DNA of 63,376 nucleotides, the filler included, from Octopus bimaculoides (lineage: Eukaryota): NCBI RefSeq assembly GCF_001194135.2. It is 11 parts of 10 records of this genome, joined end to end, with 100 filler letters (N's around TTAATTAATTAA, not from the genome) between each part and the next. Parts side by side here need not be neighbours in the genome. Positions count along the whole stretch, not along the records: positions 52,298 to 56,073 come from NC_068983.1; 10 more parts are not named here. One strand, given 5' to 3'. The notes below the pieces were generated by a model that saw only the letters and a list, made by a program, of their open reading frames with translations, was not told the DNA's origin and made no database searches. The translations under genes and the position numbers were made by a program. Positions 1 through 63,376 of the stretch are shown here, piece after piece (the first letter of the stretch is position 1; every line of letters begins with the position of its first letter).

Positions 1-40
<40 letters not shown>

Positions 41-241
41 TTTGTGTGTAGATCGACATATATATTGAAACGCCACCTGATGAGACACACCCGCACCGAA
101 GGATGCATCATAACCAGTAGCATAGTATGTTATTTGGAAGGTGGGTCGAAACAATAGTTGTGATTAATAAAGAATCTCGTGAATTCCATTTTCTGTTTCT
201 CCCATTTGTTATCAATCTATCTGTCTGTCTGTCTGTCTGTA

Positions 242-318
<77 letters not shown>

Positions 319-619
319 CTCTCTCTTGGCTGAACACTATTCAATTTTTTTTCTCCGTGTTTTTCTCCTTGTCTCCGTATTCTTTCTGTTGAAGAGCGTA
401 GCTCGAAACGTCAAAGACTTTCCGTATTCCCGAGCGTCATACTAATATATCCTTTTGTTATTTACACCACCTGTCCTCGTCTGTTGTTATTATTTGTATA
501 TTCTCCCATATATATATATACATATATGCATGCACGCACACACACACACACACACACATATGTGTTTACATGCAATATGAGGGCTCATAAAGAACTACAC
601 GTAATGGTCGAATACATTG

Positions 620-1600
620 ATGAATATAGTCTCAGACTTACAAAACGACGAGTTGGTCATGCTTGTAATGTTTCTTTGTCATACACATTTCTAAGTCGTT
701 CACAGTCTCTTCAATTCTCTGGCTAGATCCTGATATTTCTCAATGTTTTGAATTTCTTTGGCATCATAAGGAATTACAAAATTTGTTTATATTGCCCCCT
801 ATAATCATATCTGGTTTTCTTGCTTCAATAGTATGGTCAGTCTTTATGAGGAAGTCCCATAAGATCCGATAATTCTCATTCTGTATCACAATTTCTGGTT
901 TGTGTTCATATCATTTTCCTGTTATTTCAAAGTCACACACTCGGTTAACATCCCAATGCACTCTTTTCGTGCTATTATTGCACTCAATAGAGAGATGAGT
1001 GATACTTTCGTATCACTGCTTTTCTTTCATTTACTAAAATGGTCTCTTGTAACAATTTGTACTTCTATATTTCTATTGACCATTCTCTTTCAGTTATGTC
1101 GTAACTATTTGCTGCAATAACATTTTCTTCCAGGTCTATCAATATTTCATTCAAGTTTCAAAAGAGAGCATTGTAAAATATAACAACTTCATTTCCATTA
1201 GTTTCTTTGATTTCTCAATGCTAAATAAAATCCTTCCATCAAATTTTGCAATTCTGTTTCAATTCACCGTTCCTCTTCGGTCAACACTAATTAAACTCAG
1301 GTTTCTTCAAAGTTCTTCCAGTTAGTTTTCAAAACGCAGCCTTATACATATATACATTTTCCTTTTCCGGTATTTTGATTGCATTTTAGTGCAATGTTCA
1401 ATAAGCATTTGATTCATTTACTTCAGTTCCAGTTACCATTTATTTCCTTCCTATTGACACTTGATTCTTTCGAGTTTCTTGTTCTCAGATTTGATCATAT
1501 ATTTAGTTTCAACTCTTGTCAGGCCCTTTATCATGTTGATTATGCTCGACAATTACGCCAAGGATACATGTGTTTGTTTAAAGAAATTTAGTTACACACT
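620..1600 (-). mobile_element. Degenerate R4/Dong-type non-LTR retrotransposon (C-terminal RT/REL region)
   Basis: Minus-strand frames give NENYRILWDFLIKTDHTIEARKPDMII and IEKYQDLARELKRL, typical of the REL endonuclease domain. Many stops and frameshifts. Confidence 0.75.
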
Positions 1601-1627
1601 AATTACTTGATGTATACACCTCCCTCC

Positions 1628-1697
<70 letters not shown>

Positions 1698-1744
1698 TAA
1701 GGCAAATAAGAAAAAGGAAACGATGATCAATCGACAAACATCAG

Positions 1745-2345
1745 CCTGTAAACCATGCTGACTAAACTCGACACTCTAGGCTCAGCTGTAGGGCCTTAAA
1801 ATTATCCGCATGGAAACAAAACACATGGTGTCTGAAACGCAACACAAGGCCGAATAGAGTTGGGAAGTAATGAATTCGTGGAGGCAAACAAGGAACATGC
1901 ACCGAGACATGAACGCTAGACACTCGAGGTAAATAAGGGCAGGACGGAAGGTGTTTGTCTCTATAAAAATATGTGCTCGCAGCAAAGGTGGACAAGACCC
2001 TGCGTGACAATCTCTTCAATAACATTGTCCTACACTCGTTCTTATACGCAAGTTAGACGTGGCCTACTATGAAGAAGGAAGAACATCGATTAGCTACGAC
2101 ACGGAGACCCTTGGTAAAATCTGTGTTAGGAGAATCATTGTGATAGCTTTTACGAAATGAGGTATTTCGAGAACGAAGCGGAGTGAACGACGTGATTCAC
2201 AAAATAATGAAAGCACAAGTTTTGTTGTTTTGGACATGCCACAAGGTTCACAGCGAAAAGGTGGCCCCGTGCAGTTGCCAAGTGGTATCCAATGGTTCGG
2301 GAAAGACCATTCGGAAGGCCCCCGTGACGATGGGGAGACGATCAA
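1745..2345 (+). mobile_element. RTE-clade LINE fragment (3' part of RT ORF)
   Basis: AAKVDKTLRDNLFNNIVLHSFLYAS*TWPTMKKEEHRLATT and RWPRAVAKWYPMVRERPFGRPP*RWGD match RTE C-terminal motifs. Confidence 0.75.
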
Positions 2346-3231
2346 GTTTAATAATTTGGGCCAAGATAGAAAATAATAGTGCATTCAAGAAAAAATTGGA
2401 AGCTCATTATATGTATATGTATATATATGAGCATGCGCGTGTATGTGTATAATAAACGTACATACTTACACACGTTGCAGGAACTATAGTGTGTGCAATC
2501 ACATTTCGTATGTTCGTGTACACTCGGACATGGAAAGACATACGCTGCAGAAATAATCCAGTTTAGCAGCAAACCCCAGCGGCATTCGCATACATATGTG
2601 TATTCATATATATATATATGTGTGTGTATGTGTGTACTTGCATACGTGCGTATGTGTATGTGCGTGTCTAATGTATGTATGCACGCGCACACACACACAC
2701 ACACACATATACATGAGCTCCCCATTGTACACAAACCCAAATACATAAATACATTGTATTATCTCGATTCGAACAAGAACATATATTTTACTCATTGGCG
2801 ACGACCTCGTTTTAATCTACTAAGAAGTACTGTAAGTAAATTTTAAGTGACACATCCATACATACGTACATACATATATGCATGCGTACGTGCATGCATA
2901 CATACGTACATACATACATGCATACATACATACATATATATACATACATACATACACGTATAATCATGTATTGATACAAACATATCCACAGACACACACA
3001 CGAACCACACGCACTCACATGCACACACACACATACACACACACACTCACTTACAAACACTCANNNNNNNNNNNNNNNNNNNNNNNNNNNNNNNNNNNNN
3101 NNNNNNAACACTCACCCACAGACTATTAACTGAGCTGCGTAGAAATTCTTTAGTTACATTTCACATTAAAAGACCCACGCATAACAACAATAACAACAAT
3201 ATTTATAATAATAACACGCAAATACACATAA

Positions 3232-3283
<52 letters not shown>

Positions 3284-3796
3284 ACTCATACAGACACACA
3301 CACGTGTTCACAAATTTACACGAACATATAAATATGCATCCATGAATATACATCAATGAACACGCGAACATGTATACACACACGCAAACACATATATACT
3401 TCAAGACACACACACACACTTTTTAAAGGAATATTTTTTGTAACTTTTTTTTTAGATAATTATAATAATTTTTCTTCTATTTTTAATGCTTAAAAAATAT
3501 ATATTTCTTAAATTTGGCTAATAAACTATAAAGAATATTCCAACGTATTCGTTATTTCTTTATTTTTTCCTTTCCGTTTTACCATTCCATCCTTTCATGG
3601 TAACGTTTTTTTCTCCTCCTTGACTCTCCATCAATGATTATAAATGTTTCATTACGGCTTCAGTTTTGCTTTCTTTTTTTATGAAATTTTCTTTCTTTAT
3701 TCTTGATCTTCTTGTTTTCCTCTTTCTTTTGTTCTGCCTGTTTGTCTATCTCTGTCGCTGTCTGTCTATATGTGTGTGAGCACAGTCATGTGCGAT

Positions 3797-3840
<44 letters not shown>

Positions 3841-4588
3841 NNNNNNNNNNNNNNNNNNNNNNNNNNNNNNNNNNNNNNNNNNNNNNNNNNNNNNNNNNNN
3901 NNNNNNNNNNNNNNNNNNNNNNNNNNNNNNNNNNNNNNNNNNNNNNNNNNNNNNNNNNNNNNNNNNNNNNNNNNNNNNNNNNNNNNNNNNNNNNNNNNNN
4001 NNNNNNNNNNNNNNNNNNNNNNNNNNNNNNNNNNNNNNNNNNNNNNNNNNNNNNNNNNNNNNNNNNNNNNNNNNNNNNNNNNNNNNNNNNNNNNNNNNNN
4101 NNNNNNNNNNNNNNNNNNNNNNNNNNNNNNNNNNNNNNNNNNNNNNNNNNNNNNNNNNNNNNNNNNNNNNNNNNNNNNNNNNNNNNNNNNNNNNNNNNNN
4201 NNNNNNNNNNNNNNNNNNNNNNNNNNNNNNNNNNNNNNNNNNNNNNNNNNNNNNNNNNNNNNNNNNNNNNNNNNNNNNNNNNNNNNNNNNNNNNNNNNNN
4301 NNNNNNNNNNNNNNNNNNNNNNNNNNNNNNNNNNNNNNNNNNNNNNNNNNNNNNNNNNNNNNNNNNNNNNNNNNNNNNNNNNNNNNNNNNNNNNNNNNNN
4401 NNNNNNNNNNNNNNNNNNNNNNNNNNNNNNNNNNNNNNNNNNNNNNNNNNNNNNNNNNNNNNNNNNNNNNNNNNNNNNNNNNNNNNNNNNNNNNNNNNNN
4501 NNNNNNNNNNNNNNNNNNNNNNNNNNNNNNNNNNNNNNNNNNNNNNNNNNNNNNNNNNNNNNNNNNNNNNNNNNNNNNNNNNNNNNNN

Positions 4589-4646
<58 letters not shown>

Positions 4647-5195
4647 GGAAGATAAACAGGAAGAGAGAAACAGAGTGAGAGAGATAAAGAGGGAGAGAAA
4701 GAGAGACAGACAATATGAACAACGATCCACATAGAGGTGTGGAAGTATGCGTGTGTGTCTTTTTTTTCGACTCGTCTGTCTTTTCCTCTTCATTGCATAG
4801 ATATATAACACAAACACACACACACACACACTCACGTACACACATACACTCATGTATGTATGTGTGTATATATGCATGTATCTATATATTGGATACTAAA
4901 TAATCAGTAATTCACTTATACAACGTTTATGAGTACCATATACGTTTATATATATATATAAGATGAGAGGACAGGGGAACAAAAAATTATCTTCTATCAT
5001 CTCATTTTCTTATAACCGCTCTGTACTCGACTAATGCTTCGTTCAGTAGCATTGTATATTGAGTTCTACAACAGGTTATTGGTATTGCAATGTTAAGCGA
5101 AATATATATATATGTGTGTGTGTGTATGTGTGTGTGCGTGCGTGTGTGTGCGCGTGTGTGTGTGTATGTATGTATGTATGTATGTATATATATAT

Positions 5196-5295
5196 NNNNN
5201 NNNNNNNNNNNNNNNNNNNNNNNNNNNNNNNNNNNNNNNTTAATTAATTAANNNNNNNNNNNNNNNNNNNNNNNNNNNNNNNNNNNNNNNNNNNN
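5196..5295. other. Assembly placeholder gap: 44 N + TTAATTAATTAA + 44 N (also at 7308, 12603, 15299, 21541, 23786, 36409, 48415, 52198, 56074)
   Basis: Identical 100-bp structure ten times. The 12-mer places stop codons in all six frames. Confidence 0.95.
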
Positions 5296-7407
5296 TCTTG
5301 ATGCCACGCTCTTTATTTGCCACCTACAGCATGCAGAAATATGGTCGACTGTCAAAATTCCTTCTATACGAAGCAAAGAATCACCAATCAATAAGTCTAA
5401 ATTTATTCGTACATGGAAACAAATACAACAGTTGCTGATAACAGCTTCTCTGCATTATATTTTACATCGCTCCGTCTATATTTACATTCTTGAGATAACT
5501 TACAGCTGTGATATTTTTAACACAAATAATTTCTTACATAATATTGGCTATAAACACACTCACCAGTTGTTTGTGTCTATTTCACACCGATCAGCAACCT
5601 TCTCAATTCTATCGTGAAATATATTTTTGGTGAATATAGTCAAACGTGAATAAGTCTCGAAAAAGGAAAAGAAATGGAATTTAGACAATCAACGACCAGT
5701 GAGTGTACCATTAGGCTTCAGAAATTACGACTTCGCCCGATTTTTTTCAACCTCATGCAGAATATTCATATACGGTGTATGTAGAGTGTTTTGAAAATGA
5801 GGAAAGTTCATTTTCATTTTGTTTTTAATTGTTGGGAATTAATTAAGAAAAGACTTCTCAGAGATGACTCACAATATCACAGAAGAATTCTTGTATTACC
5901 AATAAATACAGAAACNNNNNNNNNNNNNNNNNNNNNNNNNNNNNNNNNNNNNNNNNNNNNNNNNNNNNNNNNNNNNNNNNNNNNNNNNNNNNNNNNNNNN
6001 NNNNNNNNNNNNNNNNNNNNNNNNNNNNNNNNNNNNNNNNNNNNNNNNNNNNNNNNNNNNNNNNNNNNNNNNNNNNNNNNNNNNNNNNNNNNNNNNNNNN
6101 NNNNNNNNNNNNNNNNNNNNNNNNNNNNNNNNNNNNNNNNNNNNNNNNNNNNNNNNNNNNNNNNNNNNNNNNNNNNNNNNNNNNNNNNNNNNNNNNNNNN
6201 NNNNNNNNNNNNNNNNNNNNNNNNNNNNNNNNNNNNNNNNNNNNNNNNNNNNNNNNNNNNNNNNNNNNNNNNNNNNNNNNNNNNNNNNNNNNNNNNNNNN
6301 NNNNNNNNNNNNNNNNNNNNNNNNNNNNNNNNNNNNNNNNNNNNNNNNNNNNNNNNNNNNNNNNNNNNNNNNNNNNNNNNNNNNNNNNNNNNNNNNNNNN
6401 NNNNNNNNNNNNNNNNNNNNNNNNNNNNNNNNNNNNNNNNNNNNNNNNNNNNNNNNNNNNNNNNNNNNNNNNNNNNNNNNNNNNNNNNNNNNNNNNNNNN
6501 NNNNNNNNNNNNNNNNNNNNNNNNNNNNNNNNNNNNNNNNNNNNNNNNNNNNNNNNNNNNNNNNNNNNNNATTATAAAGATACTTCAATGACAACTTGTC
6601 AATACAAGGCAAACAGAAAATCCAGTCTATAATCGTTTTGTGTTTTTAATCACCCATCTCTCCTAATTCATTTGATTCCTCATTGCTCATGGTTAGTGTT
6701 TCATATTTCTTTTTTTATTATTGCCTTCTTTGTTAAAACTTTTTATTTCTGTTAAATGTTAATTACTTTCATAATACTCAATATAAAGAATGTGCTATTC
6801 AATTTAGAGCAATATAAAATAGCTTGTCTTAATTTAATATTTTATTTAACTGGAAACCCATTCATATTTCATTTTAGCTCCAATATTTCAAGCTCTTTTC
6901 TTTTATTTTAGGCTTACTTCTTATCCTGTATTTTACAAGGTTTATCAAATATGTAAGAATATTTTTATCCCTTCCTCGCATTTTTCATTCTAGTATACCT
7001 CATATTCACAATACCCAAACATATACATAGATATCTGCACATAAAGTATATACATATGTAGAAATACATTCAGAAATATACATATACATACACACACTCA
7101 GACATATTAAATACAAAATAGACTGCAGTTACTGCAGAGAAAACATTCTCACTTATGGTACAAAAAAAACTGTGTAAAAGCATCATATCTGTCCAGTGCT
7201 GCCACCTGTTGGGTTCCAAGACATCAATGTTTCTATCTATTGAGCCACCAAAAATGGAAAATACCAAAGGAGGACTATTCTGGACAGACCTAACCAAGGT
7301 GTGGCTGNNNNNNNNNNNNNNNNNNNNNNNNNNNNNNNNNNNNNNNNNNNNTTAATTAATTAANNNNNNNNNNNNNNNNNNNNNNNNNNNNNNNNNNNNN
7401 NNNNNNN

Positions 7408-7600
7408 GATGGTGGAGGGAGGAAGTGGAACAAGGAGGAAGGGAGAGAAGGGTATAGCAGTGAAATAAAGGCCAGGACAGAGGGATAGATAGACAGATAG
7501 ATAAATAGATAGAGAGGATGGTGGAGGGAGGAAGTGGAACAAGGAGGGAGGGACAGAAGGGTATAACAGTGAAGTAGAGGCCAGGACAGAGGTATAAATA
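7408..7600. repeat. ~109-bp purine-rich tandem duplication next to a gap
   Basis: GATGGTGGAGGGAGGAAGTGGAACAAGGAGG..GGCCAGGACAGAGG starts at both 7408 and 7517. Confidence 0.7.
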
Positions 7601-8016
7601 GAACGATAGAGGAAGACTGATAGATAAATAGATAGAAAGAAAGATAGATAGATAGAAAGGTAGTCACCTCAGAATAATAGTAGACTTACTTGCAAAAAGG
7701 ACGTGTGCGTTCAATAGTNNNNNNNNNNNNNNNNNNNNNNNNNNNNNNNNNNNNNNNNNNNNNNNNNNNNNNNNNNNNNNNNNNNNNNNNNNNNNNNNNN
7801 NNNNNNNNNNNNNNNNNNAAGGGGGCATTATTAGCATGTGTGGTAGGGAGTGAGAGGTGGGTGGTGGTGTTTGGGTGGATCGGACGACACGAGCGGCAGC
7901 GATAGTGGACACGTGCCCCCTTAACTGACGGTCATCTGGTCAGTTGAAGACACATGCGTCCTGAAGGTTACAGTCTAATATGTGTGTGTGTGTATGTCTA
8001 TATGTGTGTGTGCGTG

Positions 8017-8084
<68 letters not shown>

Positions 8085-9008
8085 CATACACACACGTGTA
8101 TGAATGTATATAAATGAATGTCCCATTTATAACTACTGGTTCATACTTTCAGAGATGTTCAAGCACACTCACACGTGTGTGTGTGTATACATAGATAGAT
8201 AGAAATATATTTATCTATCTATCTATCTATCTGTCTGTCATGTGTGTGTCTATGCATGTAAATATAAGTGTATGTTTATAGACATAAGTATGTGTAGATA
8301 TCTGTCTGAACACGTGTTTGCGTGCGGGTGTATTTGTGTGTGTGTGTGTGTGTTTATGTGTGTTACGGAGCCAACAGGATGCAATCGGATACCACATCCC
8401 AGGATATCTATGCAGTAGAAACACGTGTCGGACAGATTTAAAGTGCATATATTGTATATGAAAGTGTTATAAACTAGCTTTATGGATGTAACTTTTCTCC
8501 ATTCTTATTTTAACATCTTGTGTGTGTGTGTATGTATACACACACACACACACACTCACACATAAGCACAAGCAATAATGAGCTTTACATGTTTCTTTAT
8601 TTGAGCATCTAGGACTCAGTGCGCGGACTGGGAAGATGGTAGTATTCGTTATGGTCACTCAATATTTTCAATCGGTCAGTTGACCGACTGAGTAAACGGA
8701 ATTTGACTGAAACAAGTAAAAGAGTAAAAAACTATATATATATATATATTTATGCACACACACACAGTAATTCTTCGCCGTATCGCGGTTTATTATTTAA
8801 GCTTACGTCGATTCCTCTGTGGTGTTGTTTTGCATTTATAATAAAGTAAATATATACAAATTATAAAGATANNNNNNNNNNNNNNNNNNNNNNNNNNNNN
8901 NNNNNNNNNNNNNNNNNNNNNNNNNNNNNNNNNNNNNNNNNNNNNNNNNNNNNNNNNNNNNNNNNNNNNNNNNNNNNNNNNNNNNNNNNNNNNNNNNNNN
9001 NNNNNNNN

Positions 9009-9180
9009 TGTCCTGTACCGGATCGATCCCAAAATTTAATCAGTTCGTGCCAGTCACGAAGCCAAACATCCCTGAAAGTTTCATTCGAATCCATCCAGCG
9101 GTTGGTTCTTGGTATATCTTGTCCACGGAAAACAAACACAACTGAAAACAATACTTTCGCTTTCACTAAGGCGGAGGTAA
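9009..9180 (+). mobile_element. Non-autonomous Helitron/Helentron-like (DINE/HINE-type) element, 3' part
   Basis: CCCAAAATTTAATCAGTTC..AAGTTTCATTCGAATCCATCCAG..GAAAACAATA..AAGGCGGAGGTAA end, recognised from recall of this repeat class. Confidence 0.45.
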
Positions 9181-9204
9181 AAATATACAGTACGGTATTG
9201 TTTC

Positions 9205-9276
9205 TACTTCGCGGATTATCACTTATCCCGGGGTTTTTTCGAACGTAACATCTGCGACAATCGAGGAATTACTGTA
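9205..9276 (+). mobile_element. Tigger/pogo-type MITE 3' end
   Basis: TTCGCGGATTATCACTTATC..GAACGTAAC..GCGACAATCGAGGAATTACTG followed by TA. Confidence 0.45.
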
Positions 9277-10899
9277 TGTATGTATGTATGTGTATATATA
9301 TATATATATATACACACACACCGAGATTCGGTAGTGTTGGGTGTTAGTAAAAATACCAGCGATATACGGAGATCGATGCAGTGGAGGATGTATCTAAGAC
9401 TTTTGTACGTAATGAATATGTAATATTTTCGTGTACAGTTAACTTCTTCCAGGTGGGTTGAGTCTAACTTTGTAGTCCCCGATAACAATGTCGGACCAGT
9501 TAATCTTCAGTTCAGTTTGGTTGATTGAGAGAGAAGTGAAAGCGAGCGGAGCGAGGTTAAAAGAAGCACAACTTTTTAATTCGCTCAATATAGATGACAA
9601 ATTTTTTTATATCTTTAAACCCGTGGACAACGATTGGGGTGTGTGGTTTGTTTGTATGCATGTATGTATGTATGAACAAGTTGTGTTTGATATTGTGTGT
9701 CTCTTTCCTTTTTGTGTATGTGTGTATTGAGATATGTTGGACAACTTAGTTCGTTCAATAATAATAATAATAATAATAATAATACATAAATAAATAAGTA
9801 AGAATCCGCTCATCTCCACTTCTTATATNNNNNNNNNNNNNNNNNNNNNNNNNNNNNNNNNNNNNNNNNNNNNNNNNNNNNNNNNNNNNNNNNNNNNNNN
9901 NNNNNNNNNNNNNNNNNNNNNNNNNNNNNNNNNNNNNNNNNNNNNNNNNNNNNNNNNNNNNNNNNNNNNNNNNNNNNNNNNNNNNNNNNNNNNNNNNNNN
10001 NNNNNNNNNNNNNNNNNNNNNNNNNNNNNNNNNNNNNNNNNNNNNNNNNNNNNNNNNNNNNNNNNNNNNNNNNNNNNNNNNNNNNNNNNNNNNNNNNNNN
10101 NNNNNNNNNNNNNNNNNNNNNNNNNNNNNNNNNNNNNNNNNNNNNNNNNNNNNNNNNNNNNNNNNNNNNNNNNNNNNNNNNNNNNNNNNNNNNNNNNNNN
10201 NNNNNNNNNNNNNNNNNNNNNNNNNNNNNNNNNNNNNNNNNNNNNNNNNNNNNNNNNNNNNNNNNNNNNNNNNNNNNNNNNNNNNNNNNNNNNNNNNNNN
10301 NNNNNNNNNNNNNNNNNNNNNNNNNNNNNNNNNNNNNNNNNNNNNNNNNNNNNNNNNNNNNNNNNNNNNNNNNNNNNNNNNNNNNNNNNNNNNNNNNNNN
10401 NNNNNNNNNNNNNNNNNNNNNNNNNNNNNNNNNNNNNNNNNNNNNNNNNNNNNNNNNNNNNNNNNNNNNNNNNNNNNNNNNNNNNNNNNNNNNNNNNNNN
10501 NNNNNNNNNNNNNNNNNNNNNNNNNNNNNNNNNNNNNNNNNNNNNNNNNNNNNNNNNNNNNNNNNNNNNNNNNNNNNNNNNNNNNNNNNNNNNNNNNNNN
10601 NNNNNNNNNNNNNNNNNNNNNNNNNNNNNNNNNNNNNNNNNNNNNNNNNNNNNNNNNNNNNNNNNNNNNNNNNNNNNNNNNNNNNNNNNTATATATATAT
10701 ATATATATATGTGTGTGTATATCTATATATATATTGTTCTCCATTACCCCAACGATTCGTAACATCCCGCGATCACCATCACTCCCATCGCCAATATCAC
10801 CGTTAACGCTACCCCACATCACCTTCCTCCAGTCCTTATTTGTTTATTGTTTTTTTACTCTTATTATTTTTTTCTTTCAAACCTATGTATCGATCTCTC

Positions 10900-11900
10900 G
10901 ACTCCTGTGACTTTCTCTCTCTCACTCTCTCTCTCTCTCTTTCTAGATTATTTCTTTCCTTCCTTTTTCCTGTGTGTCTCCGCTGTCAATTCCTTCCGTT
11001 TTCTGTCTGACTGTATGTCTGTCTTTTTTTTTCTCTCTCTGTTTCTTTATCTCTTTGCTTCCCCTGTCACCACCACCACCGCCACCTATTTCATACGAAG
11101 GGGCCTCTTTCTTCTTGTTTATTTCCTTTTCTTTGTATAAAACTATGAGGGGACGTAATTGAGAGAGAAAGGACGAACAATTCCTCTGTCACCACTAACA
11201 GCACCATCACACCATCTTTAACGTCATTATCGAATCTCTAAGACTGATTAAAACACTTTCTCCATCTCTCTCTTTACCCCTCCCCTCAATCTGTCTAATA
11301 TACTTTACTCTATCTTCCTCTTTTTCACTACCCCTCCCTTTGTTTTTACTTTTAGATCCTCCATCATTCTCTCTCTTTTGTCTTCTTTTTCCCTATCCCC
11401 CCCTCTCTCTCTCAACATCTGTCTCTTCACCTATTTCTCCTTCTACATATTCTTTCTTTTCTCTCTCCTTAAATTTCTCTCCTTGACTCTGTAGTGTACA
11501 CTCTGTCAGTCTCTCTCTCATAATTTCTCACTTTCTCCTTCCCCCGTCTCTCTCTCTCTTTCTCTCTCTCTCTCTTTCTCTTTCTCTCTCTCTTTCTTTC
11601 TCTCTCTCTCTCTCTCATTCTAAAACTGCCCACTTTTTTCTCCTTCGTCGTCTTTCTCTCTCCTCGTCTTCCGGCTTCCTCCGTCTCTCCTTTTCTTTCA
11701 ATTCCTTTCCTCCTACCCCCACATCTCTCTCACTCAATTATTGTTTCTCCTCTCACTCTCACTCTCAAGTATTGTCTCCCTTCTCTTCCTAAACTCTCCA
11801 ACTTCTACCTCCACCTTTTCCCTTCTGCCTCTTCCCTCTCCTCACACAAAACATTCTCACCTTTCGCCATTTCATCACATTTATCTGTTATTGTTGTTGT
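10900..11900. repeat. Extended CT-rich (homopyrimidine) low-complexity tract
   Basis: About 1 kb dominated by C/T with (CT)n runs. Confidence 0.85.
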
Positions 11901-12465
11901 TTGTTTTTACACTAAACAGGATGTTTTTTGCCTCTTTACTCCGAGTATAAAGTGAAGTGTTATGTGTTGGATATGAGTGTGTGTGTGTGTGTGTGTGTGT
12001 TTTAGTGTCTATCCTGGAAACTATACCTTTGTGTGTGTGCGTGTATGTGTGAGCGTTTGTTTTAAGTATTTTTCCTCAGGAAATACCATCCTGCGAGTGT
12101 GTGTGTGTGTAGTTTGAGAAGGTGACTGACAAGTGTGTGCGGTATGGTGACATTGGTGATGATGATGATGGGCGAAATATGTGTTTTAATGTCTTTCCTG
12201 AGGAAACACCTCAGTGTGTACGTGTTTGTGTATGCATGTGTGTGTGCGTTTACGTGTGTTCTGAAGCACTTCTTGTGTGTCTGTATGTGTGTGTTTTGTG
12301 AAGTGTCAATGTGTGTGTCAGGTGACACTTCCTAACACCCTCTGCGCGCGCGTTTGTGTGTGTGTGTATACACGTGTGTGTATTTGTGTTGTCACTTTAA
12401 CGTTAAAGCCTTCTCCGCCCATTCCCCTCAGGTTGTTCCCATTCTTTTAATTCGAATGACACATG

Positions 12466-12496
<31 letters not shown>

Positions 12497-12722
12497 ATGA
12501 GCGTGCACACTCGTAGCGCACATGTACGAACACATCTGTTCCTACATAGATGCGTATACATTAATTTGCACTTGTAAGCATCATCTACATACATGTATGA
12601 TGNNNNNNNNNNNNNNNNNNNNNNNNNNNNNNNNNNNNNNNNNNNNTTAATTAATTAANNNNNNNNNNNNNNNNNNNNNNNNNNNNNNNNNNNNNNNNNN
12701 NNGTGTGTGTGTGTGTGTGTGT

Positions 12723-13212
12723 GGAGGCGCAATGGCCCAGTGGTTAAGGCAGCGGACTCGCGGTCATAGGATCGCGGTTTCGACTCCCAGACCGGTCGTT
12801 GTGAATGATTATTGAGTGAAAACACCTAAAAGCTCCACGAGGCTCCAGCATGGGGATGGTAGCGAACCCTGCTGTACTCTTTCACCACAACTTTCTCTCG
12901 CTCTTACTTACTGTTTCTGTTGTACCTGTAATTCAAAGGGTCAGCCTTGTCACACTGTGTCACGCTGAATATCCCCGAGGACTACGTTAAGAGTACACGT
13001 GTCTGTGGAATGCTCAGCCACTTGCACGTTAATTTNNNNNNNNNNGTCACACTGTGTCACGCTGAATATCCTCGAGGACTACGTTAAGAGTACACGTGTC
13101 TGTGGAATGCTCAGCCACTTGCACGTTAATTTCACGAGCAGGCTGTTCCGTTGGTCGGATCAACTGGAACCCTCGACGTCGTTAGCGACGGAGTGCCAAC
13201 AACAACAACAAT
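12723..13212 (+). mobile_element. tRNA-derived SINE (family C) with (CAA)n tail
   Basis: Head GGAGGCGCAATGGCCCAGTGGTT (A box)..GGTTTCGACTCCC (B box). 3' end CCCTCGACGTCGTTAGCGACGGAGTGCC(AAC)n. An internal 87-bp duplication flanks a 10-N gap (assembly overlap). Confidence 0.8.
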
Positions 13213-13970
13213 ATATATATATGAAATACAAAATGGGACAAGAACGCAAAACATCCGGACAGTTGGGTGATACAAAAATGGGACAATAAAACATCCAGAT
13301 AGACGATACAAAGAAAACAAGGACGGGTCATTCGAAGTTTTCTTACCTCAGATCATATTCGCAATTTCGGCTGATTATACTCGAGATTGCGCCAATCTGC
13401 CCAGCCCCAAGGAAAAACTAAGCTAAGAGCATTAGATTCCTTGGAAGAAAGCAGCGAATGTATGCAAAAACAAGGACCGGAAAAAANNNNNNNNNNGGAC
13501 AATGTTGCACAAATACAATAAAAATAATAACAGGACATAACAACAGGTGTCTTTCGACTAAGGACGGATTAAATTAAGCTGGCGTGTGTGAAAGTAAAGC
13601 CTTACGGCAGTGATACAAAATTTCACAGGCACAGGGAGGAATAACGATGTTGCACGGACAACGGCCGGCCAAAAAAGAAAGATCAGGCTTGACCGAACGC
13701 CGGTCACATGGGAAGGGACGAGAGAGAGGTAGAAGCAGAAGGACAAAAGAATTAAGGAGCGGGGGGAGAAAAAATGACAGGAACACAGTGAAGTGAAAAG
13801 TAGAGGAAAAGTGAGTAAGAAGAGAAGGCAAGGAAATGTGAGAGAGGGGGAACGAAAGAACGAAGAATGGAATGAACGAATAAGCGTGAAAGGGTTGCTA
13901 GACAGAAATAGAGTCGTACAAGATTTAGAAAAATGTATACTTATATATAAGAGACCAAAGTGTACGCTGC

Positions 13971-14001
<31 letters not shown>

Positions 14002-14786
14002 GAGAGAGAATGTTATATTAAATCTCTGAGCGAGATTTTAACAGTAGCAACTAAGTGTGGCGTCCTATACAAGACAGTGCTGCTGATGTTTATAGCTCCA
14101 GGAATATTTCTCCTCTAGTTGGCTAACGACACAAATTCTGTGTCCGATTAGTATTTGCAAGGGGAGGTCATCGCTCCTATCTCTAGCCTTACGTGATACA
14201 CACGGACTCGTGTTTTCGGGTGGTTACCCGTCCTCAGCGTGTGTTAATCGTAGTGAAAAGTGGTTAGAGGTTGTGTTATATAAACAGGTTGTATTATATA
14301 AACGGATTGCGTTACAAAAACAAAAAGATGGGTGAACAGTAACATTACTAGATTTGCTGTAATCGTTTTAGACAAGCTAGAGACAAAACGAGTATAATAT
14401 TTCATTTAAATATATTAGATGTCTTAACACTCATATAATAGGTTTTATCTATTCAGGTGTGGATTTATTATATGAAAATATTTGTATTATAGTGGTCGAA
14501 ATTAAAACGATTGAAATATTTTAAGCTGGTCACAAAACAAGGAATGAAAGTATATGGATTTTAAGCACTAATGTAGTGAGTGTTGAGTTAAAACACTGCG
14601 TCAGGGAGATCAATAGGCCGATAAATTGCAGGAAACTGATAGGTAGGTGGATTACTCACTCCTCTTTCATGTAAGCTAAAGAATGGTTAGTTGAACTTTG
14701 CTTTCAGGCAGGTCATACATTCTTAAGTGTTTTGTGTATATTATTATTAAAAATTGAATTGTCTTTATATATATATATATGTGTGC

Positions 14787-14830
<44 letters not shown>

Positions 14831-15050
14831 TGGTTAGATGTGTATCATGGTGAACAGATGCAAACGGAATGTGTATTCCTTTGAAGTAAACAAATGAATG
14901 AATCGATTCATAGTTAAAATAATTTATTCACTGGACTTAATTTGTTGTTGGTACACAAAATTCTTCACGACATGCAAAGTGTTGACAACTGCTACGAGAT
15001 GCTAGAAATAGAAACAGAGTACATCAGTGGAAATGATATGTCAGAAATGA

Positions 15051-15089
<39 letters not shown>

Positions 15090-15095
<6 letters not shown>

Positions 15096-15298
15096 TAGTT
15101 CATCTGAGACAGTGGTCTACCGTGGAACTTCGAACATTGCTCTGGTCTCTGCGGTCGCCAAAACCTGTTCTGTTGCAGACCTTTCTCATTTGCCTGCTAG
15201 ACCCTTCTCCTCTCGTCTGTTTGTTGACCACCATATTTATAATAATCGTGGCAGCTAGAAGGACAGACATACTGCAGCAGAGTCCATTTGAACTTCGC
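15090..15298 (-). mobile_element. Possible RTE LINE 3' fragment
   Basis: Degenerate Arg/Gly-rich C-terminal RTE-like reading on the minus strand. Confidence 0.3.
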
Positions 15299-15496
15299 NN
15301 NNNNNNNNNNNNNNNNNNNNNNNNNNNNNNNNNNNNNNNNNNTTAATTAATTAANNNNNNNNNNNNNNNNNNNNNNNNNNNNNNNNNNNNNNNNNNNNAT
15401 AAATATATATATATATATAAATATAGCCGTCTAAAAACCCATAAGTCACGAAAAAATGCACTCTTATATTTGTCAGTAGAGTGGGTATATTAATCG

Positions 15497-15796
15497 AAGG
15501 GTGCAGTACTATATATCCATCACGGCCAATTTTACCGATCGGTTTTACATAAGGGTTTCAACGGAATGTTAGGTAACAGTCTGATTATGTAACCTTCGCT
15601 CTTCAGAGATGGCAGTTATGGAATGAAATATGTCGCCATATGGAAGGAAATAAGTTGTCATATTTCACTCCTTAACTGCCATCTCTGAAAGGCACAGGGT
15701 TACATAATCAGACTGTTACTTAACATTCCGATGAAGCCGTAGTGCGAAACAGTTCGGTAAGATCGGCCGTAATGGATATATAATACTGTACACTTT
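15497..15796. repeat. ~300-bp imperfect palindrome (hairpin element)
   Basis: GTAACAGTCTGATTATGTAACC..CAGAGATGGCAGTTA..TGAAATATG (15573-15633) is mirrored at 15657-15719. Outer arms ATCCATCACGGCC..TTACCGA / TCGGTAA..GGCCGTAATGGAT also pair. Confidence 0.8.
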
Positions 15797-15859
15797 GATT
15801 AACACACACACACACACATACGCACACACACACAAAAATACACACACACAGTTATGTGT

Positions 15860-16055
15860 TTGGTGTTTTATTTGTTTGTCCTCCACTACTGCTTGACAAC
15901 CGGTGTTGATTTGCTTACGCTCCCGTAACTTGTCGGTTCGGCAGATGAGTGCGATAGAATAAGTACCAGACTTAAAGATAAATATTGACAGCGATTTGTT
16001 CGACAAAGACTTTCAAGGCCAGCATGTCCGTAGTCCAATGACTGAAACAAGTAAA
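15860..16055 (+). mobile_element. tRNA-SINE family A, 3' half
   Basis: GCTTGACAACCGG..GATAGAATAAGTACCAG..ATGACTGAAACAAGTAAA. Confidence 0.7.
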
Positions 16056-16349
16056 TGGCAAATAACCAGACATGTACCATTGAATATTAAAGTGTCATTA
16101 ACCTACTAACTAATTGACTTTTCAATGTTTTGATGTTTGATTGACCAATTTTCTCCATAAACGATCGATTAACCAAGTTTGCAGAATGTTGCATATAGCT
16201 AAACGAATCCAGATACCAGGTTCGTATCAACGAATGCTCCAAGACGATAGCTCAAACAATCAAGGAGATTAGCTGAGAAGAAAATGAGAAATTTTAAGCA
16301 AAACTATGCACCCACTCACAAACGAGGAATGTTTTCTGGCAACATCGTA

Positions 16350-16472
16350 GGTACGCCGAGCAAAATGCTTAGCGGCACATCGCCTGACTTTACGTTCTGA
16401 GTTCAAATTCCACTGAAGTTGACTTTCCTTTTCATCTTTTCGAGGTCGATAAAATAAGTACCAGTTGAGTAC
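16350..16472 (+). mobile_element. tRNA-SINE family B (partial)
   Basis: GCAAAATGCTTAGCGGC..GTTCTGAGTTCAAATTCC..GAGGTCGATAAAATAAGTACCAG. Confidence 0.7.
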
Positions 16473-16912
16473 TTAACCAAGAAAAAAATATCTTTCTTAA
16501 ATGGCTTAGTCAGCGGAGGCAAGGCGACGACACTGACTCTTTTCGGAATTTCCATTATTGGAGGGAGGTGGAGAAGAAGTAAGGAGAAAGTTTTCAGACT
16601 GGAGATCAACCCCGAATGTATACAACAAAATGTACTCTGCTAAAATCTACCAAGAGTTGGGTAGTTGTTAAACCAGGCGACTGATTAAATCTACCAATCA
16701 AAGCAAACACTTACTCATGAACGTTATCTACGGGAATACCAATAAAGCGTAGGTTATGAATACATAAATATACCAAGTCACATCTGAATGTATGTAATCA
16801 AGCCGTGAAATTAGGCTCCAATGCATCTGAGATCAGAAGCGATTATTTTAAAACATTGTTTTAATCCCTATCTCAAAATCAGAAGCCATTTAACAGCTTT
16901 AACAACTCCTAA

Positions 16913-17050
16913 GGCGGCGAGCTGGCAGAATCGTTGGCAGGCTGAACAAAACGCTTAGCAGCATTTCGCCTGTCCTTACGTTCTGAGTTCAAATTCTTCC
17001 GGGGTCGACTTTGCCTTTCATCCTTCGGGGATCGATAAAATAAGTACCGG
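16913..17050 (+). mobile_element. tRNA-SINE family B
   Basis: GGCGGCGAGCTGGCAGAATCGTT..GAGTTCAAATT..GTCGACTTTGCCTTTCATCCTTCGGGG.TCGATAAAATAAGTACC. Confidence 0.8.
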
Positions 17051-17517
17051 TAGATTATTTGTTAAAATGTTAAAAAAAACTATTAAAGAATCTTCTACTG
17101 AAATTGCTTTGTATCTTTGGAAGTAGAAATAAACAAGCGAAACCTGATGAAATGTTAAATAAAAATGAAAATTGGTTGGTTTAATTCTCATCCCAGTTTG
17201 CTGAATCGTACTTCTTGGGGTTCTATTTCACAGCGGTATCTAACTACATATGGCCATGATTCTGTGTACAGGGATAGCTTACGTTAAGAAGTTCTGGCTA
17301 CGCAATTCTGCACCTATAGAAATTTTGAAGTATGACGACTAATTTCGAGATTGGGATGTTATCTCCTCAATAATAGTTAACTGGGCAAATTTTAACTACA
17401 TTAAAAATTTATATCACAATATATAACTCATTCCAATACAATGGTAAAAGGAAAAAATAATTAAATAAATGGTGAATAGGAAGGTGAATACCCCATCTCT
17501 CTCTTTTACCTTCTACC

Positions 17518-17518
17518 C

Positions 17519-17590
<72 letters not shown>

Positions 17591-17612
17591 CTCTATCTAT
17601 CTATCTGTCTGT
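17518..17612. repeat. (ATCT)n microsatellite
   Basis: Direct tetranucleotide run. Confidence 0.95.
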
Positions 17613-17789
17613 CTATCTGTGTATATACAGCCGCCAACCATACTTTCTCACAGACATATATATATATATATCAAATATTTTTTAGTAGATAACCCAGACC
17701 AACAAGTATTTGATTGTCAGGATGTTTTTATCTTATATGAAGGAATCCATTTTTTCACCATCACCTCTAAATTTCAAGATACTCAAACC

Positions 17790-18540
17790 TCCTAATCATG
17801 AGTGAACTTTAAGATGGCAAATTTTCTTCTGGGGCAACAAAGCACATGCAACCAGACATCAATGATTTTTACATATGTTGGGCAGCAGAGCCAGGGAAAG
17901 CATTTAGTGATGCTAAGAATGACCGCAGTGAACATTTGTTAAAAGGTCTTTTAATTTAGTTGAAGAGCTTTTAGTTCGAACGGTAAAAAAATAATCTTAG
18001 CTCCATTCCACATCAAACATGGCTTCATGAAGCAGTTTGTTAAATCTCTGGATAAAGACGGACCATGCTTTCCTTATAGCTGCAGCACATTTCCCGGTCT
18101 GAGCAGTGAAAAGATAAAATCTGAAATATTTGATGGGCCTCAGATCATAAAATTAATGAAAGATAGGAACTTTGTAAATTGAATAAATTGCATTGAATCA
18201 TGGATTTCATTTGTGATAGTTGTAAATAACTTTCTGGGCAACAAAAAAGCAACCAGCATGCTGGAGAACTTTCAGATGTTCGGAGCAAATATGAGCATAG
18301 AGCTGCACTATCTTCATAGTCACCTTGTTAAACTCCTTAAAAATCTAGGTGACACAAGCGACAAGCAGGGAGAACGTTTCCATCAGAGCATAAAATCAAT
18401 GGAACAAAGGTATCAAGGTAGATGGGACTTGCATATGATGGCAGACTATTGCAGAAACTTGGCTCTGATCATTGTGAGGTCCAGCACTCAAGAAAATCAT
18501 CAAAACGCAACTTCATGGGAGATTAGGCATAAATAATCAT
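17790..18540 (+). mobile_element. Degenerate DNA transposase, Chapaev3-like (RAG1/Transib-related family)
   Basis: IILAPFHIKHGFMKQFVKSLDKDGPCF..FPGLSSEKIKSEIFDGPQIIKLMKD..NFLGNKKA..GANMSIELHYLHSHL..LGDTSDKQGERFHQSIKSMEQRYQGRWDLHMMADYC matches the widespread LPPLHIKLG..SDEQGERFHQ..RYQG..MLADYCW transposase family. The superfamily name is from recall. Confidence 0.7.
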
Positions 18541-19299
18541 GTAAATTGTAAAGATTTTTCACTTGTAAAGATTTTTCACAAGTCTTTCTGTAGAATTTTA
18601 AGATAATATTCTAGTTTTGAAGAAAAATCGATTTCTATGTATGTTTGCATGTTATACTTTGTTCCTCCTAAGCTGTTTTATTGAAAAAATAAATAAATAA
18701 ATAAAATCTTATATTCCAGCTTCTTAAAATGTTGAAGTAGTGGTAATAAATGGAAGTCCTTTTCGGATTCTCTTTGTCAAAAAAAAAAAAAACCCTAGTT
18801 CAGGTTTTTTTTTAAGTTAAGTTTTTGACAACAGAGAAAAAACATTTTTTTGATGACCTGTTTAATAAATATATATTTGGTGTGGACCTTCATGTCTATC
18901 GCCACCGCTGTTGGACTAATTTTTTTTACAAACGTATAATACATGCAAACAGGTTATTAGTATTACTATGCCATAGCGAAATCTGATGTACACACACACA
19001 CACACACATACACACACTAGATCAGGATTCAAGTGAATCAGGCGCTTAAATGGTAGGGCACCGGGTAGGGTCGAAAAGTAAAATGTGTATACAACAAAAA
19101 CAGAAGAATACATACGCGGGTGCTGAAGTACAGGCAGAAAAATATTCAAGTTGTGTATACGATTAAGTATATCCGATTTAGTATATCAATAGTCCTGGGG
19201 CTAATCAAGAAACACACATTGCACTAAATGTACGATCAATAATATACTTCGAATCTACGCAAGGAGCAGGTTCCGAGAGAGAGGTGAATAATAACTAAC

Positions 19300-19538
19300 T
19301 AACAACAGATGGATAATGTGTCAACTCACTACAGCTGTTTCTAACGAATTTTTGATTGATTAAGGGAGACATTACATCATTAGAAAAAGCTGTTTTCATC
19401 AGGTGAATACACGAACCACAACATTCAAAAACATTAAAAAAACACCTGTTTTTTCTAATGATGTAATGTCTCTATTAATCAATTAGAAATTCGTTGGAAA
19501 CAGCTGTAGTGAATTGACACATTATCCATCTGTTGTTA
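19300..19538. repeat. Palindromic element (~90-bp arms) with a hammerhead-like core; likely Penelope-derived
   Basis: Arms 19300-19388 and 19449-19538 are reverse complements. Minus strand 19408-19324 reads ATTCAC-CTGATGA-..-GAAAC-AGCT-GTA-GTGAGT. Confidence 0.75.
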
Positions 19539-19576
<38 letters not shown>

Positions 19577-19625
19577 TGTATGTATGTGCGTGTGCGTGTA
19601 TGTATGTATATAAAACACGGTATAA

Positions 19626-19980
19626 ATAAATAATGGTCAATATATAGTTTTCTTTATTGTAGTAAACTTGACTTACAGCTGTTTCAAGTAGTCATTATAG
19701 GTTCGTTACGGACAGGTTTACCCAATCGGCCCATTGATCAACTGAGAAAATCGAACAACCTAGAAAATTAATGCTGTACTATACTTTCAATGTTCTGCTT
19801 GGTTATAACCAGAAATGACGCTCACGAAAGTAAGCAATAATTTTCTAGGTTGTTCAATTTTTCTCAATCGATCAGTGGGCAGATTGAGAAAACCTGTCAA
19901 AAAACCTATGATGACTACTGGAAACAGCTGCATGTCAAATTTACTACAATAAACAAAAATATGTAATGACCATTATTTAT
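19626..19980. repeat. Palindromic element (~145-bp arms)
   Basis: Arms 19626-19770 and 19838-19980 pair (ATAAATAATGGTCA..TTGTAGTAAA..CAGCTGTTTC..AACAACCTAGAAAATTA). Confidence 0.8.
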
Positions 19981-20121
19981 GCCTTCTTTTGTATATTACT
20001 CTGTGTAAAAACCAGTTTAACTGGAACACAACCATGGGTTTACAATATAGAATGGTGATGAACTATAATCTCGGACCCTGCCACAAGAATATGCAGAGTT
20101 CTTTACTAATCTTTACTAATA

Positions 20122-20530
20122 GGCGCTGGAGTGGCTGTGTGGTAAGTAGCTTGCTTACCAACCACATGGTTCTGGGTTTAGTCCCACTGTGTGGCACCTT
20201 GGGCAAGTGTCTTCTACTATAGCTTCGGGCTGACCATAGCCAAGTGAGTGGATTTGGTAGACGGAAACTGAAAGAAGCCCGTCGAATATATGTATATGCA
20301 TATATATATATATGTGTGTCTGTGTTTGTGTGTCTGTGTTTGTCCCTTTCAACATCGCTTGACAACCGATGCTGGTGTGTTTGCGTCCCTGTAACTTTGC
20401 GGTTCGGAAAAAGGGAACCAATAGAGTAAGTACTAGGCTTACAAAGAATAAGTCCTGGGGTCGATTTTCTCGACTAAGAGCGGTGCTCCAGCATGGCCGC
20501 AATCAAATGACTGAAACAAGTAAAAGAGTA
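20122..20530 (+). mobile_element. tRNA-SINE family A, full length
   Basis: GGCGCTGGAGTGGCTGTGTGGTAAG head, ACCTTGGGCAAGTGTCTTC, GGATTTGGTAGACGGAAACTGAAAGAAGCCCGTCG, internal (TA)/(TG) run, tail GACTGAAACAAGTAAAAGAGTA. Confidence 0.85.
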
Positions 20531-20619
20531 ATCTCAACAATATTATTAGTCTGGTGTACTATGAGAGAGCTTATAAAGTATTTTTCCCGGATTGAAAATA
20601 CTTATAACTCTGCCATCTC

Positions 20620-20830
20620 TTAGAAACGCCTGTGTTAGAATGGTGACAGCTGATGAAGGAAAATGTTCTCTATGTGGCCTGTGTGTTTTCTGCACTCTGG
20701 TTATTATTATTTTTTTGTCTACGTTTTGTTTGCAATGTCCTGTACCCAGATATATACAGATAGATGTAGGTATGCACATACTTGTACGTATATATGCATA
20801 TACTCATTTATTATTTGTTTTATATATATA
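20620..20830 (+). mobile_element. Dispersed repeat (PLE terminal-repeat-like); inverted copy at 28915-29135
   Basis: GAAACGCCTGTGTTAGAATGG..CAGCTGATGAAGG..TTCTCTATGTGGCCTGTGTGTTTTCTG..GTCTACG..AATGTCCTGTACCCAGATAT is shared with the minus strand at ~29 kb. Confidence 0.65.
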
Positions 20831-20839
20831 AATATATAT

Positions 20840-20877
<38 letters not shown>

Positions 20878-21429
20878 CACACACACACACACACACACAC
20901 GCACGCACGCACACATATATAACGTGACCACGTGGTTGCAAAGCTAATCGCTTACGTCTATGCCTATTTATTTATTTATTTATTTATTCATTCATTTACT
21001 TATTTATTCAAAATATTTAGTTTAGCTCATTTCAATTTAGGAAGCTGGATTTCTAACTGGAGCTCCATTTGCAATATCAAATGAAATTTACAGTCGAGTA
21101 TTGGGGAAATAGATACTTCAGAGAATTTTAATCTGCTCTACCAAAATCTATAAGAGAATCCCAACAAGGCCTTGTCAAAAATACACAAATAAGGAAGTAA
21201 ATAAATAAATAAAAATGTGTTCACGTGTATATACGTATATACGAGTTAGTGTTTTATGTATGTAAAAATGTACGATGTGTGTCTCTATGTTTCTGCATTT
21301 AGTAATGTCAGTTGCTTTATAACTATTTTCTGTATCTGCGCGCCTGATTATCTGTACGACTCTGTGTGTATGTGTGTGTTCATGTATGCATGCATCAGTA
21401 TAGCTTTTCCTGACAGCAGCAATGTCATA

Positions 21430-21468
<39 letters not shown>

Positions 21469-21685
21469 GAGAAAGTAAGTATGTGAAAGAGAGACGAAAG
21501 AGAATTAGAAAGAGAGAAGGAGAGAAAATTAGTGACATAGNNNNNNNNNNNNNNNNNNNNNNNNNNNNNNNNNNNNNNNNNNNNTTAATTAATTAANNNN
21601 NNNNNNNNNNNNNNNNNNNNNNNNNNNNNNNNNNNNNNNNTTGCTTTGCTATGCATGCTAAAATTATCACCACATTTATTCCATT

Positions 21686-22041
21686 TTAGACAGAGAGTGC
21701 TTTCCGTAGTAAATGGGCTGTACCCATCAAGGTTATCTTTTGTAGTTCACAGAGATTGGAGTTACCAGGGAGTTGCTTAATATACTTCTCAGCTCCCTTC
21801 TTTATCATTCCCAACCCACCAATTACTACTGGTATTATCGTAGTACTAAGCTTCCACATTTTTGTGATTCTAATTTGCAGATCTTTAGAGTGAGAAAGCT
21901 TTTCGTATTCCTTTCTTGAGACATTTTGATCTTGTGGGAAGACATATCTATTAACAGACAAGTTCCTCTGTTGTAGTCCTTGATCATAATGTCTGGTCGA
22001 TGGAACCAATTTTTCTGTCTGTTTGTATTGGGAGGTTCCAA
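21686..22041 (-). mobile_element. R4/Dong-type LINE REL-domain fragment
   Basis: RPDIMIKDYNRGTCLLIDMS..EYEKLSHSKDLQIRITKMWKLSTTIIPVVIGGLGMIKKGAEKYIKQLPG..ELQKITLMGTAHLLRKALS. Confidence 0.8.
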
Positions 22042-22044
22042 AGG

Positions 22045-22115
<71 letters not shown>
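22045..22115. repeat. (TTA)n microsatellite
   Basis: Direct trinucleotide run. Confidence 0.95.
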
Positions 22116-22119
<4 letters not shown>

Positions 22120-23344
22120 TAGTTTTATTTTTATAACGTCCTTTCACTTCACTACCGAGCGCAGCCCTGTGTGCCTTGGGTATGTGCTGTTGTTTGCTGT
22201 GATGCTCTTATGGTTCCTGTATTGAAAGTGTTTTACGTAGGATGTGTGCAGTGCCCAGTAGTGTAATTTTCTGTATGTTATATATATTTGTAAGTCCTGG
22301 TGTTTTTGTTATGTATTTGTCTGAATATTTTTCATAATTATTATTATTATTATTATTATTTATCTATTTATTTTGAGACTTGAACGATGAGAAGCAAAGT
22401 CGAATCGGATGGGAATTAAACTCAAAGCGCGTAAGTAACAGACTAACCTCACAAGTCATTTAGTTCGGTTTGCTATAGGTTTTGTCATTTCACTGATCTT
22501 AAATCTAATAAAATATCATATTATTTCGTAATTTGTTGTTGTGTTGTTACCATTGTTTATTTCAATTCAGAGAAGATTTACATGACAATAGAATAAACAG
22601 TTTAATGTGTTTTACATTCTGTTGCAAGTCTTTGAGATTTTGAATTGATTTTCTTCTTTGGATTACATTCGACAAAATGTCTGGCATCGAGTGCTTTCGT
22701 AGCTAAGAACCATGAAAAATGTACCGAATATTTACGGTCTACAGTTTTTTTTAATATACACGCGCACACAACATACATACATACATACATATATATATAC
22801 ATATATATATACATATANNNNNNNNNNNNNNNNNNNNNNNNNNNNNNNNNNNNNNNNNNNNNNNNNNNNNNNNNNNNNNNNNNNNNNNNNNNNNNNNNNN
22901 NNNNNNNNNNNNNNNNNNNNNNNNNNNNNNNNNNNNNNNNNNNNNNNNNNNNNNNNNNNNNNNNNNNNNNNNNNNNNNNNNNNNNNNNNNNNNNNNNNNN
23001 NNNNNNNNNNNNNNNNNNNNNNNNNNNNNNNNNNNNNNNNNNNNNNNNNNNNNNNNNNNNNNNNNNNNNNNNNNNNNNNNNNNNNNNNNNNNNNNNNNNN
23101 NNNNNNNNNNNNNNNNNNNNNNNNNNNNNNNNNNNNNNNNNNNNNNNNNNNNNNNNNNNNNNNNNNNNNNNNNNNNNNNNNNNNNNNNNNNNNNNNNNNN
23201 NNNNNNNNNNNNNNNNNNNNNNNNNNNNNNNNNNNNNNNNNNNNNNNNNNNNNNNNNNNNNNNNNNNNNNNNNNNNNNNNNNNNNNNNNNNNNNNNNNNN
23301 NNNNNNNNNNNNNNNNNNNNNNNNNNNNNNNNNNNNNNNNNNNN

Positions 23345-23722
23345 GCTTGCTTACCAGCCACATGGTTCCGGGTTCAGTCCCACTGCGTGGCACCTTGGGC
23401 AAGTGTCTTCTACTATAGCCTCGGGTCGACCAAAGCCTCGTGAGTGGATTTGGTAGACGGAAACTGAAAGAAGCCCGTCGTATATATGTATATATATATA
23501 TATATATGTGTGTGTTTGTGTGTCTGTGTTTGTCCTCCTAGCATTGATTGACAACCGATGCTGGTGTGTTTATGTCTCCGTCACCTAGCAGTTCGCCAAA
23601 AGTGACCGATAGAATAAGTACTAGGCTTACAAAGAATCAGTCCCGGGGTCGATTTGCTCGACTAAAGGCGGTGCTCCAGCATGGCCGCAGTCAAATGACT
23701 GAAACAAGTAAAAGAGTAAAAG
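23345..23722 (+). mobile_element. tRNA-SINE family A, near-consensus copy with CpGs intact
   Basis: Same body as 20122. The head is lost in the gap. Confidence 0.85.
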
Positions 23723-23885
23723 AGATATATGCTTATCTATAGCAGTGTGGGAGCATTCCATTTTCTCTGCCAGTTCTCTTGTCGTNNNNNNNNNNNNNNN
23801 NNNNNNNNNNNNNNNNNNNNNNNNNNNNNTTAATTAATTAANNNNNNNNNNNNNNNNNNNNNNNNNNNNNNNNNNNNNNNNNNNN

Positions 23886-23978
<93 letters not shown>

Positions 23979-24229
23979 TTCATTAGCATCTTCTTTCAAT
24001 TCTGTTTCCATTTCTTGCCAAGTGTCTTCCTGACATCTAGGGCAGAGAAACGTACTCTATACATTGGTAGGCCATTAAAACAAACACACCAGATTGTTCA
24101 TTTACAGAGTCATGTGATAGAGAAAAAGGGGAAGACAGAGAGAAAAAGGAGAAAATAGAAAAGTAAACAAATAAAATAGGGGAGGGAAGAAAGAAAGAAA
24201 ATTCACAGCAACAATGCTCTTCTTAATAT

Positions 24230-24900
24230 GTGTGATATACCTGTTAAGACAATCTATTGCACTTCCTGTATGGATGGTAAGCCAAGGATCATTCTTAAAT
24301 AATTTTCACTTCTTTTTTTGATCATTCCAAGTGCTCCTACAATCATTGGTATTGTAACCGTCTTGAGATGCTATATCTTTTGATTTTGATTAGCAAATCT
24401 TTATATTTTCTGAGCTTATCAAATTCTTTTTCTGAGATATCATGGTCACAAGGTATGCTCATGTCAATCAATAAACAAACTTTATTGCTTTGGTCTTTCA
24501 CAACAATATCTGATTTGTTTGCTTTGATGGTCTGGTCTGTACATTCTGGAAAGTCCCAAAGATTTGTTACATTTTCTCCCTCAGTTACAGCCTCAGGGTG
24601 GTGCTTGTACCATTTGTCAGCAGTTTTGATTTTATAATGCCAACATTTTATCCACTGTAGATATTGGCCAACTCTGTCATGTCTTGATTTGTACTCTACA
24701 GGTGCCAAAACCTTACATCTAGAGATTAGGCAGTCCACTGTTTCTATCCCATCGTTGCAGTATTGGCACTTTGGGTCTACACCATTTTTCATCACATTGC
24801 CTCTTCTATTTCAATTCTCAGAGCTTTTGATTTCATTTTCCCTAGTTAATTCTGAAAACCTATTGTCAAGGGTCTCATGGGGTCTCTTTCCATGGTACTT
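24230..24900 (-). mobile_element. R4/Dong-type LINE fragment (CCHC knuckle + REL)
   Basis: ORF 24343-24795: DPKCQYCNDGIETVDCLISRCKVLAPVEYKSRHDRVGQYLQW..DKWYKHHPEAV..LWDF..IKANKSDIVVKD..CLLIDMSIP..EKEFDKLRKYKDL. Confidence 0.85.
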
Positions 24901-24930
24901 AACATTCATTATCAATATTATTATTATTAA

Positions 24931-25125
24931 GGTGATGAGCTGGCAGAATTGTTAGCACACTTGGCAAAATGCTTAGCCAGCATCTTTATGTTCTCTGTTC
25001 AAATTCTGCTGATGTCAACTTTACCTTTCATTTTTTGGAGTCAATAAAATAAGCACCAGTTGAGCACTGGAGCCAATGTAATTGACTGATACCCTCCCAC
25101 AAAATCACTGGCCAAAATTTGAATC
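24931..25125 (+). mobile_element. tRNA-SINE family B, CpG-decayed
   Basis: GGTGATGAGCTGGCAGAATTGTTAGCAC..TTTTGGAGTCAATAAAATAAGCACCAG. Confidence 0.75.
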
Positions 25126-25365
25126 CATTATTATTGTTATTATTGAGTGAGAGAGCAGTGCATGCCATCAAAGTGACACTGGGGTGAAATATACAAAGCC
25201 CATTATACCCATCATGACTACCCGTCTGATAAGGGTACACCAGGCACATGCATCACAACCATATGTGCGCAACATGGTGATCTCATATCATGATAAATAG
25301 CGCATGACCTCACAGGTGGGGCCCAGTTAGAATTTTCTTCAGGTCGAGTAGCTCATCCCGCTCAA

Positions 25366-25431
<66 letters not shown>

Positions 25432-25464
25432 GTTCAGTAGTTTTATTTTAATAACGTGCTTTCA

Positions 25465-25625
25465 CTTCTGAGTTCAGAATTCCACCGAGGTTAAATTTGC
25501 CTTTCATCCTTTTGGAGTCGATAAATTAAGTACCAGTGAAACACTGGGATCAATGTAATCAACTTAACGCCTTCCCAACAAACAAACAAAACAAAAAAAT
25601 TCAAGCCTTGTGCCTTTAGTAGAAA
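25465..25625 (+). mobile_element. tRNA-SINE family B, 3' part
   Basis: CTGAGTTCAGAATTCC..GCCTTTCATCCTTTTGGAGTCGATAAATTAAGTACCAG. Confidence 0.7.
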
Positions 25626-25626
25626 G

Positions 25627-25657
<31 letters not shown>

Positions 25658-26034
25658 TGTTTGGTCTGGAAGAAGGAAATATGCCCATGGCCTTCACTTG
25701 CCTTTCAAGACCAGTGATATGAATGTAGCTTAATGTTCCTTTGGATTGACTGCAAGAAAAAACAGGGGCAGGGAGGATATTTCAGAGAGATGACATTCTA
25801 GGAAAGAAAGAACAACAAAGTAGTGATGGGAAACATGCAATATAGGTATTGAGAAGAGAAGAGAAGAGTGAATTGAAAAAGCTAGAGTGGGGGTGGAGGT
25901 GGGAGGAAACCAACCAGCTGGCTCTAAGGAGCAGATGCCACTATAGTAGTAGTAGAAAAGGCAAAGTGAGGAGACAAATGATTATGGGTCAGAAGATGGA
26001 ATGTTTTGGTGACTGATTTCATATGTATCAGTCA

Positions 26035-26135
26035 CCGTCATCATAATTTAACGTCCATTTTCCATGTTGGACAGTTCAACAGGAGCTGGCCAGGTTCCAT
26101 ATCTGTTTTGTTTGGTTTCTATGACTGGATGGCCA
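26035..26135 (-). mobile_element. RTE-type 3' tail fragment
   Basis: TCATCAT..TTTAACGTCCATTTTCCATG..ACTGGATG, same tail as 34671. Confidence 0.55.
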
Positions 26136-26164
26136 TAATTTTCTCTTAGCTTGACATGTCTCCT

Positions 26165-26750
26165 CTACCAACCACATGGTTCCAGGTTCAGTCCCACTGC
26201 ATGGCACCTTGGGCAAGTGTCTTCTACTATAGCCTCGAGCCGACTAAAGCCTTGTGAGTGGATTTGGTAGACGGAAACTGAAAGAAGCCCATTGTATNNN
26301 NNNNNNNNNNNNNNNNNNNNNNNNNNNNNNNNNNNNNNNNNNNNNNNNNNNNNNNNNNNNNNNNNNNNNNNNNNNNNNNNNNNNNNNNNNNNNNNNNNNN
26401 NNNNNNNNNNNNNNNNNNNNNNNNNNNNNNNNNNNNNNNNNNNNNNNNNNNNNNNNNNNNNNNNNNNNNNNNNNNNNNNNNNNNNNNNNNNNNNNNNNNN
26501 NNNNNNNNNNNNNNNNNNNNNNNNNNNNNGTAGGTGTGTTTGTATGTCTGTGTTTGTCCCCCCACCATCGCTTGACAACCGATGCTGGTGTGTTTAATTC
26601 CCTGTAACTTAGCGGTTCGGCAAAAAGAGATCGATAGAATAAGTACTAGGCTTACAAAAGAATAAGTCCTGGGGTTGATTTTCTCGACTAAAGGCGGTGC
26701 TCCAGCATGGCCACAGTCAAATGACTGAAACAAGTAAAAGAGTAAAGAGT
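26165..26750 (+). mobile_element. tRNA-SINE family A, interrupted by a gap at its internal microsatellite
   Basis: Head part at 26165-26297 and tail part at 26530-26750. Confidence 0.8.
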
Positions 26751-27106
26751 AAGTCTACAGCCCTTGTCATCTCTTCTGTGAGGCCAGTGGGGTGCATTCT
26801 TTTTTGGAAATGGTTTAAGATATCTACTCAAGGTAGTAGTTCAAAACATAATGGTTAATAGGGATATTTAAACACTGAGGAACATACAGACACTAAATAA
26901 TGATGCATATTTCTCATGCCAAAATTCTCTAGTCAAGTGAAAAGGATTAAGTAAATACATGCAGGTAAGTTTCCATCTTTGACTCCTGAAGGGAGAGAGA
27001 GAACAGAAGAAGAAATAGAACTGTAGAAATACTTGGTGGTGGTAGCGGCGGAGGTGGCAGTGAGAAGGATGGCAGCGAAGGTGGAGGCAGAGCGGCGACA
27101 ATGGCG

Positions 27107-27109
<3 letters not shown>

Positions 27110-27170
<61 letters not shown>

Positions 27171-27205
27171 CAGCAGCAGCAGCAGCAGTAGTAGTAGTGG
27201 TGATG

Positions 27206-27239
<34 letters not shown>
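27110..27239. repeat. (GCA)n/(GTA)n compound trinucleotide repeat
   Basis: Direct runs. They produce spurious poly-A/V/Y ORFs. Confidence 0.9.
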
Positions 27240-28069
27240 NNNNNNNNNNNNNNNNNNNNNNNNNNNNNNNNNNNNNNNNNNNNNNNNNNNNNNNNNNNNN
27301 NNNNNNNNNNNNNNNNNNNNNNNNNNNNNNNNNNNNNNNNNNNNNNNNNNNNNNNNNNNNNNNNNNAGTAGTTATAATTGCTTTTATCTTTTGGATTCAT
27401 TATCTTTCTCAGAATTCCTTCCTTGTTTTTTTTTATGTTCAGTGATGAAGGGAGCCAGAAGAATCGTGATTCTTGGTGCATTTAAAGTATATAATAAACT
27501 GTGGAATGCATCAAGAAACACAAGCCTTCTTACTCATAATGTTGAACCAGTAAACTTCAGCCTTGAAAAGTAAAGATGTATCATTACCTTTGAAAAAAAA
27601 AAAAGAAAAAAAAAACGTAAGAAAAAAAGAAAAATAAACACACACACATACAACAAATTATAAAAAAAAATTAAATTTTAAAAAGTTTAAAGATATCACA
27701 GAAATCATGTAGAAAATCCTAAGTAAAATTCTTGGAGCAATTATAAAAATTTGCTTCATTGGCATATTTCATTAAATTTTCTCCTTTGCTTATTTGTTAA
27801 AAAATGTGAAATTAAAAAGAAAAAATTATAGTTATAGGTGTGTGGTTAAGAAGCTTGCTTTGCAATCACAAAGTTTTGGGTTCAATCCCACTGCACAACA
27901 TATTGGGCAAGTGTTTCTGGGTAACCAATGCTATGTGGGTGAATTTGGTAGATAGAAATTGAGTGGAAGTCAGTTTCGTGTGTGTGTGTGTCTGTGTGAT
28001 ATGTAAGTATGTATATATGTATGTATGTATGTCTATATATATCTATATATATATATATATATATATTTA

Positions 28070-28485
28070 GGCACAGGCGTGGCTGTGTGGTAAGAAGCTT
28101 GCTTCCCAACCACATGGTTCTGGATTCAGTCCCACTGCATGGCAGCTTGGGCAAGTGTCTTCTACTACAGCCTCAGGCTGACTGAAGCTTTGTGAGTGGA
28201 TTTGGTAGATGGAAACTGAAAGAAGCCCATCGTATATATATATATATATATATATGTGTGTATGTATGTATGTATGTATGTATATGTTTGTGTATTTGAG
28301 TTTGTCCCCCACCATCGCTTGACAACATGCCCATGACTTAGTGGTTTGGCAAAAGACATCACTAAAATAAATACTAGGCATACCAAGAATAAGTCCTGAG
28401 GTCAATTTGTTTGACTAAAAGTGGGGCTCCAGCATGGCTGTAGTCAAATGACTGGAACAAATAAAAGAATAAAAGAATAAAAGAA
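28070..28485 (+). mobile_element. tRNA-SINE family A, CpG-decayed; a second head fragment lies at 27836-27975
   Basis: Same consensus with CG>TG/CA changes (GATGGAAAC, CCCATCG, CATGGC). Confidence 0.8.
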
Positions 28486-28611
28486 TATATATATATATAA
28501 CAAAAGAATGCAGTAAATAACTGTTTATTAATAATATTATATACGTATGCGTGTGTGTATGTGTATATACACACACACACAAACACACACACACAGGGAT
28601 TGATAGATAGA

Positions 28612-28804
28612 TCGTGCTGGTGCCACATAAAAAATACTCAGTACACTGTGGAGTTTTTAGTATTAGGAAGGGCATCCAGCTGTAAAAATCATGCTGGAGC
28701 AGACAACAGAGCCTGGTGCAGCTCCTGGCCTTACCAGTCTTGTCAAAGCGTCCAACAAATATCAGCATGGAAAATGGACAATAAATGATGATGATGATGA
28801 TGAT

Positions 28805-28805
<1 letters not shown>
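28612..28805 (+). mobile_element. RTE-type 3' tail with (GAT)n end
   Basis: TTAGGAAGGGCATCCAGCTGTAAAA..CAGCATGGAAAATGGAC..(ATG)n. Confidence 0.7.
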
Positions 28806-28859
<54 letters not shown>

Positions 28860-28873
28860 GGANNNNNNNNNNA

Positions 28874-28914
<41 letters not shown>

Positions 28915-28924
<10 letters not shown>

Positions 28925-29135
28925 TACAAATAATAAATGAGTATATGCATACTTACATCTACCTGTATGTACATACTTACATCTACCTGTATATATAGAT
29001 GCATATCTGGGTACAGGACATTGTAAACAAAGCGTAGACAAAATGATAAACGAGTACAGAAAACACACAGGCCACATAGAGAACATCTCCTTCATCAGCT
29101 GCCCCCATTCTAACATAGGCGTTTCGAAGAGTAGG
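28915..29135 (-). mobile_element. Inverted copy of the 20620-20830 repeat
   Basis: The reverse complement reads CTTCGAAACGCCTATGTTAGAATGG..CAGCTGATGAAGGAGATGTTCTCTATGTGGCC. Confidence 0.65.
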
Positions 29136-29308
29136 GCAGGACGCATCGTTAAAACGGCTCTTCCCACAGACCACAAATTAAATTTAAATTAAATTTAATT
29201 CAAATTAAATTTGTAATGTGGAGGAATGTAGTGGCGGACAAAACAAAACAGGAAAACGAAACAGGAATACATATATATATATATGTAGGTAGGTAAGTAA
29301 GTAGGTTG

Positions 29309-29404
29309 GTAGGTAGCTAGGTAAGTAGGTAGCTAGGTAAGTAGGTAGCTAGGTAAGTAGGTAGCTAGGTAAATAGGTAGCTAGGTAAGTAGGTAGCTAG
29401 GTAA
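29309..29404. repeat. 16-bp minisatellite (GTAGGTAGCTAGGTAA)x6
   Basis: Six direct units, one with a single mismatch. Confidence 0.85.
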
Positions 29405-29615
29405 GGGTGTGTGTTTTTGTGTTTGTGCTTGTTCTCCCACTGCTTGACAACTGATGTTGGTTCGCTTACACACCTGTAACTTAGCAAAAGTGTTTGACAA
29501 AATAAGTATCTCAGACTTAAAAAATAAGCATTGGGGTGGATTTGCTTGACTACACCCTTCAAGGCACTACTGCTCCAGCATGGGCACAGTTCAATGACTG
29601 AAACAAGTAAAAGTA
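29405..29615 (+). mobile_element. tRNA-SINE family A, 3' half
   Basis: GCTTGACAAC..GCTCCAGCATGG..GACTGAAACAAGTAAAAG. Confidence 0.7.
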
Positions 29616-29709
29616 AATGATAAAATACCTTTTTTTTTATAATTTGCTGTTTTTGTATAGTTTTAACATAGGATTTCAGTTCATAGTCTATTGTTGAAAT
29701 ACACAATCT

Positions 29710-29728
29710 AAATATAATAATAATAATG

Positions 29729-29793
<65 letters not shown>
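29710..29793. repeat. (AAT)n microsatellite
   Basis: Direct trinucleotide run. Confidence 0.95.
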
Positions 29794-29794
<1 letters not shown>

Positions 29795-30559
29795 GGAACT
29801 GCCCATATCCTATGTAAAATACTGTCTATGTGATCTCAAATTTTAAAGCAAACACATAATTTTCTTATGGTTTCTTAAACATTCACTTGAACAAAACTGT
29901 ACAAATCCNNNNNNNNNNNNNNNNNNNNNNNNNNNNNNNNNNNNNNNNNNNNNNNNNNNNNNNNNNNNNNNNNNNNNNNNNNNNNNNNNNNNNNNNNNNN
30001 NNNNNNNNNNNNNNNNNNNNNNNNNNNNNNNNNNNNNNNNNNNNNNNNNNNNNNNNNNNNNNNNNNNNNNNNNNNNNNNNNNNNNNNNNNNNNNNNNNNN
30101 NNNNNNNNNNNNNNNNNNNNNNNNNNNNNNNNNNNNNNNNNNNNNNNNNNNNNNNNNNNNNNNNNNNNNNNNNNNNNNNNNNNNNNNNNNNNNNNNNNNN
30201 NNNNNNNNNNNNNNNNNNNNNNNNNNNNNNNNNNNNNNNNNNNNNNNNNNNNNNNNNNNGGTACAGCGGAGTACCTAGGACTTTTTTAGGGGGTTGCCCA
30301 AAAGTTTCAAGAAAATAGCTCTCTAGCGAGCAGGTCGGGCAATACCTAGTATCTCTGGCAACTCCTATTCTGGTAAGAGTCAACTCTCTTTTCCTTCACT
30401 GTTGCCCAATAAAAACTTGGTCCCAATTTTTTGGGGTGTCGGCTCGGCTAGAAAGTACATTGCCCAGGCAACTAGGGCAACAACCCTGTATCTGCCACTG
30501 GAGCAGAATTTGAACTCAGAATTTAAAAACAGATGAAATCAATCCACCACCATCAATAA

Positions 30560-30960
30560 TTATTTCTGCTATAGGCAGAATTTTGGTAGAGAATTAGTTA
30601 ATTGCATCAATCCCAATGTTTAATTGGTACTTATTTTATCAACCCCAAAAAGATGAAAGGAAAAGTGGACATTGGCAGAATTTGATCTTAGAATGTAAAG
30701 ACAGAAGAAATGTTGCTAAGCATTTTGCCTGGTTTGCTAACATTTCTGTAAGTACACAGCTTTCACCACCTATAATAATAATAATTGCTTCTAATTTAAG
30801 TACAAGACCAGAAATTTTGAAGGGAAGAAGCTGGAAGATATTATCACCCTCAGAACTTGACTGGTATTTTATTGACCTTGAAAGGATGAAAAACAAAATT
30901 GAACTCAGAATGTAAAGAAATATAGAGAATCAGAAGAAATATTGCAAGGCCATTTTGTCC
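30560..30960 (-). mobile_element. Two tandem degenerate family-B SINEs
   Basis: GGTACTTATTTTATCAACCCC..AAAGATGAAAGG..GAATTTGA.CTCAGAATGTAAAG occurs twice. Confidence 0.6.
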
Positions 30961-32490
30961 CAAACTCTAATAATTCTGCTATAATATTAATAATTTATTT
31001 TAATATGAAGTGAAGTTCAAAGAGTGGATTGTTTATTGTTTATTAGATTTTACTAAACATTATAACTACATCTAAAACAACTTTTTAAAAAAATGAAGGT
31101 TTCTCTGACCCATCAGAGGAGGAGGAGCTGTGCCCATAACTTTCTTTTAGGGTCTCTAAGACTGGTGAGAGGAAGGGAGGGTGTTCTCCTCAAATGAGAG
31201 ACCAGATTCAAATGCTTACAACAGAGTGGACTCCACTAAAAACAACCAAAAGACAAGGGATAATATTAAATGAAGTAAAAGTTTAACCCTCCTGTTACTA
31301 TATATCTGTTAAAATACATGGCATTTGTTTTAATTAATTCTGAAAATAATGAAACAGATAGTAAAATAATTTTGTTATTACTAAACTGATGCTTGGTACA
31401 AAAATTAACATGAAATTATGAAGGAAAGTTTTAATTTGGATCACTTAAAGCCAAAAGTTTGTGTCATAGAACCAGGGATAGTCTTAAGCAAGTTGGTATC
31501 AAAAGAGTTATGTCCACCATCTGAGACAAAACCACGAATTAATATGGAAAGAGAATAATAGTATGTGATGTACATGCATTTTCTGAAGAGCTTTAGTGGT
31601 GTAGGTACAGCGTATACACTTCAACTTGAAGTCAAACCTGATCATGGTCTTTGCTCTCACAGAGCTCATCTCTTGTCTATAGTGTTTGTCTCAACTGAAA
31701 TTAATGCTAGAATTTTCAGCCAGAAAATTCACTCAAGAATTAGTCTATAAGGAAGCTTTTTGCAGTAATGAGACAGCCTTTATACAGTTAATCAATCAAC
31801 TAAAAACAGTAGCCATACATCCTACAAATAACATCCCTCTTGTCTAAAATAGTGATGCATTGACTACTTAAGGCTACAAATAATCAAAGGTAGAATGATC
31901 ACAGCTGGATTACATTTGATCACAGGCCTACTCAATCAGGACTGATCTCAGCTATAGAAATACCACCAACAACAAAAACTATAAATGTAAAAAAATTTAA
32001 ATCTACTTCTCATATGATAGTTGTTAAAGTTGTAACAGTTTCATAACAACATCAGTAATTTGCATGAAGAAATGATTGTTAAGAAAGCAATTGACTAAAC
32101 ACACCCATTTAAAAAAGAATGTATAGAATATAAATCACACTCATACATAAATTACATCCTAATTTAGTGTTAAATCTTGGTACAAAACATTTTCTTTCAT
32201 AGCTTCAGCTTTGCCTCACGTATAAAAGCTGCATCTCAGTTTTTTCAAATGAAATCAAGTATAAAATTTTTGAAGAATTATTTTTTGAAATATAATGTTA
32301 TCCAAGAATAGACAATTGATGGTAAACATATGGCAAATAAGACCTATAACCCAAGTTCAGTTTGTATTGGCAGTTATTTCCTTTACTTTCTGAATGGAAG
32401 TTGAATGTTGCAAGTGCCATTTTATTTTACTTTCTGAAGACAATAGAGTTTTATCTTTCACTGATGGATACTTTCACTCTAGAAAACTTA

Positions 32491-32675
32491 CCATATTTAC
32501 TCGTGTATCAATCGCACTCATACATAAATTGCACCCTTGATTTTGTGTTAAATCTTGGTACAAAATGTTTTCTTTCATAGTTTTAGCTTAGACTCATTTA
32601 TACACAAGTCACATCCCAGTTTTTCCAGTTGAAGTCCAATATAAAATAGTGTGACTTATTCACAAGTGAATATGG
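32491..32675. mobile_element. Tigger/pogo-type MITE with TA target duplication; a more degenerate copy lies at ~32130-32330
   Basis: TA|CCATATTTACTCGTGTAT ... ATTCACAAGTGAATATGG|TA terminal inverted repeats. The ~130-bp core is duplicated ~365 bp upstream. Confidence 0.65.
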
Positions 32676-33789
32676 TAAGTTATTCACTCTATTTTATACA
32701 TCAATATTTGTGACATATAACTATTTATACATCTACTTTTGTCTTCTTTTCTAGGGAGAAGGTTAGCATGGGGGCAGCCTGTCCAAATACTCCTTTGACT
32801 AGAAGCTAGGATCAACTGAATGAAGTTAATACAGCTCAGGTTTAAGTCAAACATTAGGGGGCCAATTGCTGAGGAGAAATCATAGACCATTAGGGTTCCA
32901 ATAGAATGCAGTTCTAGGGAGGAAGTTTCAAAGGTACTAGCAATAACCATGGCTTGGAATAACTTGTTCGGAACATTTTATAAGACAGTACAGCTGTCAC
33001 TCATGAGTGAATACAGCTTTGAAACATCTACCAAGCATTTACTGATTGCATTGGGACCCTGTATAACGATGAAACAATGATGATGGTGAAGATGATGATG
33101 ATGATGATAATGATGATTATGGTGATGGTGATGGTGATGGTGACGACGACGATGGTGGTGGTGGTGATTTTCTATCTAATACTTCTTGGTTACTTCCTAT
33201 AAATCCTTCAAGTACACATCAATCTACACCCACAACTCGTTCTCACTGTACCTCTCCCCACTAACATGTTCATGTAATACTGTTTTTTTTTTACTTACCC
33301 AACTTATCAACTGAAAAATGTCATTCATCATTCAATAAATATATTTTTGCTTTTGTTACTTTATTTCTTTATCGTTTTATTTCTTTATCATTCCTTTATA
33401 TTTGAATAGAGACATGCAACAAGTGAACGACAGAAATCAATAGAGTGTCGACAGAAAATAATTTGTATCATTTGGTTATGTCCCTTTATGATGAAACTTC
33501 AAACCCAGTCAAGATCCAATTGGTTTCCCATCATTCATCAATAGAATTAGTAGCAATGAATAAAATAAGCATACATAAGCAATAAAATATACAGCTAAAT
33601 CCATAAAGTGATGAGCATTAACTTAGCTACTACTAATAATCATTAGATTTCAGCATGTTGTTACTGTCTTTTTGAGTTATGTTTGCTTTTTTCTCTCTCC
33701 ATTTTTCCTCTCTATATCTATTCTTTCTGCAGAAGAGCATATGCTCAAAATGTAAAAGACTTCTAATTTTTCCTGAGTGTAAACTTGTC

Positions 33790-34205
33790 TATTCTTTTAT
33801 TTGTTTCAATTATCTCGACTGTGGCCATGCTGGAGCACCATCTTTAGTCAAACAAATCGACCCCAGGACTTATTCTTTGTAAGCCTAGCACTTATTCTAT
33901 TGGTGTCTTTTGCTGAACTGCTAAGTTACAGGAACGTAAACACACTAACATCAGTTGTCAAACGATGGTGGGGTGACAAACACAGACACACAAGCATATA
34001 CACACACACACACACACACACATACACACACATATATATATATATACAATGGGCTTCTTTCAGTTTCCATCTACCAAATCCATTCACAAGGTTTTGTTTA
34101 GCCCAAGGCTATAGTAGAAGACACTTGCCCAAGGTGCCATGCAGTGGGACTGAACCCAGAACCATGTGGTTGGTAAACAAGCTACTTACCACATAGCCAC
34201 TCCTG
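33790..34205 (-). mobile_element. tRNA-SINE family A, full length, CpG-decayed
   Basis: Reverse complement of the 20122 consensus. Confidence 0.85.
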
Positions 34206-34599
34206 TTTATTTTTTGATCTCATCTTCATGTTGTTCCTTTTTCATTCTCATACCATATTATTAGATTTCCTCAGAGATTAATTTCAAAGAGCTATGTATG
34301 TTTAGTAGAGTGTTCTCAGTGTAAAATATATTAATATTGTAATGTATAGATATTCAATATATATATACGAGAGATATGTTAACAAAAATTGGGACATTAT
34401 CTGAATGAGGTCTCAATAGAAATTATAGAGTTAATTAAGCCTTTTTATCTTTTACTTCTTTCAGTCATTGGACTCTGGTCATGCTTGGGCACTACTTTGA
34501 AGGGTTTAGTACTTACTCTGTTGACCTCTTTTTACCAAAGTTGCTTGGTTACAATAACATATACAAACCAACACAGGCTGTCTGGTGGTGAGGAGAAAT

Positions 34600-34660
<61 letters not shown>

Positions 34661-34670
34661 NNNNNNNNNN

Positions 34671-34702
<32 letters not shown>

Positions 34703-35110
34703 CCACCACCATCATCTTCATCATCATTTAACATCCATTTTCCATGCTGGCATGGGTTAGACAGTTTGACTGGAACTAGTATGCCAGAGAGCTGCACCAG
34801 GATTCAGTCTGATTTGGCTTGGTTTCTGCAGCTGGATGCCCTTCTTAGTGTTAACCACTCCAAGAGTGCAATGGGTGCTTTTTACATGCCATTGGCATGG
34901 GTACTATATGCCTGATACCAGCAACAGCCACAACTACGCTTTCACAGGTGCCATTTATATGACACTGGCAACAGCGATGACTACAATTTCACTTGGCTTT
35001 ATGAGTCTTCTCAAGTACTGCATATCGCCAAAGGTTTCGATCATTTGTCATCATCTATGTGAGGTTCAACATTGGAAGATCACACTTCACCACTTCCTTG
35101 CCTCCATGGG
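34671..35110 (-). mobile_element. RTE LINE 3' end (ORF end + 3' UTR + (GAT)n tail)
   Basis: Minus strand reads KEVVKCDLPMLNLT*MMTNDRNLWRYAVLEKT, then the RTE-type UTR containing AAGGGCATCCAGC. Confidence 0.75.
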
Positions 35111-35115
35111 GACTA

Positions 35116-35159
<44 letters not shown>

Positions 35160-35714
35160 NNNNNNNNNNNNNNNNNNNNNNNNNNNNNNNNNNNNNNNNN
35201 NNNNNNNNNNNNNNNNNNNNNNNNNNNNNNNNNNNNNNNNNNNNNNNNNNNNNNNNNNNNNNNNNNNNNNNNNNNNNNNNNNNNNNNNNNNNNNNNNNNN
35301 NNNNNNNNNNNNNNNNNNNNNNNNNNNNNNNNNNNNNNNNNNNNNNNNNNNNNNNNNNNNNNNNNNNNNNNNNNNNNNNNNNNNNNNNNNNNNNNNNNCA
35401 CACGCACACGCGCGCACACACACACACATGCACACACACACATGCACACACACACACATACACACACGCACACTCACATATATATGTCTGCATTTTAGGA
35501 GATTTCTGCTGGCCTTTTGGGAACTGCCAGAAGTTGATGGCAAACAGGAGAGGGAGATAATCCCCTATTGTTTACCTTTATAGCTGATCGATGGCAGCAC
35601 GGTCGGAAGTCAATAGCCATTAGCAAAGGAGATAATCCAGACTTTTCCCCTCCATATTTTAAAGAGGTCATAGGCCAACAGGTATTGGGGTCTGAAGATA
35701 CGCCACTTTATGTG

Positions 35715-35880
35715 TTTATGTTTCCGTAACTTAGTGGTTCGGCAAAAAACACCAATAGAATAAGTACTAGGCTTACAAAGAATAAGTCCTGGGGTTGATT
35801 TGCTTGACTAAAGGCAGTGCTCCAGCATGGCCACAGTCAAATGACTGAAACAAGTAAAAGAGTAAAAGAGTAAAAGACTA
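35715..35880 (+). mobile_element. tRNA-SINE family A, 3' part
   Basis: GTAACTTAGTGGTTCGGC..GACTGAAACAAGTAAAAGAGTAAAAGA. Confidence 0.75.
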
Positions 35881-36261
35881 AAGCAAAATGATCAAGTTGT
35901 AGTTTCTGTTTAACCTAATGTCAACCCTGATTAAGCAGACTATTGATCAATGGGAGTCCATCAGTGACCATCACATCTTATTAAAGGTGTATCTCGGACA
36001 AACCTTATATCTAATATCTCTTTTCCCTATTTAAAATGACAGCGTGAGATTTGAGGGAGGTTTAGCTACTATAGAGACTTCTTCATAGGGTTGTAAATTA
36101 ATCAGAGCGGGCATAAATGTGAGAAAGTGACCTCAGGGCAAGTGTGACAAAGAACTCAGTAAAAAATTTAAGTTATTCCTGAAACTGGAAAAATAAATGA
36201 TATAATGGAATGTTATAGAAAGCTACGCAGTTATATAAAAAAATAAATAAATGTGCCCTTT

Positions 36262-36408
36262 TTTAAAGCCTAGCCAGGCTCATGGGCCCAGTTTCCCGGT
36301 TTCCTGGTTTCAATGGCGTATGTGTTCCCCAGCTGGACGGGATGCCAGTCCATCGCAGCATTACTCATTTTTGCCAGTTGAGTGGACTGAAGCAACGTGA
36401 AATGAAGT
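36262..36408 (-). mobile_element. SINE fragment with a V-domain-like core (family D)
   Basis: The reverse complement contains TGCGATGGACTGGCATCCCGTCCAGC; same family as 41890. Confidence 0.55.
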
Positions 36409-36508
36409 NNNNNNNNNNNNNNNNNNNNNNNNNNNNNNNNNNNNNNNNNNNNTTAATTAATTAANNNNNNNNNNNNNNNNNNNNNNNNNNNNNNNNNNNN
36501 NNNNNNNN

Positions 36509-36543
<35 letters not shown>

Positions 36544-36984
36544 TGGTTAAGGCCGGTTTATGGGATTACGTTAGGTTTCCCCGTCCATAAAGAGTTTAGC
36601 TGTATGGTGTATCGTCAGATCCCAAAAATCTGTTGGTCCATGACCTCTTAAAAATATGGAGCGGGAAATGCCTCACTATTCAAAGGTAACAACTGGGGAT
36701 TATTATATATATGTTAAATTACGAATTAAAAGCAGCTCTTATAATGTAAACATTATCGATCTCACGTACATAGTATATGTGTTTTGTATATACGCCAACC
36801 CTGGTGTGGGATAGCGTCCGGAAAAAGCTTCTCAAAAGACGTCGACTATTAAAGAACACCTGAATGTTACAGACCAGGCGAGACAACTCGCCTCGGAATC
36901 ACCGAGAACGGTAGACACTAATATTTCGCCATTATCGTAACTTATCAATACCTTGTACTCGGGTCATCTCAAAGCGAAGTGAAA

Positions 36985-37285
36985 TCTGTTTGCTGATATG
37001 TTGCGGCAGGTGACTTCTTTTTGCTGAACCGCTAAGTCATGGGAACCTAAACACCGGTTATCAAGAGGTGGGGTGGAGTGGAGGACAGACACACACACAT
37101 ACACACACATATATATATATATATATACATATATACGATGGGCTTCTTTCAAATTCCGTCAACCAAATCCTATGAGACTTTGGTTAGCCTGAGGCTATAG
37201 TAGAAAATACTAGCTCAAAGTGTCACGCAGTGGGACTGAACCTGCAACCATGTAGTTCGGAAGTAAGCTCAATACCGCACAGCCA
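36985..37285 (-). mobile_element. tRNA-SINE family A
   Basis: GGGCTTCTTTC..TTCCGTC.ACCAAATCC..GTGGGACTGAACC on the plus strand. Confidence 0.75.
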
Positions 37286-37547
37286 GGTATATACGTACAT
37301 ATATATCCACACATATACACACAAACGCACGATACATCCCTACCCCCAACAACTCATGTAATAAAATCCGCCACTTATTTTCTCTCTTTCATTCTCTGTC
37401 TTCTGTCTGTCTGTCTGTCTGTCTGTATCTCTCTCTCTCTCTCTCTCTCCCTATCTATCTATATGCAAACACGTACACATACATACATACATACATACAT
37501 ACATACATACATACATACATACATACATACACATCATATGTGAGTGC

Positions 37548-37613
<66 letters not shown>

Positions 37614-37796
37614 TATATATATATATATATATATAGTGTGTGTGTGTGTGTGTGTGTGTGCGTGTGTCCGTGACTGTAAGTGTGAGTGTGTTCGTCTGTG
37701 AGAGTGTAAAGGATGTATTTACTTTAGCAGACAATTACTCAAAAACAGGATAAAAATTAACAAAAAAACACTCTCTCATTCATTTACTCACACTCT

Positions 37797-37834
<38 letters not shown>

Positions 37835-38154
37835 GCGCGTTCAGACGCGTGTTCACATTTACAAATAAATACCTGTACATATTCACACACACACGTACGC
37901 ACGCACACATACACGAATGCTCACGTATACACACGTACGCACACACACACACACTGACTCGCACACATGCAAACAAACGAGAAAACGTCGTCAATGGAGC
38001 GAACATCAATCTAGTTCTTTGTCCCCATTGTCCACGGAACGCCAGCTGGTGCGATAAGGTCCAGGCAAGTAGAAATGACCGAAAAAAATATATAAATATG
38101 CATACATCTATGACGACAACAGTTGAAGACATTAGTGAAGGAATGGGTGGGATA

Positions 38155-38157
<3 letters not shown>

Positions 38158-38244
<87 letters not shown>

Positions 38245-38250
38245 AGAGAA
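38158..38250. repeat. (AG)n microsatellite
   Basis: Direct dinucleotide run. Confidence 0.95.
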
Positions 38251-39365
38251 GGGGAGAGAGGCGATGGGGACTACAGCGACAACAGCGACTCCTGTCAACG
38301 TTGTCATTAAATACGAGTGTCACAAAGCAAGTGATTATCTTTCTCACGTAAGTTAAACGTAGAACGCCATCTGTGCCGAGAGAAAAAGAGACAGAAAGAG
38401 AGAAGCAAACAGAAAGAGAGAGGCAAAGAGAGAGAGAGAGGCAAACAGAGAGAGACAGAGACAGAGACAGAGAGGACGATATATATATTATAAAAGACAG
38501 AAAGAAAGAAAGTGAGAGAGTAAGAAATGATTGTGGGAGTGGCGGGGACGACTTCAGTCTGAGAGGCTAAGTGCTTGGCTGACTAACGGGTAGTGGATGG
38601 TGACGAGGGTAGTAAGAAGAAAAAGTAAGGATAATGTTGTTTGGGTCAGACGCGGGTTGGGAACAATATATTATTATAAAGCCAGTTGGAATTGCTTTCT
38701 CCAAATTGGAGGGATTTATAAAAAGAGAAACTCAAAGGTTTATTAAAAAACTCCGCCCTCCAATAATGATAACATTCAAATTCATACAAAATAACGGCAG
38801 ATATTCTCACTTGTAGCCATGCTTGCTGTTGCGCTCGCACACATATGCACGCATATACGCACGCATACAATATGTACGAAAATACTTGCTCCATACACAA
38901 ACACACTTATCGGATGGGGATAAACGCATGTGTATTTATTTGTATAACAAAACAGACAATTAAATGTGTTTGCATGCAGAATATAAGTAGAAATATTTAC
39001 ATGCATACGTATTATAATAGAGGTATTAATATGTTCTAATAAGCGTATGCATGCATATATACACACATATAAATATATACAATATGAATGTGTGTTTATA
39101 TATTTGTATGTGTGTATGGGTATGTATGTATATATGTATATAATGTGTGTGTGTGTGTGTGTGTGTATACACACATATACACAGGTGAGCTCAAGTGTAA
39201 AATCAAGGTTAAAAAATAGCACCCGGATATACTATGCTCGAAACGTAAAACAACAACTCTCTTCTTTCTCCGAGCGTCGCATCAACATAGTGCTAGTGCT
39301 ACGTCCTCACGTTTGTTTGTCTTATCTTTTTCTTTTTTCTCTGTTATATATATATATATATATAT

Positions 39366-39566
39366 AACAATTGCAGCGTGGAAGGTGGTTATAAGTCATT
39401 TAAGAAACACACACTAACCGTTAGATTCACTTCAGCATTTAAATTTAATTTGTCAAAATATTTTCGTCGCTTTGAGACCGCGACCTGTTCACTGACAAAA
39501 TTCCGTGCTGCAAACACTTGTGTGTTTCTTAAATGGCTTGTAAACACCTTCCACGCTGCAATTGTT
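39366..39566. mobile_element. MITE-like element with ~48-bp terminal inverted repeats
   Basis: AACAATTGCAGCGTGGAAGGTG.TTA.AAG.CATTTAAGAAACACACA is mirrored at 39519-39566. Confidence 0.75.
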
Positions 39567-39619
39567 TTTGTTCCAGCACACGATCTCAGATCAGGTCACT
39601 TGCTATGCAAGTACATCTC

Positions 39620-39672
<53 letters not shown>

Positions 39673-40639
39673 AACTAAGAACTGTATGTATTATACAATG
39701 GCTGAGAAAACATCGAACATCATAGAATAGATAAACAGGAACCGAATTAGGGCTCAGATCAGATCGAATTCTTAAAATCCAACGTCCTAATATGGAAAAT
39801 GTAGTCCAGCTGAAGAAGTGTTGGTTATAAGAAATGCAAAGGTCGAGCTAATATATATTCTTTCCCATCAAAAGATTTGGTGGCGACACAGTTACAGCCC
39901 CACTTGTGCATCGTATTTATATATTAATATCAATTTGTTGCCTCTTTGTATATGCATAATGCATAATGCACATCATTGCATCAATTTGTTACCGAATCCC
40001 CGAAACAGCTGTAAAGGATTACCATAAATTTATTACTTTCTTCTCAATTATTTTCGCTTATGTAACAGCTGTGCAACGTATCTATTCGTAAAGGCCTCCC
40101 ATGAGCTATCTCTTTTATTTTATTTTATTTATTTATTCATTTGTTTGCTTACTTGTAATTATATTTATGTAACTTATAGATGTTTTGATGCCATAAACAA
40201 CTGCTTGCCCGTCGTTAATCTTTATTGAAATATAATGTAATATAATATTCCACACGCACACATAAATATACATGCAGATATAGCTGAAATAAATGTTTGA
40301 AAAACACTTTGAACAACGCGGCTGAAGAGTTAATCAAAATATTGTAACGTGAGGACTATAAATGAAAATAAAGTCAAAAGATATGGTATTACTCTATATA
40401 GGTTGTTTAATAATTCTATATTTCGGGAAAAAATTTTCCTTTTCCCGTACAAGAGACAAAAGGAGTTCAGAGAAAAGTGTTGTTATCTCAGAACAGCATA
40501 TTAAATGTTTTTCAAACATCTTATTTGCATATACTGCAATATTTCAAGCAAATTACAATATTTATATATGCTTTTGATGTATCGTCATTGATCATCCTGT
40601 AGTCTTAGAGGATTTCAGATCTTTTAACATCACACACCC

Positions 40640-41850
40640 GCCCGGCCGTCATCCCACTAACAACAGGCCGCGAATCTGCTCTCTTTATTTAAAGTCATGG
40701 CTTTTGTGGTTTCCTCAACCGTCTTTGCTACACTAGTAACTCCAAACCCTGTAAGATCTTTGCAGTATGCTCTCCACCCTTGACTTCTGCACTATTCTAC
40801 CAGCTCCTGTTAGTTGGTAAGTATCTGCCATGAGTTCTACCCATTGCGTAGTCAGTTCTCACATGATCACCTGCTTGTTAGGATCTGAGAAGATGACTAT
40901 GTTTGGGCAGAGTGTCGTTGGTATGGAGATCAGGGAACTTTCATTGTTTAACAAGATCCACTTTCAGCTGCCAATTCTGGTTATGGAAAGTAGATACAGT
41001 TGTTGATGTTTCAATTATCTGAGCTTCTCTCAAGCTTTGAGAAAAGTGATGGCTTCCTTACAGAGAGCCTACTGTACTTCGTGGCTGTTGTGATCACCTC
41101 AACAACCGCCTTGAGCACCTCCTCATGTCACTAGGTTGCAGCCATCTGTTAAGGCCCTGGGTAGCTGCTGAGAAAATGTTGAAGGAACTCTCTTTCATTA
41201 CACAAGCGGCAAGGAGAGTGCTTTCTTCCTGATCCATGTGTGAAGGTCTATCAGACTTGGTAAGATGTCATAAACAGATCAGGAATTTGATGCCCTGGAT
41301 GTCAGTCTGCTAGAGATCCAACAAGATATGTTCCGCTGCTGTATTTTGGCTCATTTTGTCTTGATTCCTCGTTGGCTGAGTCCCGTGCTTCCTCTACGCA
41401 TGCATTAACTTCTTCCTGGAGATATTGCTGTTTCTTTCTTTCGGCATTATCAAATGAAAAGTAACCATTTCTAGCACGAGCCTTCTACTTCAAACGTTTA
41501 TCTACAGCTTGCAACTCTCCAGAAACACTCCACTTTTTACCAGTGCTGATTTCAATGCCAGCTGTTGGAGCCTCTGTAGTGCATGGCTTCTCTTGTTCGC
41601 CTCGCCCTAAAATCTTCTGAAAAGTTTTTGAAAGATCATCGTAAGGCGTTGATGGATCGCACAGAGCGATCTGCTTAGGTTCATTGGTAGCCTCCTCAAA
41701 TAGCTGCTGATCCTCTTCTTCAAGGCTTCTACGGTTGATATACTGATATCATATGGCGATATGGTCCGCAATACTCTGCACTGGATAATGTGCTGATATA
41801 TCCAAGTCTTGAAGCTGAAGCAAGCGGTCAACTTAGATTTGCCAACTCTC
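40640..41850 (-). mobile_element. Degenerate HERO-type (REL-endonuclease) non-LTR retrotransposon, 3' part
   Basis: PYDISISTVEALKKRISSYLRRL, ARTREAMHYR, LQEEVNACVEE, QGIKFLI and QELVEECRSQGWRAYC match HERO-clade ORF motifs (from recall). Confidence 0.7.
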
Positions 41851-41889
41851 TCTCTCTCCACACATACACATACATACCTATATAGTAAT

Positions 41890-42110
41890 GGAGTCGCACG
41901 GTTTAGTGGTTAGGGTGTTGAACTCATGACCGCAATATTATGGTTTCGATTCCTAGACCGAGCGATGGTTGGTGTTCTTGATCAAAACACTTCATTTCAC
42001 GTTGCTTCAGTCTACTCAGCAGGCAAAAATGAATAATCCAGCGACAGACTGGCGTCCCATCCAGGGTGAGGTGAATATATACGGTGTCATGAGACTATGG
42101 CTCGCGAAAC
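41890..42110 (+). mobile_element. tRNA-SINE with a V-domain-like core (family D)
   Basis: Head GGTTTAGTGGTTAGGGTGTTG..GGTTTCGATTCC; core CAGCGACAGACTGGCGTCCCATCCAGGG. Confidence 0.65.
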
Positions 42111-42275
42111 ATCTTCGATCCTGTCTAATAAAGCAAAGCAGTCGATCAGGTCTGGGACGCGAATTTCCTGTCAAAACCGTTCATCCATAAGCTCTATCCA
42201 TCTCTTGTTTATAACGTTTTTCGAAAAAGTTTAATCAAACAAGCACAAAACACAATTAATACGAAATAATTTAAA

Positions 42276-42488
42276 GGCGGCGAACTGGCAGAATCGTTAG
42301 CACGCCGGGCAAAATGCTTAGTGGCATTTCGTCCGACTTTACGTTCTGAGTTCAAATTTCTCCGAGGTCGACTTTAACTTTCAAATTTCCAGGGTCGACA
42401 AAAGAAGAACCAGTTGAGTACTGGGGTCGATGTAATTGGCTTACCCCTTCCCCCGAAATTGCTGGCCTTGGGTCAAAATTTGAAACCA
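42276..42488 (+). mobile_element. tRNA-SINE family B, full length
   Basis: GGCGGCGAACTGGCAGAATCGTTAGC..AAAATTTGAAACC. Confidence 0.85.
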
Positions 42489-43622
42489 ATATGAAATAAC
42501 TTAGATAAACAGTTTTAAATTAATAAGAAATTAATACCATGTCATTTAAATAATTACATTTAAATTATCGTAAAATTCCATACTCTTTTGGAGGTAAGTG
42601 TGGGGGTGGGAGTGGGGTTACACTAAAATCAAGATTAAAATTCGGAGTACGTATAATACAAGGTATTATAGTTGTCAAGTTTTTTCCCAGCCACTTACGT
42701 ATAGAAAGAAAAAAAACCAATAATACAGCAGAGTTTTATTACGTTTTTTTTTATTATAATTTATAATATATGAATACATTTTATGCAAAATAAAATATCA
42801 AAAACTTAATATTTTGGATTATTGCAGATTAATTAGTCTTGTAGCATTTCTGCACGGTGTTATGGGTTTTTTTAAATAAGTTAGATTCCCAAATCAAAAT
42901 ACGAATTATATTTGATAGCAGACGACGTTTACATACGAACGTTTGTTTACATTAAGCGCTGTATAAAAGATGCACCCCTATTTCCGTAGCGCATATTCAA
43001 CAAAAAAGTTTTCAGTGCATTTAAGCGTGTGATATAGGCCCAATTTTGCATACAGAACCGAAGCGGGGAAGATTCTTTGGAAACATGTTTCTTTAAAAAA
43101 AAAAATAGAAGACAGTGCGTCTTATATGCCATCAAATATGGTACTTAGGTTGGATTATATTTCTTACAACCAGCGCTGGATAAGCCATTAAGCAAAATAA
43201 GCACGTGCTTCGGGTATCAAGGAAGTAGGACACCAAAGAAATAGTAAATGGTTTGCAGCACAAAAGAAAACGAACGGAGACCAATCCATTTAAACTTCCT
43301 TTTTATGTGTGTGAAAGGAGGGCTGAGTGAATATGTATGTATCTATACGTATTCTCCGTGTGCGCGCGTGTGTGTGTGTGTGTGTGTGAGAGAGACAGTA
43401 CGTTGTCGTGCACACTTAGATTCTAATCCAAAACTGTATACGGATGATGCAAAATTATATTTCTTTGTTAATAGAAATACGAGATAAATTTTGATCTTCA
43501 GAAAGAGTCCAAATTCTTGGTCATTTGAAAACCAACGAAAATTAGAAAAAAATAATACTAAATATTTTTCAACCGATTTTAAGAGTTATTATTCTCTAAG
43601 TAAACTTTTTACTGAGAATTTT

Positions 43623-43775
43623 GGCGCGGCTGTGTGGTAAGAAGTTTGCTTCCTAAACCACATGGTTCAAGCTTCGATATCACTGCGTGACGCCTTAGGC
43701 AAGTGTCTTTTACTATAGCGTCCGGCCAATTAAAGCTTTGTGAGTGGATTTGGTATACGGAAACTGAAAGAAGTT
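43623..43775 (+). mobile_element. tRNA-SINE family A, 5' half
   Basis: GGCGCGGCTGTGTGGTAAG..GGATTTGGTATACGGAAACTGAAAGAAG. Confidence 0.7.
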
Positions 43776-44189
43776 ATAGTGTGTGTGTATATATATACAT
43801 ATATATATTGGCTAAACTGGCAATATGACCATCCCCAAGTACAACAACATATANNNNNNNNNNNNNNNNNNNNNNNNNNNNNNNNNNNNNNNNNNNNNNN
43901 NNNNNNNNNNNNNNNNNNNNNNNNNNNNNNNNNNNNNNNNNNNNNNNNNNNNNNNNNNNNNNNNNNNNNNNNNNNNNNNNNNNNNNNNNNNNNNNNNNNN
44001 NNNNNNNNNNNNNNNNNNNNNNNNNNNNNNNNNNNNNNNNNNNNNNNNNNNNNNNNNNNNNNNNNNNNNNNNNNNNNNNNNNNNNNNNNNNNNNNNNNNN
44101 NNNNNNNNNNNNNNNNNNNNNNNNNNNNNNNNNNNNNNNNNNNNNNNNNNNNNNNNNNNNNNNNNNNNNNNNNNNNNNNNNNNNNNNNT

Positions 44190-44346
44190 ATTATATTTTT
44201 ATAATTAAACTTAGGAACTGCTTAAAAAAAAGCTAAGATATTTTGTGTATTGTAGCATTATAACCAATTTATTGCACATAATTTTTAACGAGCAAAATCT
44301 TATGTGGACCTCTAAGGGGTATATGGACCCCGGTTCAGAACCACTG
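44190..44346. mobile_element. Right end of a hAT-type MITE (left end in gap)
   Basis: Ends ..GGACCCCGGTTCAGAACCACTG, the reverse complement of a CAGTGGTTCT hAT terminus. Confidence 0.45.
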
Positions 44347-45205
44347 AACTAAACTTTCGAAGGCGGTGCCCCGGCAAAGCCACAGTCCAATGACTCAAAC
44401 AAAAAACAAAACAGAAAAAGAAAAGATAGTGTATAAAGTCGGGTATGTCAAAGATATGTGAAGTCCTTGTAAAAATATACATGGAATGGGTACGACGAGC
44501 TCTTACTAGGAAGTTATTTAGCTTTAATGAATTTTCGTATCCAGATCGTTTAAGTATTTTAAAACGCGAGTTTCTTGAAAAAAGAAAACAGCTAAAAATG
44601 GAATCTATCTAATTGCGACGCCAGTGATAGAGGAAGCAATCGGTTGTAGCGAGATTCTTATCTGTCTTCAGCCGCTGACAGCTGGACAACCGACCACATC
44701 CGGTTAAAAAATCAACAAAAGCAGACGATGTTCCGCTTATTGCTACCAGCCAACCCTAAATCATTCATCTGTTGACGCGGTGTGTTTCCTCCTCCGTTCA
44801 TTTGTTTTGGCTGAGCGAAATTCTAGCATGATCCACGTGCCAATTCATAACAGTGTGTGAGAGGCGCTTCTTGAAATTAAAGTCAGTCATTTTTAATTTC
44901 CTGTCGACACCAGTGAACAGTAGCAGCAGCAACACCAATGTCAACAGTCTCAACTATGATTCCACCTTCCGCTTCTAAGAGAAGATAAAACTAAACAGTT
45001 CATGTGATTCTTTTACTGATTTCAATCACTGGAACACCAGACTTAACAGTTTCAATCAATCAATTACCCCTCTCCTACTTTCTTTTTTAAATTTGGTATT
45101 TTATCAGTTCTATTTATCGAATGGCTAACTTATTTGTTGACGTAAACGGGTGCAACTCGACGTTCTGGTTTATAATTGTGTACTTTACACAAAGATACAC
45201 TAGAG

Positions 45206-45502
45206 CAGGGGTTTTCAAACTGTGGTCCGCGGACCACAGGGGGTCCGCAAGGACAAGACAGGGGGTCCGTGGACAGCAAATACTTTTTATGGGCAATTTG
45301 ATTTTATATATGTTTTTTAATCGAAATCTTTTAATTGACAATAAACCTATTTGTTAGATACTGTTAAATAAATAAATGTAAAAATATATGTTATTTTAAG
45401 CAAATATTTATGTATAAATTTCATAAGCGTTTATAAGGGGGTTCCTAAGGTAAAGCCTGAAATATAAAGGGGTTCGCAACTCAAAAAGTTTGAAAACCCC
45501 TG
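45206..45502. mobile_element. hAT-Charlie MITE, 297 bp
   Basis: Perfect 15-bp TIRs CAGGGGTTTTCAAAC / GTTTGAAAACCCCTG. 8-bp TSD CACTAGAG / CAATAGAG (7 of 8 match). Confidence 0.9.
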
Positions 45503-45514
45503 CAATAGAGCATG

Positions 45515-45569
<55 letters not shown>

Positions 45570-45574
<5 letters not shown>

Positions 45575-45650
45575 GTCCCTCGGTTTACACGGTAGATTGG
45601 TTCTGTTGGTCACCATGTAAATCATAATCGTGTAAACCGAGGGAGATAGG
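45570..45650 (+). mobile_element. Tigger-like 5' end with internal inverted repeat
   Basis: TCCCTCGGTTTACACG (45576-45591) / CGTGTAAACCGAGGGA (45629-45644). Confidence 0.5.
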
Positions 45651-46239
45651 CATTTAATGATACTATTATCAATAAATAAGAAAAACGAAATTTGAACAAT
45701 TATTTATTGAAGATTGTGTGTGTATGCGCGCGCGAAAAATAGTATTTTGTGTTATTGCCGACACATGCGCCATGCTTTCACCATCACTATCCTAGATATA
45801 CAAAAAGACAGTATAGCCATAACTGGAACACCTTTGACCATTGGTTTGCTCGATCAATTTTGATTTCTTAAGACAGACAGCAACAACTGTGTCACCGGTA
45901 ATTATAATGATGCATTGTATAGAAATGTGCTCTATCTTCGTGTTGGTCAATGCCCTGTTAGAGAAATTTGGTAGACGGAAACTACACTGAAGAGTTAGAT
46001 TTACAGAGAGAAAATAGAACGTTGTAACTCACGTTTACTCCGGTTTATTCCAAAGGAATTAGCAACATAAACAAAGTGAAACGGTTCCAACCAAGACAGA
46101 GCTTCTGTTATGTGTGAAATAGCTGTTATGTGACGCCCGCCACAAATGCTAAAAATACTGTTTACGGATATACTCTTGGGCAGTGCCGTCTTAAGGTAGG
46201 GGCATACTGGAAAGTTGGCGAGGAGGGGGCGCGAAACTA

Positions 46240-46453
46240 AAGCGGTGATATGGCAGAATCCTTAGCATGCCGAGCAAAATGGTTAGCGGTATTTTGTTCG
46301 TCTTTACGTTCTGAGTTCAAATTCCGCCGAGGTCGACTTTGCTTTTTATACTTTCGGGGTCGATAGAATAAGTACCAGTTGTGTACTGAGGTCGATGTAA
46401 TCGACTATCCTCTCCCCAAAATTTCTGGCCTTGTACCTATAGTAGAAAGGAGA

Positions 46454-46497
<44 letters not shown>

Positions 46498-46635
46498 GGC
46501 GGCGAGCGGGCAGCATCATTAGCACGCCGGGCGAAATGCTTAGCGGTNNNNNNNNNNCAGTTGTGTACTGAGGTCGATGTAATCGACTATCCTCTCCCCA
46601 AAATTTCTGGCCTTGTACCTATAGTAGAAAGGAGA

Positions 46636-46679
<44 letters not shown>

Positions 46680-46890
46680 GGCGGCGAGCGGGCAGCATCA
46701 TTAGCACGCCGGGCGAAATGCTTAGCGGTATTTCACTCGTCGCTACGTTCTGGGTATAAATTCCGCCGAGGTCGACTTTGCCTTTCATCCTTTCGGGGTC
46801 GATAAAATAAGTACCAGTTGGGTAATGTGGTCAATGTAATCGACTTACTCCTCCCCCGAAATTGCTGGCCTTGCGCTAAAATTTGAAACC
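46240..46890 (+). mobile_element. Head-to-tail family-B SINEs joined by (TTA)n; partly duplicated by assembly around a 10-N gap
   Basis: 46377-46547 is repeated at 46558-46728. Confidence 0.75.
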
Positions 46891-48065
46891 AGTTCTGATC
46901 GATGTATAATGTTGCGGCCTATTGTCAATAAATAAATACTATAGGACCCAATGCATTGGTTTTCCCATGGGCCTATAATTCTGTAAAGATGGCCCTGACC
47001 TTGGGTACTGACTGACCTTTTGAAATACAAATCCCTGCCTTGATTTTAAAAGTGGGACATCGAGTATCAATGATTAAATTGTCTCTATTATTTTATTATC
47101 AATCTTCGATAAAATGAACTGACAAATTTCAACTCCTGTGATAACTGAGTACACATCCGGTTCAGTAGTCTAACTGAATCAGATTTTTAAAATGATTTAT
47201 TATTTCTGGGTCGATAAAAGCTGGAAATGAATCGTTATGCAACGTCCATTCTTTTTCAAGTTCATTAGTGACATGGAACTGAGTCCAGCTCATAGATTTG
47301 GATTTTCAAGAGTTTGCTTCTTACGGTATTGTGTTACTTTTATAAATATGCCCCTTAGCATGACTGCAGCTGTAAAACTGAAACAGTTTCAAAGAATTAA
47401 AAGGATATAAATTATAGCGTTAACACAATGTGTTAAAGAGACCGTGTTCAACATAAATGTGTGTGTGCACGCGCGCACGTACGTGTGTGTTGAATACGCT
47501 ATTTTTAACAGCATGTTAACGCTAACATTTATGTAAATATGCTTATAATTTACTTTTCCGTTAAAATAAGACCAGCAAAAAAATAAAAAATAAAAAACAA
47601 GAACTCCATTCAGTGTGAGATAAATACGAGCTACTAATAGTTTCATGCATATGTACATTAAATAATGTTTATAAGTATAAAAGTAACACTATATTGTAAG
47701 AAGCAAAATGTATGTGTTTGCGTGCCATTTTATAGTATTTACAGAAGCCGAGGTTAGAGAGTAGTACCATCTGTCCATTGCCATGACATAAATTAGACTT
47801 TGGATTAGTGTTTGATCTGTTTATAAATGCTTTTCCAGAACAACACCTTTGCACCACGTTTTGAGCATATAGCATCCGTCTTACCAAAATTGTTTTCTAT
47901 TCTCTGCTTCTTCGAAGTCATCACTTGTCTCACGCTTTATAGCAGTCTCACAATTTGAAACCGTCTCCCTATCTCCTCTAGTTCTTTTTAATGAAACCAG
48001 TGCAGCCTTTACTTCTCTTTGTAATGTCCGTTTGTTGGTGAATCTTCTCAGACTCCAGCGTTCCA

Positions 48066-48130
48066 TTGCTCCCAAAAGGATGAAAGGCAAAGTCGGTCTC
48101 AGCAGAATTTGAGCTCAGAACCGTTGAGCA
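48066..48130 (-). mobile_element. Family-B SINE fragment
   Basis: CCCAAAAGGATGAAAGGCAAAGTCG..GAATTTGAGCTCAGAAC. Confidence 0.65.
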
Positions 48131-48359
48131 TTTCACCGCTTTCATATTTTTTGTTTTGTTGTTTCTTACTTTTTGTTTTGTTTTATTTGTTTTATCAAGA
48201 GTTTATCTTAACCTTGCATTAACCAGTTTCTGTTACTGTCTCGGTTTAGTAACCTTTGTTTTGTAGTTTGAAAAAACTACGGCGGATACGTTCCCTATCG
48301 TTAGGACAACGTCACTTTTCACTGGGTGACATTGTATTCTCCCAGTTTAACACTTTCTA

Positions 48360-48414
<55 letters not shown>

Positions 48415-48854
48415 NNNNNNNNNNNNNNNNNNNNNNNNNNNNNNNNNNNNNNNNNNNNTTAATTAATTAANNNNNNNNNNNNNNNNNNNNNNNNNNNNNN
48501 NNNNNNNNNNNNNNTATCAAATTAGATATACAACCGAAAAAGCTTCTAATAATTTCGTGCTATTATGATATTTGAACAGGCAATTTTTCAGTTTTTGTTT
48601 ATGCGTTATATATGATTTTTAAAAATCAAGGACGCTGGTCAGTAAGAAAATAAAAAGAACGTGGAGAAAAAGTCGTGAAGAAAATTCATGCAAAAAATGG
48701 AGCGAGAAAAAGGAAACGAAATCAAGAAATATGATCCTCGCCCTCCCTGATTGCAAAAGCTCATTAAGTACAACTGGTTTAGAACACAATAACACAAAAT
48801 ATGTGAAAGTTTGCAAGGCTCAATCCGGAGCGGGTGGTGCCTTCCAATTCGATA

Positions 48855-49990
48855 AAAAAAACTTGTCCATATGTCTGCACCTGCAAAAGAATTCAGATCT
48901 CGAATTAAGCAGTGTGTTGGAATTGCTAGATCGAATTACTATGAGATCTTTCTGCTACGCATGAGCAGCATTACTTAGATCCATTAACATATGGCTTGGA
49001 TTTCTCCATTATTCTCCACTTAATTGTATGTAGTCTGGAGCTGCTCTTCAAATTCCAAACGTGGCTAGCCAACTTAGTTGCATTATTTTATCGATGTGCC
49101 GGAAAGAAGATAGGTTGTTTGCATAACGTCTCTTGAACCTGCCCTCATATAATACGGGAGAAAGGTGGGACGAACCAAATTATTCTCCTAGTTCTATGTT
49201 TTGGTATAGTTTTATGATTCATATTTTTGCTTAAAAAGTTGCAATACATTTTATCTTTGAAGCCGCTGTTAGCTAGGGCATTATTGTAGTAGGGAGCTGC
49301 CTCATCAAATATTTGTTTAGATTTGATATCCTATCAGATTTTTTAAAACTGTAGGTGGATGCCAGGACTGTTTATATATGTATGAGAGCTGCTCGTTTGG
49401 TATATGATATGGCTTATAAGAGCGGGAATTTAAATCTAGGGAAACATCTAAAAAAATCAACTTTAGACAAATTGGTTGTAACAGTGGTTTTGAGGTCTAA
49501 GTGACTAAAGGTATCAATGAGATTTTTTCGAAATTTATCAAGAGTGTGGACATCACAGCCATGAGATATTCCCAACTCATCATCTCGATATAGACCAATA
49601 TCATGGGATGGGAATTTGGATCTCAATGTATCTAATATAAAGAGACCCACAAGATCACAGATGTCTGCACTGCCATATGATCCTATCGATACATCAAACA
49701 ACTCATCAGAACCAGATTTTTATACCCATGCTGAGCCCTTACTAAATAGAAGGGTTTTTCTCGCATGCATGATAAATTCCAAGTCTCTGTGGTCTATATC
49801 AATCGCCTTATCTAACAATGATGTCGATATCGAGGGATAAAAATCAAGAATGTCAAATTTAGTGAACCTAGTTCTATTCTTATCCTTTATATTCGCAAAC
49901 CAGTGCTGTTGTTATTCCATTGTCTTGCTATTATTCCATTGTTGTAGTTTAGTTGTCTCCCTAATTCTCATATTAATCTTTCCTAGTGTT
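48855..49990 (-). mobile_element. Degenerate Penelope-like element (RT + C-terminal GIY-YIG region)
   Basis: KFDILDFYPSIS, FDVSIGSYGSADICDLVGLFIL, GLYRDDELG, then FKRRYANN, KWRIMEKSKPY and LLNSRSEFFCRCRH. Confidence 0.8.
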
Positions 49991-50089
49991 TTTTGAGGTT
50001 TTTTTAGCTACTAAATCCATTTCAGTCTTCGCTGGGCAGTAAAGGATAAGAAATTTTAAACATAATCGCTTCTTCATTCATTAAAGTGA

Positions 50090-50895
50090 TTTCCATTGTT
50101 TTCTATGCCCTTAGTGCACCTGGCATAAAACTCAGTTGCTTTTGGAGTAAAAAGTAATCTAAGTTGGTTTTGACTCTATCTAAACCATTGAATGGTTCTT
50201 CCCTTTAGTGCGTTCTGCAGACACAAAAACAAATGATAGACAGACGGCGAACTGTCAGGGGAGTATGGTGGATGGGGAAAGATATCCCAACCAAGTTCAT
50301 GCAACTTTGTGCGGGTAGCCAAAGACAAATGGGTCGGGCATTGTTCTGGTGGAATACAACCCTTTTCCTGTTGAAGAGCGTTGGCTTCAGTTCCTCGATC
50401 TTTTAATTCAGATTTACTAGCTGACAGCAGTACACATCAGAATTAATGGTCTGATTTTGTGGGAGTAGCTCATAAATAATGCTTCTGAAATCACACTAAA
50501 CACAGAAGATGACTTTTTGGAATGAATATTCTGCTTTAGAAGCTATTTCGGATAATCTCCACGCATCTTTTTCTGACTATATTATCGTAAACAATCCATT
50601 TTTCATCTCCACTTACCAGTTGTTCTCTGGAAGGCTTATTTTCATTGTGTTTCAGAAGCATATCATGGATGGAGTACCGGTCCATGCAGTTTTTTCTGAT
50701 ATTTGTGAGGCACCCAAACATCTTATCGAGAAACATACTCAATTTTCACGAAGTGAACAGTACTTTTGAAAACTTCCAACTTCTCCATAAGTCCTCGAAT
50801 CGAAGTATACGAGTTTTCGTCAATATTTACCTTCAAAATATTGTCACCTAAGGTTGAGAGTCTTCCACAGCGACTGTCATCTTCCAAGCCATGTA
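50090..50895 (-). mobile_element. Degenerate mariner (DD34D) transposase relic
   Basis: DDSRCGRLS, LVSGDEKWIVYDN and LHELGWDIFPHPPYSPDSSPSVYHLF. Confidence 0.85.
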
Positions 50896-51159
50896 TGTAT
50901 ATATNNNNNNNNNNNNNNNNNNNNNNNNNNNNNNNNNNNNNNNNNNNNNNNNNNNNNNNNNNNNNNNNNNNNNNNNNNNNNNNNNNNNNNNNNNNNNNNN
51001 NNNNNNNNNNNNNNNNNNNNNNNNNNNNNNNNNNNNNNNNNNNNNNNNNNNNNNNNNNNNNNNNNNNNNNNNNNNNNNNNNNNNNNNNNNNNNNNNNNNN
51101 NNNNNNNNNNNNNNNNNNNNNNNNNNNNNNNNNNGTAGAAATAAAACGCATTGGCAAAA

Positions 51160-52140
51160 TGTTTTATGTTATGTAAAAGAGAATTTTTTGCTCTTCAAGA
51201 TAATGTTTTGATTTTTTAATTTTATTGATTTTTGTGTATTTTCAGAGCATTAAAATGGAATGTCAAGTGCTTTTTGCATTTAATCGATGTGTTAATACCG
51301 CCGAAGCTGCTCATGAGATTTGTGCTTGTATGAAGAAGGTGCAATGCCTCAAAGTACCGTCCGTCGTTGGTTTCCGTGCTTTAAAGTGGGAATTTTGACC
51401 TGAAGGACGGATCACACACCGGTGGACCAATTGAGTTAGATGAAGAGCGATTGAATCAACTTCTTCAGAAAATCCACGTCAAAGGACTAGAGAATTGGCA
51501 GAGCAGATGGATTGTGATAAAAAAAAAACTGTGGTGAACCACCTTCATTCAACGGGAAAGGTTCAAAAACTTGGTGCTTGGTGCCACACACTTTGAATGA
51601 AAACAACAAAAAACAACGCTCCACAATCGCCGCCACTTTGCTCGTTTGACATCGCTCAACACATAGTCACAAACAGCGTTTCTTTCAGCATTGTCACTGG
51701 CAATGAAAAATGGTTCCTTTACGTAAATAGGAAGCAGCGAAAAGAATGGATCAGCTCCGACAAACAAGCGACTCCGCGAGTAAAACAAGGCCTTCATCCT
51801 CGAAAGACCGTGTTGTGTGCATGGTGGGACTGGGAGGGCATAATTCATTACGAACTGCTTGAAGGCAACCAAACACTCAATGCGGAGCTCTACGTTCAAC
51901 AACTGCACCGACTCAACGAAGCAATTCAGCAAAAAAGACTGAATAGGTGAAATGGCATTCTTCTGTAACACGACAATGCTCGTCCTCACATCGCCAGTAT
52001 GACCAAAGACCGGGAGATTTCTATCGTCCGGGGGCATCAAAAAACTTATTGAACGATGGGAGGAAGTCGTAAACAACATTGGAGAGTATATTATCGATTC
52101 CTTTCTTGTAGATTTTTTTGTTTAAAATAAATTTGATAAA
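51160..52140 (+). mobile_element. Degenerate mariner (DD34D) transposase relic, opposite orientation
   Basis: IVTGNEKWFLYVN..GLHPRKTVLCAWWDWEGIIHYELL..NAELYVQQLHRL..HDNARPH. Stops, frameshifts and a deletion of the YSPD region. Confidence 0.88.
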
Positions 52141-52297
52141 GAATGCTTATGAATGTGTGTGTGTACCAGAGTAAGCACATAAGTGTGAAACAAGGTTNNN
52201 NNNNNNNNNNNNNNNNNNNNNNNNNNNNNNNNNNNNNNNNNTTAATTAATTAANNNNNNNNNNNNNNNNNNNNNNNNNNNNNNNNNNNNNNNNNNNN

Positions 52298-52334
<37 letters not shown>

Positions 52335-52439
52335 AGCAAAGCCCTGCTTACTTATATTTATTATTCATATACTGTATTCCCTTTCTAACCAAAGATATCT
52401 CAATTTCAAAATAACACTCTGCAAAATTCTTGATTGTGG

Positions 52440-52482
52440 ATTGGACGAAATGATTTGATACGCTTAGCGAGCGTATAAAAGG
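52440..52482 (+). promoter_or_regulatory. Putative core promoter of the CCP gene: inverted CCAAT (ATTGG 52440-52444) and TATA box (TATAAAAGG 52474-52482)
   Basis: Consensus TATA ~100 nt upstream of the ATG, with an ATTGG box 30 nt upstream of it. Confidence 0.55.
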
Positions 52483-52580
52483 CGCACTAAAACACACTTT
52501 GAAATTAAAACGAGTAAGCAGCTACACTTCAAGAACCATAGTCCTTTTCGTGAAAGAAAAAATTCATCAAAACTTAGAGA

Positions 52581-54062
52581 ATGGTATCCAGAAGATTTTA
52601 TATTATTTTCTTAATTATATTAACAGCGAAAAGTGAAAATATTACGTTGGGAAATGTTATGAAAAAGATTGTGTCGGAATACAGTAATTCGATGTCAACT
52701 GACAACAACTTCTCTCCGTGGTTTTTTGAACAAATGATAAAACTCCTAAACTGTGGTCCTTTACCGAAATTGAACAACAGTCGAATACAATATACTTTGA
52801 AATGGGAAGAGCAAAAAATACACCTGCAACAAAAGTGCAACCGCTATTTTGAAGCAAGCGTAGAGAATACGTCCGATATTATTTGTTGGAATGGTAAATG
52901 GATGTACGAAGATAAAAAATGTAAGTTAATAACCTGTCCCATTTTTCATAAACCTGCACACGGTCTCATGATAAATGTTGCATACACATATAACTCTGTT
53001 ATTCACTTTTCCTGTCCTTCTGATTATATTTTGCGAGGAAACGATTCAATGCGGTGTCAAGAAAATCAGCAGTGGTCGTCTCTACCACCAGTTTGTGAAA
53101 TTGTTAAATGTCTCCCACTGCATCCACCCAAACATGGCAATATAAACAATACAAATGAAGTTAAAGTTAACGAAATAGTTTCTTTCACTTGCTTAAAACC
53201 ATATAATGTGAAAGGTGAATCTGTATTAACTTGTCTTCGAGACGGTAACTGGAACTTTCCGACACCTGTTTGCACTTTGAAATGTGTCGTACCTGAAATT
53301 GCTGGCAGAGTTGTGACTATTTCTGAAGGTACAATTTTAAAACCAAGAACCTTTATCAATCAAGGAGGGAAAGTGTTATATTCTTGCAAACGATCTTTCA
53401 TTCCTGTTACGTTTGGTGTCGTTCAATGCTTGTCGGGTAAATGGTACCCAGACATACAGTGCAGAAAAACGTGTAAAATTGAGAAACTACATGGATTAAA
53501 TTTTATTTTGTCACATAATTTTTCAGTTATTGAATATAGCTGTTCAGCAGTAGAAACTTTGTTGGGAGATTCTAAAAGAACCTGTTTAGAAAATGGAACG
53601 TGGAGTGGAAAACTTCCACGATGTGTAAAGAACTGTCAATTGTTACCCGGGTTTGGCATACATAGCTACCGGAATTCAGACACTTTGAAATATCTTCCGT
53701 TTGGCAGCACAGTCACAGAAAACACGAATGTTACTTATTCATGTCAATATCCTTATGTGAATAACTCCACCGATACTGCGATATGTCAAAATGGTGTATT
53801 GACCCCCAAACCACACTGTTCACATCCAAGTATTCGGCTGATAAATTCCAGAGTCATTTTTACTTATGAATCGTCAGAATATCATGTTTGTGAAACAAAA
53901 TACACTTGCAAATTTTTTGGTTACAGACAGAAATCATGCTACCACGAAAACTGTTTTCATGGTGACTATGAATGTGTCGAAGTGGGTTTTAACAATGCAA
54001 CATCAGAAATATATGTTGGTTCAATAGTTGATGATTGTTGTGTTATGCAGTGTAATGATTAA
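52581..54062 (+). CDS. Intronless secreted sushi/CCP-repeat protein (6 CCP modules + C-terminal Cys-rich module), 493 aa
   Basis: Uninterrupted 1482-nt ORF in unique sequence. Signal peptide MVSRRFYIIFLIILTAKS. Six C..C..C..W..C modules at aa ~58-114, 119-172, 177-231, 235-294, 298-348, 352-413 (e.g. CPIFHKPAHG..FSCPSDYILRGNDSMRCQENQQWSSLPPVC; the sixth lacks the Trp). About 10 N-glycosylation sequons. No TM or GPI tail. Confidence 0.93.
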   Translation: MVSRRFYIIFLIILTAKSENITLGNVMKKIVSEYSNSMSTDNNFSPWFFEQMIKLLNCGPLPKLNNSRIQYTLKWEEQKIHLQQKCNRYFEASVENTSDIICWNGKWMYEDKKCKLITCPIFHKPAHGLMINVAYTYNSVIHFSCPSDYILRGNDSMRCQENQQWSSLPPVCEIVKCLPLHPPKHGNINNTNEVKVNEIVSFTCLKPYNVKGESVLTCLRDGNWNFPTPVCTLKCVVPEIAGRVVTISEGTILKPRTFINQGGKVLYSCKRSFIPVTFGVVQCLSGKWYPDIQCRKTCKIEKLHGLNFILSHNFSVIEYSCSAVETLLGDSKRTCLENGTWSGKLPRCVKNCQLLPGFGIHSYRNSDTLKYLPFGSTVTENTNVTYSCQYPYVNNSTDTAICQNGVLTPKPHCSHPSIRLINSRVIFTYESSEYHVCETKYTCKFFGYRQKSCYHENCFHGDYECVEVGFNNATSEIYVGSIVDDCCVMQCND

Positions 54063-54109
54063 TGTACATTAAATTTGTTTGTTCTTGCTTGCAATCTTTA
54101 CATTCAGTT

Positions 54110-54137
54110 ATGACAACGTAATGGAAGTCGTTGTCAT
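54110..54137 (+). other. 3'-UTR stem-loop ATGACAACG-N10-CGTTGTCAT
   Basis: Perfect 9-bp inverted repeat with a 10-nt loop. A homologous hairpin ACAACG-N10-CGTTGT is at 55499-55520 in the paralog. Confidence 0.5.
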
Positions 54138-54698
54138 GTGCTTGTTTCTGACACTTATCGTAATATATATAATTGGAAGCAGACGTTAATTTAAACTCGA
54201 CTTATAAACCGGCCTTCCAGTCAAAACGAACACATCAGTAAACTGAGAAGACATTACTAACTACTTAAAATTGCGTTCGTTGTGGCACTCAAGTATCACG
54301 AGGATCTTTGATATTAATTTCTATTTATCATGTCTCAGGAGGATATGTTTTCAAGAGAAAGTATTTGAACTTTACCGGCAATTCCAAGATTAGTGTAGTA
54401 TAATTCATATGAGTTTTATATTCGTTATTGGCACTCTCTTTGCCACTTTCCCTCTCTCATTGCTGAGTACTTTCATGTGTTTACACAAATAAATTATTAT
54501 AATACTATCTGGCCCCGTGCCGACAAAAATGACGGCTAATTGGGTAATTTTTCAGAGTAACACCCGCACGATTTTCCCTAAAAAAAAAAAAAAAAACTTT
54601 TTTGTGTGGAATCCCTGACCTCCTAATAAGCTGCAAATTTCTTATTTTGGTTCAAGAAAAGGTAGCGGGGAGGTGCGAATGGGATCCCCTTCCCCCAC

Positions 54699-55081
54699 GG
54701 TCCCGGATTTATTGGAATTTTTTTTTCTCGTTGAATGAATTCCGGTGACATCCTAATATGCTAGAAAACCCATTTTGGGGTGCGAAAAACGGAGTGCGGT
54801 GAGGTGGAATCCTCGGTAATATCACCCACCCCTACTCCCATTGATCTTTTCACTAGCACGATTTTCACTAAGGAAAAAAATAAAAAACAAATTTCCTGTG
54901 AATTCGGGACAGATTTGCGTAACTCTAAAACCCCAACCTCTAACCCTGGAAAAATCAATGGGATGGGGTGGGTGAAATTTCCGAGGCTTCCACCTCCGGA
55001 CCCAAAAATGGTTTTGTAGCATATTAGGATGTCACAAGAATTCATTCAAAGAAAAATAAAATTTGCAATGAATCCGGAACC
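54699..55081. mobile_element. Foldback/MITE-like long inverted repeat (arms ~54699-54851 and ~54949-55081)
   Basis: TGAATGAATTC..GTGACATCCTAATATGCTA..AAAACC..GAGGTGGAA.CCTCGG.AAT.TCACCCACCCC..CCCATTGAT is mirrored on the opposite strand. The module GCACGATTTTC(C/A)CTAA+A-run occurs at 54566 and 54856. Confidence 0.7.
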
Positions 55082-55085
55082 TGAG

Positions 55086-55409
55086 GTTCTTACTCGTGTC
55101 AATCTCATTATAAGTATACACGGATTGTAATGTGTCGTGATGGTGTATTGACCCCACAACCACGCTGTTCATAGCTCATAGACTCTCAAGTCATTTTTAC
55201 CCATGAATCGAAAAAGTATTATGTTTGTGAAACAAAAAAAATATCCTTGCAATATTTTTGGTTACAGTCAGCAATCTTGTACTTTGATAGATTGTACTAA
55301 TGAAGGCTTGTATTTTTGTGTCAATGTAGGCTTTAACAATGCAACATCAGAATTATATATTGATGCAAAAGTTGTTGATTGTTGTATTTCGAAATGTTTT
55401 GATGATTAA
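55086..55409 (+). pseudogene. 5'-truncated pseudogenised paralog of the CCP gene (end of CCP6 + C-terminal module)
   Basis: Reads YSCQSHY..MCRDGVLTPQPRCS*LIDSQVIFTHESKKYYVCETK/KYPCNIFGYSQQSC..CVNVGFNNATSELY..VDCCISKCFDD*. Colinear with aa ~385-493 of the intact gene. In-frame TAG at 55172-55174 and a +1 frameshift in the A-run near 55234-55241. Homology continues into the 3' UTR. Confidence 0.85.
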
Positions 55410-56204
55410 TATCAGACTATTTTTTATTTGCATTTTAAATTTACATGTATGTTCTTGCTTGCAATAAAATGTATTCATTTGCATTAAATTCAGTTCAAAC
55501 AACGTGATGGAATTCGTTGTCGTTTCCCATATTTGCAGCTTTCTGACATCATTGTATAAATAGTTACAAACAATCGTGTAATTTAAACGTTTTTTAATAT
55601 TTAAAAAAAATTATTCTTTCATTGTTTCTACTTTTGCTTGTATTGTATTATTTTATGCTTTCCATCAAACATGGTTTATTATAATTGAATAATCACTGTG
55701 AAGCATTGATTTCTAGTGATTTGCCTTGCATTTACTCCGCATTGTTCTGGCCTTACCCACGATCCATTATGCAATAGTTTATTACATTTCCAAGTCTCTC
55801 GATGTTTGCTTCAATGAGCTCTTCATTACGTGTTTATGTAATATTTGTGTAAAGTGAGGGTGCTCAGCTCTAGTGAAGCGGTAGCATGATGTTTGTGTTT
55901 GTTTTGTAGTGCAAAAACATAGTTATTCAATATACTTTAGCGTTAGAAATGTTGTGTAGAGCCCGATTTATGCTTATCATATCTACAGTAAATAGGATTA
56001 TACATCATCAGAACCATAATTCCATTCACCCGCTTTTCAGTCAGATATACACATCACTAAATTAGAAGAAATTNNNNNNNNNNNNNNNNNNNNNNNNNNN
56101 NNNNNNNNNNNNNNNNNTTAATTAATTAANNNNNNNNNNNNNNNNNNNNNNNNNNNNNNNNNNNNNNNNNNNNTAGGGTGGGTGGGAGTTGAGTGGGTGG
56201 GTGT

Positions 56205-56360
56205 TTATGTACCTGTAGCTTCACGGTTTGGCAAAAGAGACCGATAGAATAAGTACTAGGCTTACAAACAATAAGTCCCAGGGTCGATTTGTTCGACTAA
56301 AAGCGTTGCTCCAGCATGGCCGCAGTCAAAATGACTGAAAGAATTCAAAGAATAAAAGAA
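56205..56360 (+). mobile_element. tRNA-SINE family A, 3' part
   Basis: GAGACCGATAGAATAAGTACTAGG..GCTCCAGCATGGCCGCAGTC. Confidence 0.75.
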
Positions 56361-56538
56361 CATAGATGCCTATATACATACATACATACATACATACACA
56401 CATACATGCATAGTTGAAATTTATAGAAAATCAAAAGACGAAGACAGGTATAGGAACAAGCAAGTATATTAGTTTGACGCTCGAGAAAAATGAAAATGTC
56501 CTTTACGTTCTGAGCCTACGCTCTTCGCACACACACAT

Positions 56539-56601
<63 letters not shown>

Positions 56602-56646
56602 AACATATGTATGTGTATAAATGTGTGTGTGTGTTTATATATCTAC

Positions 56647-56702
<56 letters not shown>

Positions 56703-56928
56703 GTGTGTATATATATATATGCGCCTGTACATATATAAATACAAACACATGCACACATAGAGACAGGCATATGTATGTATATATACATACTTATACTCTA
56801 TACGCCCGAAAGTTTTTCACTCGTCTATCTGAATATTTTCGAAATGAATAAACATACAAATAAACAAATATATAAATGCATGCAAAACAAACTAAGATCT
56901 TCTTTCAGTATACACAAAACCAAACAGC

Positions 56929-56961
<33 letters not shown>

Positions 56962-57039
56962 AATGAAACCTATGCGGAATTAGTCATAAACAGAAATCAA
57001 TGAAAAGTTTAAGTTAAATAAACCAGCATAGTTCATACA

Positions 57040-57285
57040 ATACTCCAATGAAGTCTTCGACAACGCAATCAAAGAATTGTCGAATCCTAAGCCGCAGGTT
57101 GTGATGGCATCTTCTGTGAAGTTTTGCAAATCGTGCAAACTACGCGACTAGATTCATTGATAATCTCAGTGAAACTGGTCGACGCAATCTAGCGAAAGAG
57201 AAAAGTCATGTAAGAATTTAAAGAATAGAGCTATCATTTTTATCTGTCCAATCGCAAACACTGTTGCAGTACGTCTTGCGGCAAT
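57040..57285 (+). mobile_element. Possible LINE RT fragment (RTE-like)
   Basis: NAIKELSNPKPQ..CKNLKNRAII resembles the pre-RT AIKxLKxxKAxG..CxNYRxI motifs; heavily degenerate. Confidence 0.35.
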
Positions 57286-57921
57286 GAGCGAGCGAGTTAG
57301 AGAGAGGGGGGAGAGGGGGTAAAGAGGGGTAGGGGTAGGAGAGAGAGGGGGAGAATGAGTGAGGGGAGAGAGAGTCAAACAGACAGATAAACAGACAGAA
57401 CGAGAGAGGAAGGACGAAAAGAGAGGCGGGAAGGCGAGAGAGATAATGACTGGGAGTATCTTTTCTTCTATCAATGTCTAGAAAAATATTAAGACTCATG
57501 TAATATTGAGGCGACTAAAAGAGATTTCGGATAAAGGATATCTAGCAGGAACAAAAGAACAAAAACGAAAAGAAACAATAAAAAAATAATTGAAAAGAAA
57601 ATAATTATGACTCTGATGTTCTGTCTTAATGAGCGGAGTAATTTTCAATCGTGGACGATACACGGTTTGGCTTTCTAGATATAAGAACTAAATCTCTCCC
57701 ATGCACTATTATTTTACTCCTGTATTGTTCTGCCCCTCCCTTTTTTACCATGTGGCTTTTTTGCAGATTCAGTGGAGAATTACCTAAAGGTGCTTGCATA
57801 GGAAGAGTTAGTTTCAAATCTAGGCATACTAAGGTAAAAACCTACCTTAGTCAACTATATATTTTATACTTTCTGTTATGTCACCTGATTAGTTTATTGT
57901 TATATTATTAATGTCTTAAAT

Positions 57922-58090
57922 GCAGCGAGCTGGCAGAATCGCTAGCACGCCAGGCGAAATGCTTAGCGGCATTTCGTCTATCTTTGTGTTCTGAGTTCAA
58001 ATTCCGCCGAGGTCGACTTTGCCATTCATCCTTTCGGGGTCGATAAATTAAGTACTAGTTGTGTACTGGGGTCGATCTAATCTACTGGCC
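57922..58090 (+). mobile_element. tRNA-SINE family B, abutting an inverted family-A head (58093-58144)
   Basis: GCAGCGAGCTGGCAGAATCG..GGGGTCGATAAATTAAGTAC. Confidence 0.8.
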
Positions 58091-58644
58091 CCGGAAGCAT
58101 GTGGTTGGTAAGCAATCTACTTACCACACAACCACTCCTGCGCCTATGTATGTAAATTATATATGTATATAAACACATACGTTGATGTGCTTCGAAATCT
58201 ACTGCTCCAAAAAAGAATTGTTTTCACGTTCACTCGTAGTTTCTAAATGTTCATGATGCCAAAGTCAAATATAAATGATATGGAGAGCGTGTTTGTCAAG
58301 TGGGTATTTTTGTTTTGGTTTGTAATTACAATTTATTTTCTTTGAGAGAGTATGGTTGCATCAGATCTTTTTAGAATATTCTATTTTAATTTTTACGCTT
58401 TATTTTATTAATTTTTTTATATTTTGTTCATAATTTGGTTGTTATTAAGGAACCGTGATAGACTCCGTCCTGAAGTAACATAATTTTAATCGTTTAGTTA
58501 ATCATTGATAAAAATAATAATTATGCTGTATCACAAATAATTTTAAAGAAATGAAGACAGTATTGCTTTCTGACACGACAATTTTGCCAATCTCTTTGTC
58601 AATTTAGAAAAATACGTGAATATTTGTGGCTACAAGCAGAGAAG

Positions 58645-58800
58645 TTGCTGTGTGGTTGAGAAGTCAGCACCACGACCATATTGTCTGGGGATCGAGTTTG
58701 GTCCAATAGCGTGGCACCTTAGGCAAGTATTTTGTACTATGGTCTCGGGCCAACCAAAGACTTGTGAATGGATTTGGTAGACGGAAACTGCAAAAAGCAC
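58645..58800 (+). mobile_element. tRNA-SINE family A, 5' half
   Basis: GCTGTGTGGTT..GGCACCTTAGGCAAGT..GGATTTGGTAGACGGAAACTG. Confidence 0.7.
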
Positions 58801-59277
58801 TTCACCCACAGGCGTATGTATGCATGTATGTATGTATGTATGTATGTATTATCAGGCACTCAGTAATTATTCAGGGTAGGCAGTTGGTGACTTTTATGCA
58901 GTAAAACACACAAAATATAAGCGAAACACAAGCGCACGACTGAGTTGAAGGCAGATTTACTTCTGCCTTTATAACACGTAAAGAAAACGTTGTTGTAGGA
59001 ATGTACGCAGCATGTGTACTACAGCAGTACTCTACGAAGCTTTAATACTGAGATTGAAAGACAGAGACGAATTATGCCTACCTAATCTACAAAAAGATAA
59101 AATACTTTGCATTTTATGCATAGTAATCAGAGCACCCTTCAAGATTTTATTACATTACTTGCATAATTTGCCATGAGAGGAAAATGTTGCTATCGATCTA
59201 TTTTATCCAAGGTAGGCACTGTCTACCTTGCCTACGTGGGCGGCACGTCCCGGTATATATGTATGTATGTATGTATG

Positions 59278-59420
59278 CGATGGGCTCATTTCAATATCCA
59301 TTTACCAAGTTAACTCAACAGGCTTTATTCGGCCCTAGGTTGTCGTAGAAAGAACTTGCCCAAGATGCTACGCAGTGGTGCAGGAATGGCACACAAACCT
59401 CATGCCACACAGCTATGCCT
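59278..59420 (-). mobile_element. tRNA-SINE family A, degenerate 5' half
   Basis: CTTGCCCAAGATGCTACGCAGTGG..CCACACAGC on the plus strand. Confidence 0.6.
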
Positions 59421-59591
59421 GTCTCGTAATGGCTATTATAAGATTTCTCGGTTTTTGATTTAAATACAGCTTATTATGATTAACGAACCCTAGAGGGGAA
59501 GAATGGAAGAACTGACGTCAAGGGTATTCGAACTCAGAACGTACAGAGACAGGACAACATATTTCATAGTAATAGAACAGAAAACTGGTAA

Positions 59592-59892
59592 TCCGTCGGT
59601 TACGACGATGAGGGTTCCAGCTTATCCGTACAACCGAACGGCCTGCACGTGAAATTAAAGTTCAAGTGGCTGAGTACTCCACACAAAGTCGTACTCTTCA
59701 CGTAGTTCTCAGGAAAATTCAGCATGACACATAGTGTGACAAGGCTGGCCCTTTCAAATGCAGGTACAACTCATTTTTTCCCAGCAAAGTGAGATAAAGT
59801 GTCTTGCGCAAGGAAACAACGGATCACCGGGGATCGAACGCACGATCCATGCGAACGTGGAGCCGAATGTCTTGACGACTAAGCCACGCGCC
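59592..59892 (-). mobile_element. tRNA-SINE: family-D-like head with the family-C 3' body
   Basis: The reverse complement starts GGCGCGTGGCTTAGTCGTC. The body GCCAGCCTTGTCACAC..CACTTGAACTTTAATTTCACG..GAACCCTCATCGTCGTAACCGACGG matches 12940-13195. Confidence 0.7.
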
Positions 59893-60979
59893 TTCACAAT
59901 TATCATTTACTTGTATCAGTAAAATATGCAGAATATGCACTTTTATCCGAAACAATGTTGATTTAACGTAAAATAGAAGAAAACAAGAGAAAACAAAAGG
60001 AAAAGAAAAGCAAAACAAAACAACAAGTTCATCCATCAAATTTGTTCCTGATTTCAACGCTTGTTGACCGTTTATTCAGCTGGAGATAGAATTCTTTCTT
60101 GTTTCTATTATTTATGATCTGTTCTCATTAATTATTATTGTATTCTCTAAAATCGCGTTTAGGGTAAATCTGTATGTGTGCGTGCGTGCACTAGCATGTG
60201 TGTGTGTGTGTGTATGTGTGTGTATGTAATGTGTGTGTGTATGTGTGTGGGGGAGGGGGGGTTGTGCGTCTTCGCCGACTTCTTCCCGTTCCTTTGTTAA
60301 TGGGTGATCTTTGTGCCAATGGAAATATGTAAGAAATCATCAAATCTTAACTCATTAAGGACTNNNNNNNNNNNNNNNNNNNNNNNNNNNNNNNNNNNNN
60401 NNNNNNNNNNNNNNNNNNNNNNNNNNNNNNNNNNNNNNNNNNNNNNNNNNNNNNNNNNNNNNNNNNNNNNNNNNNNNNNNNNNNNNNNNNNNNNNNNNNN
60501 NNNNNNNNNNNNNNNNNNNNNNNNNNNNNNNNNNNNNNNNNNNNNNNNNNNNNNNNNNNNNNNNNNNNNNNNNNNNNNNNNNNNNNNNNNNNNNNNNNNN
60601 NNNNNNNNNNNNNNNNNNNNNNNNNNNNNNNNNNNNNNNNNNNNNNNNNNNNNNNNNNNNNNNNNNNNNNNNNNNNNNNNNNNNNNNNNNNNNNNNNNNN
60701 NNNNNNNNNNNNNNNNNNNNNNNNNNNNNNNNNNNNNNNNNNNNNNNNNNNNNNNNNNNNNNNNNNNNNNNNNNNNNNNNNNNNNNNNNNNNNNNNNNNN
60801 NNNNNNNNNNNNNNNNNNNNNNNNNNNNNNNNNNNNNNNNNNNNNNNNNNNNNNNNNNNNNNNNNNNNNNATATATATACATATACATATATACATATAC
60901 AAATTAATATTCTTGAACATACAAGAACACACACAAATATATGTATATATATATATTTAAATATATATATACACACACG

Positions 60980-61025
<46 letters not shown>

Positions 61026-62639
61026 CATATACATACATGTGGTAATGAGGCAACTGTTTTGAAATCGGTCAATAATAAAAGCAACCCTTTCTTGAAATAT
61101 ATCCTCCTCCTGTCCCCCACCACCATCCTTTCTCACTTTCTCCCCTACACCCACACCCACATAAACCCGCTCCCTTAATACACTAATACACACACATTCG
61201 CCCTATCCCTGTCACCATAATCCGGCCACCTTTCCACATTGTACTCGTCCCACCGCCGGTTTCTCGTTTTTTTTTTTTTCACTTTTCGTGCGTTCAGGCA
61301 TTTATCCCCACGAAATAATGTCTCCCCACCCTCTCCTTAGATTTTTTTCCCCACCTCTCACCTGCACATTTTACCCCCGATCTAACATACACCTAACCTT
61401 TATCCCCGGCATACAGACACACACATACATGCATACATACACACACATACATAGGCACAAACACATACGTACACACAGACACACGCACCAACATATACAC
61501 ACACACACACACACACACACTACAGACATTTAAACCCCACACAGGATTACTCGCACGCACATACACAAACACACACACACACTGGCACATGCATACATTT
61601 ATACACACACATACACACAATCATAGACACATACATATGCACATCGTCAGATATGCGCGGGCGCAGACGTAGACACACACATATACATATACACTCACAC
61701 ATGGCTCAGAAACACACACACCCACATATATAAATACACACACACACACACACACACAAAGTCACACAGCCACGCACACACACGCCCACACACACACACA
61801 GTCACGCACACTCCCAAACACATATATACATACACAAATGCAGGCGCATACACCGATACACACATACTCAATTATACCCAGACACACACAGCACACAGAG
61901 TTACATGCATATATAGACACGCACCCGTAGTCAGTACCCCCAATTCTTTGTTGGTCTGGAATTCCACCCCACACTTTTATAACAAATCTACGCCTAAACT
62001 CTCCCCCACCACAACCACAGCATACCCTACACTTTCACCCCCGCCCCCACAACCAACATCCTATCAATCTTACTNNNNNNNNNNNNNNNNNNNNNNNNNN
62101 NNNNNNNNNNNNNNNNNNNNNNNNNNNNNNNNNNNNNNNNNNNNNNNNNNNNNNNNNNNNNNNNNNNNNNNNNNNNNNNNNNNNNNNNNNNNNNNNNNNN
62201 NNNNNNNNNNNNNNNNNNNNNNNNNNNNNNNNNNNNNNNNNNNNNNNNNNNNNNNNNNNNNNNNNNNNNNNNNNNNNNNNNNNNNNNNNNNNNNNNNNNN
62301 NNNNNNNNNNNNNNNNNNNNNNNNNNNNNNNNNNNNNNNNNNNNNNNNNNNNNNNNNNNNNNNNNNNNNNNNNNNNNNNNNNNNNNNNNNNNNNNNNNNN
62401 NNNNNNNNNNNNNNNNNNNNNNNNNNNNNNNNNNNNNNNNNNNNNNNNNNNNNNNNNNNNNNNNNNNNNNNNNNNNNNNNNNNNNNNNNNNNNNNNNNNN
62501 NNNNNNNNNNNNNNNNNNNNNNNNNNNNNNNNNNNNNNNNNNNNNNNNNNNNNNNNNNNNNNNNNNNNNNNNNNNNNNNNNNNNNNNNNNNNNNNNNNNN
62601 NNNNNNNNNNNNNNNNNNNNNNNNNNNNNNNNNNNNNTT

Positions 62640-63376
62640 TTACCTGTCATCAACACCCCCCACTCACATATTCTTCTCCCCTCCCCCCTCTCTCTCTACT
62701 CTTTATCTCCCTCTCCTTATTCTACTCTACATCGGGCTCCTCTCCCCCCATTCTCACTCTTTGCCTCTCTCTCTCGCTTTCTGTCTGTCTTTCCCTCTTT
62801 CTCACCTCTCCCTCTCTCTCTCTCTCTTTCTCTCTCACTCTCTGTTGTTCAAACTCTCTCTTTTAGTCACTCTCTATCACACTAATTCCCATCTCTCTTC
62901 CTTTCTCTCTCTCCGCCTCCCTCTCCAGCTTTGTGTCTCTTTGTTTCTCTTTTTGACTTCTCTCCCACTCTCTCTTTATCTCAGGTTCTCAGACGTTCTT
63001 CCTCTGTCTTACTCTCCCTCTCTCCCTCTCTCTGTGCCTATCTCTACCTCTGTCTTTCTGTCTCTCTGTCTCCGTCTCTCTCTCTGTCTCTCTCTCTCTC
63101 CGTCTCCCTGTCATTCTGCCTGTCTCTACCTCTGTCTATCTGTCCCTTTGTCTCTCTCTCACTCTCCCTCAGTCTATCCCTCTCTCTTTCTCTTTCTCTT
63201 CACATCTTACCCTCTACCCCCTGCCTTGTCACTCCTCCACCTTCTTTCATTCATCACCCTCTTCCCTCCACCTGCACCTCCACCCAATAATTTCTTCCTA
63301 TTTCTCTCTCTCTCTCTTTTTCCCTCTTTCCCTCTCCCTCTCCCTCACTGGCACCACCACACACCCCGCCTCCTTC
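62640..63376. repeat. Extended CT-rich low-complexity tract
   Basis: C/T-dominated with degenerate (CT)n/(CTGT)n. Confidence 0.85.

Follow-up and report, generated by a model that had tools for sequence, protein, structure and literature searches.

Results

A complete single-exon gene lies at the locus

The window, which is the whole 63,376-nucleotide stretch of DNA that was analysed, contains a complete single-exon coding sequence on the plus strand at positions 52581..54062. The source of this window gene is Octopus bimaculoides chromosome CM046603.1. The frame runs from ATG to TAA through 493 open codons and encodes a protein of 493 aa. ORF reading, paralog comparison and a chance estimate were used to make the call. 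The odds of 493 open codons arising by chance at the local base composition are 1.7e-16, other ORFs in the genomic piece reach at most 97 aa and those in the shuffled piece at most 161 aa. The uninterrupted 1482-nt ORF reported in the first-pass annotation was recovered at identical coordinates.

Sequence reading places a candidate TATA box, TATAAAAG, at 52474..52481 (+), 107 nt 5' of the ATG. When eight family genes were compared upstream, a TATA(A/T)A motif was present at the equivalent place, ~75-105 nt before the ATG, in seven, including both Argonauta genes; P0005 carries CTGTAAAAG there. The motif of the window gene is a putative promoter element. Downstream, ATTAAA at 54068..54073 (+), 6 nt past the stop codon, is a candidate poly(A) signal that the duplicate copy P0002 also has (sequence and alignment), and AATAAA at 54488..54493 (+) was read as a second candidate. 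The AATAAA site is not conserved, reading GATAAA in P0002 and AATAGA in O. sinensis. The idea that an A17 run at 54580-54596 is what is left of a retro-poly(A) tail was rejected: the run lies ~85 nt beyond the AATAAA, conserved sequence that the paralogs share comes after it, and it recurs at 54851-54886 in a local A-tailed repeat. Rfam, tRNA and tandem-repeat scans of the genomic piece returned nothing but a (TA)n run at the edge of the piece.

The protein is a predicted secreted string of six CCP modules

The N-terminus, MVSRRFYIIFLIILTAKS|EN, reads as a signal peptide with the n/h/c layout, a hydrophobic core at residues 6-16 and predicted cleavage after A-K-S by the -3/-1 rule applied by eye (aa 1-18; 52581..52634, +). 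The highest 19-residue Kyte-Doolittle window covers residues 6-24 with a value of 1.39, and all others are at or below 1.29. Hydropathy thus peaks only in this region and the C-terminus (..DDCCVMQCND) is hydrophilic, so a transmembrane helix and a GPI signal are absent. The signal peptide is followed by a family-specific, non-CCP segment (aa 19-57; 52635..52751, +) delineated with Pfam, AF2 and the alignment. This segment has no Pfam match. AF2 places helices at residues 21-35 and 46-56 with pLDDT <50, and residues W47, Q51 and N57 are invariant in the family alignment.

The next part of the protein consists of six CCP modules, all encoded on the plus strand and joined by linkers of 3-4 residues. 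CCP2 (aa 119-172; 52935..53096; Pfam Sushi 1.1e-10), CCP3 (aa 177-231; 53109..53273; 2.3e-11) and CCP5 (aa 298-348; 53472..53624; 4.3e-6) are canonical and individually exceed the Pfam gathering score; CCP5 is the most conserved module, with 78% mean identity. The divergent modules are CCP1 (aa 58-114; 52752..52922; sub-threshold E 0.056; four invariant Cys and Trp107), CCP4 (aa 235-294; 53283..53462; E 0.031; four Cys and Trp288) and CCP6 (aa 352-413; 53634..53819; E 0.04; four invariant Cys). These three fall below the gathering score at 14-15 bits, and Sushi is their sole Pfam match. CCP4 is divergent yet well conserved within the family, with a mean identity of 71%. The whole protein matches Pfam Sushi (PF00084) at 2.9e-28, with 98.4 bits against a cut-off of 20.7. 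All six modules carry four family-invariant Cys at CCP spacing, and the Trp is found in CCP1-5 and missing from CCP6.

The protein has 12 N-x-S/T sequons and retains all 32 Cys. The full-length AF2 model is a row of beta-sandwich CCP beads in which CCP4 is poorly modelled (pLDDT <50), and a Foldseek search with this model matched factor H, beta2-GPI and CD46 at E values of 5e-18 to 1e-13.

The C-terminal module is an orphan

The last 80 residues (aa 414-493; 53820..54059, +) were set apart from the CCP string by the lack of a homolog outside the family, by the AF2 model and by their divergence. This tail has eight Cys at 437, 443, 453, 458, 465, 486, 487 and 491, carries an F-G-Y/H/F motif and is modelled as mostly beta, with a pLDDT of 72-87 in the full-length AF2 model. 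A disulfide between Cys458 and Cys465 is predicted, as P0004 lacks both of them. When the tail was folded alone from nine sequences, pLDDT was 53, and Foldseek against the PDB gave nothing below E = 1.5, which at this model quality is no sign of a new fold. No relative beyond the family was detected in 1.84 billion representative proteins, Pfam or PDB sequences, and hhalign of the tail against a profile of the family's own CCPs returned a CCP probability of 0.2%. P0015 and P0016, which surfaced in an exhaustive search at E ~7e-4, were rejected as tail relatives since each match is to short 16-aa repeats within an unrelated repeat protein. The tail is best described as a predicted four-disulfide module that has no detectable relative outside the family. 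P0014 (UniProt A0A0L8G1T8) is a 95-aa ORF that covers the tail part only and was matched to no contig.

These results uphold most of the architecture proposed in the first-pass annotation. The signal peptide, the lack of a membrane anchor and the non-standard C-terminal module are all supported by the readings above. The six CCP modules are borne out by their Cys spacing, with three of the six passing the Pfam threshold on their own. The earlier figure of ~10 sequons compares with a count of 12.

The gene belongs to an octopod family of intronless genes

The window gene has every feature that defines a family of single-exon genes encoding proteins of ~483-495 aa: a signal peptide, an N-segment with the PW(F/A)xxQ motif, six CCPs, and an 8-Cys tail with FG(Y/H/F) and a terminal CCxxxC (alignments). 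There are ~5-9 genes per species. Profile searches of 5.8 billion proteins found family matches, at 582 bits or more, only in O. bimaculoides, O. sinensis/vulgaris and Argonauta hians, and the best non-family match was a fish factor-H-like protein with 89 bits and 21% identity. The absence of the family from decapodiform cephalopods is a statement about protein databases only. The earlier proposal of a lineage-specific, expanded family of secreted proteins is therefore sustained, with matches confined to these octopods.

All 11 of the 11 full-length copies taken as DNA are single-exon, as is the P0017 copy with its frameshifted tail. The call is based on a gene range equal to 3 x (aa + 1) in all copies, and it concerns the CDS; an intron in the 5'UTR is possible. 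The tree groups (Ahia_P0010,(Obim_P0007,Osin_P0023)) with 99% bootstrap support and the window gene with P0002 at 100%. At least two family copies, already intronless, existed before the Octopus/Argonauta split. The later history of the family is one of birth and death through tandem or segmental DNA duplication, gene conversion and pseudogenisation.

No paper describing an octopod six-sushi family was found in the literature searched, including searches by RefSeq and UniProt accession. RefSeq already predicts genes of the family under the names SVEP1, CSMD3-like, P-selectin, factor H-like and clotting factor C. Intronless, already annotated orthologs across molluscs were what the first-pass annotation had named as evidence against its reading; relatives that are single-exon genes with automatic RefSeq names do exist across octopods, but they do not extend across molluscs. 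The selectin, SVEP1/CSMD3 and factor H names were examined and rejected. Selectins consist of an N-terminal C-type lectin domain, EGF, CCPs and a transmembrane anchor; Pfam finds Sushi alone in the octopus protein, and a transmembrane segment is absent. SVEP1 and CSMD3 have vWA, EGF, pentraxin or CUB domains beside their CCPs and are several thousand residues long; only Sushi was detected in these 493 aa. Membership in the complement factor H/RCA family fails in two respects: the 89 bits to the nearest such match, against at least 582 within the family, indicate no relationship beyond domain type, and the extracellular part is not CCP-only, residues 19-57 and 414-493 being different. The RefSeq names of the family are corrected by these results, as the orthologies that they imply do not exist.

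The window gene arose by duplication of DNA

A duplication unit of 2.4 kb is common to the window gene (52361..54726, unstranded) and P0002 (L002 9777-12140), which lies ~58 kb off, at 91.7% identity (blastn, L001 against the other loci). O. sinensis copies share the unit up to ~54661 at 86-87% identity (blastn). The unit takes in the promoter, with ~220 nt on that side, and ~660 nt of 3' flank, which places the duplication at the DNA level. Because the 91.7% identity spans the flanks, the window gene arose by DNA duplication from an intronless source gene. With P0002 it forms a young duplicate pair specific to O. bimaculoides.

A palindrome of ~380 bp at 54699..55081 (unstranded), identified by repeat analysis and consisting of 81-nt arms that are 85% complementary plus inner 32-nt arms, sits between the gene unit and a truncated adjacent copy. 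The latter is a 5'-truncated pseudogene of a tandem neighbour copy at 55088..55680 (+), recognised by tblastn, repeats, blastn and shared 3'UTR insertions. It covers codons ~383 to 493 plus the 3'UTR, and its lesions are an in-frame TAG at 55172-55174, a 12-nt deletion and a 4-nt insertion near 55235. The pseudogene is 75.5% identical to L008 20551-21101 (blastn) and has 3'UTR insertions in common with P0017. It is the orthologous remnant of the O. sinensis P0017-type gene.

Selection preserves the frame and the tail diverges fastest

The window gene and P0002 differ by eight indel events in 866 nt of flank and by a single in-frame event in the 1482 nt of CDS, where 13.7 would be expected (P = 1.7e-5). 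The reading frame and all of the Cys residues are kept by selection. The window gene has only two private replacements at otherwise invariant positions. Values of ω against Argonauta are ~0.3, with 0.23-0.29 for the CCP region, and show long-term purifying selection on the CCP stalk.

The tail behaves differently. Between the window gene and P0002, ω is 1.16 overall, 0.75 in the CCPs and 2.45 in the tail, and divergence is 17.5% in the tail versus 3.9% in the CCPs and 4.5% in the 3' flank (Fisher 5.5e-9). Polarised changes in the C-terminal hotspot of the two genes number 31 N to 2 S (P = 0.024). An independent second pair, O. sinensis P0004 and P0021, differs by 5.8% in the tail versus 1.3% and 0.5% in the flanks (P = 8.8e-5), and its 11 differing tail codons are all nonsynonymous, with none synonymous. 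The amino-acid difference of the tail is 2-4x that of the CCPs in 8 of the 9 pairs compared. Formal tests of dN>dS within the tail are only marginal (p ~0.08 per pair, 0.085 pooled), as synonymous sites are few there. For P0007/P0023, a single-copy ortholog pair, tail ω is 0.88 and synonymous divergence is locally raised, at 0.17 versus 0.08, so relaxed loop constraint or a higher local rate of mutation or conversion could account for some of the hotspot. For the window gene and P0002, a distant paralog as the source of the hotspot through conversion was rejected, since tail synonymous divergence is 0.09 versus 0.76 to the next paralog clade; gene conversion is seen elsewhere in the family, in the P0004/P0021 mosaic. 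In these comparisons, the amino acids of the tail change at or above the neutral rate, and the tail is the fastest-evolving part of the protein.

The same figures bear on the idea that the window copy, as a young and redundant duplicate, is drifting into a pseudogene, its near-neutral dN/dS reflecting lost constraint. An overall ω above 1 would suit such drift, as would the excess of replacements in the window lineage (44 N to 8 S, versus 28 N to 8 S for P0002; p = 0.08), the loss of a conserved NET sequon through T199I together with the S128G change, the adjacent tandem copy that is already a truncated pseudogene, and the frameshift in O. sinensis P0017. Uniform decay predicts a different outcome from changes that cluster in the tail at ~4x the neutral level beside CCPs that are about neutral, and the tail-specific pattern is repeated in the P0004/P0021 pair. 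The ORF is also intact, with 32/32 Cys kept and a deficit of CDS indels relative to the flanks, and drift to a pseudogene is considered unlikely. A dN/dS near 1, which the first-pass annotation had listed as adverse to its reading, is thus found as a number in the youngest pair but dissolves into a slow stalk and a fast tail, accompanied by the indel deficit.

Discussion

The window gene is most readily understood as a functional, intronless, octopod-restricted gene with a secreted and, by prediction, heavily N-glycosylated product that works in extracellular recognition or as an adaptor. We give this reading, with the mechanism proposed here, a probability of roughly 0.55. The protein would be an extracellular recognition or adaptor molecule with a beads-on-a-string build. 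Its conserved CCP stalk would bind a conserved host partner, for which the candidates would be the typical ligands of CCP strings, namely thioester proteins of the C3/TEP/CD109 type or glycosaminoglycans, and the tail module would serve as a fast-changing, cystine-stabilised head that binds a variable target. The most likely setting would be mucosal or humoral defence at the skin.

An expression hint agrees with this setting. The family member P0021, which has an intact tail, is A0A6P7TXA6, an entry in the O. vulgaris skin-mucus proteome with 1 unique peptide, 1 PSM and 3% coverage (PMC10138644, Table S2); the identification is thus a single peptide, from another species and from a paralog other than the window gene. 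CD109 and TEP1 are in the top 10 of the same proteome (PMC10138644, Table S2). The 'svep' markers of endothelial and hemocyte clusters in octopus single-cell atlases were rejected as evidence of family expression, since this automatic name is common to many octopus genes. Adhesion, synapse organisation and reproduction are further functions of CCP strings, and an immune or complement role for the family is what we infer from its features.

A further step, which we offer only tentatively and judge rather improbable, is that the family constitutes an unrecognised class of octopod humoral or mucosal recognition proteins, in which the six-CCP stalk presents a structurally new head under diversifying selection that tracks variable targets. 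The targets could be microbes or, more speculatively, conspecific or self surface cues in skin mucus. One speculative example of such a self cue is the skin factor that keeps the suckers of an octopus from gripping its own arms.

The proposed adaptor function has to be weighed against two other roles. The protein could be the octopus counterpart of the vertebrate complement regulators factor H, CR1 and CD46, a soluble C3b-like binder that controls a C3/TEP opsonic system. The best matches by sequence and by fold are CR1, CR2, factor H, beta2-GPI and CD46, and the mucus in which a family member was listed is rich in TEP1 and CD109. This likeness is generic to the CCP domain, however, at 21-26% identity and bit scores far under those within the family; the N-segment and C-terminal module are foreign to RCA proteins, and octopod restriction with rapid turnover speaks against a conserved housekeeping regulator, which makes this role improbable. 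Lineage-specific duplication and fast replacement are the usual signature of reproductive proteins. A secreted glycoprotein duplicated within one lineage, with tail replacement at or above neutral, would suit a component of the egg coat, oviducal gland, spermatophore or sperm no less than an immune protein, and the tail would then mediate species-specific gamete or mate recognition. The sole hint at the protein level is skin mucus, however, and the sequence has no reproduction-specific feature, and we regard a reproductive role as very unlikely.

The first-pass annotation had proposed a retrocopy, and an origin of the window copy as a recent processed retrocopy of a CCP gene with introns is hardly credible. 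The CDS has no interruption, and intronless gene arrays that form by retroposition and later tandem duplication are documented in molluscs (PMC6896357), but paralog homology crosses the conserved TATA box and extends far past the stop codon, every relative is single-exon already, the Argonauta genes included, and protein profile searches found no intron-containing parent. An ancient retroposition that founded the family is plausible.

Little is understood of the molecular basis of cephalopod immunity and surface chemistry, and most lineage-specific octopus genes are uncharacterised or misnamed. The family is a compact and tractable case, with a fixed architecture and a domain that has no detectable relative, and its genes should be easy to clone and express because they are small and single-exon. 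The pattern of divergence singles out the region of the protein that would touch a changing partner. Should the tail turn out to be a new fold shaped by diversifying selection, and should the presence of the protein in mucus or hemolymph be confirmed, the family would provide an entry point into octopod-specific defence or recognition.

The proposed secreted adaptor can be set beside several known systems. The RCA proteins (factor H, CR1/CR2, CD46 and DAF) are likewise extracellular, glycosylated strings of tandem CCPs with short linkers, but there is no orthology, and the octopus protein adds a non-CCP N-segment, an orphan 8-Cys tail, a single-exon CDS and an octopod-only distribution. Beta2-glycoprotein I (apolipoprotein H) is similar in being a soluble plasma protein, a short CCP string with a specialised C-terminal binding module containing extra disulfides, and it is among the top Foldseek matches over ~375 aligned columns. 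Its last domain is a modified CCP, whereas the octopus tail scores as a CCP with negligible probability (the hhalign value above) and has no sequence similarity to it. The alpha chain of C4b-binding protein also adds to its CCP string a short C-terminal region that contains Cys and is not a CCP, used there for oligomerisation; that region is helical, ~57 aa long and has 2 Cys, whereas the octopus tail is modelled as mostly beta, has 8 Cys and evolves fast. Snail FREPs and amphioxus VCBPs combine a conserved scaffold with a rapidly diversifying binding domain in birth-and-death multigene families. The resemblance to them is one of general description, as no domains are in common and the octopus family is far smaller. 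The intronless tandem arrays of molluscs, such as the expanded nAChR genes, encode an unrelated protein class, and a founding retroposition of the sushi family by the same route is conjecture. Bivalve 'P-selectin' CCP-rich genes are a lineage-specific expansion that arose mainly by tandem duplication and bear automatic names derived from vertebrates (PMC9484242). No bivalve protein was among the family matches in the profile searches of 5.8 billion proteins, and the octopus family differs from the bivalve genes in its small size, its fixed architecture and its orphan tail.

A secreted CCP string encoded by one exon

The usable piece (window positions 52298–56073) contains one long ORF, read from ATG to TAA on the plus strand at 52581–54062 and encoding 493 aa. 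At the piece's G+C content of 35%, 7% of random codons should be stops, and the probability of 493 open codons at this base composition is 1.7e-16. The longest open frame in 300 shuffles of the piece was 161 aa. Exact look-up places the gene on O. bimaculoides chromosome CM046603.1 (GCA_001194135.2) at ~98.29 Mb.

Residues 1–18 (MVSRRFYIIFLIILTAKS) look like a signal peptide, with two Arg, a hydrophobic core of 11 residues and an A-x-S motif ahead of the probable cleavage site, and they form the hydrophobicity peak of the protein. The hydropathy of every other 19-residue window stays below that of a TM helix, and the C-terminus is acidic, so the protein has no TM or GPI anchor. The N-terminal segment (residues 19–57) has zero Pfam matches and is modelled by AF2 as two helices at low confidence. 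Six modules follow with four cysteines apiece at CCP spacing, and the full-length protein scores 2.9e-28 against Pfam Sushi. Single-module scans identify CCP2 (1e-10), CCP3 (2e-11) and CCP5 (4e-6) as canonical; CCP1, CCP4 and CCP6 are divergent, with Sushi as the only Pfam match (E 0.03–0.06), and CCP6 is missing the Trp. The protein has 32 Cys and 12 N-x-S/T sequons. The uninterrupted ORF, signal peptide, six CCPs, ~10 sequons and absent membrane anchor described in the first-pass annotation are all confirmed, with the refinement that three of the modules are divergent CCPs. PDB sequence matches are to CR1, CR2, factor H, beta2-GPI and CD46. AF2, run on the family alignment, models strings of small beta domains (mean pLDDT 69), and the Foldseek matches of this model are factor H, beta2-GPI and CD46 (E 5e-18 to 1e-13). 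The protein belongs to the Sushi domain superfamily.

The C-terminal tail is an orphan module

The C-terminal module (residues 414–493, 80 aa) contains eight cysteines. In the full-length AF2 model it is mostly beta strand, with a single short helix (pLDDT 72–87). Folded alone, the tail gave a low-confidence model (pLDDT 53) without a Foldseek match. Pfam and PDB sequence searches with the tail found nothing. When all 1.84 billion cluster representatives were scored with a profile made from nine family tails, only the family proteins P0011 and P0007 and the 95-aa fragment P0014 were recovered; two marginal matches outside the family were rejected as chance similarity to short repeats. A cryptic seventh CCP was also rejected, with an hhalign probability of 0.2% against a CCP profile of the family's own modules.

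Cys437, Cys443, an F-G pair (446–447) and a terminal CCxxxC are invariant in the family tails. The paralog P0004 lacks both Cys458 and Cys465 and its close relative P0021 retains both, and this joint loss suggests that the two cysteines pair with each other. P0014 (UniProt A0A0L8G1T8, O. bimaculoides) is an intact ORF that encodes nothing but the end of CCP6 and the whole 8-Cys tail. Its start falls on the Met-Cys position at which the truncated fragment downstream of the window gene also starts. It is without contig placement and may represent either a free-standing tail gene or an artefact of a scaffold edge.

An intronless family restricted to octopods

When 5.8 billion proteins were searched with single sequences and with profiles, matches of 522–1176 bits came solely from octopods; the best match past them, at 89 bits, was a fish factor-H-like protein. 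The O. bimaculoides relatives are P0002 (87% identical to the window protein, ~58 kb away and inverted), P0005 (66%, ~200 kb away), P0007 (60%, on a different chromosome), the partial models P0006 and P0020, and the fragment P0014. O. sinensis/vulgaris has at least nine family models and Argonauta hians has two. RefSeq names these proteins SVEP1, CUB and sushi domain-containing protein 3-like, complement factor H(-like), P-selectin(-like) and clotting factor C, and all of these names fail membership tests. The defining domains of selectins, SVEP1 and CSMD are absent, and orthology of the window protein to a named vertebrate protein was rejected. Two models are chimeric, and database users should not take their architectures as real: P0008 (MetaClust UPI00071D9F29) crosses from one copy, at CCP4, into the 5'UTR and start of the copy that follows, while P0025 (O. 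vulgaris CAI9716043.1, 787 aa) joins a tail-truncated member to ~370 aa of unrelated sequence.

The count of intronless versus intron-containing homologs proposed in the first-pass annotation is uniform: every copy fetched as DNA (11 full-length CDSs and P0017, whose tail is frameshifted) is a single exon with a gene range of 3 × (aa + 1). Of the 8 genes compared, 7 carry TATA(A/T)A ~75–105 nt before the ATG, among them both Argonauta genes; this position fits a predicted short unspliced 5'UTR. A neighbour-joining tree pairs the window gene with P0002 within one species (100% support) and groups Argonauta P0010 with Octopus P0007/P0023 (bootstrap 99%), and thus at least two intronless copies predate the Argonauta/Octopus split. 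No intron-containing parent gene of the family was found. An ancient retroposition as founder would fit the pattern documented in other molluscan families (PMC6896357). The gene itself is not undiscovered, and RefSeq and UniProt already hold the models. The suggestion of an undescribed family survives for the family as such: no paper was found describing it, its octopod restriction, its uniform intronless structure or its orphan fast-evolving tail.

Constrained CCPs and a divergent tail

Against Argonauta, ω is ~0.3 overall and 0.23–0.29 in the CCP region, showing long-term constraint on the family proteins. The suggested dN/dS check, applied to the window gene and P0002 (the youngest pair, dS 0.06), gave an overall ω of 1.16 that is strongly uneven, 0.75 in the CCP region versus 2.45 in the tail. 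In a rival reading, the window gene would be a decaying duplicate. Private replacements at otherwise invariant positions number two in the window protein (S128G and T199I, the latter removing a conserved sequon) and one in P0002. The flanks of the pair carry 8 indels in 866 nt and the CDS has one 3-nt event in 1482 nt versus 13.7 expected (P = 1.7e-5); relative to the flanks, this deficit means that the reading frame is clearly maintained.

Nucleotide divergence of the pair is flat over the CCP-coding part (~4%) and the 3' flank (4.5%), and is 17.5% in the 240 tail-coding nt (Fisher 5.5e-9 vs the 3' flank). The excess is nearly all nonsynonymous, with 31 N to 2 S polarised changes across both lineages (binomial P = 0.024). 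In the low-divergence tract of the O. sinensis paralogs P0004 and P0021, the tail differs by 5.8% versus 0.5–1.3% in the rest of the tract (P = 8.8e-5), with nonsynonymous changes in 11/11 differing codons. The tail amino-acid difference is 2–4 times that of the CCPs in 8 of 9 pairs compared. Tail-only tests for dN>dS are marginal (p ~0.08) because there are only ~45 synonymous sites, and the single-copy orthologs P0007/P0023 have a tail ω of 0.88 with dS locally raised. Relaxed loop constraint is a partial alternative; we read the hotspot as diversifying selection on a cystine-stabilised scaffold.

A family member in skin mucus

P0021 is A0A6P7TXA6, which has the intact architecture and includes the digest peptides given in PMC10138644. 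In Table S2 of that study, on the skin-mucus proteome of O. vulgaris, it occupies row 321 with 1 unique peptide and 1 PSM (3% coverage). This single peptide, from another paralog and species than the window gene, is thin evidence consistent with secretion at the skin. The authors treat A0A6P7TXA6 as 'complement factor H-like', and their table has CD109 and TEP1 among its ten highest-ranked proteins (PMC10138644). A true complement regulator is one rival reading of the window protein, and a reproductive recognition protein is another.

Duplication and decay at the locus

A 2.4-kb unit (52361–54726) is common to the window gene and P0002 at 91.7% identity and recurs in O. sinensis copies at 86–87%. 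Its limits, ~220 nt upstream of the ATG and ~660 nt past the stop codon, lie beyond both CDS ends and indicate that the window gene is a DNA-level duplicate of an already intronless gene. Of the origins first suggested, retrocopy-derived or lineage-specific expanded, expansion stands with the octopod-only family and a recent retrocopy is contradicted for this copy by the shared flanks. A perfect (TA)17.5 microsatellite (52298–52332) lies at the left edge of the piece, ~250 nt before the ATG and just beyond the shared unit.

A 5'-truncated pseudogene lies ~1 kb downstream (55088–55680), covering codons ~383 to 493 plus the 3'UTR, with an in-frame TAG (55172–55174) and frame-breaking indels. It shares diagnostic 3'UTR insertions with P0017, the tandem neighbour of P0018 in O. 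sinensis, so the window locus is the syntenic counterpart of the P0018–P0017 pair with the second gene largely deleted; the truncated fragment is the O. bimaculoides counterpart of P0017. P0017 (L008 19355–20752, XP_029657165.2) is itself frameshifted by a 1-nt deletion in the tail-coding region, which makes it end in ...FFGYRQNHAIGIVVGIIDVSK* and costs it five of the tail's eight cysteines. Its annotation is that of a normal protein, but it is probably a pseudogene. A ~380-bp palindrome (54699–55081; 81-nt arms 85% complementary, inner 32-nt arms 91%) sits at the junction of the gene unit and the truncated copy and may mark the deletion that took the 5' part of the neighbouring gene. It was not found outside the window gene's own locus among the loci fetched (query 54520–55090), where only the first 142–207 nt of the query (~54520–54726, inside the shared unit) recur. 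A short A-tailed element recurs on each side (54561–54596 and 54851–54886).

A second 3'-end partial copy (L003 5351–6135, minus strand; ~aa 315–491, ~55% identical to P0005) lies ~4 kb upstream of P0005 in opposite orientation, and tail-retaining fragments are thus recurrent in the cluster. P0004 and P0021 (L009 10001–11735 and L010 3001–4738) have a mosaic divergence profile of ~9% over CDS nt 172–700, 0–3% from nt 700 to ~200 nt past the stop and 18–24% farther, which points to a recent gene-conversion tract between same-contig paralogs. The Cys458/Cys465 loss in P0004 falls inside this tract. Together, the duplicate unit, the pseudogene fragments and the mosaic establish birth-and-death evolution with occasional conversion as the family history.

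A long array of degenerate ~100-nt repeats lies 8–9 kb upstream of the window gene (L001 ~1350–2300). Each of the octopus and Argonauta loci fetched contains dozens of matches to the repeat, in both orientations, and it is apparently an interspersed or satellite repeat that is very abundant in octopods.

Proposed role

The window protein is a secreted, glycosylated CCP string bearing an orphan head; the stalk is conserved and the head evolves fast. CCP strings commonly bind thioester proteins or glycosaminoglycans. We propose that the protein would act as an extracellular recognition or adaptor protein whose CCP stalk may engage a conserved host partner of either kind and whose head may engage a variable ligand, with mucosal or humoral defence as the most plausible setting. 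As a soluble CCP-string protein, it would be akin in action to factor H, beta2-GPI and C4BP.
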